A stretch of 64,000 nt of DNA from an uncultured delta proteobacterium (lineage in GTDB: Bacteria; Desulfobacterota; Binatia; Binatales; Binataceae): positions 256,001 to 320,000 of the forward strand of contig CAVQEQ010000004.1 of assembly GCA_963711565.1 (NCBI GenBank), read 5' to 3'. Below the pieces are notes generated by a model. That model ran no database searches, was not told where the DNA came from, and saw nothing but the letters and a program-made list of their open reading frames with translations. This document shows positions 1-64,000 of the stretch, in pieces; position 1 is the stretch's first letter; each line of letters starts with the position of its first letter. The position numbers and the translations under genes were made by a program.

Positions 1-780
1 GGTCGCAGTCGGAGTTGGCGTCGCGGTGCCGGTTGCAGTTGTCGTCGCAGTGTCGGTCGCGGTCGGAGTAGCCGTTGGAGTCGCGCTGGCGGTGGCGGTC
101 GATGTTGGCGTCTCTGTGGTAGTCGCGGTCGTCGTTGCGGTGCCGGTCGGCGTCGCCGTTGCGGTATCAGTCACCGTCGCAGTTGCGGTGCCGGTTGCCG
201 TGACAGTTGATGTCGGAGTGTTGGTAGCCGTCACGGTCGCAGTCTGAGTCGCAGTTGGCGTATCGGTAGGTGTGGCCGTTGCGGTTGCGGTATCAGTTGT
301 AGTCGCAGTTGCACTATCGGTAGCCGTGACAGTTGATGTCGGAGTGTCGGTAGCCGTTGCGGTCGCGGTCTGAGTCGCAGTTGGCGTTGCCGTGGCAGTA
401 TCCGTGGCAGTCGCGGCTGGCGTGCCGGTCGGCGTGGCCGTTGCGGTTGCGGTGTCAGTCGCTGTTGCGGTCGCAGTGACGGTTGGTGTCGGAGTATCGG
501 TAAGTGTTGCAGTCGCGGTCTGAGTCGCAGTCGGGGTATCGGTCGCGGTTGTGGTTGCCGTGGCAGTATCCGTGGCAGTCGCGGCTGGCGTGCTGGTCGG
601 CGTGGCCGTCGCGGTATCAGTCGCTGTCGCAGTGGCAGTATCGGTAGCCGTGGCAGTTGATGTCGGAGTGTCGGTAGCCGTTGGGGTCGCGGTCTGAGTC
701 GCGGTGGGGGTATCGGTAGACACCGCGGTATCGGTTGCGGTCGCGGTTGCGGTCGCCTTGGCCGTCGGCGTTGGACTCGA
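1..780 (-). repeat. Low-complexity coding repeat, (X-Thr)n stalk ([12 protein letters not shown]...)
   Basis: 6-nt periodic sequence. Motif tctgagtcgc at 243, 369, 519, 693; a ~36-nt block is duplicated at ~390 and ~557. Confidence 0.9.
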
Positions 781-3395
781 GGACGGTATCATGGGGTTGT
801 CGAAAACTAGCACGCGATTGTTCGCCTGGTCGGCGGTGTACAGGTTGCCCGCCGGATCCATCGCTACGCCGGCCGGATGGCACATCGCGCTGGCGCTGGG
901 CGCGGGATCGCCGGGTGCGGAGTCGGCGCAGAAGCTGTCGGCGAAATCGGTGCCGCTCGCACCTTGTCCAAGGACCAGGTCGGCCGTGACGTTGCCTGTC
1001 GCCACGGGCTGGTTGTATTCGAGCACGCGATTGTTGGCTTGGTCGGCGACGATCAGGTCCCCGAAACTGTCGAGGCTGACACCGACGGGATTGCAAATTC
1101 CGGTGGCACTCGGCGGCGGCCCCGCCGAGCTCGAGCATACGTCGGTCGTTAAGCTCGCAGCGGTGCCGGCGGCGCCCTGGCCGAAAACCAGGTCCGCGGT
1201 CGTGTCACCCGCGCCAGTGATTGGATTGAACAAAGCCAGCGGTTGATTGAACTCGAGCACGCGTGAGTTGCCCGAGTCGGCGACAAACAGGTCGCCCGAC
1301 GGATCGGTAAGCAGCCCGCGCGGAGTGCATAGCGTGTTCGCGGTCGGACCGCTGCCACCGTTGCATTGGCCGGTGGTGAAAATTCCGCTCTGTCCGAACA
1401 CGTTGTCGGCGATCGTGTCGCCGGCGTTGAATTCGAGGACGCGATTATTGTTCGTATCGGATACGTACAGATTTCCCAGCCCATCTACCGTCAGACCTTC
1501 CGGCATGCACATCGTCGAGGCGTTGATAGTGCCCGGGTCCGTGCCGAGGTCGCATACGTTGGTCGTGAAACTGCCGCCTTGTCCGAACACCCGAATTGCG
1601 CTCAATCCGACGGGCGGCGAACCGCCGGCAAACGGAGCGGCGTATTCGAGCACGCGATTGTTGTCGGCGTCGGCCACATACAGATCGCCCGAAGCGTCCA
1701 CCGCCACGTCGATCGGATCGCATAGGCTGGCCGCGCCGATTCCGCCGTCGTTGCATCCGATCGAGAGGGCATCTGGCTGCCCGATGACGAGAGTGGCGGG
1801 CTCGTCGTTGGCGAATGCGCCGACGTCGGCCCATCCGAGCACGCGATTGTTGAGCGAGTCGGCGACGTAGAGGCGGTACGGCAAGCCGCCGCTGGGATCG
1901 ATCGCGAGTCCGGCCTGCCCTGCAGCGCGGACGCCGTCGGGTTGTTGACGCCGTTATGAGACAAGTCCGCTTCGCCGAGCACCAGGCTCGCCACCGGCGG
2001 AGACGCTTGCGGAGCCGTGTACTCGAGCACCCGGTTGTTCGATGCGTCCGCGACAAACACGTCGCCCAGACTGTCCAGCGCAACTCCGTCCGGCTGACAG
2101 AGAACTGATCCGCTCGGCGCGATCTCGGTGGTGCCGCCGCAGACGCCGGTGGTGAAGCTGCCGCTCTGGCCGAAGACAACGTCCGCCGTCACGTCGCCGC
2201 TACCGCCGGGCGTGCCGGGCGTTCCGCCGCCGGCGGCGAGCGGGGTCAGATATTCGAGCACGCGGCTGTTACTGATATCGGTCACGAACAAGTCGCCCGC
2301 AGCGTCGAGCGCGATTCCGCTCAAGTTGCAGAGGCCGTCCGCGCTCGTCGGATCGCCGTTGCCGTCGTAGCAGATGGAGTCGGTGAAATCGGTTCCACTC
2401 GAGCCCTGGCCGAAGACCAGGTCGGCGGTGACGTTGCCGTCGCTGCTGGTGACAGGATTGAAGGTTGTGAGCGGCTGATTGAACTCGAGCACGCGATGAT
2501 CGCCATCGTCCCCGACGTAAACATTCGCCGCGCCGTCGACGGCAACTGACAAGGGGTTGCACATCCCGACGTTGGTCGCGCTGCCGTTGTCCAGCACGCA
2601 ACTATTGTCGGTAAAGTCGATGCCGCTCGCGCCTTGTCCAAAGACGAGGTCCGCGATGGTGTCGCCCGCGCCCGTGACGGGATTGAACACTCCCAACGGC
2701 TGATTGTATTCGAGCACGCGGCTATTGCCCGCGTCGGCGACGTAAAGATTGTTGTTCGAATCGGATGCGACGCCCTGCGGAGAACACAGGCCCGCCGCCG
2801 TCTGCGCACATACGGTCTGGGTGAAGCTGCCGCCTTGACCGAACACGACATTGGCCGCAAAGCCGGCGCTGATCGCCTGCGTGAACGGCAGATTGTATTC
2901 GAGCACGCGATTGTTGCTCGTGTCCGCAACGTAGAGATTGCCCGCGCTATCGACCGCAACTCCGCCGGGCAGGCACAGACTGTCCGCGCCAAGGCCCGCG
3001 ACGTCGGCGAGCGCGGTGCCGCTATTGCACCGCGTGGTCTGAAAATCGGGTTGGCCGATCTCGATGTCCGCATTCTGGCCGTTGGTGAAGCTGTTGGCGT
3101 CATTCCAGCCCAGCACGCGGTTGTTGCTGCCGTCTACGACATACAGATGCTCGGGCGAGCTGTTCAGATCGACCGCCATCTGGCTCGGCGAATTGAGACT
3201 CGCCGCGCCGGGGTTGTTGATTCCGTTGTGCGCGAAGTCGATTTGTCCGAGCACCGCATCCGCGATGTAATCGCCGGTCGCCGCCGGCAACGCCGTCACC
3301 ATGAACAGGGCGACGATTGATACGACCGCGATAGTGCCGAGACGGATGCTGGAAAATGTGCGCGACGGTTTTCGTGCGGGCATGCTGTTCTCCAT
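1..3395 (-). CDS. Large secreted NHL-repeat (2 x 6-blade beta-propeller) surface protein with Thr/Ala/Pro-rich stalk; one frameshift near 1919; 3' end runs off the window
   Basis: ORF 1602..3443 has a signal peptide and six 'LC.P.G.A.D..G.LYVAD..N.RVLEY' repeats. Six more repeats continue in another frame from ~1917 with no stop down to base 1. Start ATG 3395 or 3383. Confidence 0.85.
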
Positions 3396-3625
3396 CAGTC
3401 GCCGCACGATCGATTCGACCTGCCGCAGCGAGACGACATTCAAGCAGTGTCGTGCCCGCGCAATAGCGAGGTAAGTGGGATGACAATTTGTGCCTAAACA
3501 TACTGCCGCGCGAACGCCGCGGCGCGTCGCGGAGCGGAGCCACCTTCGTTAGCGTGGAGTAGGGCGAGGAGATTCGGCGGGCGCATCTTGATGGGTCGAA
3601 AAGCGCCCGTCACCGCGACATTCTG

Positions 3626-5143
3626 CTACCCGCCGGTGGGAAGGGGAGATGCTCGCACCGCACGTTCGAACGCCCAGCCGCGAATGTGGTTGATCTGTTC
3701 CTTCATGGTTTGCGCCAGCGGAACCACCTCGCCGGCGGCCTGGAAAAGATCCTGCTCCGTAACCTCGAGGTCCTTCAGGCGTGCCTTGGTCAGTGCCGAT
3801 ACTACAGCCTGCTCGATCTCGGCGCCGGTCCAGCCCTTCATAAAGGCCGCCAACCGTTCGAGATTAAACTTGGACGCGTCGATTTCACGGCGGCCCAGGT
3901 GAATCTTCAGGATATCGACCCGTTCAGGAACCAGCGGCAGGTCGACGAAGAAAACCTCGTCGAAGCGTCCTTTGCGAATCATCTCGGCCGGCAGCAGGTC
4001 GATTCGGTTTGCGGTGGCGGCGACAAACAGCCCGCGCGCCTTCTCCTGCATCCAGGTCAGAAAGAAAGCGAAGATACGGCCCTGCTCGCCGCCCGGGTCT
4101 CCCGAAGTAATCCCCATCTCGATCTCGTCGAACCAGACCACGGCGGGCGTCATGTCCTCGAGCGTCTTGCAGGCCTGGACGAATGCGCCCTCGGGCTGCC
4201 CATGCCTGCCGGAGAAGACCTCGATCATGTCGATTCGATAGAGCGGCAGCTCGAAGCTCGAGGCGATAGCTTTGACGCACAGGCTCTTGCCACAGCCCGG
4301 GATGCCCATGATGAGCACGCCCTTGGGCACGATGTCGGTGCTCAGGCTCTCGCGCAGCTGAAATAGTTTGCGCCGTTCGAGCAGCCACTGCTTGAGGCGA
4401 TCGAGGCCGCCGACCTCCCCGATATTCGTGCCGTCGGCAAAGTATTCGATGACGCCGCCGCGATTGACCAGCAGGCGCTTCTCCTCGAGCAAGGCGGGCA
4501 ACGACTCGCGGCCGAGGCTTCGGTTCACTGCAAGAGCGCGGCGTATCGCATGTCGCGCCTCCTGCAGCGTTACTCCCTGCAGGGCTCGCGCGAGCGTGTG
4601 CAAGGTTTCGTCGCCCACCTCGGGCGCCGAGAGTTGCTGAGCCTCGCTCCGCAGAAGCTCGACCAGTTCGATCAGATCAGGCGGCCGGAGTTCGAGATAT
4701 AAAATGTCCCGCTCGATTTCCTCGGGAACGAATCGCACCGGCGAGCTGATGACGACGAACTTCCGTTGATAGAGACAGCTTTCGTACAGGTCTCGAAGAC
4801 GGCGCCTGACCTCCGGCGATTCGCGCAACGGCTCGTGAAAGTCCTTGAGATGGAAGATGGCGGCGTCCGTGTGGGCGGCGATGAAGTCCAGAGCCTCGCG
4901 AGGCTCCAGCGTGCCGGCCTGCGCCACGCCGTCATCGCGAAGCAATCCTTGGGTGAGGCTCCAGGTCCAAACCGGCACCGGTGCGGATTCTTGCAACGTC
5001 CGGCCGACCTCGCGCAGCACCCTTGCGATTCGCTGCTCTTCGGCGGATCGGATGTAAATAAGCGGCCGTCCGGATTGGAAGACCTCGCGCAGCAACTTTA
5101 CCGTGCGGCTCTCAACCGGCTGAGACTTTATAGAATCATTCAT
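3626..5143 (-). CDS. AAA+ ATPase, Ycf46-like
   Basis: Degenerate N-terminal AAA (LKDFH) plus Walker A GIPGCGKS, Walker B VWFDEIE, ATANR sensor, RKGRFD arginine finger. Confidence 0.85.
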   Translation of the reverse strand: MNDSIKSQPVESRTVKLLREVFQSGRPLIYIRSAEEQRIARVLREVGRTLQESAPVPVWTWSLTQGLLRDDGVAQAGTLEPREALDFIAAHTDAAIFHLKDFHEPLRESPEVRRRLRDLYESCLYQRKFVVISSPVRFVPEEIERDILYLELRPPDLIELVELLRSEAQQLSAPEVGDETLHTLARALQGVTLQEARHAIRRALAVNRSLGRESLPALLEEKRLLVNRGGVIEYFADGTNIGEVGGLDRLKQWLLERRKLFQLRESLSTDIVPKGVLIMGIPGCGKSLCVKAIASSFELPLYRIDMIEVFSGRHGQPEGAFVQACKTLEDMTPAVVWFDEIEMGITSGDPGGEQGRIFAFFLTWMQEKARGLFVAATANRIDLLPAEMIRKGRFDEVFFVDLPLVPERVDILKIHLGRREIDASKFNLERLAAFMKGWTGAEIEQAVVSALTKARLKDLEVTEQDLFQAAGEVVPLAQTMKEQINHIRGWAFERAVRASPLPTGG

Positions 5144-5220
5144 ATGACAATAGCGGAGAGTGGCGAACCTGCGAGCGACCCTTCGGCAATCCTCAGATTA
5201 TATATGTAACTCGCGCCGAT

Positions 5221-5238
5221 TACTCCGCGGCCGCCACC
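5221..5238 (+). repeat. 18-bp direct repeat, copy 1 (tactccgcggccgccacc)
   Basis: Identical to 5584-5601. Confidence 0.9.
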
Positions 5239-5242
5239 TGCG

Positions 5243-5521
5243 TCACGCCGGCGGCGGATGAGCTGGTGGATGCCCTTCTTGCGGAGGGGCGCCGCCCCAG
5301 ATCAAAACGTCGGGGCAGAGGTCGGCACCGTTTGGCCATACCACCGTTCCTCCCTCTACTCGGACTTTCGCGAAGTCCGCCTGCTCCTTTCGGATAGGCT
5401 CAAATACTGGGCCGACCAGCAACTGCGACACATCGCGCTCGATGACAGAGCCATCGGTCAGCGTCAGCCTTAATTTGAAGTCTCCAGGAACTTCCACCTC
5501 GCGAATACGCAAAAGCGCCAT
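5243..5521 (-). CDS. DUF2442-like protein (TA-type module component), solo
   Basis: 92 aa from ATG 5521 with AAGGTGG RBS; LRLTLTDG...GPVFEP...GTVVWPNGADLCPDVL is typical of the family. Confidence 0.8.
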   Translation of the reverse strand: MALLRIREVEVPGDFKLRLTLTDGSVIERDVSQLLVGPVFEPIRKEQADFAKVRVEGGTVVWPNGADLCPDVLIWGGAPPQEGHPPAHPPPA

Positions 5522-5582
5522 ATACTTCCACCTTAAGCTGAATCGCGCGCTTGAATAATGTGTCACCAAGTTCGCCTCGCAT

Positions 5583-6476
5583 CTACTCCGCGGCCGCCAC
5601 CGGGATGAAGCCGATCGTGCCATTCTTGAGTTTGATCTGCAGATAGTCGCCCGCGATGCCCGTCACGTGGACGTATTTCTTGCGGCGCACCTGGCCGACG
5701 GTTGAGCTGGTCGTGTCGGGATTCTGATACACCGGCGAATTTTTGGTCAGCAGGAAAAGCTTGTTGAGCGGCTTGACCTGCGGCGCTGCCGCTCCGGCTG
5801 CCGACGCCGTTGTCGTCGCGGGCGCCTCCGCCGGCAGTGTGGCAGCGGTGGTCGCGACGGGCGCGGGCAGCAGCTTGACGTTGAGTGCTCGCACCTCGTC
5901 GAATTCAGCGTTGGCTTCGGCCGCGCGATCCGGCTCCGTCGCCAGCAGATTCGCCAAGGCCAGATGGGCCTTCGCGTTTTTGGGACTTAGCCCGATTGCG
6001 GTGCGAATTTGATCCTCGGCCTCTGCCGTCTTGCCTTCCTGTCTTAGCACCTCACCTAAATCGAGATGGTAGCTGTCGCGGTCCGGCTCGAGCGCGACTG
6101 CGGCGCGGTATTGATTCTCCGCGAGTCCGCGCTGGCTCTGATCGTTGTACAGGTTGCCGAGCGCGACATGGGTCGCCGCGTTTTTGGGATCGATCTCGAG
6201 CACCTTCATGAACTCGACTTGCGCGTCGCCCGGCTTGTGCTCGAAGATGTAGAGGTTTCCGAGCGCAATATGGACTCGCGGGTCGTTCGGCGCGATTTTC
6301 ACCGCCTGTTGGTAAGCTGTCTCCGCGTCGGCCAGCTTGGTCGCCTGCATATCAGCGTCGCCCTCGGCCAGAAGATCGTCGGGGGACGTGTGATGGCATC
6401 CCGCAACTATCAGGATCATCGCTCCGGCCACGATCATGGCGCCGCTCTGGTTGATTAGGCTTCGCTTCCCCATCAT
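5583..6476 (-). CDS. TPR lipoprotein with C-terminal SH3b-like domain
   Basis: Lipobox IVAGC, several TPR motifs (AVKIAPNDPRVHIALGNLY), Ala/Pro linker, VYQNPD...GTIGFI SH3b-like tail. Confidence 0.8.
   Translation of the reverse strand: MMGKRSLINQSGAMIVAGAMILIVAGCHHTSPDDLLAEGDADMQATKLADAETAYQQAVKIAPNDPRVHIALGNLYIFEHKPGDAQVEFMKVLEIDPKNAATHVALGNLYNDQSQRGLAENQYRAAVALEPDRDSYHLDLGEVLRQEGKTAEAEDQIRTAIGLSPKNAKAHLALANLLATEPDRAAEANAEFDEVRALNVKLLPAPVATTAATLPAEAPATTTASAAGAAAPQVKPLNKLFLLTKNSPVYQNPDTTSSTVGQVRRKKYVHVTGIAGDYLQIKLKNGTIGFIPVAAAE
5584..5601 (+). repeat. 18-bp direct repeat, copy 2 (3' end of the TPR-SH3 gene)
   Basis: Encodes VAAAE-stop on the minus strand; identical to 5221-5238. Confidence 0.9.
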
Positions 6477-6580
6477 CGTTGAGATTCCTCCAGGAAACAG
6501 TCCAACTATTCTACCGCGTACTGAGATTCAGCGCCTCTTCCCCAAAACTTCCTAACAGGGACGAAGTCCCGCATCTTAGT

Positions 6581-6657
6581 ACTGAGTGCAGGGGTCACCC
6601 CGGCCCAGGGAAGCGTGAAACACACGGTGGGTTTCACAATAAATCAAGTGATTTCAC
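6581..6657 (+). repeat. 77-bp two-hairpin element (family A), copy 1
   Basis: actgagtgcaggggtcacccc...gtgaaacacacggtgggtttcac...caagtgatttcac; close match to 11105-11181. Confidence 0.9.
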
Positions 6658-6710
6658 TTGCCGAGATGCCCTTTGGATTGCTCGCGCTCGTTGGGCTATA
6701 AAGAAACGCC

Positions 6711-7355
6711 GTGCGCTTTATCCTGATTGCCGCCAAGCAGCTCGAATTTGCCAAGACCCGGCTCGCGCCGCTCCTGCCTCCCGGCGAGCGCCGCGCTCTG
6801 GCCGAGGCGATGTTTCGCGACGTGCTGGCCGCCGCGCTCGGCGCCACCGCTCCAGACCACGTCGCCGTAGTGACTTCCGACGCCGGGATGCTTGCGATGG
6901 CGCGCTCGGCCGGCGCTCTGCTGATCGACGAGGAATTTCCACGCGGCCTCAACGTTGCCGTCGCGCTCGGCACCTCCGCCTTGATTGCCCAGGGCGCGCA
7001 GACCGTCTGCACCCTGCTGTCCGACATCCCGCTCGTTGTCGCCGAAGATATCGACGCGGTCTTTGCCGCGATGCCCGCCGGACGCGGCGCGGTGCTGGTT
7101 CCCTCGCGCGACTTCTCCGGCACCAACATTATATGCCGCTCACCCGCCGACGCCGTGCCAACTCGCTTCGGCCGCATGAGCCTGGTGCGCCATCTGGACG
7201 ATTGCCGCACTGCCGACGTTCCAGCTAGAGTGCTGCGACTTACGCGGCCCGCGCTGGATCTCGACGTGATCGCCGATCTCGCCGAGTTCGAGCGTGCAGC
7301 GTCCGGCACCCATACTCAAAACCAGTTGGCCCGGCTCGGGATTGCTCACCACTAA
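6711..7355 (+). CDS. cofC: 2-phospho-L-lactate guanylyltransferase (F420 biosynthesis)
   Basis: AKTRLAPLL, ERRALAEAMFRDVL, GLNVA, SDIPL, GTN, LDLD motifs. Confidence 0.88.
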   Translation: MRFILIAAKQLEFAKTRLAPLLPPGERRALAEAMFRDVLAAALGATAPDHVAVVTSDAGMLAMARSAGALLIDEEFPRGLNVAVALGTSALIAQGAQTVCTLLSDIPLVVAEDIDAVFAAMPAGRGAVLVPSRDFSGTNIICRSPADAVPTRFGRMSLVRHLDDCRTADVPARVLRLTRPALDLDVIADLAEFERAASGTHTQNQLARLGIAHH

Positions 7356-7358
7356 AAA

Positions 7359-8150
7359 TTGAAAAACGGACTGATGTCGATCGTTGGAATGATTGAGCGG
7401 CTCGGCGCGCTTGTGCTCGACGGCATCGTCCGCCTCGGCGCGTTCGTGCTCTTTCTGCTCAACGCGGTGTTCTACGTGTTCCTGCCGCCCTTCAAGCCGC
7501 GCCTGTGGATCAGGCAGATACGGATCATCGGTGCCGATTCGCTTTTTCTGATCATCTTGATCGGCGGATTCACCGGCATGGTGCTCGGCCTGCAGGGCTA
7601 CAACACGCTGCGCCGCTTCGGCTCGGACGGCGCGCTCGGCACGGTCGTCGCCCTCGTGCTGGTGCGCGAGCTTGGTCCCGTGCTGGCCGCCATCATGATC
7701 ACGGCGCGCGCCGGTTCCGCGATGGCCGCCGAGCTCGGCTCGATGCAGTCCACGGAACAAATCGACGCGCTCACCGTCATGGCCATCAACCCCGTGCAGT
7801 ACCTGGTCTCGCCGCGGATGCTGGCGGGGGTGATCAGTTTCCCGCTGCTGACCTCGATCTTCGACGTGGTCGGAATCTTCGGTGGTTACATGGTCGGCGT
7901 CGGCCTGATGGGCGCGCCGTCGGGGGCCTACTTCAACGGTATCGCCGCCAACATGAGCGGCCACGACATCATGACCGGCCTCTACAAAGCGCTGCTGTTC
8001 GGCGTGATCGTAATGTGGGTCTGTTGCTACAAGGGATATCACGCCGAGCGGATGGCGACCGGGGTCAGCCGCGCCACCACTGAAGCGGTCGTACTGTCGA
8101 GCGTGCTGATTCTTGCTTTCGACTATTTTCTCACGTCGATACTTTTGTGA
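7359..8150 (+). CDS. mlaE: MlaE-family ABC permease
   Basis: RELGPVLAAI..ARAGSAMAAELGSM..TEQIDAL; alternative start ATG 7374. Confidence 0.92.
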   Translation: MKNGLMSIVGMIERLGALVLDGIVRLGAFVLFLLNAVFYVFLPPFKPRLWIRQIRIIGADSLFLIILIGGFTGMVLGLQGYNTLRRFGSDGALGTVVALVLVRELGPVLAAIMITARAGSAMAAELGSMQSTEQIDALTVMAINPVQYLVSPRMLAGVISFPLLTSIFDVVGIFGGYMVGVGLMGAPSGAYFNGIAANMSGHDIMTGLYKALLFGVIVMWVCCYKGYHAERMATGVSRATTEAVVLSSVLILAFDYFLTSILL

Positions 8151-8179
8151 TAACGCGTATCGATTCGATTTGATGAATC

Positions 8180-8974
8180 ATGAGCCAACCTGAGACCAAC
8201 CATACTGACGGCAACGCGATCGAAGTGCGCGATCTTCGCCGCCGCTTCGGCCACCAGCAGGTGCTCGAAGGCGTCACCCTCGATTTTCCCGCCGGCAAGA
8301 TTACGACCATCGTCGGCCCCAGCGGCTCCGGCAAGACCGTCCTGCTCAAGCATCTTAACCTGCTGCTGCGGCCCGATTCCGGCACAATCGTGTTCGACGG
8401 CATCGACGTAACGAAGCTGGGCTCGACCGGCCTGGACGCGGTGCGCGAGAAGTTCGGGATGCTCTTTCAGGCCGGCGCGCTGTTCGACTCGATGTCGGTA
8501 TTCGACAACGTCTCGTTCCCGCTGGTCGAGAAAACAAAACTCTCACGCGTCGAGATCGCCGAGCGCGTGCATGAAACGCTCAAGGCGGTCGGGCTCGAAG
8601 GCATGGAAGCCAAGTTCCCGTCCGAAATGAGTGGCGGGATGCAGAAACGCGCGGCTCTCGCGCGCGCATTGGTGCGCCGTCCGAAGATTCTCATGCTCGA
8701 CGAGCCGACCACCGGCCTCGATCCCTCGCGGACCGGCGCGATTCACGACCTCATCCGCCGCACGCAGGAGAATTTTCATCTGACCGCTGTCATGGTCAGT
8801 CACGACGTGCCCGCCGTCTTCCAGGTTTCCGACCGGGTCGCGTTTCTCCATAATGGCCGCACTCATCTCAATGGCACCGTGGCTGAGGTGATGGCGTCCG
8901 GCGACAACGTCTTCAAGCGCTTTCTGGCTGGCAAAGCATCCGGCGAGGAGAATGAATTAGCCTCCGCGGGCTGA
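8180..8974 (+). CDS. mlaF: MlaF-family ABC ATPase
   Basis: GPSGSGKT, FQAGALFDSM, SGGMQKR, DEPTTGLD. Confidence 0.92.
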   Translation: MSQPETNHTDGNAIEVRDLRRRFGHQQVLEGVTLDFPAGKITTIVGPSGSGKTVLLKHLNLLLRPDSGTIVFDGIDVTKLGSTGLDAVREKFGMLFQAGALFDSMSVFDNVSFPLVEKTKLSRVEIAERVHETLKAVGLEGMEAKFPSEMSGGMQKRAALARALVRRPKILMLDEPTTGLDPSRTGAIHDLIRRTQENFHLTAVMVSHDVPAVFQVSDRVAFLHNGRTHLNGTVAEVMASGDNVFKRFLAGKASGEENELASAG

Positions 8975-8985
8975 AACGAACACTT

Positions 8986-9495
8986 ATGTACGCAAGTCGA
9001 ACCACGCAGTTTATCGTCGGGATCTTCGCCATTCTCGGGATTGCCGCGCTCGCGGTTTTGTCTCTGTCGCTGGGCAAGATCTCAATCTTCCCCGCGCCCG
9101 GCTACACCCTCTACGCAAGTTTCGATAATATTTCAGGCTTGAAGACCGGTGATCAGGTTCAGCTCGACGGCGTGCAGATCGGCAAAGTGGTGCATATAGG
9201 TCTCAAGGACATGCGCGCGCGGGTTGCCCTGCGGGTGGACCAGGGCGTGCAGATCGACACGGACGCGATCGCTTCCGTCAAGACCAGCGGAATAATCGGC
9301 GACAAGTACATCTCCATCGCGCTCGGCCCCAGCGAACACATCCTCGGCAACGGTGATACGATTCGGCAAACCCAGTCGGCATTCGTGCTCGAGGACGCCA
9401 TCGGCCAGCTAATCAACAATTCCGGCAGTAGCGGAGACAAGGATAAATCCTCAGATTCAGACAAGGACCAGAAGCCCGCAAAATCGGAGAAGTAA
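8986..9495 (+). CDS. mlaD: MlaD (MCE domain) protein
   Basis: N-terminal TM; FDNISGLK..V.LDGVQIGKV; GIIGDKYI. Confidence 0.92.
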   Translation: MYASRTTQFIVGIFAILGIAALAVLSLSLGKISIFPAPGYTLYASFDNISGLKTGDQVQLDGVQIGKVVHIGLKDMRARVALRVDQGVQIDTDAIASVKTSGIIGDKYISIALGPSEHILGNGDTIRQTQSAFVLEDAIGQLINNSGSSGDKDKSSDSDKDQKPAKSEK

Positions 9496-9501
9496 CCGCG
9501 A

Positions 9502-10170
9502 ATGAAACTTATGATGACGCCACGTTCCATCCCTCGAATTCCGCAACGACGCTCGCTCGCGATACTCACGTTGACCGCCGCGCTGCTCGTCAGCCTCGCC
9601 CCGTCCCGCTTCATCGCACCCGCGTGGGCCGACGATCCAATGAGCGTCGTGCAGGGCACCGTCAATGAGGCCCTCGCCGTGCTCCGCGACACTCAAACGC
9701 CGCTGGCCCAGCGCCAGGACAAGCTCCGGCAGATCGTCTCCGGCACCTTCGATTTCACCGAGATGGCCAAGTCGGCACTCGGCTATCATTGGAAGCAGAT
9801 CACCCCCGCTCAGCAGCAGGAGTTCACCGCCGCTTTCGTCGCCTTCATCGAGGATTCCTACCTGAGCAAAATTAACGAGTACAACGGCCAGCAGGTGAAC
9901 TTCCTGCGAGCCACCAACGACGGCGCGCAATATTCCGAGGTCAATACCGACATCACGCAGCCCAAGGGCGAACCGATCCACGTGAACTACCGCCTGCTGC
10001 AGGAGGGCGGCACCTGGAAGATCTACAACGTCACCGTTGACGCCATCAGTATCATCGCGAACTACCGCAACCAGTTTAATCGCGTCATGAACAACAGCGG
10101 CTACGAGACTCTTATCAGTGATTTGAAGAGTAAGCAGGCCGCCCTTGCCGCAAGTCTGGCGAATCACTAA
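9502..10170 (+). CDS. mlaC: MlaC/Ttg2D phospholipid-binding protein
   Basis: Signal peptide; FDFTEMAKSALG.HW; WKIYNV..DAISIIANYRNQF. Confidence 0.9.
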   Translation: MKLMMTPRSIPRIPQRRSLAILTLTAALLVSLAPSRFIAPAWADDPMSVVQGTVNEALAVLRDTQTPLAQRQDKLRQIVSGTFDFTEMAKSALGYHWKQITPAQQQEFTAAFVAFIEDSYLSKINEYNGQQVNFLRATNDGAQYSEVNTDITQPKGEPIHVNYRLLQEGGTWKIYNVTVDAISIIANYRNQFNRVMNNSGYETLISDLKSKQAALAASLANH

Positions 10171-10175
10171 CAGGT

Positions 10176-11024
10176 ATGGATTCCTCGCGGACGGACAGCT
10201 ACCCTTCTACCGAAGATTCTAGAGGCGACCACGCCATGGAGAGGCAAATGAGATCTGGTTCGAAACAAATCGAAAGGACAGGCGCGCGCTGGATGATGCT
10301 CGCATCGTCTCTGCTTGCGGTCATTTCGTTTGCTACCCCGGCGTTGAGCCAGGCCGGCAATCCGCAGACCCCTCCGGGCGAAAACCAGGCCGTCACCGCC
10401 GATCCCTTGTCGGGATTCAACGAGCCGATGTTCACCTTCAACCTCAAGCTCGACGACTGGGTGCTACGCCCCGTCGCCAGCGGCTACTCGTTCATCGCGC
10501 CGCAGCCCGTGCGCGAAGGCGTCGGCCGATTCTTTGACAACGCCCGCGTCATCCCGCGTTTCGCCAACAACCTGTTCCAGCTCAAGCTGGCCGAGGCCGG
10601 CACTGAAGTCGCGCGCTTCGGCATCAACACGACGATTGGGTTGGCGGGCTTTTTCGATCCGGCCGATGAGTTGTTCGGACTCGAAGAGCATCCCAACGAT
10701 TTCGGCCTCACCATTCGCTATTACAACATCCCCACAGGTCCGTACCTGATGCTGCCGTTCTTCGGACCTTCGACGATTGGCGACACTGTCGGCCTGGTGG
10801 CGGACGGTGCGATGGACCCGATCAGCTACTTCGTTCCGTGGTGGGTATCGATCACAGTCGCTACCGGCCAGCGCGCGGTTGAAGCCGTAAACTATCGCTC
10901 GCTCCACATGAACCAGTTCGAGGAAGCCGACCGCTACGCGATCGATCTCTATGGCGCCGTGCAGGACGCGTACCTGCAAACGCGCGACCACGAGGTCAAG
11001 AAGCTCCACGAGGAAGAGTGGTAA
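10176..11024 (+). CDS. mlaA: MlaA/VacJ family protein
   Basis: DPLSGFNEPMFTFN, RFGINTTIGLAGFFD, GPYLMLPFFGPST; no lipobox Cys visible; start may be ATG 10236. Confidence 0.9.
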   Translation: MDSSRTDSYPSTEDSRGDHAMERQMRSGSKQIERTGARWMMLASSLLAVISFATPALSQAGNPQTPPGENQAVTADPLSGFNEPMFTFNLKLDDWVLRPVASGYSFIAPQPVREGVGRFFDNARVIPRFANNLFQLKLAEAGTEVARFGINTTIGLAGFFDPADELFGLEEHPNDFGLTIRYYNIPTGPYLMLPFFGPSTIGDTVGLVADGAMDPISYFVPWWVSITVATGQRAVEAVNYRSLHMNQFEEADRYAIDLYGAVQDAYLQTRDHEVKKLHEEEW

Positions 11025-11059
11025 GCCGAACGTAGTACCAGTGTAATTTGCCGACCAAG

Positions 11060-11100
11060 CGCGCCGCGGAACCAAAATTCCGCGGCGCGTTTCTTTTTCT
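11060..11100 (+). terminator. Intrinsic terminator of the cofC-mla operon
   Basis: 12-bp stem cgcgccgcggaa/ttccgcggcgcg followed by tttctttttct. Confidence 0.85.
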
Positions 11101-11104
11101 GAAC

Positions 11105-11181
11105 ACTGGGTGCAGGGGTCACCCCTGCCGAAGGAAGCGTGAAACCCACCGCGGGTTTCACATTCAATCAAGTGATTTCAC
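11105..11181 (+). repeat. 77-bp two-hairpin element (family A), copy 2; overlaps the lipA stop
   Basis: actgggtgcaggggtcacccctgccgaaggaagcgtgaaacccaccgcgggtttcacattcaatcaagtgatttcac. Confidence 0.9.
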
Positions 11182-12041
11182 TGCACATGCTCCCACGCAT
11201 GATACGAACTCCTCACCAGCGGCCCCGATTCCACATGATGGAACCCCATCGCGAGCGCGACCGTCTTGATCTCCGCGAACTCCGCCGGCGGCACGTATCG
11301 CGCCACTGGAATATGCTCCGCTGACGGCCGCAGATACTGCCCGAGAGTCAGGATGTCACACTCGACAGTGCGCAAATCGCGGATCACGTCGAGGATTTCG
11401 GCGTTGGTCTCGCCCAGCCCAAGCATCACGCCTGCCTTGGTGAACATCGGCTTGCCGATCTCGCGCGCAACGTCCTTCGCATGACGGATCACGTCGAGCG
11501 AGCGCTGGTAGTTTCCGCCCGGCCGCACCGCGCGATAAAGACTCGGCACCGTTTCTATATTGTGGTTGTAAATGTCGATTGGCGATTCCACCACCGTCCT
11601 GACGCTGGCGAACGCTCCCTGAAAATCCGGCACCAGCACCTCGACCCGCGCCGGCGACGGATTCGCTTTGATCGCATGCGCCGTGGCCGCGAAATGCGCC
11701 GCGCCGCCGTCCGGCAAATCGTCGCGATCGACAGACGTGACGACTACATGCTGCAATCCCAGCCGCGCTACCGCCTCCGCGATCCGGCGCGGCTCGTCGG
11801 CATCCAGCGGCCGCACCTTGCCGTGCGCGACCGCGCAGTACGGGCAATTGCGCGTGCACACGTCGCCCATCAGCATGAAAGTGGCCGTGCGATGAGAAAA
11901 GCATTCGCCGATATTCGGGCAGCACGCCTCCTGGCAAACCGAATGCAGTTTCAGCTCGCCGAGGATCGCCTTGGTGCGAAAGTATTCGGGCGACACCGGC
12001 GCACGCACCTTAATCCAATCAGGATGCTTCCGTTCAGCCAT
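11178..12041 (-). CDS. lipA: Lipoyl synthase
   Basis: CQEACCPNIGEC and CTRNCPYC cluster motifs, RSSY. Confidence 0.97.
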   Translation of the reverse strand: MAERKHPDWIKVRAPVSPEYFRTKAILGELKLHSVCQEACCPNIGECFSHRTATFMLMGDVCTRNCPYCAVAHGKVRPLDADEPRRIAEAVARLGLQHVVVTSVDRDDLPDGGAAHFAATAHAIKANPSPARVEVLVPDFQGAFASVRTVVESPIDIYNHNIETVPSLYRAVRPGGNYQRSLDVIRHAKDVAREIGKPMFTKAGVMLGLGETNAEILDVIRDLRTVECDILTLGQYLRPSAEHIPVARYVPPAEFAEIKTVALAMGFHHVESGPLVRSSYHAWEHVQ

Positions 12042-12798
12042 CGCTTGCCATCAACTCAGGCGTCGAAGCGCCGGCTAAAATTATCTCATCGTAGTTGAAC
12101 ACGCGCGCGAAACTCTCGCGCATCGTTTCGGCAAACTCGCGCACCGACACCGCGCGATTCGTGATTTCGCACACCAACGTCATCCGGCATCCCTCGATCC
12201 CGCACGGCACGATCGAATCGAAGTAGCTGAGGTCGGTGGATACGTTCAGCGCGAACCCATGCCACGTCGTCCAGCGCCGAATCCCGATGCCGATCGACGC
12301 GATCTTCCGCCCGCCGACCCACACGCCAGTCATCTTCTCGCGCCGCCCCGCGTCGATTCCAAATTTTGCGAGCGCGTCGATCATCGCCGTCTCGAGACAC
12401 CGCAGATACTTCGTAACGTCGCGGTCGCGCCCTTCAAGCTTGAGAATCGGATAACCGATCAGTTGCCCGGGCCCGTGATACGTCACCTGCCCGCCGCGCG
12501 ACACGCGCCGAACCGGCACAGTTTTCGTGTTACTAACTATGAAGCCCTCATCCGCCCCGCGCCCAAGTGTAAACACATGTGGATGCTCCATCATCAGCAT
12601 CGTATCGCCGACCCTCCCGTCGATCCGCGCCGCAAGCATCTCGCTCTGCATCGCGAGCGCCGCGTCATAATCCAAGACGCCCAAATTCGCTACGGTAAGT
12701 GCGCCGCGCGCATCCAACTGACTCTCGCGATTGTTCCCCTTTCCCGCGAGGGCCCGAAAAAAGGGGTTAGGGGTTAGGTTCCGCTCATCCACGAGCAT
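12034..12798 (-). CDS. lipB: Octanoyltransferase
   Basis: EHPHVFTLGR, RGGQVTYHGPGQ, KIASIG, HGFALNV, PCG. The N-terminus reads through a repeat; alternative TTG start at 12717. Confidence 0.95.
   Translation of the reverse strand: MLVDERNLTPNPFFRALAGKGNNRESQLDARGALTVANLGVLDYDAALAMQSEMLAARIDGRVGDTMLMMEHPHVFTLGRGADEGFIVSNTKTVPVRRVSRGGQVTYHGPGQLIGYPILKLEGRDRDVTKYLRCLETAMIDALAKFGIDAGRREKMTGVWVGGRKIASIGIGIRRWTTWHGFALNVSTDLSYFDSIVPCGIEGCRMTLVCEITNRAVSVREFAETMRESFARVFNYDEIILAGASTPELMASDG
12733..12781 (+). repeat. Palindromic repeat family E (CCCCTT..AAGGGGTTAGGGGTTAGG) inside the lipB 5' region
   Basis: Matches the intergenic copy 37841-37880. Confidence 0.8.
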
Positions 12799-12802
12799 CG
12801 CA

Positions 12803-14215
12803 CTAGAAGTCTATCGCTTCCCCATCCGCCGCCAAAGCCGCCTGCATGATCGCCTCCGACATCGTCGGATGCGGATGCGCGGTCTTCCCAATTTCCGTCA
12901 CCGTCGTCTCGAGCGCCTTCCCAAGCACGACCTCCGAAATGATATCGGTCGCCGCGTGTCCGATTATCTGGCATCCGATCACTTCGCCGTATTGCTTGGT
13001 CGCGACGATCTTCACAAATCCCGCCGTCTCGCCAATCGCCACCGCCTTGCCCATAGCACGAAACGGAATCTTGCCGACCTTTACCTCGATTCCGCGCGCC
13101 TTCGCCTCCGCCTCGCTCAGTCCCACCGTCGCCACTTCCGGCTCGCAGTAGATACACGCCGGAATCGCGAGCAGGTCGAAGCTCGGCTCGCGTACGCCCG
13201 CCATTATTTCCACCGCCGCGATTCCCTCCGAGCTCGCCTTATGCGCCAGCAGCGGCGGCCGGATCACGTCGCCGATCGAGTAGATACTCGGCACTTTGGT
13301 CTGGAACGAATCGTTCACCTTGATAAACCCGCCGCGCTCCAGCTCGATCCCAAGTTTCTCCAGCCCGACGTTCATGCTGAGCGGCGTCCGCCCAACGGCG
13401 ACCAGCACCACCTCTGCCTCGACCGATTTTTCCCCGCCGTCGGCCGAGACCGTGACCGACCACAACTCGCCCTTGCGCGCCATCGACTTGTATCCATGCC
13501 CAAGCATTACGGTGATTCCGCGTTTGACGAACGCGCGCCGCAACTCCTCGGCGACCTCCACGTCCATGCCCGGCAGCATCTGCTTTTCCAGCTCGACGAT
13601 CGTGACCTTGGCCCCGAACGCGCTGTAGAAATATCCGAACTCGGCCCCTATCGCGCCCGCCCCGATCACGACGACGCTCGCCGGCATCTTGTCGAGCACC
13701 AGCGCCTCGTGGCTGGTAACGACGCCGTCGCCGACTTTCATCCCGGGAAACAGTTTCTCCCCAGACCCGGCCGCAATCAGAATCCTCTCGCCCTCGAGCA
13801 CGCCCACGGATGGCGCCGCCTTGCCCTCGACCTGTTTGAGGGTGACGGAATGCGGCCCGGTGATCGTCGCATCAGCCTCGAAGTAATCGATCTTGTTTTT
13901 CCGAAAAAGATAAAGCACGCCCTTGGACAGCTTCTCCGCCGCCGCCCGCGAGCGCGCAATCACTTTCGCAAAATCAAACCGAACCTCGCCAACTTCGATC
14001 CCATGCTCCTTGGAAGCCCCGCGAATCGTATCCATCGCGCCGGCGGAGCTAAGCAGCGCCTTCGACGGGATGCATCCCCAGTTGAGGCATACGCCCCCAG
14101 GCCGATCCCGCTCAATCACCGCGACGCGCATCTTCAACTGCGCCGCCCGAATCGCCGCAACATACCCGCCAGGCCCGGAACCAATCACAACAAGGTCATA
14201 CCGAGAATTTTCCAA
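12803..14215 (-). CDS. lpdA: Dihydrolipoamide dehydrogenase (E3)
   Basis: GSGPGG, GGVCLNWGCIPSK, HPHPTMSE. Confidence 0.97.
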   Translation of the reverse strand: MENSRYDLVVIGSGPGGYVAAIRAAQLKMRVAVIERDRPGGVCLNWGCIPSKALLSSAGAMDTIRGASKEHGIEVGEVRFDFAKVIARSRAAAEKLSKGVLYLFRKNKIDYFEADATITGPHSVTLKQVEGKAAPSVGVLEGERILIAAGSGEKLFPGMKVGDGVVTSHEALVLDKMPASVVVIGAGAIGAEFGYFYSAFGAKVTIVELEKQMLPGMDVEVAEELRRAFVKRGITVMLGHGYKSMARKGELWSVTVSADGGEKSVEAEVVLVAVGRTPLSMNVGLEKLGIELERGGFIKVNDSFQTKVPSIYSIGDVIRPPLLAHKASSEGIAAVEIMAGVREPSFDLLAIPACIYCEPEVATVGLSEAEAKARGIEVKVGKIPFRAMGKAVAIGETAGFVKIVATKQYGEVIGCQIIGHAATDIISEVVLGKALETTVTEIGKTAHPHPTMSEAIMQAALAADGEAIDF

Positions 14216-14331
14216 GATGAAGTCCTTCCAAATAATTTACTCATTATTGTCCGAATGTGGGTACCGAGTAAGGGCGGGCCACTATGGACCAACCGGCAAA
14301 GTTCGGTGAAGATACCACTTGAGGTTAGGTA

Positions 14332-15204
14332 ATGACCGACTTCGTAATTCGTTCCATCGAGGACGTACAAAGACTGTGGCTCAAGGTTCGGGAAGTGCCA
14401 AGTCGAACCGAGGGACGCAAGCATCACCATGAAGAGGAGTACTGCCTGGGAGTTTATCTGTCGGCCCTTGGCCGGAATGGGTTTTTGAATTACCCGTTCA
14501 CACTGAAGCGGGGTGAGTCGTCGAACCACTTCGTTCTGAAAGCGAAATCTGGCGAGGTCGTCGGGCTGCAGGTAACAAGTGCCTCCGAACCGTGGCTTCA
14601 GGGCGAAATGTCCAGCGCCATTAGAAAGTATCTGCGTGCGGAATTCACCACTCGCACTTTCGGATGGGTTGGCGACGAAGCGGAAAAGCAGTGGTGCGGT
14701 CTTATCCGCGGCGCGATTGAACTAGCGAAATTACGCCGGTTCGCGCCGGCTGCGCGTCACGATCTGCTCGTCTATGACGATACGCCGCTAGCCGCAGTCG
14801 ATCGTCGCAAGGTCATTGCCGCCCTCGATCCCTGGGTCAGAGAACTAAAATCCGATACTCCCACGCTGGGTCGAATCTCGATCATAGTTTCGCTCGACGT
14901 GCTTTTCGACGTTGGCGGACTATCCCGGATTCTGCCCTATGTTCATTGGTCCGCTCCTGATCTTGACGAGACTCCGATGCAGAGTTTTTCTGAACGAGTC
15001 GAGTTGGCGGGTAGGGTGGAAGTAGAGCGAGCCATCAGAGAGCCATCGGAAGATCGCATTCCCGCAGCGAAAAATTCAGCGCCCGCCTACTACGTCAGCA
15101 GCAACGGCCGCATCGTAAAACGAACCGCTGAAGGTCGCCGCTTTGAGGTGCGAATCAAGGAGAACGGGGGCGAAATCATAGTTCGAGAACTGCACTCCGC
15201 ATGA
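14332..15204 (+). CDS. Hypothetical protein: degenerate PD-(D/E)xK-like N-domain fused to a putative antitoxin-like C-terminal segment
   Basis: 290-aa ORF with GAGGT RBS; GESSNHFVL...GLQVT; C-terminal AYYVSSNGRIVKRTAEGRRFEV; ATGA overlap with the next gene. Confidence 0.6.
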   Translation: MTDFVIRSIEDVQRLWLKVREVPSRTEGRKHHHEEEYCLGVYLSALGRNGFLNYPFTLKRGESSNHFVLKAKSGEVVGLQVTSASEPWLQGEMSSAIRKYLRAEFTTRTFGWVGDEAEKQWCGLIRGAIELAKLRRFAPAARHDLLVYDDTPLAAVDRRKVIAALDPWVRELKSDTPTLGRISIIVSLDVLFDVGGLSRILPYVHWSAPDLDETPMQSFSERVELAGRVEVERAIREPSEDRIPAAKNSAPAYYVSSNGRIVKRTAEGRRFEVRIKENGGEIIVRELHSA

Positions 15205-15801
15205 CGCAAAGCCCCCTGGCTGTGGCTGATAGCAGGCCCGAACGGAAGCGGGAAAAGCACCTACGCTCCGAACCTAACGTCAGTAGTCGAAGAAATCGTA
15301 AGGCCGGACGAACTCGCCTACGAACTGTCCCCGGATAAGCCTGAAAGTGTCGCGCTGAAAGCTGGACGGCTGGCGATCAACCGTATCGAGAGCCTGCTCG
15401 AACAGAAGCGGAGTTCCGCCGTTGAAACGACTCTTTCCGGTCGATTCCATCTCGACGCTGCACAGCGGGCCAAATCCGGAGGCTGGAACGTCGGGATTGT
15501 CTATATCGGACTCAGCAGCCCAACGGTGGCGATGAAACGCGTGCTCCTGCGGAAGCTCAGAGGCGGTCATTACGTGCCACCGGAGGACGTTCGACGCCGC
15601 TATCGGAGGAGCCTCGCGAACTTGGCGGTCATTTCCAAGATCGCTGACAGGCTTGTGGTCCTGGATAACTCTTCTTCGCGAACGCCAATGAAACGACTGT
15701 TTGAGACAGACCGCGGACAGATCGTCTTCCGGCATCGGTCTCTGCCGAAGTGGCTGATCGGCGCCTTGAATCCAATTCTGACAAGTCAACCAAAGAGGTA
15801 G
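15201..15801 (+). pseudogene. Zeta-toxin-like / COG4185-type P-loop ATPase with +1 frame break after codon 5
   Basis: Frame from 15214 reads PWLWLIAGPNGSGKST...PDELA...ETTLSG...RGGHYVPPEDVRRRY...DNS. ATG 15201 is out of frame by one extra C in ccccc 15212-15216. Confidence 0.8.
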
Positions 15802-15996
15802 AACTCGAGCTTTATTTCAAAAGGCTCAGGGATGGACTGTTTAGCGTGAAGCTTTCGCGCCCGCCGTACTAACAATCCGGTACGGTTACCCAGGACACTC
15901 CTCAATCGCCGGCCGCGCCCGCAACTCAACTGGCGACAACCAGACCTATAGTCGCGGTACAAGCATGCCAGCTAAACTCGCCGCGAGGTTTGCAAA

Positions 15997-16479
15997 ATGA
16001 ATCCTAACGGCTTGGGCAGCTGGATCGGCGACTGGGTGTGGAGCCTGCCGTTGATCGTGCTAACCGTCGTCATCCACGTATGCGGCCTGGCGGTCATCGG
16101 CGAAAGAGTTGTCGTTGCTGTGGGCGAGTCCGTCGATCGCCGCCGCTTCATGCTCAAATTCGCCGTCGTGATGGGCGCGACCTCGTTGCTTGCCACCCTC
16201 CTGCATGCAATTGAGGGAGGCATTTGGGCGGCCGCGTACCGTTTCCTTGGCGCCCTGCCGGACAACAGGACGGCGATGCTCTATTCGATCAGTGCGATGA
16301 CGACCTATGGCCACGCGAACCTGTACCTGGAAAATCGCTGGCAATTGATGGGCGCGTTGGAGGCGCTGAACGGGGTGCTGCTCTTCGGCCTGACCACGGC
16401 GTTTCTGTTCTCGATGATCCAAACGATATGGCCGCTTCGCAGTAGAGAACTACACCGGGATAGGAGCACGATTCAATGA
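15997..16479 (+). CDS. Small ion-channel-domain (Ion_trans_2-like) membrane protein
   Basis: Several TM helices; pore-loop-like YSISAMTTYGHANL; EALNGVLLFGLTTA. Confidence 0.75.
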   Translation: MNPNGLGSWIGDWVWSLPLIVLTVVIHVCGLAVIGERVVVAVGESVDRRRFMLKFAVVMGATSLLATLLHAIEGGIWAAAYRFLGALPDNRTAMLYSISAMTTYGHANLYLENRWQLMGALEALNGVLLFGLTTAFLFSMIQTIWPLRSRELHRDRSTIQ

Positions 16480-17510
16480 GTAAGCCGATCGTCAACCTTT
16501 GTCGAATCGTGGCCGCGGCAGTATTGATGCTTTGCGTGCTGAGTCTAACCGCTCATGCGCAAGCCGCGGCTGACCCGTTGCCGTCATGGAACGAAGGACC
16601 CGCCAAAAATGCAATCATCAAATTGGTTACTGCCACTACTACAGCGGGCAGCGCAGACTTCGTCGCTCCTGGCGATCGATTTGCCACATTCGATCAGGAC
16701 GGCACCCTGTGGGTCGAGCAACCTGTCTATACGCAAGTCGTATTTTCGCTGGATCGAGTCGTCGCGCTGGCGCCGGATCATCCGGGATGGAAGACGGTTG
16801 AGCCGTTCAAGTCGGTGATCGCCGGCGATCGCGCGGCGATGGCGAAGTTCACTACCAGGGACCTCGAGAAAATCGTCTTCGCCACTCATACCGGGATGAC
16901 TACTGGCGATTACACGGCACTCGTAAAGGACTGGATCGCGAAAGCGCGCGACCCGCGCTGGCATCGACCGTTCACCGACCTGGTTTACCAACCGATGCTC
17001 GAACTGATGCGCTATCTGCGCGCCAATGGTTACAATACCTACATCGTCACCGGCGGCGGTCAGGACTTTGTCCGCGCCTACGCCGATCATACCTACGGAA
17101 TCCCGCCCGAACAAATCATAGGATCGGCGCTCGACACCGACTTCACTTACAATGATGCCGGCAAGGCGATACTCATGCGCCCGCCGAAGCTTCTGCTCAA
17201 CAACAACTTCTCTGGCAAGCCCGAAGACATCTACCTGTTTATAGGACGCCATCCCCAAGCGGCGTTCGGCAACTCAACGGGTGACCGCGAGATGCTCGAA
17301 TACACTCAGGCAGGCGGCAAAGGCGCACTCATGATGCTGGTGTTACACGACGATCCGGCGCGTGAGTACGCTTACGGCCCGGCTGAAGGATTGCCCGCGA
17401 GCAAGGTCGGCACCTTTACTCAAGCGCTCTACGACGAAGCTATGAGCAAAGGCTGGAACGTGATCAGTATGAAGAAGGACTGGAAGCGGATTTTCAGCTT
17501 CGAGAAGTAG
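16476..17510 (+). CDS. Secreted HAD-family hydrolase (nonspecific acid phosphatase-like)
   Basis: Signal peptide; DPLPSWN; FDQDGTLWVEQP; IVTGGG; FGNSTGD. Confidence 0.88.
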   Translation: MSKPIVNLCRIVAAAVLMLCVLSLTAHAQAAADPLPSWNEGPAKNAIIKLVTATTTAGSADFVAPGDRFATFDQDGTLWVEQPVYTQVVFSLDRVVALAPDHPGWKTVEPFKSVIAGDRAAMAKFTTRDLEKIVFATHTGMTTGDYTALVKDWIAKARDPRWHRPFTDLVYQPMLELMRYLRANGYNTYIVTGGGQDFVRAYADHTYGIPPEQIIGSALDTDFTYNDAGKAILMRPPKLLLNNNFSGKPEDIYLFIGRHPQAAFGNSTGDREMLEYTQAGGKGALMMLVLHDDPAREYAYGPAEGLPASKVGTFTQALYDEAMSKGWNVISMKKDWKRIFSFEK

Positions 17511-17519
17511 GGTGCTGCT

Positions 17520-18908
17520 TCAAAGCAGCAGGCTCGAGGGGTTCTCAAGGAAGCGCTTCAGTTCTTGCAGGAATCTTCCCGCTACTACGCCATCGACTAT
17601 GCGATGGTCGAACGATCCCGTCATCATCATCGTCTTGCCGACGGCTAGCTGGCCATTGCGAACTACCGGGCGATCCTTGATAGCACTTACAGCCAGAATC
17701 GCGGCTTGCGGCGGAACGATCACGGCGGCGAAGTGCTCGATGCCCAGCATTCCCATGTTAGAGATTGAAAACGTCGCGCCCGACAGCTCATCCGACGTGA
17801 AACCGCCGCGGCTCGACTTCGCGACCAGTCGATGCGCCGTGCGTGAGATCTCCAGCAGCGACAACCGCTCGCATTCGCGAATCACCGGCAGGATCAACCC
17901 CTCCTCGACCGCGACTGCCACTCCTATGTTGACGTTGGGATGAATGACGATGCCTTCGTCCTCGTAGCTCGCGTTGATCCGCGGATAGCGGCCGAGGGCG
18001 AGCGCGCACGCCTTCACGATGACATCGTTGTAGGTGATCGCCTCTTCGAACATCTCGGTCGCTTCGAGCGAGTCCTTCAAGCGCACCGCATCTTCCATCG
18101 CCACTTCGACGGTGACATAGAAATGCGGAATCTCGCGCTTCGACTGGGCCATCCGCTTGGCAATCGTCTTGCGCATCGCCGACAGTTCTTCGCGCGAACC
18201 GGGCGCGCCCTCGCGCGGCGACACCAGCCGGCGGAACTTGAAGAGTTGCTGCTCGCGGATAAAGTTGTCGATGTCGCGCTTGGTCACTCGCCCTTCGGGT
18301 CCGCTGCCGCGCACGTGAGCGATATCGACTCCCGCCTCCTCGGCCGCGCGGCGCGCAAGCGGAGACGCGCGCAGCTTGTGCCCGTCGCCCGCTTCGGAGT
18401 CAGCCGCGGGGGCCGGCGGCTCAGGCTCCGGCGGCGCGGCGATCGCGGTCGGTGCGGCACTCGGATTCGCGGACATCGCCGGATGCACGTGTAAATCGCG
18501 GGCGGAGCCGTCGGTCACGACGGCGGCCGGCGCGATCGACTTCTTCGGCGCGGCTTTCGGTTTTATCGCGATCGGCTTTGGAGGCTGCTCGGTTGCTGCG
18601 GCTTCAGCGCCCGGATCTTCCATCGCCGCGGCCGAAACCGGCTTGGCCTCGCCCTTGGCTTCCTTCGCGCCCGCCGATTTCATCAGTGCGATTACGGCGC
18701 CGACCGGCGCGCTCTCGCCCTCGTTCAGTTTGATCTGGTCGAGCACGCCTTCTTCGAACGACTCGAGCACCATGTCGGCCTTGTCGGTCTCGACTTCGGC
18801 GATCGCTTCGCCGCGCGCGATCTTGTCGCCGGGATGCTTGAGCCAGCGGAGGATCTTGCCTTCCTCCATCGTGTCCGAGAGCTTGGGCATCGTTATTTCG
18901 TTGCTCAT
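17520..18908 (-). CDS. pdhC: Pyruvate dehydrogenase E2, dihydrolipoamide acetyltransferase
   Basis: Lipoyl domain ETDKA, ASPLARR E3-binding domain, DHRIVDG. Confidence 0.95.
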   Translation of the reverse strand: MSNEITMPKLSDTMEEGKILRWLKHPGDKIARGEAIAEVETDKADMVLESFEEGVLDQIKLNEGESAPVGAVIALMKSAGAKEAKGEAKPVSAAAMEDPGAEAAATEQPPKPIAIKPKAAPKKSIAPAAVVTDGSARDLHVHPAMSANPSAAPTAIAAPPEPEPPAPAADSEAGDGHKLRASPLARRAAEEAGVDIAHVRGSGPEGRVTKRDIDNFIREQQLFKFRRLVSPREGAPGSREELSAMRKTIAKRMAQSKREIPHFYVTVEVAMEDAVRLKDSLEATEMFEEAITYNDVIVKACALALGRYPRINASYEDEGIVIHPNVNIGVAVAVEEGLILPVIRECERLSLLEISRTAHRLVAKSSRGGFTSDELSGATFSISNMGMLGIEHFAAVIVPPQAAILAVSAIKDRPVVRNGQLAVGKTMMMTGSFDHRIVDGVVAGRFLQELKRFLENPSSLLL

Positions 18909-18928
18909 GATTTCCCGCCCGATGACAT

Positions 18929-19903
18929 TCAGGTCAACTCTTCCGCCGCTTTGACGATATCACCCGCGCTCGGCAGCGACGCGTGCTCGAGATGCTTGTT
19001 ATATGGCATCGGTGAATCGAGCGCGGCGACGCGGACGACGGGCGCGTCCAGCGAATCGAAGGCGGCCTCGTGAATCTGCGCGGCAATCTCGGCAACGGCG
19101 CCGCCCGTGCGCCATCCTTCGTAAGCGACGATCGCCCGTCCGGTCTTTTTCACCGACGCGATCACCGTCGCCATGTCGAGCGGGTTCAGCGTTCTGAGAT
19201 CAACTATCTCGGCGTCGATGCCCGAGTTCTCGAGCACTTCCGCCGCGGCGATCGCGTCGTACACGCACTTCGAGTAAGTGACTATAGTCACATCCTTACC
19301 TTCGCGGATTACATTCGCCTTGCCGAACGGCACCATGAACTCTGGATCCTCAGGCACTTCGCCCTTCACGCCGTACAGCGACTCGTGTTCGAGGAACATC
19401 ACTGGATCGACCTGTCGAATCGCGGTTTTCAGCAATCCCTTGGCATCGGCGGGTGTGGCCGGGATGACCACGCGCAGCCCGGGGCAGTGCAGAAAGTACG
19501 CTTCGAGGCTCTGGCTGTGCTGCGCGCCAAGCTGATGGCCTCCGCCCTGCGGCGCGCGGATAACCAAAGGCACATTAGCCTTGCCACCGAACATGAAGTG
19601 TATTTTGGCCGCGCTATTGACTATTTGGTCTATAGCCAGAAGCGCAAAGTTGATAGTCATCAATTCGACTATTGGCTTGAGCCCGCCCATCGCAGCGCCG
19701 ATGCCCGCGCCGACTATCGTCAGTTCCGAGATTGGAGTGTCGCGCACGCGCTTCTCGCCATACACCGCCAGCAGTCCGTCGGTGACCTTGAACGCGCCGC
19801 CGAAGTAGCCGACCTCCTCGCCCATGATGAAGACGCGCTCGTCGCGATCGAGTTCCTCGCGCAAGGCCTGGTTCAACGCTTCGCGGTAAGTGATCTGCGC
19901 CAC
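18929..19903 (-). CDS. pdhB: Pyruvate dehydrogenase E1 beta
   Basis: GEEVG, DTPISE, GAQHSQ. Confidence 0.95.
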   Translation of the reverse strand: MAQITYREALNQALREELDRDERVFIMGEEVGYFGGAFKVTDGLLAVYGEKRVRDTPISELTIVGAGIGAAMGGLKPIVELMTINFALLAIDQIVNSAAKIHFMFGGKANVPLVIRAPQGGGHQLGAQHSQSLEAYFLHCPGLRVVIPATPADAKGLLKTAIRQVDPVMFLEHESLYGVKGEVPEDPEFMVPFGKANVIREGKDVTIVTYSKCVYDAIAAAEVLENSGIDAEIVDLRTLNPLDMATVIASVKKTGRAIVAYEGWRTGGAVAEIAAQIHEAAFDSLDAPVVRVAALDSPMPYNKHLEHASLPSAGDIVKAAEELT

Positions 19904-20917
19904 TCACTTTTCCTCGGAAGCGTAAACGCCCTTGCCGAGTTCATCCATCGACGGCTCGGGGCTCTCGTCGGCGAACTTGATCGCATCATCGACAGTCGCG
20001 GCGACTTCACGCTCGATTTCGTCGAGCTTCGCGTCGGTCGCGCGCTTCTCGGCGATCAGGCGACGGTGCAGATTCTTAATCGGGTCGCGTTCCTGCCAGA
20101 TTCTTTCCTCGCGCTTGGACCGGTACTCCGCCGGATCGGACATCGAATGGCCGCGGAAGCGGTAGGTGACGGCCTCGATCAACGACGGCCCGTCTCCCGC
20201 GCGCGCGCGGGCGACCGCTTCCATCGTGGCGCCGTAAACGTCGAGCACGTCCATCCCGTCCACGCGCACGCCCGGCATCTTGTACGGCTCGGCGAAGCGG
20301 TAGAGTTCCTCCTGGCTGATCGCATTCTGGACGAGCGTGCCCATCCCGTAAAAGTTGTTCTCGCAAATGAAAACCAGCGGCAGCTTCCACAGCGACGCCA
20401 TGTTGAGCGTCTCGTGAAAGGCGCCCTGCGGCAGCGCGCCGTCGCCGAAGAAGCAGCAGACGACTTCCGGGCCTTCGTTGTAACTGACCGCGAGCGCGAG
20501 GCCGCATGCGATCGGCAAGCCGCCGCCGACGATCGCGTAGCCGCCCATGAAGCGCAAATCCTGGTCGAACAGATGCATCGAGCCGCCGCGCCCGTGCGAG
20601 ATGCCCGTCGCCTTGCCGAACAACTCGGCCATCACGACGCGCGGGTCGGCGCCCTTGGCGAGGCAATGGCCGTGCTCGCGATAGGTCGAGACGACGTAGT
20701 CCTTGTCGTACAGCGCATAGATAGCCCCGACCGCCACGGCCTCCTCGCCGGCATAGAGATGGCAGAAGCCAGTGATCTTGCCGCGGCTGTACATCTCGGC
20801 GGTCTTCTCTTCGAAGCGGCGGATGAGCGTCATGCGGCGATAGAGGTCGAGGAGCTGGCTCTCGTGGAGCGTCAGCAGCGCGTGCTGAGCGGTATGCTTG
20901 TCGCGTTCGAGCGCCAT
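19904..20917 (-). CDS. pdhA: Pyruvate dehydrogenase E1 alpha
   Basis: GFCHLY.GEEA, GRGGSMH, GDGA...NN, YRFRGHSMSDP; start set at ATG 20917. Confidence 0.95.
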   Translation of the reverse strand: MALERDKHTAQHALLTLHESQLLDLYRRMTLIRRFEEKTAEMYSRGKITGFCHLYAGEEAVAVGAIYALYDKDYVVSTYREHGHCLAKGADPRVVMAELFGKATGISHGRGGSMHLFDQDLRFMGGYAIVGGGLPIACGLALAVSYNEGPEVVCCFFGDGALPQGAFHETLNMASLWKLPLVFICENNFYGMGTLVQNAISQEELYRFAEPYKMPGVRVDGMDVLDVYGATMEAVARARAGDGPSLIEAVTYRFRGHSMSDPAEYRSKREERIWQERDPIKNLHRRLIAEKRATDAKLDEIEREVAATVDDAIKFADESPEPSMDELGKGVYASEEK

Positions 20918-20985
20918 GAACTTAATTGTAGTGCAACCCGTCGTTTGTTTCACGCTGCGGAGGTTCCGCGCGATTCCGATGACTG

Positions 20986-21013
20986 TTGACTTGGCGCTCA
21001 ACGCGGGTAGTGT
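20986..21013 (+). promoter_or_regulatory. Putative sigma70 promoter for the riboswitch transcript
   Basis: TTGACT-16 nt-TAGTGT, placing +1 near 21020 at the first riboswitch helix. Confidence 0.5.
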
Positions 21014-21020
21014 TCATTCA

Positions 21021-21151
21021 GATTCGCCTGGGGAAGCCGGTGAGAGGCCGGCGCTGCCCCGCAACTGTGAGATGAGCGTCATGCGACGCTCATCGAGTCA
21101 GGCGACCTGGCGAATCGACGGAGCCGTAAGAACCTTCGCGGGAGAGGGAGG
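21021..21151 (+). ncRNA. Cobalamin riboswitch (compact)
   Basis: GGGAA-GCCGGTGAGAGGCCGGC-GCTGCCCCGCAACTGT; B12 box GAGTCAGGCGACCTG; closing helix gattcgcc/ggcgaatc; downstream ccttcgcgggagagggagg whose gcggg can pair with the cccgc loop. Confidence 0.92.
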
Positions 21152-21175
21152 CTTCAGGAGTCTTTTCAGTGACTG

Positions 21176-22039
21176 GTGCCGGAGGTTCCCTGCCGCACAG
21201 TCGCCCATCGCTCCTGGCCATTCCATCTTCAGCTCGCGAAGCCTCGGCCGGGCGACTTGGAAAACGAAGACAAATCGCATCCTTTGTATGAGTCGACAGC
21301 GCCGCCTTCGCGGCGTCATCTCGCGTCGTTCGCGGCTTCGATCGCCGCTCATGCCGCTATCGTCGGGCTGATCCTGTGCTTCGCCGCGCCGCGCGCGCGA
21401 GTGCATAGCGAGTGGGTGCTGGCCTATCTGGTCGAAGGCACGGATGGTGTCTCCGGACGCGGCGGCGCGAGCGCCACCGCGCCCGGAGCGGCCGCGATGC
21501 GCGCGGCAGGCGCGCCGCCCGCGGCGATGCCGCTCGCCGCGGCGCACAAGCCACGTCTCGCGCCGGTGCATGCAGTCGCGCAAGCGCGACCGCCCGCACC
21601 GGCGCACAACGCCCCAGCCGCGTCGCATAGCGACGCGGCTGGCTCCGATGCCCGAGCCGCCGTTTCCGGAAACGGCGGCTCGGGCGCCGGAACAGGAGCA
21701 GGCCCGAGCGCCGCCCCCGGCGGCGACGGCGCTGGCGACTCTGACTCGACCGCGCACGCCGACTACGGCAGCGATCCTCCTCCCGTCTATCCTGCTGTTG
21801 CACGCCGACGGGAGGAGCAGGGCACCGTCACAGTGCGGGTGCTGATCGGCGCCGACGGGTCCGTCGAGCGCGCCGAAATCGCGGATTCGTCCGGCTTCGA
21901 CTCGCTCGATGACGCAGCATTGGAGGCCGTCCGTTCGCGATGGCGTTTCGTGCCGGCTCGCCACGGCGGCCTCGCCGTTGAGAGCTGGGTTTTGGTGCCG
22001 ATACGATTTGCCCTGGTCGAGGCCGACGCCGTTCGCTGA
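21176..22039 (+). CDS. tonB: Energy transducer TonB
   Basis: TM anchor SIAAHAAI, Ala/Pro/Gly linker, PPVYPAVARRREEQGTVTV...SSGFDSLDDAALEAV..WRFVPA. Start uncertain (GTG 21176 or TTG 21257). Confidence 0.88.
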   Translation: MPEVPCRTVAHRSWPFHLQLAKPRPGDLENEDKSHPLYESTAPPSRRHLASFAASIAAHAAIVGLILCFAAPRARVHSEWVLAYLVEGTDGVSGRGGASATAPGAAAMRAAGAPPAAMPLAAAHKPRLAPVHAVAQARPPAPAHNAPAASHSDAAGSDARAAVSGNGGSGAGTGAGPSAAPGGDGAGDSDSTAHADYGSDPPPVYPAVARRREEQGTVTVRVLIGADGSVERAEIADSSGFDSLDDAALEAVRSRWRFVPARHGGLAVESWVLVPIRFALVEADAVR

Positions 22040-22107
22040 ACTTCGCGCCCCGTGGTGATTATCGCGACAAGCCGTGATATAAGCCCAATCCGAGGAGGGT
22101 AGGAAAG

Positions 22108-22617
22108 ATGGCTGCGAAAGCATGTACTACTCTGGCGGCGGCGGGGTTGATTGTAGCGGTGGCGATTCTTGCTCCCATCCGCGCTCGCGCGATCGAAGTC
22201 AAAAAGGACCTCTACAACAACAGCGGTCCGGGCGGTCCGAGTGCTTCAGGTCCGGCGAAAGAGAATCCCATTCCCAAGGCGCAGGCCCAGGAGCTGAGCG
22301 ACACGATTGCGAACGAATCCGACACCTATGTCAGCGACGAGAGCGAGAAGAAGTCGTCGGGCCAGGTGTACGTCGATCTCGAGCACGCCAAGTTCCTCTA
22401 CTTGCCAACGATGAAGGCTGGCCACTGGACCGTGCTCGCGAAGCTGCAGGCGGCCGAGTACAAGCCGTCCAAGAGCGGCGAGGGCCGCGGCAAGCCGACC
22501 GGCAGGCAGAGGATTTTGGTGTTCACCTACCGCCTCGACGGCAGCAAGTGGACCGAGGTCGAGCAGCCGAAATGGGAAGACGTTGACGCCACTGGCGCAG
22601 CCGCCGCCGCGAAATAG
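22108..22617 (+). CDS. Exported hypothetical protein
   Basis: GGAGG/AGGA RBS, signal peptide ending ARA, host-like codon usage. Confidence 0.75.
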   Translation: MAAKACTTLAAAGLIVAVAILAPIRARAIEVKKDLYNNSGPGGPSASGPAKENPIPKAQAQELSDTIANESDTYVSDESEKKSSGQVYVDLEHAKFLYLPTMKAGHWTVLAKLQAAEYKPSKSGEGRGKPTGRQRILVFTYRLDGSKWTEVEQPKWEDVDATGAAAAAK

Positions 22618-22660
22618 TCTTTTCAGTGACGCGGAGTAGCTTCTCCGCTGACAAACAAAA

Positions 22661-23092
22661 GTGAAAAGCAGAATACAGGACGATCTCAAGGCCGCGATGA
22701 AGAGCGGCGACAAGTTGCGCATGATGGCGTTGCGCAGTGTGCTGTCGGAGATCTCGCGCCTTGAGAAAGATGTTCGCCGCGACCCCAACGACGCCGAGAT
22801 TCTGCAAATCATCAAGCGCGAGCGGGCCAAGCGCGAAGAGTCGCTGGAATTCGCGCGCAAGGCCGCGCGCCAGGACTTGATCGATCAGAACGAGACCGAG
22901 GCGAGGATCCTCGAGTCATATCTGCCCGCTACAGCTTCGGCCGACGAAGTGCGCGCCGAAATCGCGGCCGCGATTGCGGCCGGCGCGTCGCAGATGGGCC
23001 CTCTGATGAAGGCGCTGCGCGACAAGTTCGGCGCGGGACTCGACGGCAAGACCGCCAGCGAACTCGCCAAGGAAGCGCTCGCGAAGAAGTAG
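22661..23092 (+). CDS. GatB/YqeY domain protein
   Basis: IQDDLKAAMKSGDK, KREESL, EARILESYLP, MGPLMK, DGK. Confidence 0.92.
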   Translation: MKSRIQDDLKAAMKSGDKLRMMALRSVLSEISRLEKDVRRDPNDAEILQIIKRERAKREESLEFARKAARQDLIDQNETEARILESYLPATASADEVRAEIAAAIAAGASQMGPLMKALRDKFGAGLDGKTASELAKEALAKK

Positions 23093-23101
23093 CTCGCGTC
23101 T

Positions 23102-23659
23102 CTATCGCAATCTCTTAAACAGTCCGGGATAGGTGACGACCAGCGCGTGACTGTCCACTTCGATATCGCGCGTGAAGTCGCTGTCGAGCGATTCGTAGCG
23201 GTAACGCTTGCGCGGCTCGAGGCACGTGTAGCGTTGCGGGTCGGTCGCGAGGGTGAGTGCAGGCGCGAGAATATAGACGGGGACAATCTCGGCGGATTGG
23301 CCGGTTCTCAGCTTGAGCCTGCGAATCGGCAGCGTGTTCGTGAACGGCGTCGCCGACAGATCAATATCGATCGCGCCGGCCAGCTTCGGCATGGGCTTGC
23401 CCATCGCGTCGGTCCAGTTGCCCTTGCCGTCGCCGGCGATTTCAATCTTGCGACTCTCACCGACCATCGCGAGCTCGGCGCTTCTCACACGCCACGACTT
23501 GTCGCATCGAATACGATACCGAATCGCAAAGAAGGAGTCGTTCGCCGATCCGACGACCACCGACTCGGCGACAATCTCGCGCGGGCCTTCGCGGAGAACG
23601 AGATGCTCGATTCCTCGCGCGTCCCAATCCTGCCATCGCGCCACGACTTGCTTGCTCAT
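23102..23659 (-). CDS. Putative glycolipid-binding domain protein (DUF1089-like)
   Basis: YRIRCDKSWR, DIDLSATPFTNTLPIRRL, QRYT, VVTYPGLF. Confidence 0.85.
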   Translation of the reverse strand: MSKQVVARWQDWDARGIEHLVLREGPREIVAESVVVGSANDSFFAIRYRIRCDKSWRVRSAELAMVGESRKIEIAGDGKGNWTDAMGKPMPKLAGAIDIDLSATPFTNTLPIRRLKLRTGQSAEIVPVYILAPALTLATDPQRYTCLEPRKRYRYESLDSDFTRDIEVDSHALVVTYPGLFKRLR

Positions 23660-23837
23660 GCATCAGCGTATCGCACAGTTTTCCGGCGCGACGCTATCCG
23701 CGAGATTGCGGTTGACGCCCAAACCCCTTTCCCGCTAGCAGTTGGGCGTAATTCCAGGTCCAAGTCCCGAGGTACAAACCACATGGCGATCGCAACCGGC
23801 GCGGGATTGCTGTAGGCGTCGCACGCGCGAGGTTCCC

Positions 23838-24992
23838 ATGGCTGAAAAAATCGAACCGTTCCGCGTCGCGGTACCCGACGAAGTGCTCGCCGACTTGCGC
23901 GCGCGGCTCAGCATCACGCGCTTTCCCGACGAGGTTCCCGATACCGGCTGGGAGTACGGCACCAATCTCGCCTACTTGAAGGATTTGGTCGAGTACTGGC
24001 GGACGAAGTACGACTGGCGCGCGCATGAACGGGAGATCAATCGCTTCGCGCATTTCAAGGCCAGCGTTGACGGACTCGGAATTCATTTCATCCACGAAAA
24101 AGGCAAGGGGCCGAATCCCAAACCGTTGCTACTGATTCACGGATGGCCGGGTTCGATCTGCGAGTTTATGCAAATCATCCCGATGCTCACCGATCCTGCC
24201 GCGCACGGCGGCGATGCGAAGGATTCGTTCACCGTGGTCGCGCCGTCGCTGCCGGGCTATGGATTTTCGGATCATCCGCGCGCTCGCGCGATGAATATCC
24301 AGGCGATGGCGGATCTGTTTCACAAGCTGATGACCGAGACGCTCGGCTACAAGCGCTACGCGGTGCAGGGCGGCGACTGGGGCGCGGCGATCACGTCGCG
24401 AATCGGCGAAGTGCACGCCGACAGCGTCTTCGGGATTCACATCAATATGATCGCGATCGGTCCGGCCGAAGGACGCAGCGCCCCCGAGCTGACTCCCGAA
24501 GAGAAAGTGTTCCTCGGCGACCTGGAAAAATTCCGCACCGCCGAGACCGGCTACCAATGGATACAAGGCACCAAGCCGCAGACGCTCGCGTACGGCCTCA
24601 ACGATTCGCCCGCCGGACTACTGGCGTGGATCGTCGAGAAGTTCCGCACCTGGAGCGACTGTCATGGCGACGTTGAGAAGAGTTTCACGCGCGATCAGAT
24701 TCTGACCAACGTGATGATCTACTGGATCACGCAGACGATTAATTCGTCAACTCGGCTGTACTACGAGGCGCGGCATCAACCGTGGCGCCTCAAGCCCGGC
24801 ACGCGAATCGAGGCGCCGACCGCCGTCGCATTGTTCCCGGCCGAGTTGGTGCGTCCGCCGCGGCACTGGGCCGAGCGCGTATATAATGTCCGGCGCTGGA
24901 CTGTGATGCCGAAGGGCGGCCATTTCGCCGCGATGGAAGAACCGGAGCTGCTGGCGAAAGATGTTCGAGAATTCTACAGAGAGTTGAATTGA
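23838..24992 (+). CDS. Epoxide hydrolase (EHN + alpha/beta hydrolase)
   Basis: YWRTKYDWR, HGWPGS, GGDWG, GGHFAAMEEP; GAGG RBS before ATG 23838. Confidence 0.93.
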   Translation: MAEKIEPFRVAVPDEVLADLRARLSITRFPDEVPDTGWEYGTNLAYLKDLVEYWRTKYDWRAHEREINRFAHFKASVDGLGIHFIHEKGKGPNPKPLLLIHGWPGSICEFMQIIPMLTDPAAHGGDAKDSFTVVAPSLPGYGFSDHPRARAMNIQAMADLFHKLMTETLGYKRYAVQGGDWGAAITSRIGEVHADSVFGIHINMIAIGPAEGRSAPELTPEEKVFLGDLEKFRTAETGYQWIQGTKPQTLAYGLNDSPAGLLAWIVEKFRTWSDCHGDVEKSFTRDQILTNVMIYWITQTINSSTRLYYEARHQPWRLKPGTRIEAPTAVALFPAELVRPPRHWAERVYNVRRWTVMPKGGHFAAMEEPELLAKDVREFYRELN

Positions 24993-24993
24993 A

Positions 24994-26967
24994 TCACGCC
25001 GATGCGGCTTCGTCGAACTTGACGAGGTCGGCGTACAGCTTCTCGATCTCGCGGCCGAGCCGTTCGTAGCGGGCAATCAGATCGTCGGCGTCTTTGCGCG
25101 CTAGATAGAAATTCGGATCGTTCATCTCGGTGGCAATCGCGGCGCGTTCGTTTTCCTTCTGTTCGATCTCGGCTTCGATCTGTCCACGCTGGCGGGCGAT
25201 TCGCTCGCGCTTGCGAGAAGCGTCGCGATCGTCTTTCTCCGGATGCGCGGCCTTCGGAGTTTCTTTCTTCTTTGGTTGCGGCGCGGTGCCATTGTTGCCG
25301 CGCGCGTCGCGCAAATGCACCGGCGCGGACCGCACGGGCTGCGCCGACGCCGACGGCGCCTCGGTCTGCGCCTTCTTCTCGAGGTACTCGTCGTAGTTGC
25401 CTAGGTAGCGAATCGCTTGTCCCTGGCCGACTTCGAGCACTTCGGTCACCAGCTCATTCAGGATGAAGCGATCGTGACTGACAATTATAACGGTGCCCGG
25501 AAATCGACGGAGCGCTTCCAGCAGCGTGTCCTTCGCGACGATATCGAGGTTGTTGGTCGGTTCGTCGAGCAGCAGGCAATTGCTCGGATGCGCGAGTACT
25601 TTCGCCAGCGCGAGCCGCGCGCGCTCGCCGCCCGACAGCACTTCGACCCGCTTCTGCACGTCGTCGCCCGAGAACAGCATCGCGCCGAGAATCGCGCGAA
25701 TCTCCGCCATCGTGCGGCCCTGCGCGCTGTCGCTCAGCTCGTCGAGCACCGTCTTGTCATACGAGAGCGACTCGGCGAGATTCTGCGCGAAGTACCCGGC
25801 CTGCACGCTGGCGCCCACGATTCGCTCGCCGCCGGTCATCGGCTCGACGCCCGCCAGCAGCTTCATCATGGTGGATTTTCCCGAGCCGTTGGGACCGACG
25901 AGAGCGATTCGCGCGCCGCGCTCGATCGTCAGATCGACGCCGTCGTAAACCGTGTGCGCGCCGTAGCGTTTGACCGCGCCCTTGAGCTCGAACACGCGCC
26001 GCGTGCTGCGCTCGCATTTGGGAAACGAAATCGCGGGCGGCTTCTGCGATCCTTCCGGCGGCTCGAGGCGTTCGAGCTTGTCGAGCTGCTTGATGCGGCT
26101 TTGCACGAGGCGCGCCTTGCTCGCCTGGTAGCGGAAGCGGCTGATGAAGCTTTCCATGTGCTCGATCTCTTCGCGCTGCCGCTCGTACGCCGCCATCTCG
26201 AGCGCGAACCGTTCCTCGCGCAGGACGAGGTAGCGCGAGTAGCCGCCGACGTATTCGGTCAGCCGCCCGCGCGACACTTCGACGGTGCGCTTGGTCACGC
26301 GGTCGAGAAAATAGCGGTCATGCGAGACGAGAATGATGCCGCCCTGGTACGCGACCAGGTAATCCTCGAGCCAGTTGCGCGCCTCGATGTCGAGATGGTT
26401 GGTCGGCTCGTCGAGCATCATGAAGTCGGGCGCGTCGAGCAGGAGCTTCGCCAGCGCGATACGCATCCGGATGCCGCCGGAGAATTCGCTGACATCGCGC
26501 GCGAGGTCTTCATCCGTAAAGCCCAGCCCGAACAGCACCGAGGTGGCGCGACTCTCGGCGCTGTAGAAGTCGTGATGCTCGAGCTCGGTCAGCACCTCGC
26601 CTAATTCCTCGAGCGCGGCGTCATGCGCCGGCCCGGAATGCTCGTGCGCGAGAATCTGCTCGACCTCCTTGCGGCGCAGGTCGAGCGCCTGCATCCGGTC
26701 CAGCGCCGCCAGCGTCTCGCGTAGCACCGACCTGCCGCCCATCTCGGGCGCGTCCTGCGCCAGGTAGCCGACGCGGGTGCGCTGCGGCCGGGCGATTCGC
26801 CCCGAATCCAGCGGGATCACCTCGGCGATCATCTTGAGCAGCGTCGATTTGCCGGCCCCGTTGAGCCCGACCAGGCCGACCCGGCCGTCGTCGGCCATCG
26901 ACCAGCTCACCCCGTCGAGGATCTTGCGGCCCCCGTAGGACTTGGAAAGGTTGTCGAGACTAAGCAT
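24994..26967 (-). CDS. ABC-F family ATPase
   Basis: Two NBDs (GLNGAGKST, GPNGSGKST; DEPTNHLD, DEPTNNLD), no TM segments, coiled-coil tail. Confidence 0.93.
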   Translation of the reverse strand: MLSLDNLSKSYGGRKILDGVSWSMADDGRVGLVGLNGAGKSTLLKMIAEVIPLDSGRIARPQRTRVGYLAQDAPEMGGRSVLRETLAALDRMQALDLRRKEVEQILAHEHSGPAHDAALEELGEVLTELEHHDFYSAESRATSVLFGLGFTDEDLARDVSEFSGGIRMRIALAKLLLDAPDFMMLDEPTNHLDIEARNWLEDYLVAYQGGIILVSHDRYFLDRVTKRTVEVSRGRLTEYVGGYSRYLVLREERFALEMAAYERQREEIEHMESFISRFRYQASKARLVQSRIKQLDKLERLEPPEGSQKPPAISFPKCERSTRRVFELKGAVKRYGAHTVYDGVDLTIERGARIALVGPNGSGKSTMMKLLAGVEPMTGGERIVGASVQAGYFAQNLAESLSYDKTVLDELSDSAQGRTMAEIRAILGAMLFSGDDVQKRVEVLSGGERARLALAKVLAHPSNCLLLDEPTNNLDIVAKDTLLEALRRFPGTVIIVSHDRFILNELVTEVLEVGQGQAIRYLGNYDEYLEKKAQTEAPSASAQPVRSAPVHLRDARGNNGTAPQPKKKETPKAAHPEKDDRDASRKRERIARQRGQIEAEIEQKENERAAIATEMNDPNFYLARKDADDLIARYERLGREIEKLYADLVKFDEAASA

Positions 26968-27080
26968 GGTGAAAGAAGTCATCTTAACAGCGCCGTTTGC
27001 GTGCCGAAAGTGACGCCCGCCCGCCATGATGTTTGAGGGGCTTCCTTGAAACCGAACATTATGTTAGGAAATGTTACACT

Positions 27081-30000
27081 ATGGCAAAATTCGCCCCCGG
27101 TTATCCGCTGCCCAGGAGCGCTGACGAGTTCGAAAGACTCTGTCTGAAGCTGCTGCGGCGTCATTGGCAGCTTCCTCAGCTCGAGCGATTCCGCGACCCG
27201 GATCGCGCCGAGAAGGGGATCAACCTGATCGAGATCAGCGGCCGTCCGCGACTCGCCGCCGTCAAGTGCGATCTGCGCGCCTCGCGCAGCGAACTGACGA
27301 TTGCCGAGATCAAGGACGCCGTGGACCGGGCCGCGAGCCTGAAGCTTCCAATCGGACGCTTCGTGATCGCGACTACGGCCGCCAAGCCTGAAGGCTTGCA
27401 ACGGTCGCTGTTCGATCTCAACCGCGCCAACCGCAAGGACGGCATCTCGGCGATCGAAGTTCTGACGTGGGATGATATTGAGGAGCTGCTCGACGAGTAT
27501 CCTCAGATACTCACCGACTTCGGAACCGCCGCCAAGCGCCAGGCGCTGACGCGCGCCGACGCGGTCGTTCATCTCGAGGCACGATGCGAGCCCGCGGCGC
27601 CGGGACCGTCCGACGCGCTGGGAGAGGAGATCTCGGCCGCCGCGGCTTTTCTTGAGAGCCACCAATATCAGCTTGCGCGCCTCGCCCTGCTCCGGCTGCG
27701 CGAGCAGAAGTGGAGCCAGCTCTCAAACCTGCACAAGTTCCGCGTGCTCTCGTATCTCGGCGCCGCATGGCTGAAGGAAGGCGAGCCGCGCAAATCGGCG
27801 ATGCTGTTTATCGCGGCGAAATCGTTGCAGCCCGACGAGGAGAACGCGTGCACCAACGAGGCGCTCGCGCACGAGCTGCTCGGTGAACGCGAGCGCGCGT
27901 TCGCCCTGGCCGACAAGCTGCGGATGCAATTTCCGTCGAGCGGCCGCGCGGTCGCGCTGTGGCTCAACAACGCGCCCAAGTCTTACGATGCGAGGACGCT
28001 CGAGGAAAACGTCGCGCCCGAGCTCTCATCCGATCCGGAAGTCGCGGTCGTGATGGCGCGCCGCGCGCTGCTCGATGCGCACTTCGATCGCGCTGAGCGC
28101 TATGCTCGCCTCGCCAGCGCCGCGTTGCCGAACAACTCGATCCCGTGGCTCGTCCTCGGACAGGCGATTCTGCTCAACGAACTGGAAGTCGCGGGAGAGG
28201 GCACGAGCGATGCGCCCGCGCAAAACGACGAGAACCGCGTGCGCGAAGCCGAGACTTCCTTCACCCAGGCGCTCACCCTCGCGCAGGCCGAACACCAGGC
28301 CTCGAGCGAAGTACAGGCGCTGATCGGACGGGCGCAGGCGCGAATTGCGCTGCGCGACACCGACGGCGCGGGCAAGGATATCGAACAAGCCCATAGCCTG
28401 GAGCGCGAGGATGCCAACGGGCTGTGCGAGTATGGAATCGTCCTGCGATCGCGCGGCAGCCTGACCGAGGCAATCGAAGTGTTGCGCCGCGCCGCTTCCG
28501 TCGGCGGCCGCGACGACATCGACTACCATCTCGCGGTCACGCTGCGCGAACGCGACGAGCCCGGCGATTTGCAGGAGGCCACCGAGCTGCTGATTCGATC
28601 GATCGCGCGGCCCGACGCGATCCCCGCCGGCGATTTTCCCTTCGCGGTCGCGGCCGCGGTCGAAGCGCTTTCGACCGCCGAGCGTTATCACGACGCCGAC
28701 GCGTTGCTGACCTCGATTGCAGAAGGGCGCCTGCCCGCGGTCACGATGCGTACGTTGCGCGCCAATCTACGACTGTCGCAAGGCAAGTTCGATCAAGCGT
28801 CAAAGCTTGCCGACGAGGCCCTGTCCGGACTCACGCCCGACATCGGCGCCGACAACCGGCGCAAACTCGCCGCGCTGCTCCATGATTTGGGACGTTATCG
28901 CGATGCGCTGCCGCTGTGGCAAACGCTCGCGCCCGCCGGCACCGCCGGGACGGATACCCGCCGCCTGCTCGATTGTGCGGGCCGCCTCGGCCGCGAAGAC
29001 ATCGTCGCAGAGATCTCGCGCCAGTTGCATCCCGAGAAAGCAGTCGATGCCACCTCTGCCGCCGATCAGCTTGACAAACTCGAACGCAGCGATCCCGAAG
29101 CCGCCCTGGCCGAACTCGAAGAGATGCTCCACGCGCGTCCCGATGACCGCGTGCTGCGGCTGCGTCGCTCGATTGTCGCGGCTCGCCTCGGCAAGGTGGA
29201 TTTGGTCGTCGCCGATCCGAATGCGATGCCGCCGGCGCGGGAAATTCCGCCGGCTCTCGGCCGCGCCGCCGTGCAATTCATGCGCGACGGTGGCCGCGCC
29301 AACGAGTCGCTCGCCTATGCTTACGAATTGCTGCGCCGTCAGGGTGGCAGCGTCGATGCGCATCGCGCGTACCTCGCCGCGCTCGGACCGGTCGGCCCGA
29401 TGCCGCATGTGCCCGATTTCGATAGCGCCGGCTCCGGGTGCGCGCTCAGCTTTGTCGAAGAAGGTTCCAACAGCGAAAAATGGATCATGCTCGAGGACGC
29501 CAACGACGCCGACGAGGCGCTCGACGAGTACGGCCCGCAACATCCGATGACCAAGGCCGTCAAGGGCAAGAAGGCCGGTGAAAAGTTCCAGCTTCCCGAA
29601 GGCCGCTTCAGCCGCCGTCAGGCCACTGTCAAGCAGATGATCAGCAAGTACGCATATCGCTACATGGACGTGCTCATTAACTGGCAGGCGCGATTCCCCG
29701 GCCAGGCTGAAATCGAAATGAGCTACGTGCGCTCCGACGCAATTCCCTGGAGCGATATGAATGACAGCTTCGAGTCGTTGTTCGAAGCGAGCAGCGGCAA
29801 TGGCAACGGCAACGGCGTCGCCATTGGCAATGGTGTCGCCAACGGCAAGGCTAATGGAATCGCCAATGGCCATGCCAACGTGAGTGCCAGCGGCAAGCGC
29901 GAGGACGTCCTCAAGCAGGCCGAGCGCACCTACGCCGACAACTCCATCCCGATCCATGCGGTGGCGGAACGGCTCAACCTGAACGATTTGCAGACCGTGT

Positions 30001-31016
30001 TCATCCTGGCCCAGCGTCCGGAGGCGCCGCTGAAGTGCTGCACCGGCTCGCCGGAGGAGCTAGAGGCCGCTCTGGGAGCCTTCGAGCGCGCCAACGCCGT
30101 CGTGCTCGATCTGACCGCGATCGCTACGCTGTGCATGCTCGGGCGGCTCAGCCTGCTGCCGACCTGGCCGCGTCAGTTCGTCATCTCGCAGTCCACGCTC
30201 GCCGAACTTCGGCGCTTGGCGTTCGAGGATACCCTCCTGCGCCTGCCGCCCGGATTCTCGGCCTCGATCGCCGGCACCGGCAACGATGGCAAGCGCGCCG
30301 ATGTCCAGTTGAAGGGGCTCGCCGATGCCTTGCAGTCGGTGTGCCGCGTGCGCGACGGCGCGGTGCTCGCCTCGATCGATCCTGAACGCCGCGAGCGGCT
30401 GGTCAAGTTCTTCGGCCGTCACGGCGCCGAGAGCATCGTGATCGGTTCGATGCCCGGGCACGTGCTCTGGACCGACGACATGATCCTTGCTGATCTCGCC
30501 AAGACTGAATTCGGTGTCCGACGCGTGTGGACCGAGGCGGCTCTGCAGGCTCGCGCGCAGGCGGGCAATCTCGATCCCGCCGAGTTGGCCACGGCCAGCA
30601 CCAAGCTCGCGGGCTGGGGCTACTCGTTTACAACCCCCAGCATCGAGACGCTGATGCGCGCGGGCTCGGTTGCGGTATGGAATCCCGATCAGTTCCCGCT
30701 CAAGCAGGCACTCGATCAGTTCGCGTCCGACTCGATGAACATTTCGGATGCAGTGCGGCTGGCGGCCGAGTTGATCGTCAAGATGTACAACGACCAGTAC
30801 CTGCGCGGGCAGCGCCGCACGGTGACCTCGCGGCTGCTCGACCGGCTCGCGATTCGCCCCGGCGGACGCGACGCTATCGAAACGCTGCCGCGGTCGTTGC
30901 CGATTCGCTTCGGACTCGACTTGATTCGGGCGCGCGAACTTAGCGACGTGGTGAGGGGATGGACCGCTTCCCAGGGTGAGGGACAGCAGACTGAGCGTCT
31001 GATGGCCGGTCGCTGA
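27081..31016 (+). CDS. REase-like / TPR / GreA-GreB C-terminal / PIN multidomain protein (predicted conflict or defence protein)
   Basis: N-terminal DEFERLC...FVIATTA...WDDIEELL; long TPR array; HPMTKAVKGKKAGEKF GreAB-C; VVLDLTA...LWTDD PIN. Confidence 0.8.
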   Translation: MAKFAPGYPLPRSADEFERLCLKLLRRHWQLPQLERFRDPDRAEKGINLIEISGRPRLAAVKCDLRASRSELTIAEIKDAVDRAASLKLPIGRFVIATTAAKPEGLQRSLFDLNRANRKDGISAIEVLTWDDIEELLDEYPQILTDFGTAAKRQALTRADAVVHLEARCEPAAPGPSDALGEEISAAAAFLESHQYQLARLALLRLREQKWSQLSNLHKFRVLSYLGAAWLKEGEPRKSAMLFIAAKSLQPDEENACTNEALAHELLGERERAFALADKLRMQFPSSGRAVALWLNNAPKSYDARTLEENVAPELSSDPEVAVVMARRALLDAHFDRAERYARLASAALPNNSIPWLVLGQAILLNELEVAGEGTSDAPAQNDENRVREAETSFTQALTLAQAEHQASSEVQALIGRAQARIALRDTDGAGKDIEQAHSLEREDANGLCEYGIVLRSRGSLTEAIEVLRRAASVGGRDDIDYHLAVTLRERDEPGDLQEATELLIRSIARPDAIPAGDFPFAVAAAVEALSTAERYHDADALLTSIAEGRLPAVTMRTLRANLRLSQGKFDQASKLADEALSGLTPDIGADNRRKLAALLHDLGRYRDALPLWQTLAPAGTAGTDTRRLLDCAGRLGREDIVAEISRQLHPEKAVDATSAADQLDKLERSDPEAALAELEEMLHARPDDRVLRLRRSIVAARLGKVDLVVADPNAMPPAREIPPALGRAAVQFMRDGGRANESLAYAYELLRRQGGSVDAHRAYLAALGPVGPMPHVPDFDSAGSGCALSFVEEGSNSEKWIMLEDANDADEALDEYGPQHPMTKAVKGKKAGEKFQLPEGRFSRRQATVKQMISKYAYRYMDVLINWQARFPGQAEIEMSYVRSDAIPWSDMNDSFESLFEASSGNGNGNGVAIGNGVANGKANGIANGHANVSASGKREDVLKQAERTYADNSIPIHAVAERLNLNDLQTVFILAQRPEAPLKCCTGSPEELEAALGAFERANAVVLDLTAIATLCMLGRLSLLPTWPRQFVISQSTLAELRRLAFEDTLLRLPPGFSASIAGTGNDGKRADVQLKGLADALQSVCRVRDGAVLASIDPERRERLVKFFGRHGAESIVIGSMPGHVLWTDDMILADLAKTEFGVRRVWTEAALQARAQAGNLDPAELATASTKLAGWGYSFTTPSIETLMRAGSVAVWNPDQFPLKQALDQFASDSMNISDAVRLAAELIVKMYNDQYLRGQRRTVTSRLLDRLAIRPGGRDAIETLPRSLPIRFGLDLIRARELSDVVRGWTASQGEGQQTERLMAGR

Positions 31017-31021
31017 TCTGG

Positions 31022-31078
31022 GACGCCGATAGATCCGGTAGTGGGTCGATTGCCCACTACCGTTGATCTCGGCGCGTC
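31022..31078. repeat. Long imperfect inverted repeat
   Basis: cggtagtggg/cccactaccg core plus gatc/gatc and cgccga/tcggcg outer helices; no U-tract. Confidence 0.7.
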
Positions 31079-31139
31079 GTCTTAGCCTTCGCGATCGAGT
31101 ACAATCCCGCCCGGGCTACGGCCACAGGAGGAACGCACG

Positions 31140-31481
31140 ATGGCGGCAATCGGCGAAGGGGACCGGATCGTCCTCATCGATCGCAGGCTCTTCAAGGACG
31201 ACAACACCCGGATTTTCGTGGGCATCGTCGAGACCACCGACGGCGTACTGATTCGTGCCCGCGGCTATGTCTTTCACGTCAGCTCCTACGAAGTCGCTGG
31301 CCAGGAACGCCGCGGTGAAGAGCGTTTGCGCGTGTTCTCGATGGGCTCCGGGGACATCGTGTACCTCCTGCCGCCAGGCCAGGACATCTCGCGCCTGATG
31401 CTCAAGCGCTCGCCCAAGTCGATGACGCTGAGCGACGGCCAATACGCGATGGACCTGAGCGACTTCCTGCTCCGCGCCTAA
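31140..31481 (+). CDS. Hypothetical protein (113 aa, beta-rich)
   Basis: AGGAGG RBS, host-like codon usage. Confidence 0.8.
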   Translation: MAAIGEGDRIVLIDRRLFKDDNTRIFVGIVETTDGVLIRARGYVFHVSSYEVAGQERRGEERLRVFSMGSGDIVYLLPPGQDISRLMLKRSPKSMTLSDGQYAMDLSDFLLRA

Positions 31482-31529
31482 ATTCGGCTCAAATATCCCT
31501 TCTCGCTACAGTTATAATAGTTGGCGAGA

Positions 31530-32852
31530 ATGGCAACAAAAGCGGTTACCAGCGGCGCATCCCGAACCGCATCAGCAAAATCGACAGCGTCCTGGATCTC
31601 GCGGCTGCCTGTATTCCTCAAAGCCCTCGGTCCCGGCATAGTCACCGGTGCGGCTGACGACGATCCCAGCGGAATCGCGACCTATTCCCAGGTCGGCGCG
31701 CAGTTTGGATTCGCGATGCTCTGGACGATGGTTCTTACCTACCCGCTAATGGCGGCGATCCAGGAAATCAGCGCATGGATCGGGCGCGTCACCGGTATAG
31801 GACTGGCTGGCAACATCCGCCGCCACTACTCACCTCTTATTCTCTATCCCCTGGTCGCGCTCTTGCTGATCGCCAACGTGATCAACCTGGGCGCCGACAT
31901 AGGCGCTATGGGAAGCGCGCTGGAATTGGTGGTAGGAGGACCCGCGCTTTTGTATACCGTCGCATTCGGAGTGATTTCAGTGATAGCCGCGATCGCCTTT
32001 CCCTACAAGCAATACGCGGAGTTATTAAAATGGTCGGCACTAGTATTATTCGTATACGCCGCCACTGCCTTTGTAGTTCATGTTCCCTTGAAGCCGGTAC
32101 TGATCGGGACGTTCGTACCGTCGCTGTCTCTTTCGAATAGCTACCTGACCGCACTGACCGCGGTGTTTGGAACCACCATAAGTCCGTATCTCTTCTTCTG
32201 GCAGGCCTCACAGGAAGTTCAGGAACAGCAAGCTGCGCGCGGCGAGAAAGCTCTCAAGCGCGCTCCGCGGCAGGCCCCTGCGCAACTGAGGCGGATGCGA
32301 GGCGATACCTATCTCGGGATGGCATTTTCCAACGTCATTGCCTTCTTCATCATGCTCGATACCGCCGCCGTCCTGCACACTCACGGCATCACCGACATCC
32401 AGACCGGAGCGCAAGCCGCCGAGGCGTTGCGCCCGCTGGCAGGCGAGCTGGCCTTCCTGCTCTTCAGCATAGGCATTATAGGAACGGGGTTGATTGCTGT
32501 CCCGGTGCTCGCGGGCTCTTCGGCTTACGCGCTGGCCGAGGCTCTCAAGTGGCCGATAGGACTCGAGCGCAAGCTGCACCGGGCGAAGGGGTTTTATGGA
32601 ATCCTGGCGGTGGCGACCCTTATAGGAGTCGCGCTGAATTTCACAGACATCAATCCTATCAAGGCACTGTTCTGGAGCGCGGTGATCAATGGGGTGGCCG
32701 CGGTTCCGATCATGATTGTGATGATGCTGATGACCAGCAACAAAAGCATCACCGGCGGCCTGCGGCTACCCACTCCTCAGAAGGCCATAGGATGGATCGC
32801 AACCGGCGTGATGTTTGCCGTCGCCGCTTGCATGCTCGCGTCGCTGATATAG
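31530..32852 (+). CDS. NRAMP-family divalent metal transporter
   Basis: LGPGIVTGAADDDPSGIATYS, GTTISPYLFFWQ, ~11 TM helices. Confidence 0.9.
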   Translation: MATKAVTSGASRTASAKSTASWISRLPVFLKALGPGIVTGAADDDPSGIATYSQVGAQFGFAMLWTMVLTYPLMAAIQEISAWIGRVTGIGLAGNIRRHYSPLILYPLVALLLIANVINLGADIGAMGSALELVVGGPALLYTVAFGVISVIAAIAFPYKQYAELLKWSALVLFVYAATAFVVHVPLKPVLIGTFVPSLSLSNSYLTALTAVFGTTISPYLFFWQASQEVQEQQAARGEKALKRAPRQAPAQLRRMRGDTYLGMAFSNVIAFFIMLDTAAVLHTHGITDIQTGAQAAEALRPLAGELAFLLFSIGIIGTGLIAVPVLAGSSAYALAEALKWPIGLERKLHRAKGFYGILAVATLIGVALNFTDINPIKALFWSAVINGVAAVPIMIVMMLMTSNKSITGGLRLPTPQKAIGWIATGVMFAVAACMLASLI

Positions 32853-32857
32853 AACGG

Positions 32858-33727
32858 CTACAGCTTCTCGACGAATTCGATAATCGCCGCCGCGGTATCG
32901 CCCGGATTATCCAGCGGCACGTGATGAAACGCGCGCGGGATTTCCTTCAGCACCGATCCGCGAATCTTCCGATGCATCGCCGCGACGTGCGACGCGCTTA
33001 CCAGCGCGCTCTGATCGCCGCGCAGCAGCAGCGTCGGCATCTTGATCTGCCTGATCTTCGGCCGCGTCATCTTATGCCCATGCTTGCGCCACGCCCGCGT
33101 CTCCGGGTCGAAGCGAAACGCCCACGTGCCATTGGGTAGCTGTTCGGCGCCCTGCAGCGCCAACCGCTCAACGTCCAGCCGCGTCAGGTTAGTCTGCGGT
33201 GGCTGCAAGCGGAACTTCTTGATGATGTCGTCGGCCGAGCGCAACTCGGGACGGACTCCGCCGTGCGATCGCCGGCGCCACCGCCACATCAAGCGCCGAA
33301 ACAGCGGCGGCGGTCCGTGCGGCGCATCGACGATGATCAGCGCCTCGAGCAATTCCGGATGCGTGACCGCCACCCACTGCGCGACCGCTCCGCCCATCGA
33401 GTGCCCAACCAGGATCACGCGTGTGCCGAGGCTCTCGATCAGACCTTGGGCGTCGTTCTGATACGCCGGTGGACCGTAACCTCCCGAACCCGCCCACTGA
33501 CTGCGTCCGTGACCGCGAAAATCCAGCGCGAGAACGCGCCCATACGGCGTCAGCAGCGGTGCGACGCCGTCCCACCAATGCACATGCGCTGCGCCGCCGT
33601 GCAGCAGAACGAAAGTGTGTTTGTCGGAATCGCCGCCCCAGTCCAGATAGTGAAGCTTGAGTCCCTCAACCTCGACGTACCGATGGGTCGGCTCCGCAAT
33701 CGCGGTAGCCGCTTGATGTTGTGCCAT
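32858..33727 (-). CDS. Alpha/beta hydrolase
   Basis: LHGG, DFRGHGRS, GHSMGG, AFHHV. Confidence 0.9.
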   Translation of the reverse strand: MAQHQAATAIAEPTHRYVEVEGLKLHYLDWGGDSDKHTFVLLHGGAAHVHWWDGVAPLLTPYGRVLALDFRGHGRSQWAGSGGYGPPAYQNDAQGLIESLGTRVILVGHSMGGAVAQWVAVTHPELLEALIIVDAPHGPPPLFRRLMWRWRRRSHGGVRPELRSADDIIKKFRLQPPQTNLTRLDVERLALQGAEQLPNGTWAFRFDPETRAWRKHGHKMTRPKIRQIKMPTLLLRGDQSALVSASHVAAMHRKIRGSVLKEIPRAFHHVPLDNPGDTAAAIIEFVEKL

Positions 33728-33833
33728 AACCTGCGATTCTATTCGACGCGGGATCGTGTGCATAGATTTTCATGCGCGCCATTGTCGTGCTAACAACCGC
33801 AGCAGAACAGAGATTGCCAAGGAGAATCGTTCG

Positions 33834-34619
33834 ATGGCCCTGAGACTCGAAAACAAAAATGCACTGATCACCGGCGGCGCAAGCGGCATCGGCCGCGGGA
33901 CCGCGATTCGATTCGCCGAAGAAGGCGCCAACATCTTCGTCGCCGACCGACATCTCGCCGCCGCCGAGGAAACCGCCGCCGCCGTGAAAAAGCTCGGCCG
34001 CAAGGCGGTCGCATATCAGGTCGATACCAGCGACGAGGCGCAGGTGAACGCGATGGTCGCGCAGATGGTGAAGGACCTCGGCGGCGTCAACATCGTAGTC
34101 GCCGCGGCGGGAATCTCGCACGCGCACTACGGTGAAGAAGGGCAGCCCGACATCACCTTCCTTAGCAACAAATCCTTCGCCAACTGGCGCAAGGTGTTGA
34201 GCGTCAACCTCGACGGCGTGTTCCTGACCGATCGCGCATGCGCCAAGGCGATGATCGATGCCGGCAACGGCGGACGCATCATCAATATCGCCTCAGCCGC
34301 CGCGCGCCTCCCGACTCCCGGCGTCGGCGAGTATTCCGTCAGCAAGGCCGGCGTGTGGATGCTGACCCGCGTGCTGGCGATGGAGTTGGCGCCCTTCAAC
34401 ATCACTGCGAATGCGATCGGCCCGGGCTTCATCAAGACTCCAATGACTGCCGGGATACAGGACTTCGCCAACATGACGCCGCTGATGGATCGCGTGCCGA
34501 TGAAGAAGATGGGCGAGCCGGTCAACGTCGCCAACACCGCCCTGTTCCTCGCCAGCGAGGAGGGCCGCTACTACACCGGCTCGATCCTGCACCCCGACGG
34601 CGGCATCACAATGCAGTGA
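33834..34619 (+). CDS. SDR-family oxidoreductase
   Basis: TGGASGIG, YSVSK, PG. Confidence 0.92.
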   Translation: MALRLENKNALITGGASGIGRGTAIRFAEEGANIFVADRHLAAAEETAAAVKKLGRKAVAYQVDTSDEAQVNAMVAQMVKDLGGVNIVVAAAGISHAHYGEEGQPDITFLSNKSFANWRKVLSVNLDGVFLTDRACAKAMIDAGNGGRIINIASAAARLPTPGVGEYSVSKAGVWMLTRVLAMELAPFNITANAIGPGFIKTPMTAGIQDFANMTPLMDRVPMKKMGEPVNVANTALFLASEEGRYYTGSILHPDGGITMQ

Positions 34620-35152
34620 GATTGACTCGCAACGATTTGATTGCGAAGTGGATCGCTCTTTTTTTGTGTCATCCTGAGCGCAGCGAAGGATCTCGCGCGC
34701 CGCGCGTACTGGCAGGCGCCGGACGCAGGATCGTCCGTCGAGATTCTTCGCTACAGCAGCTTCCGCTCAGAATGACAAGATCGGCGCTGGCCGTTGCGTT
34801 GCTGATGCTCGTCGGCGCGACCACCCCCGCGTTCGCTCAGAGCCCTGCCGCCACGGCGACGCCGATGGTCATGCCCATGATTCCCCAGATCCAGCTTCAA
34901 CCGGTGCCCGCCTACGGCCCGGCCCCCCTGACCGTCGGCTTCTTTGTATCGAGCGTCAATCCGGATGCCGCGCCGCTGGCCAGCTATATCTGGAACTTCG
35001 GCGACGGCCAAGTCTCGATGTTGCCGCCGACCGCGCTGTTTCACACTTACACAAATCCCGGCAGCTACGTGGTCAACGTAACTGCGACCGACACCGACGG
35101 CCATCAGGCCTCATCGTTCGCCGGCATAATCGTGACGCAGCCCCCGCAGTAG
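34616..35152 (+). CDS. Secreted PKD-domain protein
   Basis: GPAPLTV.F, YIWNFGDG, HTYTNPGSYVV.VT. Start is GTG 34616 (GTGA overlap with the SDR stop) or ATG 34772. Confidence 0.82.
   Translation: MRLTRNDLIAKWIALFLCHPERSEGSRAPRVLAGAGRRIVRRDSSLQQLPLRMTRSALAVALLMLVGATTPAFAQSPAATATPMVMPMIPQIQLQPVPAYGPAPLTVGFFVSSVNPDAAPLASYIWNFGDGQVSMLPPTALFHTYTNPGSYVVNVTATDTDGHQASSFAGIIVTQPPQ
34667..34777. repeat. 111-bp inverted doublet of repeat family D (TGTCAT.C.GAGCG...GAAG.ATCT)
   Basis: tgtcatcctgagcgcagcgaaggatctc ... gagattcttcgctacagcagcttccgctcagaatgaca; relatives at 54585 and 61787. Confidence 0.88.
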
Positions 35153-35164
35153 CTTGGCCACGCG

Positions 35165-35848
35165 CTAGTTCTTCAGCATCTCGATCGTGCCGGTATCGAG
35201 ATCGTAAATACCCCCGACGATCTTGAGCTCGCCCGATTTCACCATCGCCGACAGCTCTGCCGAAGTGGCGAGATTTTTCATCACCAGCTGGACGTTCTCG
35301 CGCACCGCGTTCTCGACCGGATCGCCCGCCATGCCCTTGGCCGCCGCCACCGCCGGCCGCAGTTCGCTCAACATCGGACCAACGTCGCCTTCCTCTTCAT
35401 GACCCGCAACCGCCGCGATCACCGCGCCGCATCGGCGATGCCCCAGCACCATTACCAATCGCACGCCGAGATGCTTGACTGAGTAGTCGAGGCTCTCGAT
35501 CACCACCTTGTCGGCGACATTGCCCGCCACGCGCACGGTGAAGATGTCGCCCAGCCCGCGATCGAAAATAGTTTCGGGCGGCGTGCGCGAATCCGAGCAT
35601 GCCAGCACCGACGCAAACGGATGCTGTCCCTTGGCCACTTCCTCGCGGCGTTCCGGCGACTCGTTGGGATGATCCAGCTTGCCGGTAACAAACCGTTCAT
35701 TGCCTTCGAGTAAGAGTTTGAGGGCTTGATTGGCAGGCATCGTAGGCGCGGCAAGAGCGGCCATCGCCGCGCGCACCATCGTAATCGACAGCGCGCCGGC
35801 AGCCAACAGCATCGACACTCTCAATTTATTTTTTCTATGTCCAACCAC
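35165..35848 (-). CDS. Beta-class carbonic anhydrase, exported
   Basis: GNERF, GQHP, CSDSR, RVAGN, HRRCGAV; GGAG RBS before GTG 35848; signal peptide. Confidence 0.93.
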   Translation of the reverse strand: MVGHRKNKLRVSMLLAAGALSITMVRAAMAALAAPTMPANQALKLLLEGNERFVTGKLDHPNESPERREEVAKGQHPFASVLACSDSRTPPETIFDRGLGDIFTVRVAGNVADKVVIESLDYSVKHLGVRLVMVLGHRRCGAVIAAVAGHEEEGDVGPMLSELRPAVAAAKGMAGDPVENAVRENVQLVMKNLATSAELSAMVKSGELKIVGGIYDLDTGTIEMLKN

Positions 35849-36082
35849 GATTGCTTCTCCCCGGGGTGTCTTTACAGAGTTCAACTCGAACCGAATCCTA
35901 TCGGAAACCAAGCCCATTTGCTTCAGGAGCCAAGCCGCTCGGATTTTCGATTCTGAATCGCACCGCCGCCCTCGTGTGCGTCAATCCCGCCGCATCGGCC
36001 TTCCACGGTGGCATTGACACCGTGCCGCCATTCGCCAGTATTGGTGGCGATGAGCCACAAATCCAGCTTCAGCGTGATTTCC

Positions 36083-36589
36083 ATGTCGGTGACAAATTTC
36101 CCAAAACAATTCCTCGCGGCGCTTGCATTGGGCGTTCTCGCGTTCATTGTCGCGGGATGCATGGGCGATCAAATCGATGCCACCAACAAGCTGGTTCAAC
36201 AACAACAGGAACAACTCGAGCATCAGCAACAGGAGCTCGAAGCCCTCCAGGCGAATCAGAATCAAAGCTATACGCCCGGCGCCGCGCCCGCCGCTCGTGG
36301 CGGCTGCGACAAGGACGTCGAGTCGATCGCGAGCAAGCGCGGCGGCGACAAGTTCGCCGCCGGCGAGTTCAACAAAGCACTCGGCTACTACCAGGATGCG
36401 CTCCTGTCTTGCCCCAACGATGAGCGGGCCGAGGTCAACGTCGCGCGCAGCTACGAGGCGCTCGGCAACAACGTCGCTGCCATCAACCTCTACAGAAAGG
36501 TGGCTGACAACGGCGGCGCCATCGACACCGACGCTCAGGAAGAAGCCAAGGCCGCGCTCCTCCGCCTGCAAGCGTCGCGACTGCCCTGA
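36083..36589 (+). CDS. TPR lipoprotein
   Basis: Lipobox IVAGC, Gln-rich coiled coil, TPR pair. Confidence 0.8.
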   Translation: MSVTNFPKQFLAALALGVLAFIVAGCMGDQIDATNKLVQQQQEQLEHQQQELEALQANQNQSYTPGAAPAARGGCDKDVESIASKRGGDKFAAGEFNKALGYYQDALLSCPNDERAEVNVARSYEALGNNVAAINLYRKVADNGGAIDTDAQEEAKAALLRLQASRLP

Positions 36590-36601
36590 CTCCCGACCGG
36601 T

Positions 36602-36636
36602 CCCCCCTTCCGGCGCGGGAAGGGGGCAGCGTTAGG
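36602..36636 (+). repeat. Family E palindromic repeat (degenerate)
   Basis: cccccttcc-ggcgcg-ggaaggggg followed by cagcgttagg. Confidence 0.65.
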
Positions 36637-36718
36637 TTGACGCCGGTTTGGTTCTGCTCGGCGCGCTCGTTAGATTCGATAGTGGAGCGATGCGCACTGA
36701 CAGTTCGCTCCCCTCTCC

Positions 36719-37735
36719 ATGGACGGCAACGGCAATCGCGAAACTCCCGAGCTGACCGGCGCACGGTCGCGCCGAATTGCAATTCTTACCGCCGGCGGCG
36801 ACGCTCCCGGCATGAACGCTGCTATCCGCGCGGTGGTTCGCAGCGCTGCGGTCGCGGGCGTCGAGGTGATCGGATTCAGGCGCGGCTACGAGGGCCTCAT
36901 CCGCGACCTCGCCGAGCCGCTCAGCGGCCGCTCCGTCGCCAACATGATCCAGCGCGGCGGCACCTTCCTCGAAACCTCGCGCTCACCGGAATTCCGCACG
37001 CCCGCCGCGCGCGGCCTGGCAGCCCGCAACTTGCGGCGTCACTTGATCGAGGCCCTAATCGTCGTCGGTGGCGAAGGCTCGATGACCGGCGCGACACTCT
37101 TCGCCGGCGAGACCGGCATCCCGATCTTCGTCATCCCCGCATCGATCGACAACGACATCCCCGGCACCGACTACTCGATTGGCTTCGATACCGCCGTCAA
37201 CACCGCGCTCGACGCCATCGACCGCATTCGCGACACCGCATTCGCCTACGAGCGCGTCTTCTGCGTCGAGGTGATGGGCCGCGACTCGGGCTTTATCGCA
37301 ATCGCGGTTGCCCTCGGCGGCGGTGCCGAGGCGGTCATCGTCCCGGAACTCCCATTCAGCCTCGACGACATCTGCGATCGCGTCGAGGACAGCCATCGCC
37401 GCGGGAAACGCTCGACAATCGTCGTCGTTTCGGAAGGTCCGCGCACCGGCGGTGTCATCCCGGTCGCCGAGGCCCTCACCGCCCGGCTCGGGATGCAGGC
37501 GCGCGTCGTCGTCCTTGGTCATGTTCAGCGCGGCGGAGCACCCACCGCCCGCGACCGCCTGCTGGCGAGCAGGATGGGCGCCGGCGCCGTCAAGGCAATC
37601 CTCGACGGCGCAGGTCCTTCGCTGATTGGCGAGGAGCGCGGCGCAATCGTCCGCGTCCCGCTGGGCGAGGTAGCCAACAAGCGCCGCCCGCTGGATCCCT
37701 CGCTAATCGAACTGGTCCATCAACTCTCCACCTGA
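36719..37735 (+). CDS. pfkA: ATP-dependent 6-phosphofructokinase
   Basis: GGDAPGMN, GGT, IDND, EVMGR, LGHVQRGG. Confidence 0.95.
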   Translation: MDGNGNRETPELTGARSRRIAILTAGGDAPGMNAAIRAVVRSAAVAGVEVIGFRRGYEGLIRDLAEPLSGRSVANMIQRGGTFLETSRSPEFRTPAARGLAARNLRRHLIEALIVVGGEGSMTGATLFAGETGIPIFVIPASIDNDIPGTDYSIGFDTAVNTALDAIDRIRDTAFAYERVFCVEVMGRDSGFIAIAVALGGGAEAVIVPELPFSLDDICDRVEDSHRRGKRSTIVVVSEGPRTGGVIPVAEALTARLGMQARVVVLGHVQRGGAPTARDRLLASRMGAGAVKAILDGAGPSLIGEERGAIVRVPLGEVANKRRPLDPSLIELVHQLST

Positions 37736-37840
37736 TTCCCCGGCCCAAGTTTTCCGCGACCGGATCTCTTCTCGGGATGCGATCTGGTACTCATGTCCGG
37801 TCCCTTCTTCCCGCGCGGAAAGAGATTCTCTCTCTATCCG

Positions 37841-37880
37841 GTTCCCCTTCCCGCGCGGGAAGGGGTTAGGGGTTAGGTTC
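37841..37880 (+). repeat. Family E palindromic repeat
   Basis: gttccccttcccgcgcgggaaggggttaggggttaggttc, preceded by a degenerate copy at ~37805-37825. Confidence 0.85.
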
Positions 37881-38029
37881 TTCGCATCGCCGTTGAAATA
37901 ATCCGCAAGCCCGCCAGGTCCGCATTTCCGAACGACAGGACTGTTGTCCACAACTTCGGGAACCAACCGCGCAACTCGATGGTTGAAATCTCGCAAGGGG
38001 ACGTCCTAACGCCCCGGCGGGTTTTGCAG

Positions 38030-38491
38030 ATGTCTGATGGCTTCCAGCTGAGTTCCGATACCGCGGTCGAGCGCTTCGTCGGCCTGAATCAGATTCTTCC
38101 CAGCCAATACTATGACGTTTCTGGCGGCCATCGCCTGACCGGCGAGCAGCGCCTGATGCTCGCGTTGCTGGCCGACGCAATCAACGTCTACCAGCAGGGC
38201 GTCCTGTCGCGGAATACGCGCAAGCGCCTGCTTTTCATCGACGCCGAGCGATGGATCACGGCCACCGCCAGAAGCCGCCACGCCTTCGGTTTCGACACCG
38301 TTTGCGACGCGCTAGGAATCAACCCGAGCGTCCTGCGGCGCCGGATGCTCGCCTGGAAACACGAACTCCACCGCAACGCACAGGCACGCGCCGCAACACC
38401 TCATCTGCGGCTCAAAATCACGCCGCGCAACAAGCATCTAAGTCATCGCCGCCGCCGCATCCGCACCTCGATAGCCGTCCCTGCCTTCTGA
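38030..38491 (+). CDS. Hypothetical protein with HTH-like segment and Arg-rich tail
   Basis: LPSQY...GEQRLMLALLADAI...AERWI...FGFDTVCDALGINPSVLR; upstream ATG 37979 also possible. Confidence 0.75.
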   Translation: MSDGFQLSSDTAVERFVGLNQILPSQYYDVSGGHRLTGEQRLMLALLADAINVYQQGVLSRNTRKRLLFIDAERWITATARSRHAFGFDTVCDALGINPSVLRRRMLAWKHELHRNAQARAATPHLRLKITPRNKHLSHRRRRIRTSIAVPAF

Positions 38492-38569
38492 TCCGGCTCT
38501 TCCCCAAGCCTCCTCCGCGGCTGGCGACTCCCCCGCGCCAGCCGCGGACCCGGAGGCTCTCTTCCTGAC

Positions 38570-38654
38570 ATTGGGTGCAGGGGTCACCCCTGCCGAAGGA
38601 GGTGCGGAACCCACCGCGGGTTCCGCATCAAATAAAGTGATTTACCCTTCCCGC
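38570..38654 (+). repeat. Family A element, copy 3
   Basis: Hairpin 2 reads gcggaaccc/gggttccgc, two compensatory pairs relative to gtgaaaccc/gggtttcac. Confidence 0.88.
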
Positions 38655-38726
38655 TCCGCGCCTCTCGCCAACGCGCCCCAACAGTGCGATAAATCTCCTC
38701 GAACACCCTCGGAGGACGTTTTCATT

Positions 38727-39506
38727 TTGAAGAATCCATTTAGTGTCGAAGGCAAAGTCACAATTGTAACCGGCGGCGGAACCGGAATCGGCGAGTCGAT
38801 CGCCAAGGAGTTCGCGATGCGCGGTGCGCCCGTTCTGATCGCGAGCCGCAAGCTCGAGAACCTCGAGCGCGTGCGCGACGAGATTCGCAAGGACGGCGGC
38901 AAATGCGAGATGACGCAGGTTGACGTCCGCGACGCCGATCAATGCGACAAAATGGTCGCCGAAGCGGTCAAGCAGTTCGGCCGCCTCGACGTGCTGATCA
39001 ACAATCACGGCGCCAGTATCACGACGCCGTCGCTCAATCTCTCGCCCAACGGATGGCGCGCGGTGGTCGGGATCAATCTCGACGGCACGTTCTTCTGCTC
39101 GAAGTCGGCGGCGCGCCAGTTCATCGAGCAGAAGGGTCCCGGCTCGATCGTCAATATCTCGTCCACGGCAGGCGTGCACGGCTCGCCCACGATGCTTCCG
39201 TACGGCGCCGCGAAAGCCGGCGTAATCAACCTGACCGTCTCGCAGGCCGGCGAATGGGGTCCCGTGGGCATTCGCGTCAACTGTATCGCGCCGGGGCCGA
39301 TCGACACCGAAGGCGCGGCGCCGCGCGTATGGCCCAATCCGAAGGTCAAAGATATGGTCGCGCGATCGCGCGCGCTGCAGCGCTTCGGCCGCGTCGAGGA
39401 AATCGCCTACCCATGCCTCTTCCTGGCGTCCGACGCGTCCAGCTACGTCACCGGCTCGCTGCTGATAATCGACGGCGGCGAAGGCATGATGCGCCTGGGC
39501 GGATAG
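38727..39506 (+). CDS. SDR-family oxidoreductase
   Basis: GGAGG RBS before TTG 38727; TGGGTGIG, YGAAK. Confidence 0.92.
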   Translation: MKNPFSVEGKVTIVTGGGTGIGESIAKEFAMRGAPVLIASRKLENLERVRDEIRKDGGKCEMTQVDVRDADQCDKMVAEAVKQFGRLDVLINNHGASITTPSLNLSPNGWRAVVGINLDGTFFCSKSAARQFIEQKGPGSIVNISSTAGVHGSPTMLPYGAAKAGVINLTVSQAGEWGPVGIRVNCIAPGPIDTEGAAPRVWPNPKVKDMVARSRALQRFGRVEEIAYPCLFLASDASSYVTGSLLIIDGGEGMMRLGG

Positions 39507-39569
39507 TTGGACAAACCACCGCATCAACAGTAAATAATTCGTCGATTCTGTCGAGAGAGGTTGATTTGT

Positions 39570-40025
39570 ATGGATAAGAGCGCCGTCGGGAAAACCGGCA
39601 AACCATTTAAGATGCATGTCGATTGGAGCAAGGTCCGCGAGTTCGCCCGCGCGATCAAAGATCCGAATCCGCTCTACTTCGATCAGGAATTGGCGAAGAA
39701 GGAAGTCGGCGGAGTGCCGGTGCCGGTCACGTTCCTGCAGACGAGCGCGTTCTGGACCGACGAGACTTCGAGTCCCGGCTTCGGCGGCTTCGATATGCGC
39801 CGTATCCTGCACGGCGAGCAGGAATTCGAATTCTTCAAACCGATCTTCGTCGGCGACACTCTGACCGGCGTGACCAGGGTCGCCAACGTCCTCGAAAAGG
39901 AAGGCGGCCGCGGCGGCAAGATGACGCTGCTGATCACCGAGACCGGGTACACCAACCAGAAGGGCGAGAAAGTCGCAATCGCGCGCGCGACCCTGATCGA
40001 AACCGGTCAAGCAGTCAAAGCCTGA
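39570..40025 (+). CDS. MaoC-like dehydratase, N-terminal (FAS1-type) subunit
   Basis: KVREFARAI.DPNPLY, LHGEQEFEF..PI.VGD. Confidence 0.88.
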   Translation: MDKSAVGKTGKPFKMHVDWSKVREFARAIKDPNPLYFDQELAKKEVGGVPVPVTFLQTSAFWTDETSSPGFGGFDMRRILHGEQEFEFFKPIFVGDTLTGVTRVANVLEKEGGRGGKMTLLITETGYTNQKGEKVAIARATLIETGQAVKA

Positions 40026-40044
40026 CCCCAGTCGGTGAAAAAAG

Positions 40045-40464
40045 ATGGCAAAATTAAAATACGATTCAGTGAAAGTCGGCGACGAAATTCCGAAAATCGA
40101 AATCAAAGGCGTCACCCGTCCCGATTTCGTCCGCTACGCCGGCGCGTCCGGCGACTTCGTCCCGCTGCATTACGATCAGACTTTCGTCGAGGCGGCTGGA
40201 ATCCCGACCGTGTTCGCGCAGGGGATGTTCACCGCGGGCCTGCTCTCCAAGGCCGTCACCGACTATGTCGGAATCGGCAACGTCCGCCGCTTCCAGGTCC
40301 GCTTCGCCACTCGCGTATGGCCGGGCAACGTCGTCACCTGCACCGGCAAGGTCACCAACAAGGTTGAGAAAGACGGCGAGAAGCAGATCGAGGGCGACCT
40401 GATAGTCCTGAACCAAAAAGGCGAGCCCGCAATCAAGGGCAGCTTCCGCGCCGCCTGCGCGTAG
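40045..40464 (+). CDS. MaoC-family dehydratase subunit
   Basis: RYAGASGDFVPLHYD, AQGM, VRF...VWPG. Confidence 0.9.
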   Translation: MAKLKYDSVKVGDEIPKIEIKGVTRPDFVRYAGASGDFVPLHYDQTFVEAAGIPTVFAQGMFTAGLLSKAVTDYVGIGNVRRFQVRFATRVWPGNVVTCTGKVTNKVEKDGEKQIEGDLIVLNQKGEPAIKGSFRAACA

Positions 40465-40467
40465 GCG

Positions 40468-40525
40468 GCGGGAAGGGCAAATCACCTCATTGAGTGTGAA
40501 ACCCCCGGTGGGTTTCACATTCAAT
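40468..40525 (-). repeat. Family A half element (hairpin 2 extended to 16 bp plus tail), copy 4
   Basis: attgagtgtgaaaccc/gggtttcacattcaat; tail gtgatttgcccttcccgc matches copy 3 at 17/18 nt. Confidence 0.85.
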
Positions 40526-40618
40526 CAGGATATTCCATTCGCGCGCGGCGCGTGGTTAAGATGACCACTCGTCAGAGTTAAGTTCCGGTTTGGGCTGGTC
40601 GGCAACGAGGTGGGGAAG

Positions 40619-41779
40619 ATGGTGCCGATTCGCTACAATTTCCGCAGCGTGATGGAGCGGCGCGCGACGTCGCTGATGACGATAATGGGCGTCGCGCTGG
40701 TCTCGATGATCTTCATCCTCGTTTTCGGATTTGCCGCCGGGCTCAATCAATCTCTGCTCAATGCCGGCGAAGACCGCAACGTGATCGTGATGGCCCGCGG
40801 CGTGACCAGCGAGAACGAGAGCTTCGTTCCCCATCAGAGTGTCGAGATACTGCGGGTGCGTCCGGAAATCGCAACCAACCAACAGCATCAGCCGCTCCTC
40901 TCGCGAGAGAGCATCGTCGGCGTGAACGTCAGTCGTACCAGAGGCGCCAAGGAATTCGCGCTGCTCCGCGGCGTCGATCCGATTGCCTACCAAGTGCATC
41001 CGCACCTTCAGCTCGTCGAGGGGCACTGGCCGGTGCGCGGCGATGGGGAATGGGTGGTCGGGCGACGGCTGCTGGCGCGCTTTCCATATCTCCAGCCGGG
41101 GACCGCATTTCACTACGAGCATCGTGATTGGAAAATCGTCGGGGTCTTTTCCGACAACGACAGCGCGCGCGAATCGGAAGCCTGGACCGATCTTGACGAC
41201 CTGATCAACGACTTTCATTGGGACGTCGGCGGCGCCGCCGCACTGCATCTCGTGTTGAATCCCGGGAGCGCGGCTGAGTTTGCACAGGCGATCAAGGCCG
41301 ACGGCCGCCTCTCGCTGCAGGCCGAAACCGAAAGCGAATACTACGCCGTGCAGGCGGCCTTGGCGGGGCAACTCCGCATGCTGGGATTGATCGTCGCGCT
41401 TGCGCTCGCGATTGGCGCGACCTTCGGCGGCGCGAACACGATGTACACGGCCGTGACCCGCCGCGGGCGCGAGATCGGAGTGCTGCGCGTATTGGGATTT
41501 TCGCGCGGCGACATTCTGAGCAGCTTCGTGATCGAGAGCGTCATCCTCGGCGTCGCCGGCGGCGTGGCGGGCGTCCTGCTCGCGACCGCAGTCGCGTGGG
41601 CGACAGGATTGACCAGCCGCACGATGAGTGTCGGCGCGATGTTCTTTTCGTACCGTCCTACCGCGGGTGCAATCGTGGCCGGCGTCGTGGTAGCGGCGAT
41701 TATCGGAGTTGCGGGCGGCCTGATGCCGGCCCTGCGCGCTTCTCGAGTCGGTATCATCAGCGCGCTCAGGGAGGCGTGA
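40619..41779 (+). CDS. MacB/FtsX-type ABC permease
   Basis: N-terminal TM, periplasmic domain, REIGVLRVLGF. Confidence 0.9.
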   Translation: MVPIRYNFRSVMERRATSLMTIMGVALVSMIFILVFGFAAGLNQSLLNAGEDRNVIVMARGVTSENESFVPHQSVEILRVRPEIATNQQHQPLLSRESIVGVNVSRTRGAKEFALLRGVDPIAYQVHPHLQLVEGHWPVRGDGEWVVGRRLLARFPYLQPGTAFHYEHRDWKIVGVFSDNDSARESEAWTDLDDLINDFHWDVGGAAALHLVLNPGSAAEFAQAIKADGRLSLQAETESEYYAVQAALAGQLRMLGLIVALALAIGATFGGANTMYTAVTRRGREIGVLRVLGFSRGDILSSFVIESVILGVAGGVAGVLLATAVAWATGLTSRTMSVGAMFFSYRPTAGAIVAGVVVAAIIGVAGGLMPALRASRVGIISALREA

Positions 41780-41781
41780 CG

Positions 41782-42948
41782 ATGACGGCCAAGTTATTGA
41801 TGATCGCCTTCCGCAACATGCGCCGTCAGCTTCGGCGGACGATCCTGACCGCGCTGACCTTTGCCGTCGCGGTCTTTATCTACACCGTGCTGGTTGCGGT
41901 GCCGTGGTCGATGGATCGAATCGCCTACAACGCGTCGAAGGGACTGCGCCTGGTGGTGACCGAGCGCAACAATGGGCGGCTGCCGGCGCGCTACTGCGGT
42001 CCGATCAAGACGCTGCCGCACGTGCTCGGATGCGCGCCGGAAATCCTGTGGGGCGCAATCTATCGCGATCCCAAGGACCCGATCATCACCTACGGGATCA
42101 ACGGCGATATCGCGAGCGTTACCGGCAGCAGCGACTACCAGCCGCCGCCGGACCTCGTGAAACAACTGCTCACCGACCGCCGCAACGCGATGGTTGGATA
42201 CGCGCTTATGCGTGAGCACGGATGGAAACTCGGCGAGCCGGTCACGCTGCGCAATCCCAGTGACGCCAAGCTCGCGCTGACATTTATTCCGATCGTCGAG
42301 TTTCCCACCGAATATCTGTCGCGGGCGTTCTTGTTCGATCGCAGGATGCTCGACAACGCGGTCAAGAATATTTATGGCGCGGATATCCAGGACCGCGCGT
42401 CATTCATCATGGTACGGGTTGACAGCGTCGAGAACATGGGACTGGTGGCCAACGAGATCGACGAGAACTTCCACAACTCCGACGCCGAAACCGAGACCAC
42501 GACCGAATCCGATTCGGTTGCCAACAGCGTTAGCGCGATCGGGAACATCCGCACGATCATCTACAGCTTGTGCATGGTGGTGCTGCTGACGGTCCTGCTG
42601 ATCGCCGCCAATTCGATGGCGATGATGGTGCGCGACCGAATCGCCGAAGTGGCGGTGATGCGCGCGCTCGGGTTCACGCGCACGCATGTCGCACTTCTGC
42701 TGTTCGCCGAGGCGGCTCTGATTGGCCTTTGCGGTTCGCTTGTCGGTGCGGGGCTGGCACTCTGGATATTTTCGCACGGCATCAGGCTCGGCGAGATTAC
42801 CGGGATGCTGGGCTATCTGGAGGTTCGTCCGGAGACCGCCGCCGCCGCGGTAGCCACTGCGGTGCTGGTAAGCCTCGCGAGCGCACTCGGCCCGGTGATC
42901 CGCGCGATGCGGGTGGTGCCGGCGATGGCGTTCCGCGAGGTCGTGTAG
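41782..42948 (+). CDS. MacB/FtsX-type ABC permease
   Basis: AFRNMRRQLRRTILT, EVAVMRALGF. Confidence 0.9.
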   Translation: MTAKLLMIAFRNMRRQLRRTILTALTFAVAVFIYTVLVAVPWSMDRIAYNASKGLRLVVTERNNGRLPARYCGPIKTLPHVLGCAPEILWGAIYRDPKDPIITYGINGDIASVTGSSDYQPPPDLVKQLLTDRRNAMVGYALMREHGWKLGEPVTLRNPSDAKLALTFIPIVEFPTEYLSRAFLFDRRMLDNAVKNIYGADIQDRASFIMVRVDSVENMGLVANEIDENFHNSDAETETTTESDSVANSVSAIGNIRTIIYSLCMVVLLTVLLIAANSMAMMVRDRIAEVAVMRALGFTRTHVALLLFAEAALIGLCGSLVGAGLALWIFSHGIRLGEITGMLGYLEVRPETAAAAVATAVLVSLASALGPVIRAMRVVPAMAFREVV

Positions 42949-43137
42949 ATTGGCGGGGCCCACCTCCTGACCTCCCTGTGGACCAAATTGTTGAGCAATT
43001 GTGGATAGTTAGCGCTCCGGCTGCTCTTTTCTGCTTGATAAGCTGCGCATAATCCGCCATAGGAGACAAATTAGCTCGACTGCTAGCCCGGATGGGTGGG
43101 CTTTCGCAGCCCGCCTCGGAGGCGCAACATAATCGTA

Positions 43138-44592
43138 ATGGGTGAACCTCGGCACATCATTATTCACGGGCATTTCTATCAGCCTCCGCGCGAGAACCCT
43201 TGGACGGGTTTGATCAGCCCCGAGCACGGTGCGTCGCCGTTTCAGAACTGGAACGAGCGGATTCTGAGCGAGTGCTACACCGCCAACGCGCATGCGCATA
43301 CGATGTCTGGCTCGGTCGTCCATGTTCGCAACAATTACGAGTCGCTCAGCTTCGATGTCGGGCCGACGCTAGCTGAATGGCTGCAAACGCATGGCAAGAC
43401 CGCGTATCGCGCGATGACTCGTGGCGACGCGCTGTATGCCGCCGCTCACGGTGGCCACGGCAACGCGATTGCCCAATCGTATAGTCATTCGATTTTGCCG
43501 CTGTTGCCGCCGCGCGATCGCGAATTGCAGATCGCCTGGGGTATCGAGGATTTCGTTTTCCGCTTCGGGCGCAAGCCGGCCGGGATGTGGCTGCCTGAAT
43601 GTGCGGCCGACGACGACACGCTCGCGTCGGTCGCGGCGGCGGGAATCCAGTTCGTCATTCTGGCGTCGGACCAGGGAAATTTTAAGGGGCAGGGCGCCGA
43701 GTCGCGGGGCGCGGGTCCGTTCCAATGGCGCAGCGGCGATTTGACTCTCGCGGTTTTCCGATTCGATCGTGAATTGTCCAATACCGTCTCTTTTGGCGAC
43801 GGTATGGCCGATGGCGCGCGGCTGGCGGACTGGATCGCGGACACTGCGGCCAACCTCGAACCCGGTGCGGCGCTGATGATTGCGACCGACGGCGAGACGT
43901 TTGGGCATCATAATAAACACGGCGCCGCCGAACTGGCGCGCACGCTGATCGCACTCGAAGAACGCGACGACGTAATCGTCACCAACTGCGACGAATACCT
44001 CGCCGCACATCCCGCTTCCGGGTCGTTCGAGATTACGTCGGCCTCGTCGTGGAGCTGTTCGCATGGCGTCGAGCGATGGCGCTCGAACTGCGGATGCCGC
44101 AACGACGCGCACACGTCGCAGGAATGGCGCGCGCCGTTTCGCGCCGCGATGGATTTCGTGAAGTATCACGCCGAGGCGACCTACGACCGTTTCGCGCCGG
44201 CGCTGGTTAAGGACCCGGGCGCGCTTTTGCGCGGCGGAATCCGCCTGCTGATCGATCCGGATCCAGCGGTGCACGACGAGACCTTCAAGCACGCCGGCGT
44301 TGCCGACGAGGTTAATCGCGAAGCGCTGCTGCGGATGCTCGAGATGGTGCTTGCGGGACAGGCGGCGCTGACAAGCTGCGCGTGGTTCTTCGACGATTTC
44401 GGCGGGCTCGAGGGGCGCGTCGCGCTCCGCTGGGCGGCGCGTGCAGTCGAGCTGGCGGCGGAGCATTCGGCGAGCGTCGAAAACGAACTGCTCGAGCGGC
44501 TGCGCGGGATCAATTCGAACCGGCGCGAAAATGGCGACGCCGCGACTCTGTACCTGAGCTTGAAAACGCGCGAAGCTCGCGGTCGCGTGTAG
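43138..44592 (+). CDS. GH57-like glycoside hydrolase (DUF3536-associated type)
   Basis: [48 protein letters not shown]. Confidence 0.88.
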
Positions 44593-44633
44593 CCACTGGC
44601 AGGCACGCAAGTTTAAGCGACAGGTGCAGGCCG

Positions 44634-46592
<1,959 letters not shown>

Positions 46593-46593
46593 A

Positions 46594-46857
46594 ATCCTAA
46601 CCTCTCCTTGTCCGAGGAGAGGTCGGCGAAAGCCGCGAAGCGGTGTCGCCGGGTGAGGTGCAACGCCGGACAGCGCACCTGTCCCAACTCGTTTAACCGC
46701 AATTCACAGACACTGGTCCGCCGGCCGGAAAGCAGCAGCACTTTCTGACCTGCTGCACCAAGCAAACCTGCTTATCTGCTCCGTCCAGATCTGCACCTCA
46801 CCCGTCGCTCACCTTCGGCTCGCGCCGACCTCTCCTCGGACAAGGAGAGGTTAGGAT
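46594..46857. repeat. 264-bp REPIN/MITE-like element (family C-related)
   Basis: Perfect 35-bp inverted ends (46594-46628 / 46823-46857), each internally palindromic, plus a 13-bp inner inverted pair (46650-46662 / 46792-46804). Confidence 0.9.
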
Positions 46858-46876
46858 CAAGTGACTAGTCTCTCGA

Positions 46877-48163
46877 TTAGTTCATTTGCAGACGACTGAC
46901 TACTTCAGTCACGCGCGCAGGATCGACAATAACTATTGCCGCCGCACCCACCGCGAACATGATCGCGAACCCCACCATCAGCCGTACATAGAATGCCGGC
47001 TGATGACTGGTCCGCGCGACGGCCGATTTGAACACGGCGTTTACTGCGTGTGCCAGCGTCAGTCCAATGACCGCGTCGCGCGCCGGGCTGGTCCCGGACT
47101 GAACGAAGGACGCCAGCGTCAGCGAGATGGCGGTGACGTCCACCAGTCCGCTGATCGCGGACACTACCATCTGGCCGCCAAAGCCCGCATAATGCTTGGC
47201 GACGCGGGTAATCAGCAGCACGATGGTGAATATCGCGCCGAACTCCAATGCCGGCCGAATCGAAAACGGGTTGCGAAAAGTGGAATCCGTGATCGCGGTG
47301 CGCTTCTTTCTCGCCGGTGCGAGGACCATGGCGGCGGCGAATCCCGCGAGCATCATCGCGGCGAAAGCGGGGACGGCCGCGACCGCGAGCATCGGACTGA
47401 CTACAGCGACTATCAGCAGCGTGCGCGGAAAGAGTATTGAATTGGCTATTAGCGAATAGCGGGCGGCGGGGATCGCGGAGTCGGGCGCGTCGGCGACTGC
47501 GCGCGAAACTCCAGCAGTGTAGGCAGTCGTCGAGGCGATCGCTCCGACTATTGCAGTGAGTAATGCGCCGCGCTCACTGCCGGCAAACTTGGTCAGGAAA
47601 TAACCGATATACGAGACGCCGGACACGAGGATTACAAACAACCAGATTTCGCGCGGGCGGAAAAATCCAAACGGTCCGTAGCTGCCGGTCGGCAGGAGCG
47701 GATAGATGATGAAAATCAGCGCGAGAAAACTCAGCGTGTCGATGTATTCGCGGTCGGAGATCGCGTCGCGCACAAAGCGGCGCAGCTGATCGCGCTCGGC
47801 TAAAATCGCGGCGAGCACGATTCCAAGTCCGGCGCCGAATTGGCGGTCCGACGTGAGGCATAAGCCAGCCAGTGCGAACGTCGCCACCGCTGCCAGCTCG
47901 GTGGTGATTCCGTTGCGTTCCGGATGCTGCGCGCGCATCACAAGCAGGGCGCCGATCGTGCCGATGAACAACGCGATAGCGATTGCGGCGCTGCCGGAGT
48001 GTCCCGCGACCGCGCCGAGCAGCGCGATTATCAGGAAATCGCGCATCCCGGGGCGCGGCGGACCCTTGGGCAGGGGTTCCCGCGTGCGGCCGACCAGGAA
48101 TCCGATCGCCAGCGCGAGCAGAAATCCAAGAGCGGGTGAGTTGGGACCGGTCAGGTCGGGCAT
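46877..48163 (-). CDS. MgtC/SapB-family membrane protein with DUF4010
   Basis: GFLVGRTRE, GMRDF, GITTELA, VSYIGY, STTA, SGLVDVTAI. Confidence 0.88.
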   Translation of the reverse strand: MPDLTGPNSPALGFLLALAIGFLVGRTREPLPKGPPRPGMRDFLIIALLGAVAGHSGSAAIAIALFIGTIGALLVMRAQHPERNGITTELAAVATFALAGLCLTSDRQFGAGLGIVLAAILAERDQLRRFVRDAISDREYIDTLSFLALIFIIYPLLPTGSYGPFGFFRPREIWLFVILVSGVSYIGYFLTKFAGSERGALLTAIVGAIASTTAYTAGVSRAVADAPDSAIPAARYSLIANSILFPRTLLIVAVVSPMLAVAAVPAFAAMMLAGFAAAMVLAPARKKRTAITDSTFRNPFSIRPALEFGAIFTIVLLITRVAKHYAGFGGQMVVSAISGLVDVTAISLTLASFVQSGTSPARDAVIGLTLAHAVNAVFKSAVARTSHQPAFYVRLMVGFAIMFAVGAAAIVIVDPARVTEVVSRLQMN

Positions 48164-48301
48164 CGAGAGCGCAATGCTAGCGGAATGCGGGTAGAAATGC
48201 TTGATCGCAGGGAGTTACGGTGATGGCGTCAACGTCCCTCTACCGTCCACAAACCCCCGCCTTGCTGACACCTTGTCCGCGGTGGTATCTTGCTGGGCGT
48301 G

Positions 48302-48325
48302 AAGTGGGCGCGTGCCCACTTTTTT
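48302..48325 (+). promoter_or_regulatory. rimP-leader attenuator/terminator hairpin
   Basis: aagtgggc-gcgt-gcccactt followed by a T-run, ~70 nt upstream of rimP; possible TG-n-TATCTT -10 at 48283-48291. Confidence 0.75.
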
Positions 48326-48391
48326 GTTGGTGTCGCAAAAAGGGTTTCGGGACATAAACCGGCGGCTTGGCCGAAGCGAGCGGAGAGGTGA

Positions 48392-48883
48392 GTGCAGATG
48401 ATCGCCCTGACGCTTCATCCGACCGCGGAAAAAGTGCTCGCGCTGCTCGAGGCGCACGTCGAACGCCAGGGCTACGAGCTGGTGTCGGTGGATTTTCGCA
48501 AGGGCACGCGAAATTCCCTGCTGCGGCTGCTGGTTGATAAGCCGGGTGGTGGAATTGCGCTGAGCGATCTCGAGAAGTTGAGCCCGGCGCTCGGCGATTT
48601 GCTCGACGTGTACGACCCCGTCGAAGGGCGCTACACGCTGGAGGTCGCGTCGCCGGGAATCAACCGGCCATTGCGCAAGCTTGAGCATTTCGAGGCGGTG
48701 AAGGGCGAGCGGGTCAAGGTGCGGACGCATCGCGCACGCGACGGGCAGAAGTCCTTCGTGGGCAAGTTGGTGAGCGTCGGCGAGAGTGGAATCGAGCTTG
48801 ACGACGAGACCAGCCGCAAGCGGCAGACGATTGGTTTCGACGAGATGACTGGAGCTAATTACGAGTATGACTTTGACAAGTAG
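48392..48883 (+). CDS. rimP: Ribosome maturation factor
   Basis: GYELV.V, YTLEVASPGINRPL; operon position. Confidence 0.95.
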   Translation: MQMIALTLHPTAEKVLALLEAHVERQGYELVSVDFRKGTRNSLLRLLVDKPGGGIALSDLEKLSPALGDLLDVYDPVEGRYTLEVASPGINRPLRKLEHFEAVKGERVKVRTHRARDGQKSFVGKLVSVGESGIELDDETSRKRQTIGFDEMTGANYEYDFDK

Positions 48884-48958
48884 ATGCATCGGCTCCCACT
48901 CGAGCGGAGCAACTAAAACTATTGGCGCGCAGCGCTTTGCGCGCCCCGGGGAGGCGTT

Positions 48959-50389
48959 ATGCAGATCGATCTGAACCGGGTAATCGAGCAGGTAAGCAAG
49001 GAAAAAGGCATCGACAAGACGATCGTGATCAACGCGGTCGAGGAGATGATGCATTCGGCGGCGCGGCGCACCTTCGGCCCCGACCGCAATATCGAGTCGC
49101 GCTTCAATCCGGAGCTCGGCGAAATCGAGTTGTTCGAAATCAAGACCGTCGTCGAGAAGGTCGCCAACGCGGCTGCCGAGGCCAACGTCGCCGAGGCGCG
49201 CGCGAAATACGATCCCGAAGCGGAAGTCGGCGACGAAATTCTGATCAAGCTCGACACCGCCACGATGGGTCGGATCGCGGCTCAAGCGGCCAAGCAAAAT
49301 CTCATCCAGCACATCCGCGACGCCGAGCGCAAACAGATTTTCAACGAGTTCAAGGATCGCAAGCAGGAAGTCGTCTCCGGCATTGTGCAGCGCTTCGAGC
49401 GCAAGAACATGATCGTCAACCTCGGCCGCACCGAGGCGATCCTGCCCGAGAAGGAACAGATTCCGCACGAGCGCTATCGCCAGGGCGATCGCATCCGCGC
49501 GCTGATTCTCGACGTCGATCTTTCCGAGAAGGGACTTTCGATCGTGCTCTCGCGCACCTCGAACGACTTCCTGATGAAGCTGTTCGAGCAGGAGGTGCCG
49601 GAGATTTACGAGGGTATCGTCGAGATTCGCCAGAGCGCGCGCGAGCCGGGCGGCCGCGCCAAGGTCGCCGTGTACTCGAAAGACTCGGACGTTGATCCGG
49701 TCGGCGCATGCGTCGGGATGAAGGGCACGCGTGTGCAATCCGTCGTGCAGGAACTCCGCGGCGAGAAGATCGACATCGTGCCGTGGACCGACGATCAGGC
49801 CGAGCTGGTATGCCGCGCACTCGCGCCGGCGAAAGTCTCGAAGGTGATAATCGACGAGGACGAGCATGCGATGGAAGTGATCGTTCCCGACGATCAACTG
49901 TCGTTGGCGATTGGCAAGCGCGGCCAGAACGTACGCCTCGCTCATCGCCTCACTGGATGGAAGCTCGACGTTCGCAGCGAGGCGGAGGCCGAAGAAGAGG
50001 CCCGCTCGGCGCGCGCGTCGCTTAATGCGATCCCCGGCATCGGCGATATCAACGCCGAGCTGCTCTACCAATGGGGCTTCCGCTCGGCCGAGCAACTGGC
50101 GGAGGCCGACGAGACCGCCTTCGACGTCGAGGGAATCAGCGCCGAGCGCGCGACCCAGATAATCAACGCGGCGCGCGATCACGTCGCTAACAAGAAGGTC
50201 ATTGCTGCCGAAAAGGCGGCGGCTGCGGAAGAAGCGGCAACTGCCGCGGCCGCCGCGGCGGCTGACGCTGCGCAGGCTGCGGCCGAACTGGCTGCCGCCA
50301 CCGAAGCGGAAGGCGCGGAGGCGGCGAGCGAGACGATCGTCGAGGAATCGGCGCCCGCTGCCGCCACCGAAGATGCGGGAGAAAAATAA
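48959..50389 (+). CDS. nusA: Transcription termination factor NusA
   Basis: GRIAAQAAKQ, DPVGACVGMKG, AIGKRGQNVRLA. Confidence 0.97.
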   Translation: MQIDLNRVIEQVSKEKGIDKTIVINAVEEMMHSAARRTFGPDRNIESRFNPELGEIELFEIKTVVEKVANAAAEANVAEARAKYDPEAEVGDEILIKLDTATMGRIAAQAAKQNLIQHIRDAERKQIFNEFKDRKQEVVSGIVQRFERKNMIVNLGRTEAILPEKEQIPHERYRQGDRIRALILDVDLSEKGLSIVLSRTSNDFLMKLFEQEVPEIYEGIVEIRQSAREPGGRAKVAVYSKDSDVDPVGACVGMKGTRVQSVVQELRGEKIDIVPWTDDQAELVCRALAPAKVSKVIIDEDEHAMEVIVPDDQLSLAIGKRGQNVRLAHRLTGWKLDVRSEAEAEEEARSARASLNAIPGIGDINAELLYQWGFRSAEQLAEADETAFDVEGISAERATQIINAARDHVANKKVIAAEKAAAAEEAATAAAAAAADAAQAAAELAAATEAEGAEAASETIVEESAPAAATEDAGEK

Positions 50390-50666
50390 CGCGCCCGAGC
50401 GCACCTGCATCGGATGTATGCAGCGGGACGCGAAGGCGTCGATGGTGCGAATCGCGGTTGTGAACGAACATGCCGAAGTGGATTTCGAGGCGCGCAGGGC
50501 AGGGCGCGGCGGCTATTTGCATCCGGCGCCCGAATGCGTCGAGCGGTTCGTCGGTCTAAAGGTTAAGGAATTTCGTGCGCTCCGGCGGAAAATTGAACGT
50601 CCCGAGCGCCTTGAAATAGCGGCGGCAATTAAACAGCGACTGGATAGAAACTCAAAGGTCGAATAG
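50373..50666 (+). CDS. ylxR: YlxR/DUF448 RNA-binding protein
   Basis: PERTCIGC...GRGGYLH...C, located between nusA and infB. Confidence 0.9.
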
Positions 50667-50676
50667 TATAACTGGG

Positions 50677-53604
<2,928 letters not shown>

Positions 53605-53667
53605 ACTGCGGGTTGGTAGGTCGTTCCGGGCGCGCGATGTGCGCGTTGGCGGAGGGGGCGTATTGCT

Positions 53668-53955
53668 ATGGTCGTCGGCATCATGCGGCTGACCCTGTTT
53701 CTGCCGGAAAATCATTCGCTCAAGGGCAAGCGACAGGTGCTGCGCGCGATCAAGAGTCGCGTCCAGAACAAGTTCAACGTCTCGATCGCCGAGTCCGACA
53801 ACCACGACATGTGGCAGCGCGCCGAGTTGGGCATCGCGCAGGTTGGCAGCGACCGCGCGTTCGTGGACAAGGCGCTGCGCGAGGTCGTGAACTTTATCGA
53901 TTCGCTGGGCCTGGTCCCGCTCGGCGAAGAGCAGCTAGAGATCATCAACTGCTGA
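53668..53955 (+). CDS. DUF503 family protein
   Basis: SLKGKR, KFNVSIAE; operon position. Confidence 0.92.
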   Translation: MVVGIMRLTLFLPENHSLKGKRQVLRAIKSRVQNKFNVSIAESDNHDMWQRAELGIAQVGSDRAFVDKALREVVNFIDSLGLVPLGEEQLEIINC

Positions 53956-53970
53956 CACCGGTGAAGAACG

Positions 53971-54321
53971 TTGCCTGAAGGCCGAAGACCGGAACGCGTC
54001 GCCGAAGCTGTCTTGCGAGAGCTGTCGGGCCTGCTCGTGCGCGACCTGCGCGACCCACGCCTGCGCGGCATCACGCTCACGGGCGTCAGGATGGACGACG
54101 ACCTGCGCCACGGCCGCGTGTACTTCTCGCACCTGGAAGGCTCGATTCGCGCCTCCGCCGCAATCGCCGGCTTCAAAAGCGCCAGCGGCTTCATAAGACG
54201 CGAAATCGGCAAGTCGCTGGGCCTGAGATACACCCCAGAACTCGACTTCGAATTCGACCCCGCCCTCGAACGCGCCGCCCGCATCGACGCGCTGCTCAAG
54301 CAAACGTCACCGAAAGACTAA
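53971..54321 (+). CDS. rbfA: Ribosome-binding factor A
   Basis: RPERVAE, DPRL, GFIRRE, LRYTPEL.F.FD. Confidence 0.95.
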   Translation: MPEGRRPERVAEAVLRELSGLLVRDLRDPRLRGITLTGVRMDDDLRHGRVYFSHLEGSIRASAAIAGFKSASGFIRREIGKSLGLRYTPELDFEFDPALERAARIDALLKQTSPKD

Positions 54322-54526
54322 TTGAATGTGAAACCCACCGTGGGTTTCACGCTTCCCTGGGCACGGGTGACCCCTGCACCCAGTGAAAGAAATCGCGAAA
54401 TGTTGAGGACAACCTTTCGCTATCGGGTTCGAAGGAGACGGCGGGGAATTACCTCGCCCGTTACTTCACGGGAGAGGGGCCGGCGGGCGCAGCCGCCGGC
54501 AGGTGAGGGTTCCGCGATTCAAGATG
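54321..54526 (-). repeat. Composite five-hairpin element (modules A+B+C), left copy
   Basis: Reverse-complement match to 57574-57778 over ~200 bp; includes family A copy 5 (54321-54384). Confidence 0.9.
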
Positions 54527-54584
54527 AAAGTGAGCAACGTCGCTACTTGTCCCTGTCTAGTCTTTCCGTGTCGTTCCGTCTTTG

Positions 54585-54623
54585 TGTCATTCTAGAGCGA
54601 AAGCTGCTGTAGCGAAGAATCCC
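54585..54623 (+). repeat. Family D repeat
   Basis: tgtcattctagagcgaaagctgctgtagcgaagaatccc, nearly identical to the reverse complement of 34740-34777. Confidence 0.85.
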
Positions 54624-54727
54624 GGCTTTTTCCTGGCCTAAATACCGAGCACTTCCGCTGCGCCATCACTTCTCATTCAATCTGGAAAAACGGCGCCAGG
54701 ACCGTCCCCGATCTCCCGGGCCGTGAG

Positions 54728-55174
54728 TCAGCGCTTGCGTTTATCTGGATGCGGAAGGATGTCGCCCTCAACCCGGGGCAGATCGTCAGTCGTGTCGAAC
54801 CACGACAGCTTGCTCTCGATCCATTGATGAATCTGCGGACGGAGCCGCTCCGGCTCGTCAAACGTGCCGACTCTGATCGAGAAATACCTTCCGTTTTTCG
54901 CCAGCGGATGAGTTGGCGCGAGATACTCTCCGTACAATCCGGCGCCGCACTTGCCGCAGAAGTGACTCCGTCCCGTGGCCGAAGTCGGATAGATGGCCGG
55001 GACGCCATTCGTCAGCCGGAATCCATCGCCCGCAACTGCGGCGTTCAGCAGCACGGGAGCGCCGCTGCTCCGCCGACACCGACCGCAGTGACAATAGATG
55101 ACGTCGAAGACGCTATCGACTTCGTATCGGATCGATCCGCAGAGGCAGCCGCCACTGAATGGACCAACAATCAT
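54728..55174 (-). CDS. GFA (CENP-V) family protein
   Basis: GGCLCGSIRY, CHCGRCRR, FCGKCG. Confidence 0.9.
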   Translation of the reverse strand: MIVGPFSGGCLCGSIRYEVDSVFDVIYCHCGRCRRSSGAPVLLNAAVAGDGFRLTNGVPAIYPTSATGRSHFCGKCGAGLYGEYLAPTHPLAKNGRYFSIRVGTFDEPERLRPQIHQWIESKLSWFDTTDDLPRVEGDILPHPDKRKR

Positions 55175-55235
55175 CTTGGCTGATTCTAACGCCGGACAAC
55201 CGTTTCGCGCGAGAGCGCTTTTGCAAGCAGGGCAC

Positions 55236-56555
55236 TCACTTCGACAACATCCGCTCGCGATTCTCTGATTTCTCGCCGCGCTCCAGCAGCGGCTCGACAT
55301 CGCCCGTGATCAGTCGCGCGCCTCGATCGTTGCGGAGGTACATCCACGCCCATTCGACGATCACGATGAACCGGTTGCGGAATCCGATCAGAAAGAAAAT
55401 GTGCACGAACAACCACATCAGCCATGCGATCAGCCCGCTGAGATGCAGCCCCGCGATATCGGCGACGGCGGCCGCCTTGCCAATCGTCGCCAGCGTCCCC
55501 TTGTCGCGGTAATGAAACGGAATCGTCGGCTCGCCACGAATCTGCCGGAGGACGTTCTTCGCCGCATGCCGCCCTTCCTGCATGGCAGCCGGCGACAATC
55601 CCGGCACCGGCTTCCCGTCTGACTTGATCGACGCCAGATCGCCAATCACGAACACGCCGTCCGCGCCCGGCACCGACAGATCCTGATTCACGATCACGCG
55701 CCCCGCGCGATCGAGCCCAACGTCCGTAGTGGCTCCCAGAGCCTTCCCCAGCGGCGATGCGGCCACGCCCGCCGCCCAGATCACCGTGCGCGAGTCGAGT
55801 CGCATGCCGCCGTGCGTGACGCCGCGATCGTCCACCGCCGTCACCGGAGAGTCCGTGATCACCTCGACGCCCAGCCGCTCCAGTTGCCGCCGCGCGCTAA
55901 CCGACGATTGCAGGGACATTGCAGGCAGCACCTTCGGGCCCGCTTCGATTAGTACGATGCGCGCGTTGCTGGGATCGATTTTTCTAAAATCGCGCTCGAG
56001 CACGCGCCGCGAAATCTCCGCCAGCGCCCCCGCCATCTCGACCCCCGTCGGCCCGGCGCCGATTATCACGAACGTCATCCAGTTCGCGACTTCCGCCTCG
56101 TCAACTTCGCGCTCTGCCGCTTCGTACGCGACCAGCACGCGCCGCCGTATCTCGACCGCATCCTCGAGCGTCTTCAAACCCGGCGCGGGCTCGAGCCATT
56201 CGCCATGCCCGAAGTACGAATGCGTCGCGCCGCTCGCGACGATCAGGTAGTCGTACGCCACCTCGCCGTCGAATAGCTGCACGATCCTTCGCCGCGTATC
56301 GATAGACGACGCCTCGCCGAGCATCACGCTCGCATTGCGCTGGCGCCGCAGTATGCGTCGTATCGGCGACGCGATGTCGCTCGGATTCAGCGCCGCGGTC
56401 GCCACCTGGTAGAGCAGCGGTTGAAACAGATGATGGTTGCGGCGGTCGATCATCGTCAACCTGACCGGCGCGCGTTTGAGCTCCCGCGCCGCGGCGATTC
56501 CGCCGAATCCGCCGCCAATGATCACGACGTGCTTAACTGGAGCAACAGAATCCAT
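55236..56555 (-). CDS. ndh: Type II NADH dehydrogenase-like FAD oxidoreductase
   Basis: GGGFGG, HLFQPLLYQVAT, GAGPTGVEMAG, IWAAGV. Confidence 0.9.
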   Translation of the reverse strand: MDSVAPVKHVVIIGGGFGGIAAARELKRAPVRLTMIDRRNHHLFQPLLYQVATAALNPSDIASPIRRILRRQRNASVMLGEASSIDTRRRIVQLFDGEVAYDYLIVASGATHSYFGHGEWLEPAPGLKTLEDAVEIRRRVLVAYEAAEREVDEAEVANWMTFVIIGAGPTGVEMAGALAEISRRVLERDFRKIDPSNARIVLIEAGPKVLPAMSLQSSVSARRQLERLGVEVITDSPVTAVDDRGVTHGGMRLDSRTVIWAAGVAASPLGKALGATTDVGLDRAGRVIVNQDLSVPGADGVFVIGDLASIKSDGKPVPGLSPAAMQEGRHAAKNVLRQIRGEPTIPFHYRDKGTLATIGKAAAVADIAGLHLSGLIAWLMWLFVHIFFLIGFRNRFIVIVEWAWMYLRNDRGARLITGDVEPLLERGEKSENRERMLSK

Positions 56556-56575
56556 AACAGTGATCGTATCCGAAT

Positions 56576-56625
56576 ACCGGGTGCAGGGGTCACCCCTGCC
56601 GCGGGTCCGGGGCGCGCAGCCCCGC
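56576..56625 (+). repeat. Family A hairpin 1 joined to a different second hairpin, copy 6
   Basis: accgggtgcaggggtcacccctgccg followed by cggggc-gcgca-gccccg. Confidence 0.8.
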
Positions 56626-56652
56626 ATAACAATGTTAAGCTCGTATGGATCT

Positions 56653-57540
56653 ATGAACGCAGTTCTGTTGGTGGACAAGCCCGCCGGAATCTCGTCGGCG
56701 GAGGTCGTGCGCCGCGTCAAATCACGCGTCAAGCCGGCCCGCGTCGGACATCTCGGCACCCTCGATCCCTTCGCGACCGGGCTCTTGCCGATCATGATTG
56801 GCGAGGCGACCAAACTCGCACCGTTCATCGACGCCGGCGACAAGGAATACGCGGGCCTGATCCGGCTCGGCGTCGAGACCGACACGCTCGATCGCGACGG
56901 CGCCGAAGTCCACCGCGCCGAGGTGCCCGCAATCTCGGCCGATCAGCTCGCGATGGTCGCCGCGCAGTTCACCGGCGCTATCGAGCAGATTCCTCCCGTG
57001 TATTCCGCGATCAAGCGTGCCGGCGTGCCGCTCTACCGGCTCGCACGCCGGGGTGACGACGTTGCGCCGCCCGACAAGCGGAGCGTCGAGATCAAGCGCC
57101 TCGATCTCATCTGCGAAGCGCCCGACGCGATTCGGTTCGTCGCGACATGCTCGCCCGGCACCTACGCGCGTTCCCTTGCGCGCGACATCGGCGTCGCACT
57201 CGGCACAGTCGCACATCTCGACGCACTCCGCCGCACCCGCAACGGCGCCTTCTCGATTGGCGAGGCGATGCCGCTAAGCGATATTCTCGAGTCCCTCGAC
57301 TCGGGCGCGCCGCCGCTCCGCGTGATTAATCTTCGCGACGCACTCGTCGGCCTTCCGGAGGTGGTTGTCGATACCGCCGCGGAGAAACGCCTGCGCAACG
57401 GCGACTCGCGCGCGCTCGACTCTCAGGTTCCGAACGTCGGAGCGCTATTCAAGGTGATATCCAACAGCGGCGAACTGATAGCAGTCGCGCGGGCGACCTC
57501 CCGCGTGACGGCGATAGTCGAGCGAATTTTCAACCCGTAA
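56653..57540 (+). CDS. truB: tRNA pseudouridine(55) synthase
   Basis: DKPAG, GHLGTLDPFATG, PPVYSAIK, GTYARS. Confidence 0.96.
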   Translation: MNAVLLVDKPAGISSAEVVRRVKSRVKPARVGHLGTLDPFATGLLPIMIGEATKLAPFIDAGDKEYAGLIRLGVETDTLDRDGAEVHRAEVPAISADQLAMVAAQFTGAIEQIPPVYSAIKRAGVPLYRLARRGDDVAPPDKRSVEIKRLDLICEAPDAIRFVATCSPGTYARSLARDIGVALGTVAHLDALRRTRNGAFSIGEAMPLSDILESLDSGAPPLRVINLRDALVGLPEVVVDTAAEKRLRNGDSRALDSQVPNVGALFKVISNSGELIAVARATSRVTAIVERIFNP

Positions 57541-57573
57541 GCGGATTCGTGGATCGCGACCTGGCGGGGTGTG

Positions 57574-57778
57574 CATCTTGAACCGCAGAACCCTTACCGC
57601 TGGCCGCCGTCGCGGCCAGCCGCCTCTCCCGTAAGAAATAACGGGCGAGGTAATTTCCCTCCGCCGCCTCACCCTGAACCTGAGAGCGAAATGTCGTCCT
57701 CGACATTTCGCGATTTCTTCTCACCGGGTGCAGGGGTCACCCCTGCCCAGGGAAGCATGAAACCCACGGTGGGTTTCA
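57574..57778 (+). repeat. Composite five-hairpin element (modules C+B+A), right copy
   Basis: Inverted relative to 54329-54526; includes family A copy 7 (57723-57778). Confidence 0.9.
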
Positions 57779-57881
57779 TTACGATAACGTTCCTCCTTTT
57801 TCCGTTAGCTTTACTCCCCCCTCCGGCTCTGTTAGGTTGGTCGGCTAAAGATAAAGGAAAAAGGGAAAGTAAGAACTCCGA

Positions 57882-58151
57882 ATGCCTCTTCCATCAGCCC
57901 GTAAGCGGGAAGTCATCCAAGCCAACGCTCGAACCACCAATGACAGTGGCTCGCCTGAAGTTCAGGTCGCGCTACTTTCGGCCCGGATCGACCAGTTGAC
58001 CGAGCATCTCGCGGCGCACAAGAAGGATCATCACACGCGCCGTGGTCTGTTGCGATTGGTCGGCAAGCGTCGTCGGCTGCTTGATTACCTGCATTCGCGC
58101 GATTTCTCGCGCTACAAAGGGCTGATCGACAAGCTGGGCATCCGGAGATAG
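57882..58151 (+). CDS. rpsO: 30S ribosomal protein S15
   Basis: [26 protein letters not shown]. Confidence 0.98.
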
Positions 58152-58308
58152 GCCGCACATATTCTGCCGCGCCGCCCTCAACACATCGGGCGCGCGGGCC
58201 TTGGCTGCCATCTGGCAGGAAACAAGGCGCGTCCCCTGTGACGCCTCGCGGGCAATCGAAAAACCGCAATCGTCGCGCGGCCTCAGATCCTCCCTCAGGT
58301 AATCGCTA

Positions 58309-60402
58309 ATGTACGAAAAACTCGAAATTGATTTCGCGGGGCGCAAGCTCTCGCTCGAAACCGGCCGCCTCGCCAAGCAGGCGCATGGCAGCGTGCTCGC
58401 GACTTACGGCGACACTGTCGTCCTCGCGACCGCGGTCTCCCAGTATGAAGCCCGGCCCAACATGGACTTCCTGCCACTCACAGTGGACTACGTCGAGAAG
58501 ACGTTCGCCGCCGGCAAGATTCCCGGCGGCTTTTTCAAGCGCGAAGGGCGCGCCTCCGAAAAGGAAATTCTTACCTCGCGCCTGATCGACCGCGCGATGC
58601 GCCCGTTGTTTCCCAAGGGCTACGATCGCGAAACCCAAATTATCACGACCGTCCTCTCCGCCGATCGCGACAACGATTCCGACATGCTCTCGCTCATCGC
58701 CACGTCGGCCGCCCTGATGGTCTCCGACATCCCGCACAAGGGCCCGGTGGCTTCGGTCAGGATGGGCCGCGTCGAGGGTAAAATCGTCGTCAATCCAACT
58801 TTCACCGAGCTCGAGGGCAGCGATGTGTCGCTGGTCGTCGCCGCCAGTCCTGAGTCGATCATGATGCTCGAGGGCGGCGCGCAGATTGTTGACGAAGAGG
58901 TCATACTCGAAGCGCTGTTTGCGGCGCATGAGGCGATGCAGCCGATATTCGCGATGCAGGAAGAGCTGCAACGCCGCGCGGGCAAGCCCAAGCGCGAGTT
59001 CGCGGTCAAGGAACGCGATGCCGCATTGTTGAAGGCGGTCGAAAAGAGCATCGGCGACGGAATCGAAAAAGCGCTCGCCACCAAGGGCAAGAAAGAGCGC
59101 GCCGCTGCGGTCTATGCGGTCAGCGACAAAGTGGTCGCAGATCTCGCCGAGAAGTTCCCCGACCGCGCCAAGGAAATCATCGACGCCTGCGACTACCTCG
59201 TCCGCACGCGCGTCCGCCTCGCGATTCTCGACGACGACAAGCGCATCGACGATCGCAAGTCCACCGACATCCGGCCGATCAGCGCCGACGTGCAGGTGCT
59301 CCCGCGCACACACGGCTCCGCGGTCTTCACCCGCGGCGAGACCCAGGCGCTCGCGACCGTCACGCTCGGCACGTCCTCCGATGAACAGAAGATCGACGCG
59401 CTGCTCGGCGAGCGCTTCAAGAAATTCCTGCTGCACTATAACTTTCCGCCATTCTCGACCGGCGAGGTGAAGTTCCTGCGCGCGCCGTCGCGGCGCGAAA
59501 TCGGTCACGGCGCACTCGCCGAACGCGCACTGTCTCCGATACTGCCCGACGAAGCCGACTTCCCGTACACGATTCGCGTCGTGTCCGACGTGCTCGAATC
59601 CAACGGCAGCTCCTCGATGGCCACCGTATGCGGTGGCAGCCTCGCGCTGATGGATGCGGGCGTGCCGACCAAGGCGCCGGTCGCGGGCATCGCGATGGGC
59701 CTGGTGAAGGAGGGCGACAAGGTCCGCGTGCTCACCGACATCCTCGGCGACGAGGACCATCTCGGCGACATGGACTTCAAGGTCGCCGGCACCAAGTCCG
59801 GCGTCACCGCGATCCAGATGGACAACAAGGCGGGCGGCGTGTCGAAGGACATAATGCGCCAGGCGCTGCATCAGGCGCGCGACGCGCGGCTGCACATTCT
59901 TGGCATCATGGAAAAAGCGCTGCCCACTGCGCGCAAGGACGTCTCCAGCTACGCGCCGCGAATCGTCACCCTGCACATCAAGCCCGACAAGATTCGCGAA
60001 GTGATCGGCCCGGGCGGCAAAGTCATCCGCGGACTGGTCGAGCAGACCGGCTGTAAGATCGATATCGAGGACGACGGCACGGTGCTGATAGCGTCGGCGG
60101 ACGGGACCGCGATGGAAAAAGCGATCAGCATGATCCAGGCGATCACCGCCGAGCCCGAAGTCGGCAAAATCTACGACGGCGTGGTCCGCAAGATCGTCGA
60201 GTTCGGCGCCTTCGTCGAGATAATGCCGGGCACCGATGGCCTCCTGCACATCTCGCAAATCTCGAACGAGCGCATCCGCCGGGTCGAAGACGTGCTGCAC
60301 GAAGGCGACGAGATCAAAGTGAAAGTGCTCGACGTCGATCGCAGCGGCAAAATCCGGCTCTCGATGCGCGAGGCCGAGCAGGAACCCAACAAGGGAAATT
60401 AG
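58309..60402 (+). CDS. pnp: Polyribonucleotide nucleotidyltransferase
   Basis: GKIPGGFFKREG, RREIGHG, GDMDFKVAG, KH and S1 domains. Confidence 0.98.
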   Translation: MYEKLEIDFAGRKLSLETGRLAKQAHGSVLATYGDTVVLATAVSQYEARPNMDFLPLTVDYVEKTFAAGKIPGGFFKREGRASEKEILTSRLIDRAMRPLFPKGYDRETQIITTVLSADRDNDSDMLSLIATSAALMVSDIPHKGPVASVRMGRVEGKIVVNPTFTELEGSDVSLVVAASPESIMMLEGGAQIVDEEVILEALFAAHEAMQPIFAMQEELQRRAGKPKREFAVKERDAALLKAVEKSIGDGIEKALATKGKKERAAAVYAVSDKVVADLAEKFPDRAKEIIDACDYLVRTRVRLAILDDDKRIDDRKSTDIRPISADVQVLPRTHGSAVFTRGETQALATVTLGTSSDEQKIDALLGERFKKFLLHYNFPPFSTGEVKFLRAPSRREIGHGALAERALSPILPDEADFPYTIRVVSDVLESNGSSSMATVCGGSLALMDAGVPTKAPVAGIAMGLVKEGDKVRVLTDILGDEDHLGDMDFKVAGTKSGVTAIQMDNKAGGVSKDIMRQALHQARDARLHILGIMEKALPTARKDVSSYAPRIVTLHIKPDKIREVIGPGGKVIRGLVEQTGCKIDIEDDGTVLIASADGTAMEKAISMIQAITAEPEVGKIYDGVVRKIVEFGAFVEIMPGTDGLLHISQISNERIRRVEDVLHEGDEIKVKVLDVDRSGKIRLSMREAEQEPNKGN

Positions 60403-60409
60403 TCGGCTG

Positions 60410-61672
60410 ATGATTCAAAAGAGTGTTATCGGAAACGGCGTGCGCATTCTCACCGAGGCGATGCCGCAGGTCGTTTCCTCGTCTATCGGCATCTGGGTCG
60501 AGAACGGCTCGCGCTACGAGGAGCCGGCCGAAAACGGCACCTCGCACTTCATCGAGCACCTGCTGTTCAAGGGCACGAAGAAGCGCACCGCCGCGCAAAT
60601 CGCCGAGGCCTTCGACGCCGTCGGCGGCGTGCTCAACGCCTTCACCGGCAAGGAGTACACCTGCTACTACGCCAAGGTGCTCGGCAAGGACCTCGAGATG
60701 GCGACGGAGGTGCTCGCGGATATTTTCCTCGAATCGACCTTCGATTCCGAGGAGATAGAGCGCGAGCGCCAGGTCGTCCTGCAGGAAATCTCGCAGGCAG
60801 AGGACACGCCCGACGATTTCATCCACGACCTCTTCAACGAAGAATTCTGGAAGGGTCATCCGCTCGCGCTGCCGATTTTCGGCTCGGTCGCGACGGTAAA
60901 TAAAATTGACCGCGAGCAGTTGATCTCGTTCATGGCGGCGCGCTACCGCTCCAGCCGCGTCTTCATCGCCGCCGCCGGCCAGGTCGAGCACGAACGCCTA
61001 ACTGCGAAATGCGCCGGGCTGTTCGGCGGCGTCGCGGGCGACGGCAAGGTCGAAAAATTCACGCCGCCAATCGACCATCCTCTGGTGCTGACGCGCGAGA
61101 AGAAACTCGAGCAGGCCCACATCTGCATCGGCGGTCCCGGCATCAGCCAATCGCATCGCTTGCGCTACGCGGCCTACGTGCTCAACACCGCACTCGGCGG
61201 TGGGATGTCCTCGCGGCTGTTCCAGGAAGTCCGCGAGAAGCGGGGCCGCGTTTACAGCATCTACTCGTTCATTTCGTCGTTCATCGACTCCGGATACTTC
61301 GGCGTCTACGCCGGCACCAATCCGGAATGGGTCGACGAAGTCCTCGAAGTAACAGTCGCCGAACTCCGCAAGGTAGAGCTCAACGGCCTCGAACCGGCCG
61401 AACTCGCGCGCGCAAAAAGCCAGCTCCAGGGCAACATGCTACTGGGAATGGAATCGACCGACAGCCGCATGAACCGCCTCGCCCGCAACGAAATCTATTT
61501 CCGCCGCGACGTCCCGCTGGACGAGCTCTCAGACGGAATCGAAGCCGTAACCAACGACAACATCGTCGAGCTGGCATCAACCTGCTTCCAACCCGACAAG
61601 CTGGCGATGGTCCTCCTCGGCGATCTAAAAGGCCGAAAAATCACCCGCGAAGTCTTCGCGCCGCTAGCGTAA
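60410..61672 (+). CDS. M16 (pitrilysin-family) zinc peptidase
   Basis: HFIEH motif, NAFT, GGGMSSRLFQEVRE. Confidence 0.93.
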   Translation: MIQKSVIGNGVRILTEAMPQVVSSSIGIWVENGSRYEEPAENGTSHFIEHLLFKGTKKRTAAQIAEAFDAVGGVLNAFTGKEYTCYYAKVLGKDLEMATEVLADIFLESTFDSEEIERERQVVLQEISQAEDTPDDFIHDLFNEEFWKGHPLALPIFGSVATVNKIDREQLISFMAARYRSSRVFIAAAGQVEHERLTAKCAGLFGGVAGDGKVEKFTPPIDHPLVLTREKKLEQAHICIGGPGISQSHRLRYAAYVLNTALGGGMSSRLFQEVREKRGRVYSIYSFISSFIDSGYFGVYAGTNPEWVDEVLEVTVAELRKVELNGLEPAELARAKSQLQGNMLLGMESTDSRMNRLARNEIYFRRDVPLDELSDGIEAVTNDNIVELASTCFQPDKLAMVLLGDLKGRKITREVFAPLA

Positions 61673-61688
61673 TTGCGACTCTTACCTC

Positions 61689-61816
61689 TTACCTCGCCCA
61701 TTTACGGGAGAGGCGGCCGGCGGGCGCAGCCGCCGGTAGGTGAGGGTTCCGCGGCTCAAGTAGATAGCATGCGCACGCAGTCTTTGTGTCATTCAGAGCG
61801 AAGCGAAGAATCCCGG
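61689..61816 (+). repeat. Composite repeat, modules C+D
   Basis: ttacctcgccc..cgggagagg..gccggcgggcgcagccgccgg.aggtgagggttccgcg (as at 54449) then gtctttgtgtcattc.gagcg..gaagaatcccgg (as at 54578). Confidence 0.88.
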
Positions 61817-61848
61817 ATCTTCTTGGCCGTGCTGGCGACCCCAGCCAT

Positions 61849-63258
61849 TCACGAAGCGCTCGCCCGCCAACTGCCATGAAATCCCACCGGCACCGGATGG
61901 TCGAGATGCGCCCGCGCAATCGGTCCACGCTCAATCTCCTCCGCATCGAAAATTGCGAGATGACTCGCGTTCCGATCCTCGTCGAAAATGTTCGTCAGCA
62001 AATATCCTTCGCCTTCGCCTGATCCTTCCCGCTTGGCCACGAACACCGGTTCCGCCACCGCAAAGCGCGCACCCGCCGCATAGATGTGCATTTCGCTGGT
62101 CGCATGATCGAAATGCCCGATGCCTCGATGAAAAATGTCGTCGCTGCCCGGACCGCCGATGCACGTCACAAAGCCATGCCGATAACTCAGACCCGTGCGC
62201 CGCTCGTCGATGCGCGGATACTCACATCGCTCGTCGCTCAGCCTTTCTACGGCGAAGCTGCCCGGCCTCGCCCAATTGAATTCCCAGCGCGTCAGGTACT
62301 GCGTCGCGCGCCGATGGTCAGTTGGCGTCCCGTCCGCAAGCGGAAACAACGGGACCTCCTGCTGGCAAACGTCCGCGACAATTCTGTCGCCCTCGTTGAA
62401 CGCATTCATAAGATGCCAGACCATGCAGGCGTCGCCCTCAAACCAGCGGACATCTTCCGCACCTCCGTTCCTCGGCATGATTCCGACGTGAGTGCCTTTC
62501 TCCGGCTCCCACGCGATTAGCGGCGCGCCGGCCATCGCCGGCTTGATCGACACCGTCACCGGGCACATCGCGAAGATCACAAAATTCGCCGTCACTGCAA
62601 AATCATGTACCAGCGCCGGGAACGGCCCGTGGATCATTTGCGATCGAACGATCTCGCCAGATGCGTTCGCGACGTAAAGCTCGATATCGCCGGTGATTCG
62701 CCCGGTCGGAAAGTTCGCGAAGAAGATCATCTCACCCGAGTGCGGATCGATCTTTGGATGAGCCGTCATGTTGCGCGGCAGCTTGTTGTTGAACGACCAG
62801 CGACCGATCGTTTCGAGCGACGCGGGATCCAGTTCGATCGGTCCGTGTCCTTCTTCCAGCGCCAACAGCTTGTTCGCATGCCACACGATGTTCGTATTCG
62901 CGACGCCGTCCGTTTGCATTCCAGCGACACTCGAATCCGAATCCGACGGAACGCCCGAAGTGCCGAACAGCGCTCGGCCCGCCGCGTGCTCGAGATTCCA
63001 CTGCTGCGTGCGCACCCAACGGTTGCGGTATGAGACCTTGCCCGCGCGCACGCGGAACGCATGCACCATTCCGTCCCCGTTCAGCGGGTTGTAGTTTCCG
63101 CGCGGCGCAAACTGCGGATTAGGTCCGATGCGATAGAAGGTGCCGTTGAGCTCCGCCGGAACCACGCCCTCAATCCTCAAATCCGCGCAGTCGCATTCCA
63201 TGCGAATTGGCTCAAACCCTTTCGACAAATAAGGATCGTTCGAAATCGCGCTCGCCAT
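61849..63258 (-). CDS. Carotenoid oxygenase / lignostilbene dioxygenase family protein
   Basis: GPNP, GDGM, four iron-ligand His (TAHPK, VHDF, WHLMNA, GFHG), EYPRID, EPVFV. Confidence 0.93.
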   Translation of the reverse strand: MASAISNDPYLSKGFEPIRMECDCADLRIEGVVPAELNGTFYRIGPNPQFAPRGNYNPLNGDGMVHAFRVRAGKVSYRNRWVRTQQWNLEHAAGRALFGTSGVPSDSDSSVAGMQTDGVANTNIVWHANKLLALEEGHGPIELDPASLETIGRWSFNNKLPRNMTAHPKIDPHSGEMIFFANFPTGRITGDIELYVANASGEIVRSQMIHGPFPALVHDFAVTANFVIFAMCPVTVSIKPAMAGAPLIAWEPEKGTHVGIMPRNGGAEDVRWFEGDACMVWHLMNAFNEGDRIVADVCQQEVPLFPLADGTPTDHRRATQYLTRWEFNWARPGSFAVERLSDERCEYPRIDERRTGLSYRHGFVTCIGGPGSDDIFHRGIGHFDHATSEMHIYAAGARFAVAEPVFVAKREGSGEGEGYLLTNIFDEDRNASHLAIFDAEEIERGPIARAHLDHPVPVGFHGSWRASAS

Positions 63259-63453
63259 TTTCCGCCTCCACCTCGTTCGCTAACAGGCGGCGCGCGCCGC
63301 TCGCAACGCAGAAGCCCCCTTGATTTTCATTTTTGATTGCTCCGCAGCCACTCGGCTGAATAAATCTTTTCTGTCAATACCTTGGAGACGCCTTCGCGTA
63401 GTCATATCCGTGCGAGGCTTGCCATCGCCCACTCAATTCGCGAGATTGCAACG

Positions 63454-63897
63454 ATGCGACCGACAGTGAAAATTGCGCGCCTTCGGAAAAGCGCACTGCC
63501 GCTCCCCGCCTATCAGAGCGAGCACGCCGCCGGCCTCGATCTGATGGCCGACATCGCTGCCCCAATCGAGATGGCGCCGCGCGAGCGGCGCGCCGTTCCC
63601 ACCGGCATCGCCGTCGAGATTCCGGTCGGTTACGAAGGGCAGGTGCGGCCCCGCAGCGGCCGCGCACTGAAAGAAGGGCTCGCGCTCATCAACTCGCCCG
63701 GAACTATCGACGCCGACTATCGTGGAGAAGTTAAAGTATTACTTGTGAATTTGGGCGAGCAGCCGCTCGTGATTAAACCCGGCGATCGCATCGCCCAGCT
63801 CATCATCGCGCCCGTCAGTCGCGCCGATATCGTCGAGGTCGATGAGCTCGCGCGAACCTCGCGCGGCCCGGGCGGCTTCGGACACACCGGCCGCTGA
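63454..63897 (+). CDS. dut: dUTP diphosphatase
   Basis: [36 protein letters not shown]. Confidence 0.97.
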
Positions 63898-64000
63898 GCG
63901 CGATCACGAAAGAGCGCGCCTCTCGATTGCGCGACCGTCCTCGCGTAATTTAGTTTTATCAGCACACAGTGAAAGACCGACCAACCGAGACCGACGCGGC

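Follow-up and report, generated by a model that had tools for sequence, protein, structure and literature searches.

TPR-GreA/B-C-PIN (TGP) conflict systems, including the combination of REase, TPR, GreAB-C and PIN domains, were catalogued by Kaur, Iyer, Burroughs and Aravind (eLife 2021, PMC8195603). Their N-terminal effector is variable, the REase being one of 13 listed, and the label 'REase+TPR' occurs 1035 times in source data file 1 (PMC8195603). In the accessible part of that article, TGP systems are described as sporadic, with few conserved neighbours and a 'rapidly evolving' core (PMC8195603). In the published model, as far as the accessible text gives it, a first layer is formed by the core, which cuts viral transcripts at RNA polymerase, and a second by the variable head, through which the cell is killed when the first layer fails. 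According to the accessible part of a 2024 preprint, Agp, a TGP protein of E. coli ECOR25, protects against T5 together with its partner Bab, mutations in its GreA/B-C domain abolish the antiphage action against T5, and Agp without Bab has no activity (bioRxiv 10.1101/2024.11.07.622273). Within the accessible literature, phage protection among TGP proteins is shown for Bab/Agp only.

Here we describe a TGP gene in the window, a stretch of 64,000 nucleotides from an uncultured delta proteobacterium (GCA_963711565.1 CAVQEQ010000004.1:256001-320000), and all coordinates are counted from its first letter. The gene is a member of the TGP family in its REase-headed form. A sequence-only reading of this DNA had proposed a TGP protein with an altered REase and a long residence in its host. 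Its interpretation stands as regards the domains, the substituted catalytic positions and the long residence, but its statement that no experimental characterisation was known is outdated by the protection that Bab/Agp gives against T5, as the accessible part of the preprint describes it (10.1101/2024.11.07.622273). Of the 13 supplementary files of the eLife catalogue, 12 were searched, and neither 'Binat' nor 'inactive REase' occurs in any of these (PMC8195603).

Domain architecture of the TGP protein

The features of the gene are as follows.

27081..31016, + strand: whole coding sequence, 1311 aa and stop, with REase-fold head, TPR-like repeats, GreA/B-C, PIN and C-terminal helical domain
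27081..27530, + strand: residues 1-150, head with PD-(D/E)xK, Mrr-like fold and without canonical catalytic residues (fold model, fold matches, dN/dS)
27222..27224, + strand: codon of N48, which replaces the invariant Asp (GID) of relatives, directly ahead of modelled strand 49-51
27264..27272, + strand: codons of K62-C63-D64, which replace Q-C-K, within strand 58-64 of the model
27648..29357, + strand: residues ~190-759, TPR-like helical repeat array (sub-cut-off Pfam matches, TPR hits of orthologs)
29406..29690, + strand: residues 776-870, predicted GreA/B C-terminal-type domain (predicted-fold matches)
29787..29888, + strand: residues ~903-936, Gly/Asn/Ala-rich low-complexity linker (18-nt tandem repeat)
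30093..30584, + strand: residues 1005-1168, PIN domain of PF20698 type with intact acidic residues (Pfam, fold)
30633..30977, + strand: residues 1185-1299, conserved C-terminal helical domain (model)

The open reading frame runs from the ATG at 27081 to the stop codon ending at 31016 and encodes a product of 1311 aa, as had been read from the sequence, and its start agrees with the N-termini of the orthologs. All strings quoted in the earlier reading could be located in the protein: FERLC (17-21), GINLIE (46-51), VKCD (61-64), IATTA and WDDIEELL in the head, and further QHPMTKAVKGKKAGEKF (~820-836), VVLD (1007-1010), GAES (1115-1118) and LWTDD (1129-1133). Of its four domain calls, those of the REase head, GreA/B-C and PIN also hold, and that of the TPR array is probable by sub-cut-off matches and by orthologs. 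For this array, all Pfam matches of the protein itself stay under the cut-off (TPR_1, 24.0 vs 27.8 bits; TPR_12, 21.8 vs 30.1), and precomputed TPR hits are present in the orthologs. Searched against the Protein Data Bank by sequence profile, the head alignment returned chance-level rows only, the C-terminal alignment no rows and the whole protein one chance row. When PADLOC was run on the protein, no family was assigned, which indicates that TGP proteins have no model in the PADLOC library.

The head was modelled with a pLDDT of 83, and the alpha-beta core fold of REases is present in the model. Its fold matches are AF1548 (Z 11.8), MspJI (10.7), LlaBIII (10.4), AspBHI (10.4) and Avs4 (9.9). 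By sequence, Pfam Mrr_cat_2 (PF13156) is matched by 8 of 18 aligned heads, with a best E of 1.7e-5; the window's own head gave nothing against Mrr_cat or Mrr_cat_2 up to E 10, and reached no Pfam nuclease model.

The GreA/B-C call for the window protein depends on the predicted fold. Using VIA-align, the modelled domain (residues 776-856) could be superposed on E. coli GreA (1grj) with Z 9.4 and rmsd 2.2 over 74 aligned residues, and on Gfh1 (2etn) and GreB (2p4v) with Z 8.8 and 8.1, and Foldseek returned the GreA rows 9a7t_B, 2pn0 and 1grj with a probability of 1.00. By sequence, the protein has a weak NCBIfam match only (E 0.019), and PF01272 is matched by 6 of 17 aligned relatives. Complex prediction of this domain (residues 10-130, alignment A2) with the beta-prime rim-helix fragment of the same genome (alignment A3) gave a score of 0.00 twice; the fold of the partner in these runs was uncertain, and the score speaks neither for nor against contact. 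An ordinary GreA gene is located elsewhere in the same genome.

For the PIN domain, PF20698 is matched with 46 bits where the cut-off is 27.8 (residues 1008-1141, Pfam) and is found in 17/17 aligned relatives, and the fold aligns with SSO1118 (2mdt) at Z 10.6 and rmsd 2.9 over 117 residues. The acidic site residues of a PIN nuclease, D1010, E1042, E1117, D1132 and D1133, are all present. E1117, D1132 and D1133 are each retained in 109/109 sequences, E1042 is kept in 100/109, and position 1010 is D in 106/109 and E in 3/109.

The linker before the PIN domain has a pLDDT below 50 in the model; it is variable in length and is limited, among the sequences compared, to the window's genus (g1). The C-terminal helical domain is modelled mostly at pLDDT 84-92 and has fold matches only to unspecific helical repeats; its identity between the window and other genera is 66-72%, higher than that of any other segment at this distance.

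Catalytic positions of the head

In an active Mrr-like nuclease, strand 2 carries a catalytic Asp and strand 3 the (Q/E)-x-K motif. The window protein has N48 and K62-C63-D64 at these positions, so that the GIN and KCD of the earlier reading were correct. For comparison we used a clade set of 95 sequences, which come from Candidatus Binatus/Binataceae where the source gives a name. Letters at positions 62-64 are available for 94 clade sequences, of which none has QxK and 85 have (K/R)-C-(D/E). Position 62 is K in 50, R in 40, H in 2 and L in 2 (basic in 90/94), and position 64 is D in 65, E in 26 and A, Q and V in 1 each (acidic in 91/94). At position 48, N occurs in 43, D in 34, H in 14 and T in 2 of the 93 sequences with letters; Asp is replaced in 59/93, but N itself is restricted to genus g1, the other clade genera having D or H. 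The change that is clade-wide is that of QxK to (K/R)x(D/E). E51 is retained in 93/93 clade sequences, and the helix-1 Glu, E18, is gone from 25 of the 88 with letters there. The losses differ by lineage: most g28-type sequences lack E18, those of g21/g24-type have H48 and those of g1 have N48. Such lineage-by-lineage loss is the pattern expected once a site is disused.

Outside the clade, the canonical residues are kept. In 13 distant homologs, D is found at position 48 in all 13, Q at position 62 in all 13, and K at position 64 in 12 with R in 1. Among the 140 non-clade relatives, which are those of the 150 best representatives outside the clade that have letters at these positions, D...Q-x-K/R is present in 138-139, and one has N..QCK. 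Loss of D...QxK is thus found in all clade members and, among the relatives examined, nowhere else. The earlier reading had allowed that this copy would simply be decaying if orthologs kept D/QxK; distant homologs do keep it (13/13, and 139/140 outside the clade), but the true orthologs do not.

Over 36 pairs, dN/dS of the head is 0.094, the lowest of six segments, the others ranging from 0.108 to 0.222, which argues that the head is still needed. Because QxK is missing from every clade sequence and dN/dS is lowest in the head, decay of a single copy is excluded. In our reading, the head probably serves as a non-catalytic module and is likely to have lost its DNA cutting.

Genomic locus and inheritance

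Three features flank the gene.

24994..27027, - strand: divergent ABC-F ATPase gene on the left, with 53 bases between both start codons
31024..31074, + strand: inverted repeat with 22-nt arms and a 7-nt loop, a possible transcript end, 8 bases past the stop codon
31140..31481, + strand: 113-aa gene on the right, core to the family and without tie to the TGP gene

The inverted repeat is followed by no T-run and was not called by the terminator scan, which gave one terminator-like site inside the TGP gene, within the range of shuffled controls. In the promoter scan, a single promoter-like site was called; it lies on the minus strand towards the ABC-F gene and is also within shuffled controls.

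The TGP gene is single-copy in the window's genome and lies between the ABC-F and 113-aa genes at 10/10 loci from four genera, and these two genes are adjacent in 9/10 genomes without it. In the searched genomes it is carried by 10/10 of g1, 11/11 of g21, 3/3 of g22, 8/10 of g28 and 1/1 each of g4, g12 and g24. The two misses in g28 are genomes 69% and 75% complete, and every searched genome of these seven genera that is at least 80% complete has the gene. Nested in the carrying clade, g20 (0/6) lacks the gene, and g16 (0/2) probably does likewise; a clean empty site was seen in the one genome of each that was examined.

The gene trees fit vertical descent, with ABC-F as the only proxy for the species tree. 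The neighbours are housekeeping genes and codon use is host-like (GC3 0.796; synonymous codon fractions correlate with the pooled neighbours at r 0.95), both as had been read from the sequence. The long residence proposed there is borne out by the conserved synteny, by the empty sites and by gene trees that match. Whole-gene dN/dS is 0.085, compared with 0.145 for ABC-F, 0.161 for an alpha/beta hydrolase and 0.208 for a carbonic anhydrase, and identity between genera is 51-64% for the TGP protein versus 71-76% for ABC-F. No mobile-element genes were found beside the gene using Pfam, and the flanks, when screened for direct repeats or remains of mobile elements, gave only short, chance-like repeats. 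The locus is a case of a conflict gene that entered a housekeeping intergenic region a single time and has since been passed on like a core gene.

Two further ideas about the locus were rejected. The 113-aa gene is not a partner, since it is present in 113/121 family genomes regardless of the TGP gene. The gap between the ABC-F and 113-aa genes was also considered as a defence hotspot, but the sole other insertion seen there (locus L028, ~8 kb) consists of ordinary genes (ECF sigma factor, MBOAT, M24 peptidase, enoyl-CoA hydratase and NIPSNAP).

Contigs from four soil metatranscriptome runs (four studies) fall on parts of the gene, some without difference over 150-203 bases; they show neither level nor strand, DNA carry-over is possible, and they are a weak hint.

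Discussion

We consider, with a probability of roughly 60%, that the gene encodes a TGP protein with a likely non-cutting REase-fold head, and for its core we predict docking on RNA polymerase by way of GreA/B-C and cutting of RNA by PIN. In such a protein, the head would no longer cleave DNA and would bind nucleic acid or assemble the protein, the GreA/B-C domain would sit on the beta-prime rim helices as GreA does, the PIN domain would be the working nuclease and cut RNA, and the selected function may still be phage defence. The loss of catalytic residues from the head could also be taken to mean that the gene is a decaying, functionless remnant of a defence gene. This is hardly credible, and we regard it as refuted: the frame of 1311 codons is open, the matches in 36 other genomes are likewise free of internal stops, dN/dS is 0.085-0.22 across segments and low over the whole gene, and the PIN residues are intact. 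A rewired head, in which Lys and the acidic residue of the Q-x-K strand have traded positions to give (K/R)-x-(D/E) and form, together with E51, a working but altered nuclease or nucleic-acid-processing site, deserves more attention. Positions 62 and 64 and E51 are well kept (K/R in 90/94, D/E in 91/94 and 93/93 of clade sequences), which a plainly dead site would not require, and a swapped, still active site is conceivable for that reason. The two swapped residues lie on one modelled strand (58-64) adjoining strand 49-51, the head has the lowest dN/dS in the protein, and PD-(D/E)xK enzymes with migrated catalytic residues are known. Nevertheless, we find it improbable: N, H or T replaces the first metal-binding Asp in 59/93, the helix-1 Glu is missing in 25/88, separate lineages have lost separate residues, both swapped positions have exceptions (H and L at 62; A, Q and V at 64), and K-x-D/E is absent from the 140 non-clade representatives with letters there.

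Retention and constraint of the gene look core-like rather than defence-like, and the selected function may therefore be other than defence. The protein may have been domesticated for a housekeeping task at RNA polymerase, for example the clearing of stalled or backtracked transcripts, and may no longer serve defence, its suicide effector having been disarmed because it was no longer wanted. We hold this to be the less likely reading. Presence at a fixed locus in every searched genome at least 80% complete of seven genera, a dN/dS below that of the ABC-F neighbour, host-like codon use and the lack of mobile-element genes alongside (Pfam) all point to it, as do, weakly because of possible DNA carry-over, the soil RNA contigs on the gene (four libraries, four studies). 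However, g20 (0/6) and probably g16 (0/2), nested in the carrying clade, are without the gene, and their clean empty sites argue that it is dispensable; the genome retains an ordinary GreA; divergence of the protein from genus to genus is faster than that of ABC-F (51-64% vs 71-76% identity); and purifying selection can also act on conserved immune sensors. In the accessible account of the one tested relative, Agp is inactive without Bab, which weakens the case for defence by PIN alone. On the domesticated reading, the host would have taken over an RNA-polymerase-watching defence protein as a fixed vertical factor, with the disarmed nuclease turned into a nucleic-acid or assembly module and the PIN RNase put to routine transcription surveillance across a whole soil-bacterial lineage, a picture that we offer as a speculative one.

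In the preferred reading of a TGP protein with a non-cutting head, the core and the head scaffold have apparently been under tight selection since before the genera diverged, with the catalytic residues gone. The clade is thus a natural separation-of-function variant, in which scaffold and core are kept and the catalytic residues of the head are lost, and this argues for a selectable role of the core by itself. We propose that the clade protein can be a useful, non-toxic member of the TGP family for testing the role of the core, and that the locus is a clean, datable case of a conflict-gene insertion turned into core-like inheritance.

Compared with the known systems, the protein has both common and distinct features. 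With the REase-headed TGP systems (PMC8195603) it shares the domain order, the length class of ~1270-1310 aa, the PF20698 PIN and the standalone gene, and the head is variable around it as well, since the window protein has the REase-fold head and the relatives P0113 and P0120 have TIR or nucleoside-phosphorylase heads; however, its head is without D...QxK. With the Mrr-like nuclease domains (Mrr_cat_2; Avs4, LlaBIII, MspJI, AspBHI and AF1548) the head has the fold in common (Z 9.9-11.8), including the order of helix and strands and the placing of the motif residues in helix 1 and in strands 2 and 3, but the catalytic D and QxK are replaced and no Pfam nuclease model is matched. GreA, GreB and Gfh1 have the fold of their C-terminal domain in common with the TGP protein, which is without their N-terminal coiled coil with acidic tip, so that a role as a Gre-type cleavage factor is excluded. 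The TPR-GreA/B-C-PIN core is common to Agp, for which the accessible part of the preprint describes an N-terminal amyloid motif, a separate pore-type partner, Bab, and a location in prophage defence islands (10.1101/2024.11.07.622273), whereas the window protein begins with a REase-fold head and is associated with neither a partner gene nor an island. Finally, the sporadic occurrence, few conserved neighbours and fast evolution, which are a habit of the family and not a structural criterion, are not those of the window gene: in contrast to that habit, as the accessible part of the catalogue gives it (PMC8195603), the gene is fixed at one site in several genera, under a constraint like that of its housekeeping neighbours.

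Gene model and domain architecture

The gene encoding the TPR-GreA/B-C-PIN (TGP) conflict protein was placed as follows.
27081..31016, + strand: TGP coding sequence, ATG at 27081 to stop at 31016, open frame of 1311 residues

The longest possible frame starts at a TTG at 27033; the ATG product begins with MAKFAPGY, the same start as in the orthologs, and an AGGA lies 11 bases 5' of the ATG. All motif strings cited in the sequence-only reading were found in the translated protein. The architecture proposed there, a restriction endonuclease (REase)-fold head, TPR array, GreA/B-C domain and PIN domain, is correct by Pfam and predicted fold matches, with the TPR array, where several models matched under the Pfam cut-offs, being a probable element and the least directly tested one. 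PF20698 (PIN-TPR-GreABC) matched residues 1008-1141 at 46 bits, well over its 27.8-bit cut-off, and was found in 17/17 relatives aligned for the C-terminal part, PF01272 (GreA_GreB) was found in 6/17, and the GreA row of NCBIfam was weak in the window protein (E 0.019, residues 783-843). PADLOC returned no family for the window protein, and no nuclease model matched residues 1-160 searched alone. Mrr_cat_2 was matched by 8 of 18 aligned heads (best E 1.7e-5) and Mrr_cat by 3, and neither by the window's own head. The head (residues 1-165, alignment of 18 sequences, pLDDT 83.2) and the C-terminal part (residues 760-1311, 17 sequences, pLDDT 77.3) were modelled, and Foldseek on the head model returned the same restriction-endonuclease-fold families as listed here.

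Fold matches of the predicted models
Head: AF1548, Z 11.8; MspJI, Z 10.7; LlaBIII Mrr-like head, Z 10.4; AspBHI, Z 10.4; Avs4, Z 9.9; FokI cleavage domain, Z 9.6
GreA/B C-terminal fold, residues 776-856: E. coli GreA 1grj, Z 9.4 (rmsd 2.2, 74 aligned); Gfh1, Z 8.8; GreB, Z 8.1
PIN fold, residues ~1005-1168: SSO1118, Z 10.6; many VapC toxins, Z 7-8

As the sequence-only reading had it, the PIN domain retains acidic residues: of 109 homologs, 106 have D and 3 have E at position 1010, 100 keep E1042, and all 109 have E1117, D1132 and D1133. Between the GreA/B-C and PIN domains lies a Gly/Asn/Ala-rich low-complexity insert of ~33 residues (29787-29888, +), underlain by an 18-nt tandem repeat (29804-29848, 2.5 copies), variable in length and seen only in g1, the window's genus, among the sequences compared; RNA contigs of run X20 end abruptly at it.

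Contigs from four soil RNA libraries (four studies) map to parts of the TGP gene, some with 0 differences over 150-203 bases, which is no more than a hint of transcription, as DNA carry-over and close relatives cannot be told apart with contigs. A hairpin with 22-nt arms follows the stop codon, and an ordinary GreA is encoded elsewhere in the genome. Since only 53 bases separate the start codons of the TGP gene and the divergent ABC-F ATPase gene, and the sole promoter-like site (minus strand, 27087 to 27058, overlapping the TGP start codon) faces ABC-F, the TGP promoter must be situated within the ABC-F coding region or immediately beside it.

Catalytic positions and selection

In the predicted model, E18 is on helix 14-28, N48 immediately precedes strand 49-51 and K62-C63-D64 is on strand 58-64, which is the usual PD-(D/E)xK motif layout. 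The 109 homologs from a word-index search that had 1180 or more residues were aligned and split by identity into a clade of 95 (45-96% to the window protein, itself counted) and 13 distant REase-headed proteins (33-37%), leaving out one nucleoside-phosphorylase-headed homolog.

Residues at the catalytic positions (sequences with letters at that position)
Position 18: distant, E 12/12; clade, 63 E, 19 R, 3 Q, 2 G, 1 A
Position 48: distant, D 13/13; clade, 43 N, 34 D, 14 H, 2 T
Position 51: distant, D 13/13; clade, E 93/93
Position 62: distant, Q 13/13; clade, 50 K, 40 R, 2 H, 2 L
Position 64: distant, K 12, R 1; clade, 65 D, 26 E, 1 A, 1 Q, 1 V

QxK at positions 62-64 was found in none of the 95 aligned clade sequences. 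An exhaustive HMMER search of residues 1-150 against 1.84 billion representatives gave 1357 proteins at E <=0.001, and the best 150 of these comprised 130 with D..QCK, 5 with D..QCR, 2 with D..QAK, one each with D..QSK, N..QCK and N..QAQ, 8 with (K/R)C(D/E), and 2 without letters at the catalytic positions. Seven of the 8 were the strongest matches (55-95% identity to the query, clade) and the eighth was another clade member (P0095). Among the sequences examined, the replacement of QxK by (K/R)x(D/E) is thus derived and restricted to the clade. Decay of a single copy, which orthologs keeping D/QxK would have indicated, is thus not borne out, as the distant homologs keep D...QxK/R and the clade orthologs never have QxK.

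Segmental dN/dS was calculated for nine g1 orthologs (36 pairs, Nei-Gojobori with Jukes-Cantor correction).

dN/dS by segment of the TGP gene
Head: 0.094
PIN domain: 0.108
C-terminal helical domain: 0.139
TPR region: 0.145
Linker: 0.179
GreA/B-C domain: 0.222

Over its full length, the gene had a dN/dS of 0.085 among three genomes, the window's and two close ones; of the neighbours, ABC-F had 0.145, the 113-aa gene 0.078, the alpha/beta hydrolase gene 0.161 and the carbonic anhydrase gene 0.208. Thus, the head is the most constrained segment, and the whole gene is constrained to the same degree as its neighbours.

Distribution and descent

The window's genome has a single PF20698 match, and 37/121 family genomes (own included) match the TGP protein.

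Genomes with a TGP match, by genus
g1: 10/10
g21: 11/11
g22: 3/3
g4, g12, g24: 1/1 each
g28: 8/10 (the two without are 69% and 75% complete)
g15: 1/11 (G071:C2:6-755, partial, contig end, 35% identity to residues 6-250; no further TGP-like head was seen in the family outside the clade)
22 other genera of the family: 0

The neighbouring genes are as follows.
24994..27027, - strand: ABC-F ATPase gene
31140..31481, + strand: 113-aa gene (protein P0122), no Pfam match
31521..32852, + strand: Nramp-family transporter gene, between the 113-aa and alpha/beta hydrolase genes

The divergent ABC-F and same-strand 113-aa genes flank the TGP gene in 10/10 loci (g1, g21, g24, g28). The 113-aa gene was rejected as a TGP partner because it is present in 113/121 family genomes; it encodes a conserved small core protein that usually adjoins ABC-F in the loci examined. 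In 9 of ten TGP-less genomes, ABC-F directly adjoins the 113-aa gene (~150-860 bases between tblastn hits), and in the tenth, of genus g3, ~8 kb of ordinary genes lie between them (L028, 1358-9618: ECF sigma factor with DUF6596, MBOAT, M24 peptidase, enoyl-CoA hydratase, NIPSNAP). The intergenic pieces beside the window's TGP gene (53 + 123 bases) total near the shortest empty-site gaps, and no mobile-element remains were seen around it.

In the ABC-F tree (IQ-TREE, 18 rows, three partial sequences excluded), the carrying genera fall in one 12-row group (support 92/97), inside which TGP-less g20 is nested with g21 and g24 (97/96); FastTree including the partial sequences also nested TGP-less g16. 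With four canonical relatives as the root, the TGP tree has the topology (g28,((g21,g24),g1)), every genus being monophyletic, and does not conflict with the ABC-F tree. The simplest history, judged from ABC-F as the single marker gene, is one insertion, vertical inheritance from then on, and loss on one or two later occasions. The long residence and host-like codons proposed earlier both held up, the former by the syntenic loci, clean empty sites and congruent trees, and the latter by a GC3 of 0.796 and a codon-use correlation of r 0.95 with the pooled neighbours. The Nramp gene looks like a recent single-gene insertion, because its GC (0.584) and GC3 (0.694) are below those of its neighbours; in two other g1 genomes (L014, L015) the 113-aa and alpha/beta hydrolase genes are ~12 bases apart without it.

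Proposed function

We consider it probable (about 0.6) that this TGP member would dock on RNA polymerase through its GreA/B-C domain, as suggested by the fold and by a mutant of the E. coli TGP protein Agp, that the PIN domain with its conserved residues would be the working nuclease, and that the head would be non-cutting and retained for binding or assembly, having lost four canonical residues lineage-specifically while showing the lowest dN/dS in the protein. The sequence-only reading had called the head nuclease apparently dead or rewired and had taken the head as a binding or sensing module with PIN as the only effector; this interpretation is supported in part, in that the domains, the substitution and the residence stand, and the two roles are putative. 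A rewired head, in which the swapped residues still form an active site, would explain why the clade retains a basic position 62 (90/94) and an acidic position 64 (91/94), but we regard it as unlikely, as further catalytic residues were lost differently by lineage: most g28-type proteins lost E18 and kept D48, g21/g24-type proteins have H48, and g1 has N48. Such differing losses fit a site fallen out of use after loss of the Lys, as the non-cutting head supposes. Domestication, by which the protein would now serve RNA polymerase in a housekeeping capacity, differs from our main reading in purpose alone, and we hold it rather unlikely. Decay of the TGP copy is refuted by the open frames and low dN/dS and deserves hardly any weight.

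Comparison with known TGP systems

Kaur, Iyer, Burroughs and Aravind (eLife 2021, PMC8195603) define TGP by a constant core of TPR, GreA/B-C and PIN. Its N-terminal slot holds EAD10 in some cases and in others one of 13 effector domains, which include REase, and the extruded transcript is proposed to be cut by PIN, with the head as a back-up suicide effector. The source data contain 'REase+TPR' 1035 times, so the REase-headed architecture is already catalogued; 'Binat' and 'inactive REase' have 0 occurrences in the 12/13 supplementary files searched. The earlier statement that no experimental characterisation was known is out of date, since a 2024 preprint (10.1101/2024.11.07.622273) shows that Agp of strain ECOR25 and Bab, an amyloid-coupled partner, jointly confer protection against T5, that the response is lost on GreA/B-C mutation, and that no activity was found for Agp without Bab. 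Two elements are new, neither being found described in the literature searched or in these supplementary files: the replacement, throughout the clade, of catalytic residues in a strongly constrained head, and the inheritance of the gene at one fixed site in the manner of a core gene. Among the distant homologs, P0113 (1577 aa) and P0107 (1392 aa) differ in carrying an additional N-terminal domain ahead of a canonical D/QCK REase head, and P0113 also has a TIR domain preceding that, so that one protein combines two effector-type heads.

Follow-up and report, generated by a model that had tools for sequence, protein, structure and literature searches.

An inverted pair of five-hairpin composites in a Binatota genome as a probable mosaic of separate repeat families, one of them of predicted triplex-motif type

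REP, BIME and REPIN elements of Enterobacteria and Pseudomonas are short, GC-rich imperfect palindromes that occur in many intergenic copies, often behind genes and in mosaic clusters; REP/REPIN systems include a gene-carrying master between inverted repeats and RAYT transposases. The pneumococcal BOX element is built from ordered boxA, boxB and boxC sub-units, has a variable middle module and folds strongly. We know of no mobiliser for BOX, and to our knowledge its modules occur neither at high copy alone nor in nuclease cassettes. The BoxC/PIT/TMECO repeats follow a scheme of C stem, loop, G stem, second loop and mirror G stem (PMC4666352, Holder et al. 2015). In the passages of that paper that define the motif, a C-rich stem is followed by a loop of 3-6 nt and a complementary G-rich stem with one mismatch allowed, the second loop measures 3 nt (TTA or CCG), and the mirror block places G opposite G, and A or T opposite A. 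Passages of the same source state that purine-motif triplexes do not form in RNA, and report that remnants of a transposase or integrase were not found around TMECO copies.

We analysed a window of 64,000 nt (the whole stretch of DNA under study) from a Binatota genome, in which a composite at 54326-54526 (+) aligns in reverse complement, over its whole length, with another at 57574-57780 (-). As the original prediction held, the alignment runs through five hairpins (Table 1), with 83.0% identity over 206 nt (E = 7e-52, BLAST against the whole genome). A repeat search resolved the match into four inverted blocks in collinear order (58 nt, 95%; 44 nt, 89%; 70 nt and 59 nt, 71%). Folded as single-stranded DNA, the five hairpins of the two arms reached -51.3 and -62.7 kcal/mol (z = -4.6 and -7.5), and none of 200 shuffles was as stable as either arm. 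The predicted compensatory differences between arms were all present, namely at the H1 base (G-C versus A-T), in the B stem (GTTG/CAAC versus GTCG/CGAC) and in the H5 stem (GCCGGCGG/CCGCCGGC versus GCTGGCCG/CGGCCAGC).

Pairing is also kept across 40 composites from 13 genomes, 37 of them picked among the matches listed for 12 relatives. In this set 94.4% of cells were paired, compared with 89.1% in shuffles and 41-46% in slid controls, and the covariation score was 0.161 compared with 0.083 in shuffles; neither value was reached in 500 shuffles. Both sides had changed at 15 of the 47 pairs, and covariation was never seen in H4 in these 40 copies.

Table 1. Positions, in the window, of the two composites and of related repeat modules
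Feature	Positions	Strand
rbfA stop TAA (54319-54321), then 5' leader of unit A	54319..54326	+
H1 of unit A, 10-bp stem; loop 54338-54340 predicted to pair with spacer 54358-54360 (pseudoknot)	54327..54351	+
H2 of unit A; core more than 90% conserved across 156 genome copies	54359..54381	+
H3, equal to unit B	54395..54420	+
H4 of unit CD: C-rich and G-rich arms of the triplex motif, with a fixed central G.A mismatch	54452..54477	+
H5, hairpin inserted into loop 2 of the triplex motif; two main stem variants	54479..54500	+
Mirror G block (54502-54509), the would-be third strand, plus conserved CD tail	54502..54526	+
Module F (termed D in the original prediction)	54581..54626	+
H1, second composite; A leader towards the rpsO upstream region	57757..57779	-
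H2, second composite	57726..57748	-
H3 (unit B), second composite	57686..57711	-
Unit CD, second composite: H4 57623-57650, H5 57599-57620, mirror block 57591-57598, tail to 57574	57574..57650	-
Solitary H2 piece, between ndh and truB	56575..56601	-
Solo CD (61690-61758), then F (about 61785-61815); start about 20 nt behind a stop codon	61690..61815	+

The modules have very different copy numbers. This genome holds 156 copies of A (36 of them H2 only), 24 of B, 36 of CD and 72 of F, arranged as A alone (125), A+B (19), A+B+CD (3), A+CD (3, each with a module E between A and CD), CD alone (28) and B alone (1). B is attached 3' of A in 23 of its 24 copies and is an optional third hairpin of A. 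The composite is found at more than two sites, as there is a third A-B-CD copy besides the three A-E-CD copies. Order (A, B, CD) and co-orientation were the same in all 25 adjoining clusters with one copy of each unit. The separate occurrence of modules, noted earlier, is borne out in the window: A recurs at 6580, 11104 and 38569, an H1-only piece lies near 40490 (BLAST), and H2-only and CD copies stand alone at 56575 and 61690. A repeat reported at 34667 as module D is there as well, but belongs to what we name F (34663-34694, with an inverted partner at 34745-34779). Matches to the family were found in all 24 genomes of the same genus, Candidatus Binatus, whose members are uncultured and live in soil, and in none of 16 genomes from other genera of the class.

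These data bear on the simplest account, in which the pair is a recent local duplication without wider meaning. The copies do lie 3 kb apart, but they share only 83% identity, the second arm (57574-57780) has a better match (86%) in a copy at a distance of 850 kb than in the first arm, both sites carry family members in many relatives, and each module is present in dozens to more than 100 copies genome-wide. We take this account to be refuted, with next to no probability left to it.

Could the 200-nt composite instead be one non-autonomous, MITE-like transposable unit that spreads whole, its shorter forms being truncations? Order and orientation are identical in 40 of 40 composites, and one relative (G003) carries at least 14 full copies, including two near-identical pairs (c/d at 98%, i/k at 94%). 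However, the c/d pair has common flanks, which implies segmental duplication, and A alone (125) and CD alone (28) far exceed the composites. For most of the 40 composites the nearest neighbour differs among the A, B-linker and CD parts, and nearly all combinations of H1, B and H5 variants occur; E takes the place of B in 9 of the 40, and the linker that leads from B to H4 is variable both in length and in sequence. No terminal inverted repeats were seen at the composite ends, and CD is a member of another family, which has gene cassettes of its own. We consider a single MITE-like unit improbable.

Orthologous sites point the same way. At the rbfA stop, 14 of 28 relatives carry an A unit, as A alone, A+B or A+CD with E between; at the truB-rpsO site, about 12 of 28 carry A, B-A, CD-B-A or a fragment. 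Whereas rbfA ends in TAA here, it ends in TGA in relatives that lack the element; comparison of filled with empty rbfA sites defined the 5' edge and revealed no clear duplication, and no recent insertion for which a target or duplication could be defined came to light. Insertions nested in the H2 loop and in the H4 loop were also found. Since variants assort freely and orthologous sites hold different module sets, the composite is most likely a pile-up of non-autonomous repeats rather than one unit. The original description of a single five-hairpin element accordingly gives way, while its proposal of a modular, recombining repeat system is supported. We favour as probable a reading in which separate families of hairpin repeats form a mosaic found throughout the genus, of which the two arms are independent copies; the mosaic would have grown one module at a time, as selfish, non-autonomous DNA downstream of genes.

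It had also been suggested that the inverted pair could flip the 3-kb GFA-ndh-truB segment between them; the segment would then be an invertible switch driven by recombination. The homologous inverted stretch of 205 nt, in which one block of 58 nt reaches 95%, would offer a substrate, and the neighbourhood does rearrange, as 3 of 28 relatives (G006, G045, G052) have truB by itself in inverted orientation. In these three, however, ndh has the usual orientation wherever the gene exists, the repeats on the flanks are either direct or missing, and the whole block is inverted in none of the 28. In many species, occupancy of one site is independent of the other, and the segment contains housekeeping genes with no promoter logic for a switch. 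Four DNA runs provided short-read contigs only, which break inside unit A; in three of them (X1, X2, X5) contigs run from the B-CD part of each copy into its unique flank on the reference side, a pattern still compatible with a crossover within A. On this evidence we regard an invertible switch as very improbable. Two kinds of candidate joint were rejected: one between opposite strands (54321 to 57680), from one contig of one run with a 33-nt side, was too short and repeat-borne, and joints in which CD is bypassed (such as 54421 to 54573) have sides of 22-31 nt and may derive from other copies. More generally, short-read assemblies are interrupted by the repeats precisely at unit A, and the repeats spawn false small ORFs.

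The preferred mosaic resembles REP/BIME/REPIN repeats in that its members are short, GC-rich, intergenic, often located behind genes and arranged in mosaics, and a classical REP/REPIN-RAYT pair, a RAYT with a GTAG-type REP of about 55 copies, exists in this genome. It differs from a BIME, in which one REP family alternates in orientation with set linkers, as the composite joins different families that are all co-oriented; the A consensus, unlike REP, has no GTAG head. Of the two Y1_Tnp (RAYT) genes, one is flanked by the GTAG-type REP and the other by a low-copy hairpin; neither is flanked by A, B or CD, the nearest A lies about 4 kb off, and no composite module forms inverted copies around a RAYT gene in the manner of REP/REPIN. 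By description alone, the composite can also be likened to pneumococcal BOX, with ordered intergenic modules, a variable middle and a strong fold, but here the modules occur at high copy alone and some are tied to nuclease cassettes.

The mosaic had not been recognised at first, yet CD matches the published BoxC/PIT/TMECO architecture in all but its loop-2 hairpin, as far as the defining passages go (PMC4666352). The two H4 arms, 97.7% paired over 40 copies, have one fixed G.A mismatch and a 6-10 nt loop, and the mirror blocks at 54502-54509 and 57591-57598 agree with the mirror rule position by position, as do at least five arm variants around DUF559 genes. Shared features thus comprise the C-rich stem, first loop, G-rich stem, mirror G-rich block and single mismatch, together with intergenic location and occasional inverted pairs, and the short-loop forms around DUF559 genes have the TTA second loop that the source describes for type A. 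By contrast, the second loop of CD is not 3 nt long but is the 22-24-nt hairpin H5, and the host belongs to the Binatota rather than to E. coli or other Proteobacteria, the hosts in the passages cited. Judged by its sequence, CD is a BoxC/PIT/TMECO-type, predicted intrastrand-triplex motif with an extra hairpin, H5, in loop 2. Our own detector, which replaced a first regular expression that missed most cases, found 326 triplex motifs genome-wide compared with 7 in a reversed-sequence control; about 95 of the 326 have a loop 2 of 23-30 nt. Intergenic regions with both A and a triplex motif numbered 31 against 7 expected, an excess that may partly reflect long, permissive intergenic regions. Near A, 36 triplex motifs lay downstream (27 co-oriented, 9 opposite), 1 upstream and 2 overlapping. 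The system as a whole is a REP/BIME-like mosaic plus BoxC/TM repeats, of known kinds, and resolving an apparently exotic five-hairpin element into named parts aids the annotation of Binatota genomes.

The result of broadest interest is that triplex-motif repeats are linked with genes for DUF559 nucleases. Each of the 8 DUF559 genes found here lies between an inverted pair of triplex motifs, and among 35 full-length DUF559 loci such motifs were present on both sides at 27, on one side at 6 and on neither at 2. This sets the repeats apart from TMECO, for which the passages on gene context report no transposase or integrase remnants nearby. The CD model itself matched both sides at 4 of 30 DUF559 loci from relatives. 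One relative's cassette (L262) has the same core at its two ends, with a TTA loop 2 at one and H5 at the other; in this genome, a cassette at C1:1051235 ends on one side in the CD core with a short loop 2. At none of the 8 genes here do CD ends of the hairpin type occur on both sides; the gene that comes nearest, at C1:1051235, carries an in-frame TAG. CD-core repeats form the inverted ends of DUF559 (Vsr-like nuclease) cassettes. F forms inverted pairs as well, one of which brackets a GIY-YIG nuclease gene (C1:78255-78470); F lies on both sides of 1 of the 3 small GIY-YIG genes. Linked mobilisers had been anticipated, and candidates were found for GTAG-type REP (RAYT), for triplex motifs including the CD core (DUF559) and, at one of three genes, for F (GIY-YIG); for A or B none was found, the RAYT genes carrying other REPs, and no small gene recurred between A pairs.

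Under the favoured mosaic, CD and F copies would be gene-less ends, spread now or formerly in trans by DUF559 and GIY-YIG nucleases. The likely route would be homing-like: the nuclease would cut, and repair would copy in the repeat from a site that already carries it. The folded single strand may serve as the enzyme's recognition target, which would keep the hairpins and mirror block, and short-tract gene conversion among copies would shuffle variants and swap both arms of a stem together. With A anchored at the stop codon, later arrivals could settle only downstream, which would yield the fixed order A, B, CD, F. Similar to homing-endonuclease cassettes (GIY-YIG, Vsr/DUF559-like), small nuclease genes here sit between inverted repeats and vary in presence and copy number by genome (0 to 19 DUF559 genes in each of 41 genomes); unlike them, they have no intron or intein contexts, and cleavage at repeats or empty sites is putative. 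If the nuclease acts on the repeats, a class of repeats for which no enzyme partner has been known since the 1990s would be accounted for. We found no paper on nuclease action at these repeats, and the term DUF559 is absent from the cited passages of PMC4666352; nothing relevant on DUF559 with repeats, or on Binatota repeats, appeared among the literature matches listed, so the link may still have been published.

Unit A, comprising leader, H1, predicted pseudoknot and H2, occurs in high copy number, mostly at 0-38 nt behind a stop, and raises a separate question of 3'-end biology in an uncultured phylum. Among 93 intergenic full copies, 64 have a co-oriented stop codon 0-38 nt upstream (median 20) and 29 face a gene start; these counts carry error from crude gene calls, which missed rpsO and misplaced some starts. 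At rbfA, the element begins at or within the stop codon in many species. Such tight anchoring is unlike what purely selfish DNA would predict and fits an RNA role, as does the interleaved covariation of loop-spacer and stem. H1 covaries at three pairs, one of which shows all four Watson-Crick types, and the loop-spacer pair covaries independently of stem type (C:G 54, G:C 35, mismatched 18; n = 107, over several stem types). In the listed A copies, the A leader (GGAAG) showed no consistent covariation with the H1-H2 spacer. At the H1 base, the alternation of U.G with U-A sits on the sense strand (49 G.U versus 7 A.C). A-like sequence occurs inside longer metatranscriptome contigs from three runs of three studies, with DNA carry-over possible, the contigs being without strand, ends or level; the RNA data also contain CD-like pieces.

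A, with B, might on these grounds be a functional RNA structure that opens 3' UTRs, for example as a barrier to 3' exonucleases or with a role in translation termination, and in that case the composites would represent 3'-UTR elements that gained selfish repeats on their downstream side. Against this, besides the 29 copies that face gene starts, one copy (57722-57780) is oriented antisense to truB and rpsO, and presence varies at orthologous sites of essential operons. Apart from the U.G position at the H1 base there is no strand asymmetry (3 G.U versus 7 A.C), and the mirror G block of CD points to DNA, given the statement on RNA in the cited passages (PMC4666352). Rfam gave no match at gathering score in the window and none at E <= 1 on the elements. 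We hold a functional RNA to be rather unlikely.

A broader proposal, which we put forward tentatively as possible though not probable, would treat BoxC/PIT/triplex repeats as the working ends of DUF559 cassettes, and Binatus as an ecosystem of repeat-enzyme pairs (RAYT/REP, DUF559/triplex, GIY-YIG/F) whose gene-less ends stack in fixed order behind a stop-anchored pseudoknot unit A that acts as RNA; the hairpin-in-loop of CD would then be a new structural class of triplex repeat.

In one Polymorphobacter genome that was searched, a Y1 transposase was absent and thus no mobiliser for A came from there. The 23-nt H2 core recurs exactly, several times per genome, in Polymorphobacter and Sandarakinorhabdus, where it has another context and some copies have a close inverted partner.

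The two arms of the composite, a ~200-nt array of five hairpins (H1 to H5), align in reverse complement through the entire element. A repeat search recovered four inverted blocks that are collinear, one of 58 nt (95%), one of 44 nt (89%) and two of 70 and 59 nt (71%), and arm-against-arm BLAST across the whole 4.84-Mb genome gave 83.0% identity over 206 nt (E = 7e-52). Folded as single-stranded DNA, the arms reach -51.3 and -62.7 kcal/mol (z = -4.6 and -7.5), with 0 of 200 shuffles of each arm folding equally well. Alignment, BLAST and folding of both arms agree on the inverted five-hairpin pair of the original prediction, and the compensatory stem differences named there are found in both arms' sequence. 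No Rfam family matched the composite. The left arm begins at the rbfA stop codon and takes up the greater part of the convergent spacer separating rbfA from a GFA-family gene; the right arm sits in the gap between truB and rpsO and is antisense to each of them, and ndh (NDH-2) is located between the two arms. The genome comprises four contigs (C1 to C4) at 61% GC.

Positions of the repeats and associated features in the window and on the genome contigs
Feature	Position	Strand	Remark
Window	C4:256001-320000	forward	
Left arm	window 54326-54526	+	
Right arm	window 57574-57780	-	
rbfA-truB interval	window 54322-56900		gene content compared within the genus
Module F	window 54581-54626		
Module F	window 34663-34694		with inverted partner
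Module F	window near 61785		
Cobalamin riboswitch	window 20975-21128		Rfam RF00174, 54.8 bits
Unit A, extra sequence in H2 loop region	C4:492138; C3:313707		examples
First RAYT-like gene (L136)	C1:341155-341601		
Second RAYT-like gene (L137)	C3:1344656-1345120		
First GIY-YIG gene	C1:78255-78470		stretch with F pair, C1:78173-78589
DUF559 cassette L236	C1:1051235-1051549		
Locus L274	C1:1115900-1117400		own genome (G000)

Iterated nhmmer searches of the own genome resolved the composite into three units: A (leader, H1, a pseudoknot between the H1 loop and the H1-H2 spacer, and H2) in 156 copies, 36 of which are H2 only; B (H3) in 24; and CD (H4, H5, a mirror G block and a tail) in 36. A stands alone 125 times, CD 28 times and B once, alongside 19 A+B, 3 A+B+CD and 3 A+CD arrangements, the last all with a further hairpin, E, in the middle. 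Adjoining clusters with a single copy of each unit keep the co-oriented order A, B, CD without exception (25/25); five more have one unit doubled, with opposite orientations in four. Downstream of A, the own genome also carries a B variant with a different stem, several triplex-type hairpins and module F, which is the 'D' of the original prediction and has 72 genome copies. Some A copies contain extra sequence, of two kinds, nested within their H2 loop region. Matches occur in 24 of 24 same-genus genomes compared with 0 of 16 from other genera in the class, and the genomes sharing the repeat are named Candidatus Binatus/Binataceae. The exact 23-nt H2 core is also present several times per genome in the alphaproteobacteria Polymorphobacter and Sandarakinorhabdus (loci L010, L020, L029, L033, L037, L040, L064, L086 and L088), in a different context and with an inverted partner close to some copies; G041, the single H2-core genome of that group searched, yielded no Y1 transposase.

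Both composite sites were compared in 28 relatives. At the rbfA stop, 14 of the 28 carry an A unit, which stands by itself, is joined to B, or is followed by E and then CD; about 12 have A, B-A, CD-B-A or a fragment at the truB-rpsO site, and in relative G057 both sites are filled as in the own genome. The gene content from rbfA to truB varies within the genus: GFA occurs in 3 of 29 genomes, and several harbour other inserted genes. The independent occupancy of orthologous sites argues that two hot sites were filled independently, and long ago, by the two arms. A switch in which the inverted pair flips the 3-kb GFA-ndh-truB segment had also been proposed, yet an inverted block was found in 0 of 28 relatives. 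In 3 of the 28 (L229 in G006, L234 in G045 and L235 in G052), truB on its own has the opposite orientation with respect to rbfA and rpsO, and there the flanking repeats are direct or absent (in G052, direct copies of B plus an H1-like unit), which speaks against such a switch; we consider it highly improbable. Short-read contigs from four DNA runs do not reach the outer junctions of the arms.

The composite behaves as a mosaic. Among 40 composites (3 from the own genome and 37 picked among the full-length matches listed in 12 relatives), nearly every combination of H1, B and H5 variants is present, and in most of these copies the A, B-linker and CD parts have different nearest neighbours. E replaces B in 9 of the 40, and the linker between B and H4 is variable. 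Two near-identical pairs in relative G003 stand apart from this pattern; one of them shares common flanks and so reflects a segmental duplication. The modular, recombining system first proposed was borne out; spread of the composite as a single unit was not supported.

Of the triplex motifs found no more than 250 nt from A, 36 are downstream of it (27 co-oriented, 9 opposite), 1 is upstream and 2 overlap it, and A shares an intergenic region with such a motif 31 times compared with 7 expected. Other repeats in the same spacer must lie downstream of A because A abuts the stop codon; this position does not account for the 3:1 preference in orientation or for the surplus of shared regions. Insertions nested within the H2 and H4 loops suggest that existing hairpins draw in further insertions. 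On balance, the composite is rather probably a pile-up, behind gene ends, of non-autonomous repeats from several families. As to enzyme action, route of spread and conversion, we infer that CD would represent DUF559 cassette ends that lack the gene, and F the corresponding ends of GIY-YIG cassettes, both likely spread by a nuclease break and then copy repair, and that gene conversion would shuffle the module variants.

Pairs of H1, the loop-spacer pseudoknot, H2, H3, H4 and H5 were scored across the 40 composites. Paired cells reached 94.4% compared with 89.1% in shuffles, and the covariation score 0.161 compared with 0.083, each unmatched in 500 shuffles; slid controls were 41-46% paired. Changes on both sides occurred in 15 of 47 pairs, and no pair of H4 covaried in this alignment. 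Within the own genome, the third position of H1 takes all four Watson-Crick pairs and two other H1 pairs take two types. The H1 loop pairs with the H1-H2 spacer as C:G in 54 copies and G:C in 35, with 18 mismatched (n = 107). This interleaved covariation persists across several stem types and is hard to explain by shared descent alone, but the counts are of copies, not events, and conversion tracts spanning both arms would produce an identical pattern. H1 pair columns 6/23 (A-T or G-C) are perfectly linked to spacer column 29 (T or C) in 40/40 composites of alignment A1, which may reflect a base triple, an alternative pairing or mere subfamily linkage.

Unit A is anchored at gene ends. By our own crude gene calls, which missed rpsO, all but one of the 94 full A copies are intergenic. 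Of these 93, 64 follow a co-oriented stop codon at a distance of 0-38 nt (median 20), and 29 lie in convergent spacers, an enrichment, since such spacers make up 16% of the total. At the rbfA site, the element starts at the stop codon and provides its own TAA in four genomes in place of the TGA of empty sites, and in relative G056 the reading frame continues to a TGA within the element. Such anchoring, the pseudoknot covariation and the presence of A in metatranscriptome contigs favour the main rival reading, in which A acts as RNA at the start of 3' UTRs; antisense copies and differing presence at orthologous sites weigh against it, and we regard it as unlikely. No gene partner for A or B was found.

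Judged by its sequence, CD is a repeat with a triplex motif of the BoxC/PIT/TMECO architecture. As described by Holder et al. (PMC4666352), TMECO (earlier BoxC or PIT) consists of C-rich and G-rich stems of 9 nt each, separated by a loop of 3-6 nt, then a second loop of 3 nt and another G-rich block, with one stem mismatch permitted; the paper reports no transposase or integrase remnants near TMECO and nowhere mentions 'DUF559'. Both arms of H4 and the block that follows H5 match this scheme position by position, but hairpin H5 fills the second loop of CD. Our detector found 326 triplex motifs in the genome compared with 7 in the reversed genome, with a loop 2 of 3 nt in 131 and of 23-30 nt in ~95. 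Among the papers listed by literature searches, none dealt with repeats of Binatota or linked DUF559 to repeats of this sort. The repeats fall among known kinds, as a REP/BIME-like mosaic plus a BoxC/TM repeat whose loop 2 holds a hairpin.

Repeats and genes are partnered by position and by co-variation of cassette ends with genes. All 8 clear DUF559 genes of the own genome lie between inverted triplex-motif pairs, with at least five arm variants. Across 35 full-length DUF559 loci (8 own and 27 from relatives), triplex motifs flank both sides of 27, one side of 6 and neither side of 2; the CD model matches on both sides of 4 of 30 relatives' loci (L249, L250, L262 and L268). L262 has TTA at one cassette end and H5 at the same position of the other, identifying H5 as an insert in loop 2. 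Cassette L236 carries a CD core with a short loop at one end; an in-frame TAG means that its DUF559 gene may be broken.

Two RAYT-like genes each have their own distinct repeat: an inverted GTAG-type REP (~55 genome copies, many in doublets) flanks the first, and a low-copy AT-rich hairpin the second. An inverted F pair surrounds one small GIY-YIG gene, a second has F at one side only and a third lacks it; many adjoining F copies form inverted pairs. At locus L274, a 187-aa ORF, presumably resembling DNA-3-methyladenine glycosylase I (tag), lies between inverted, nested CD/triplex repeats with A-B-F ahead, and one CD copy there has a second triplex motif inserted in its H4 loop.
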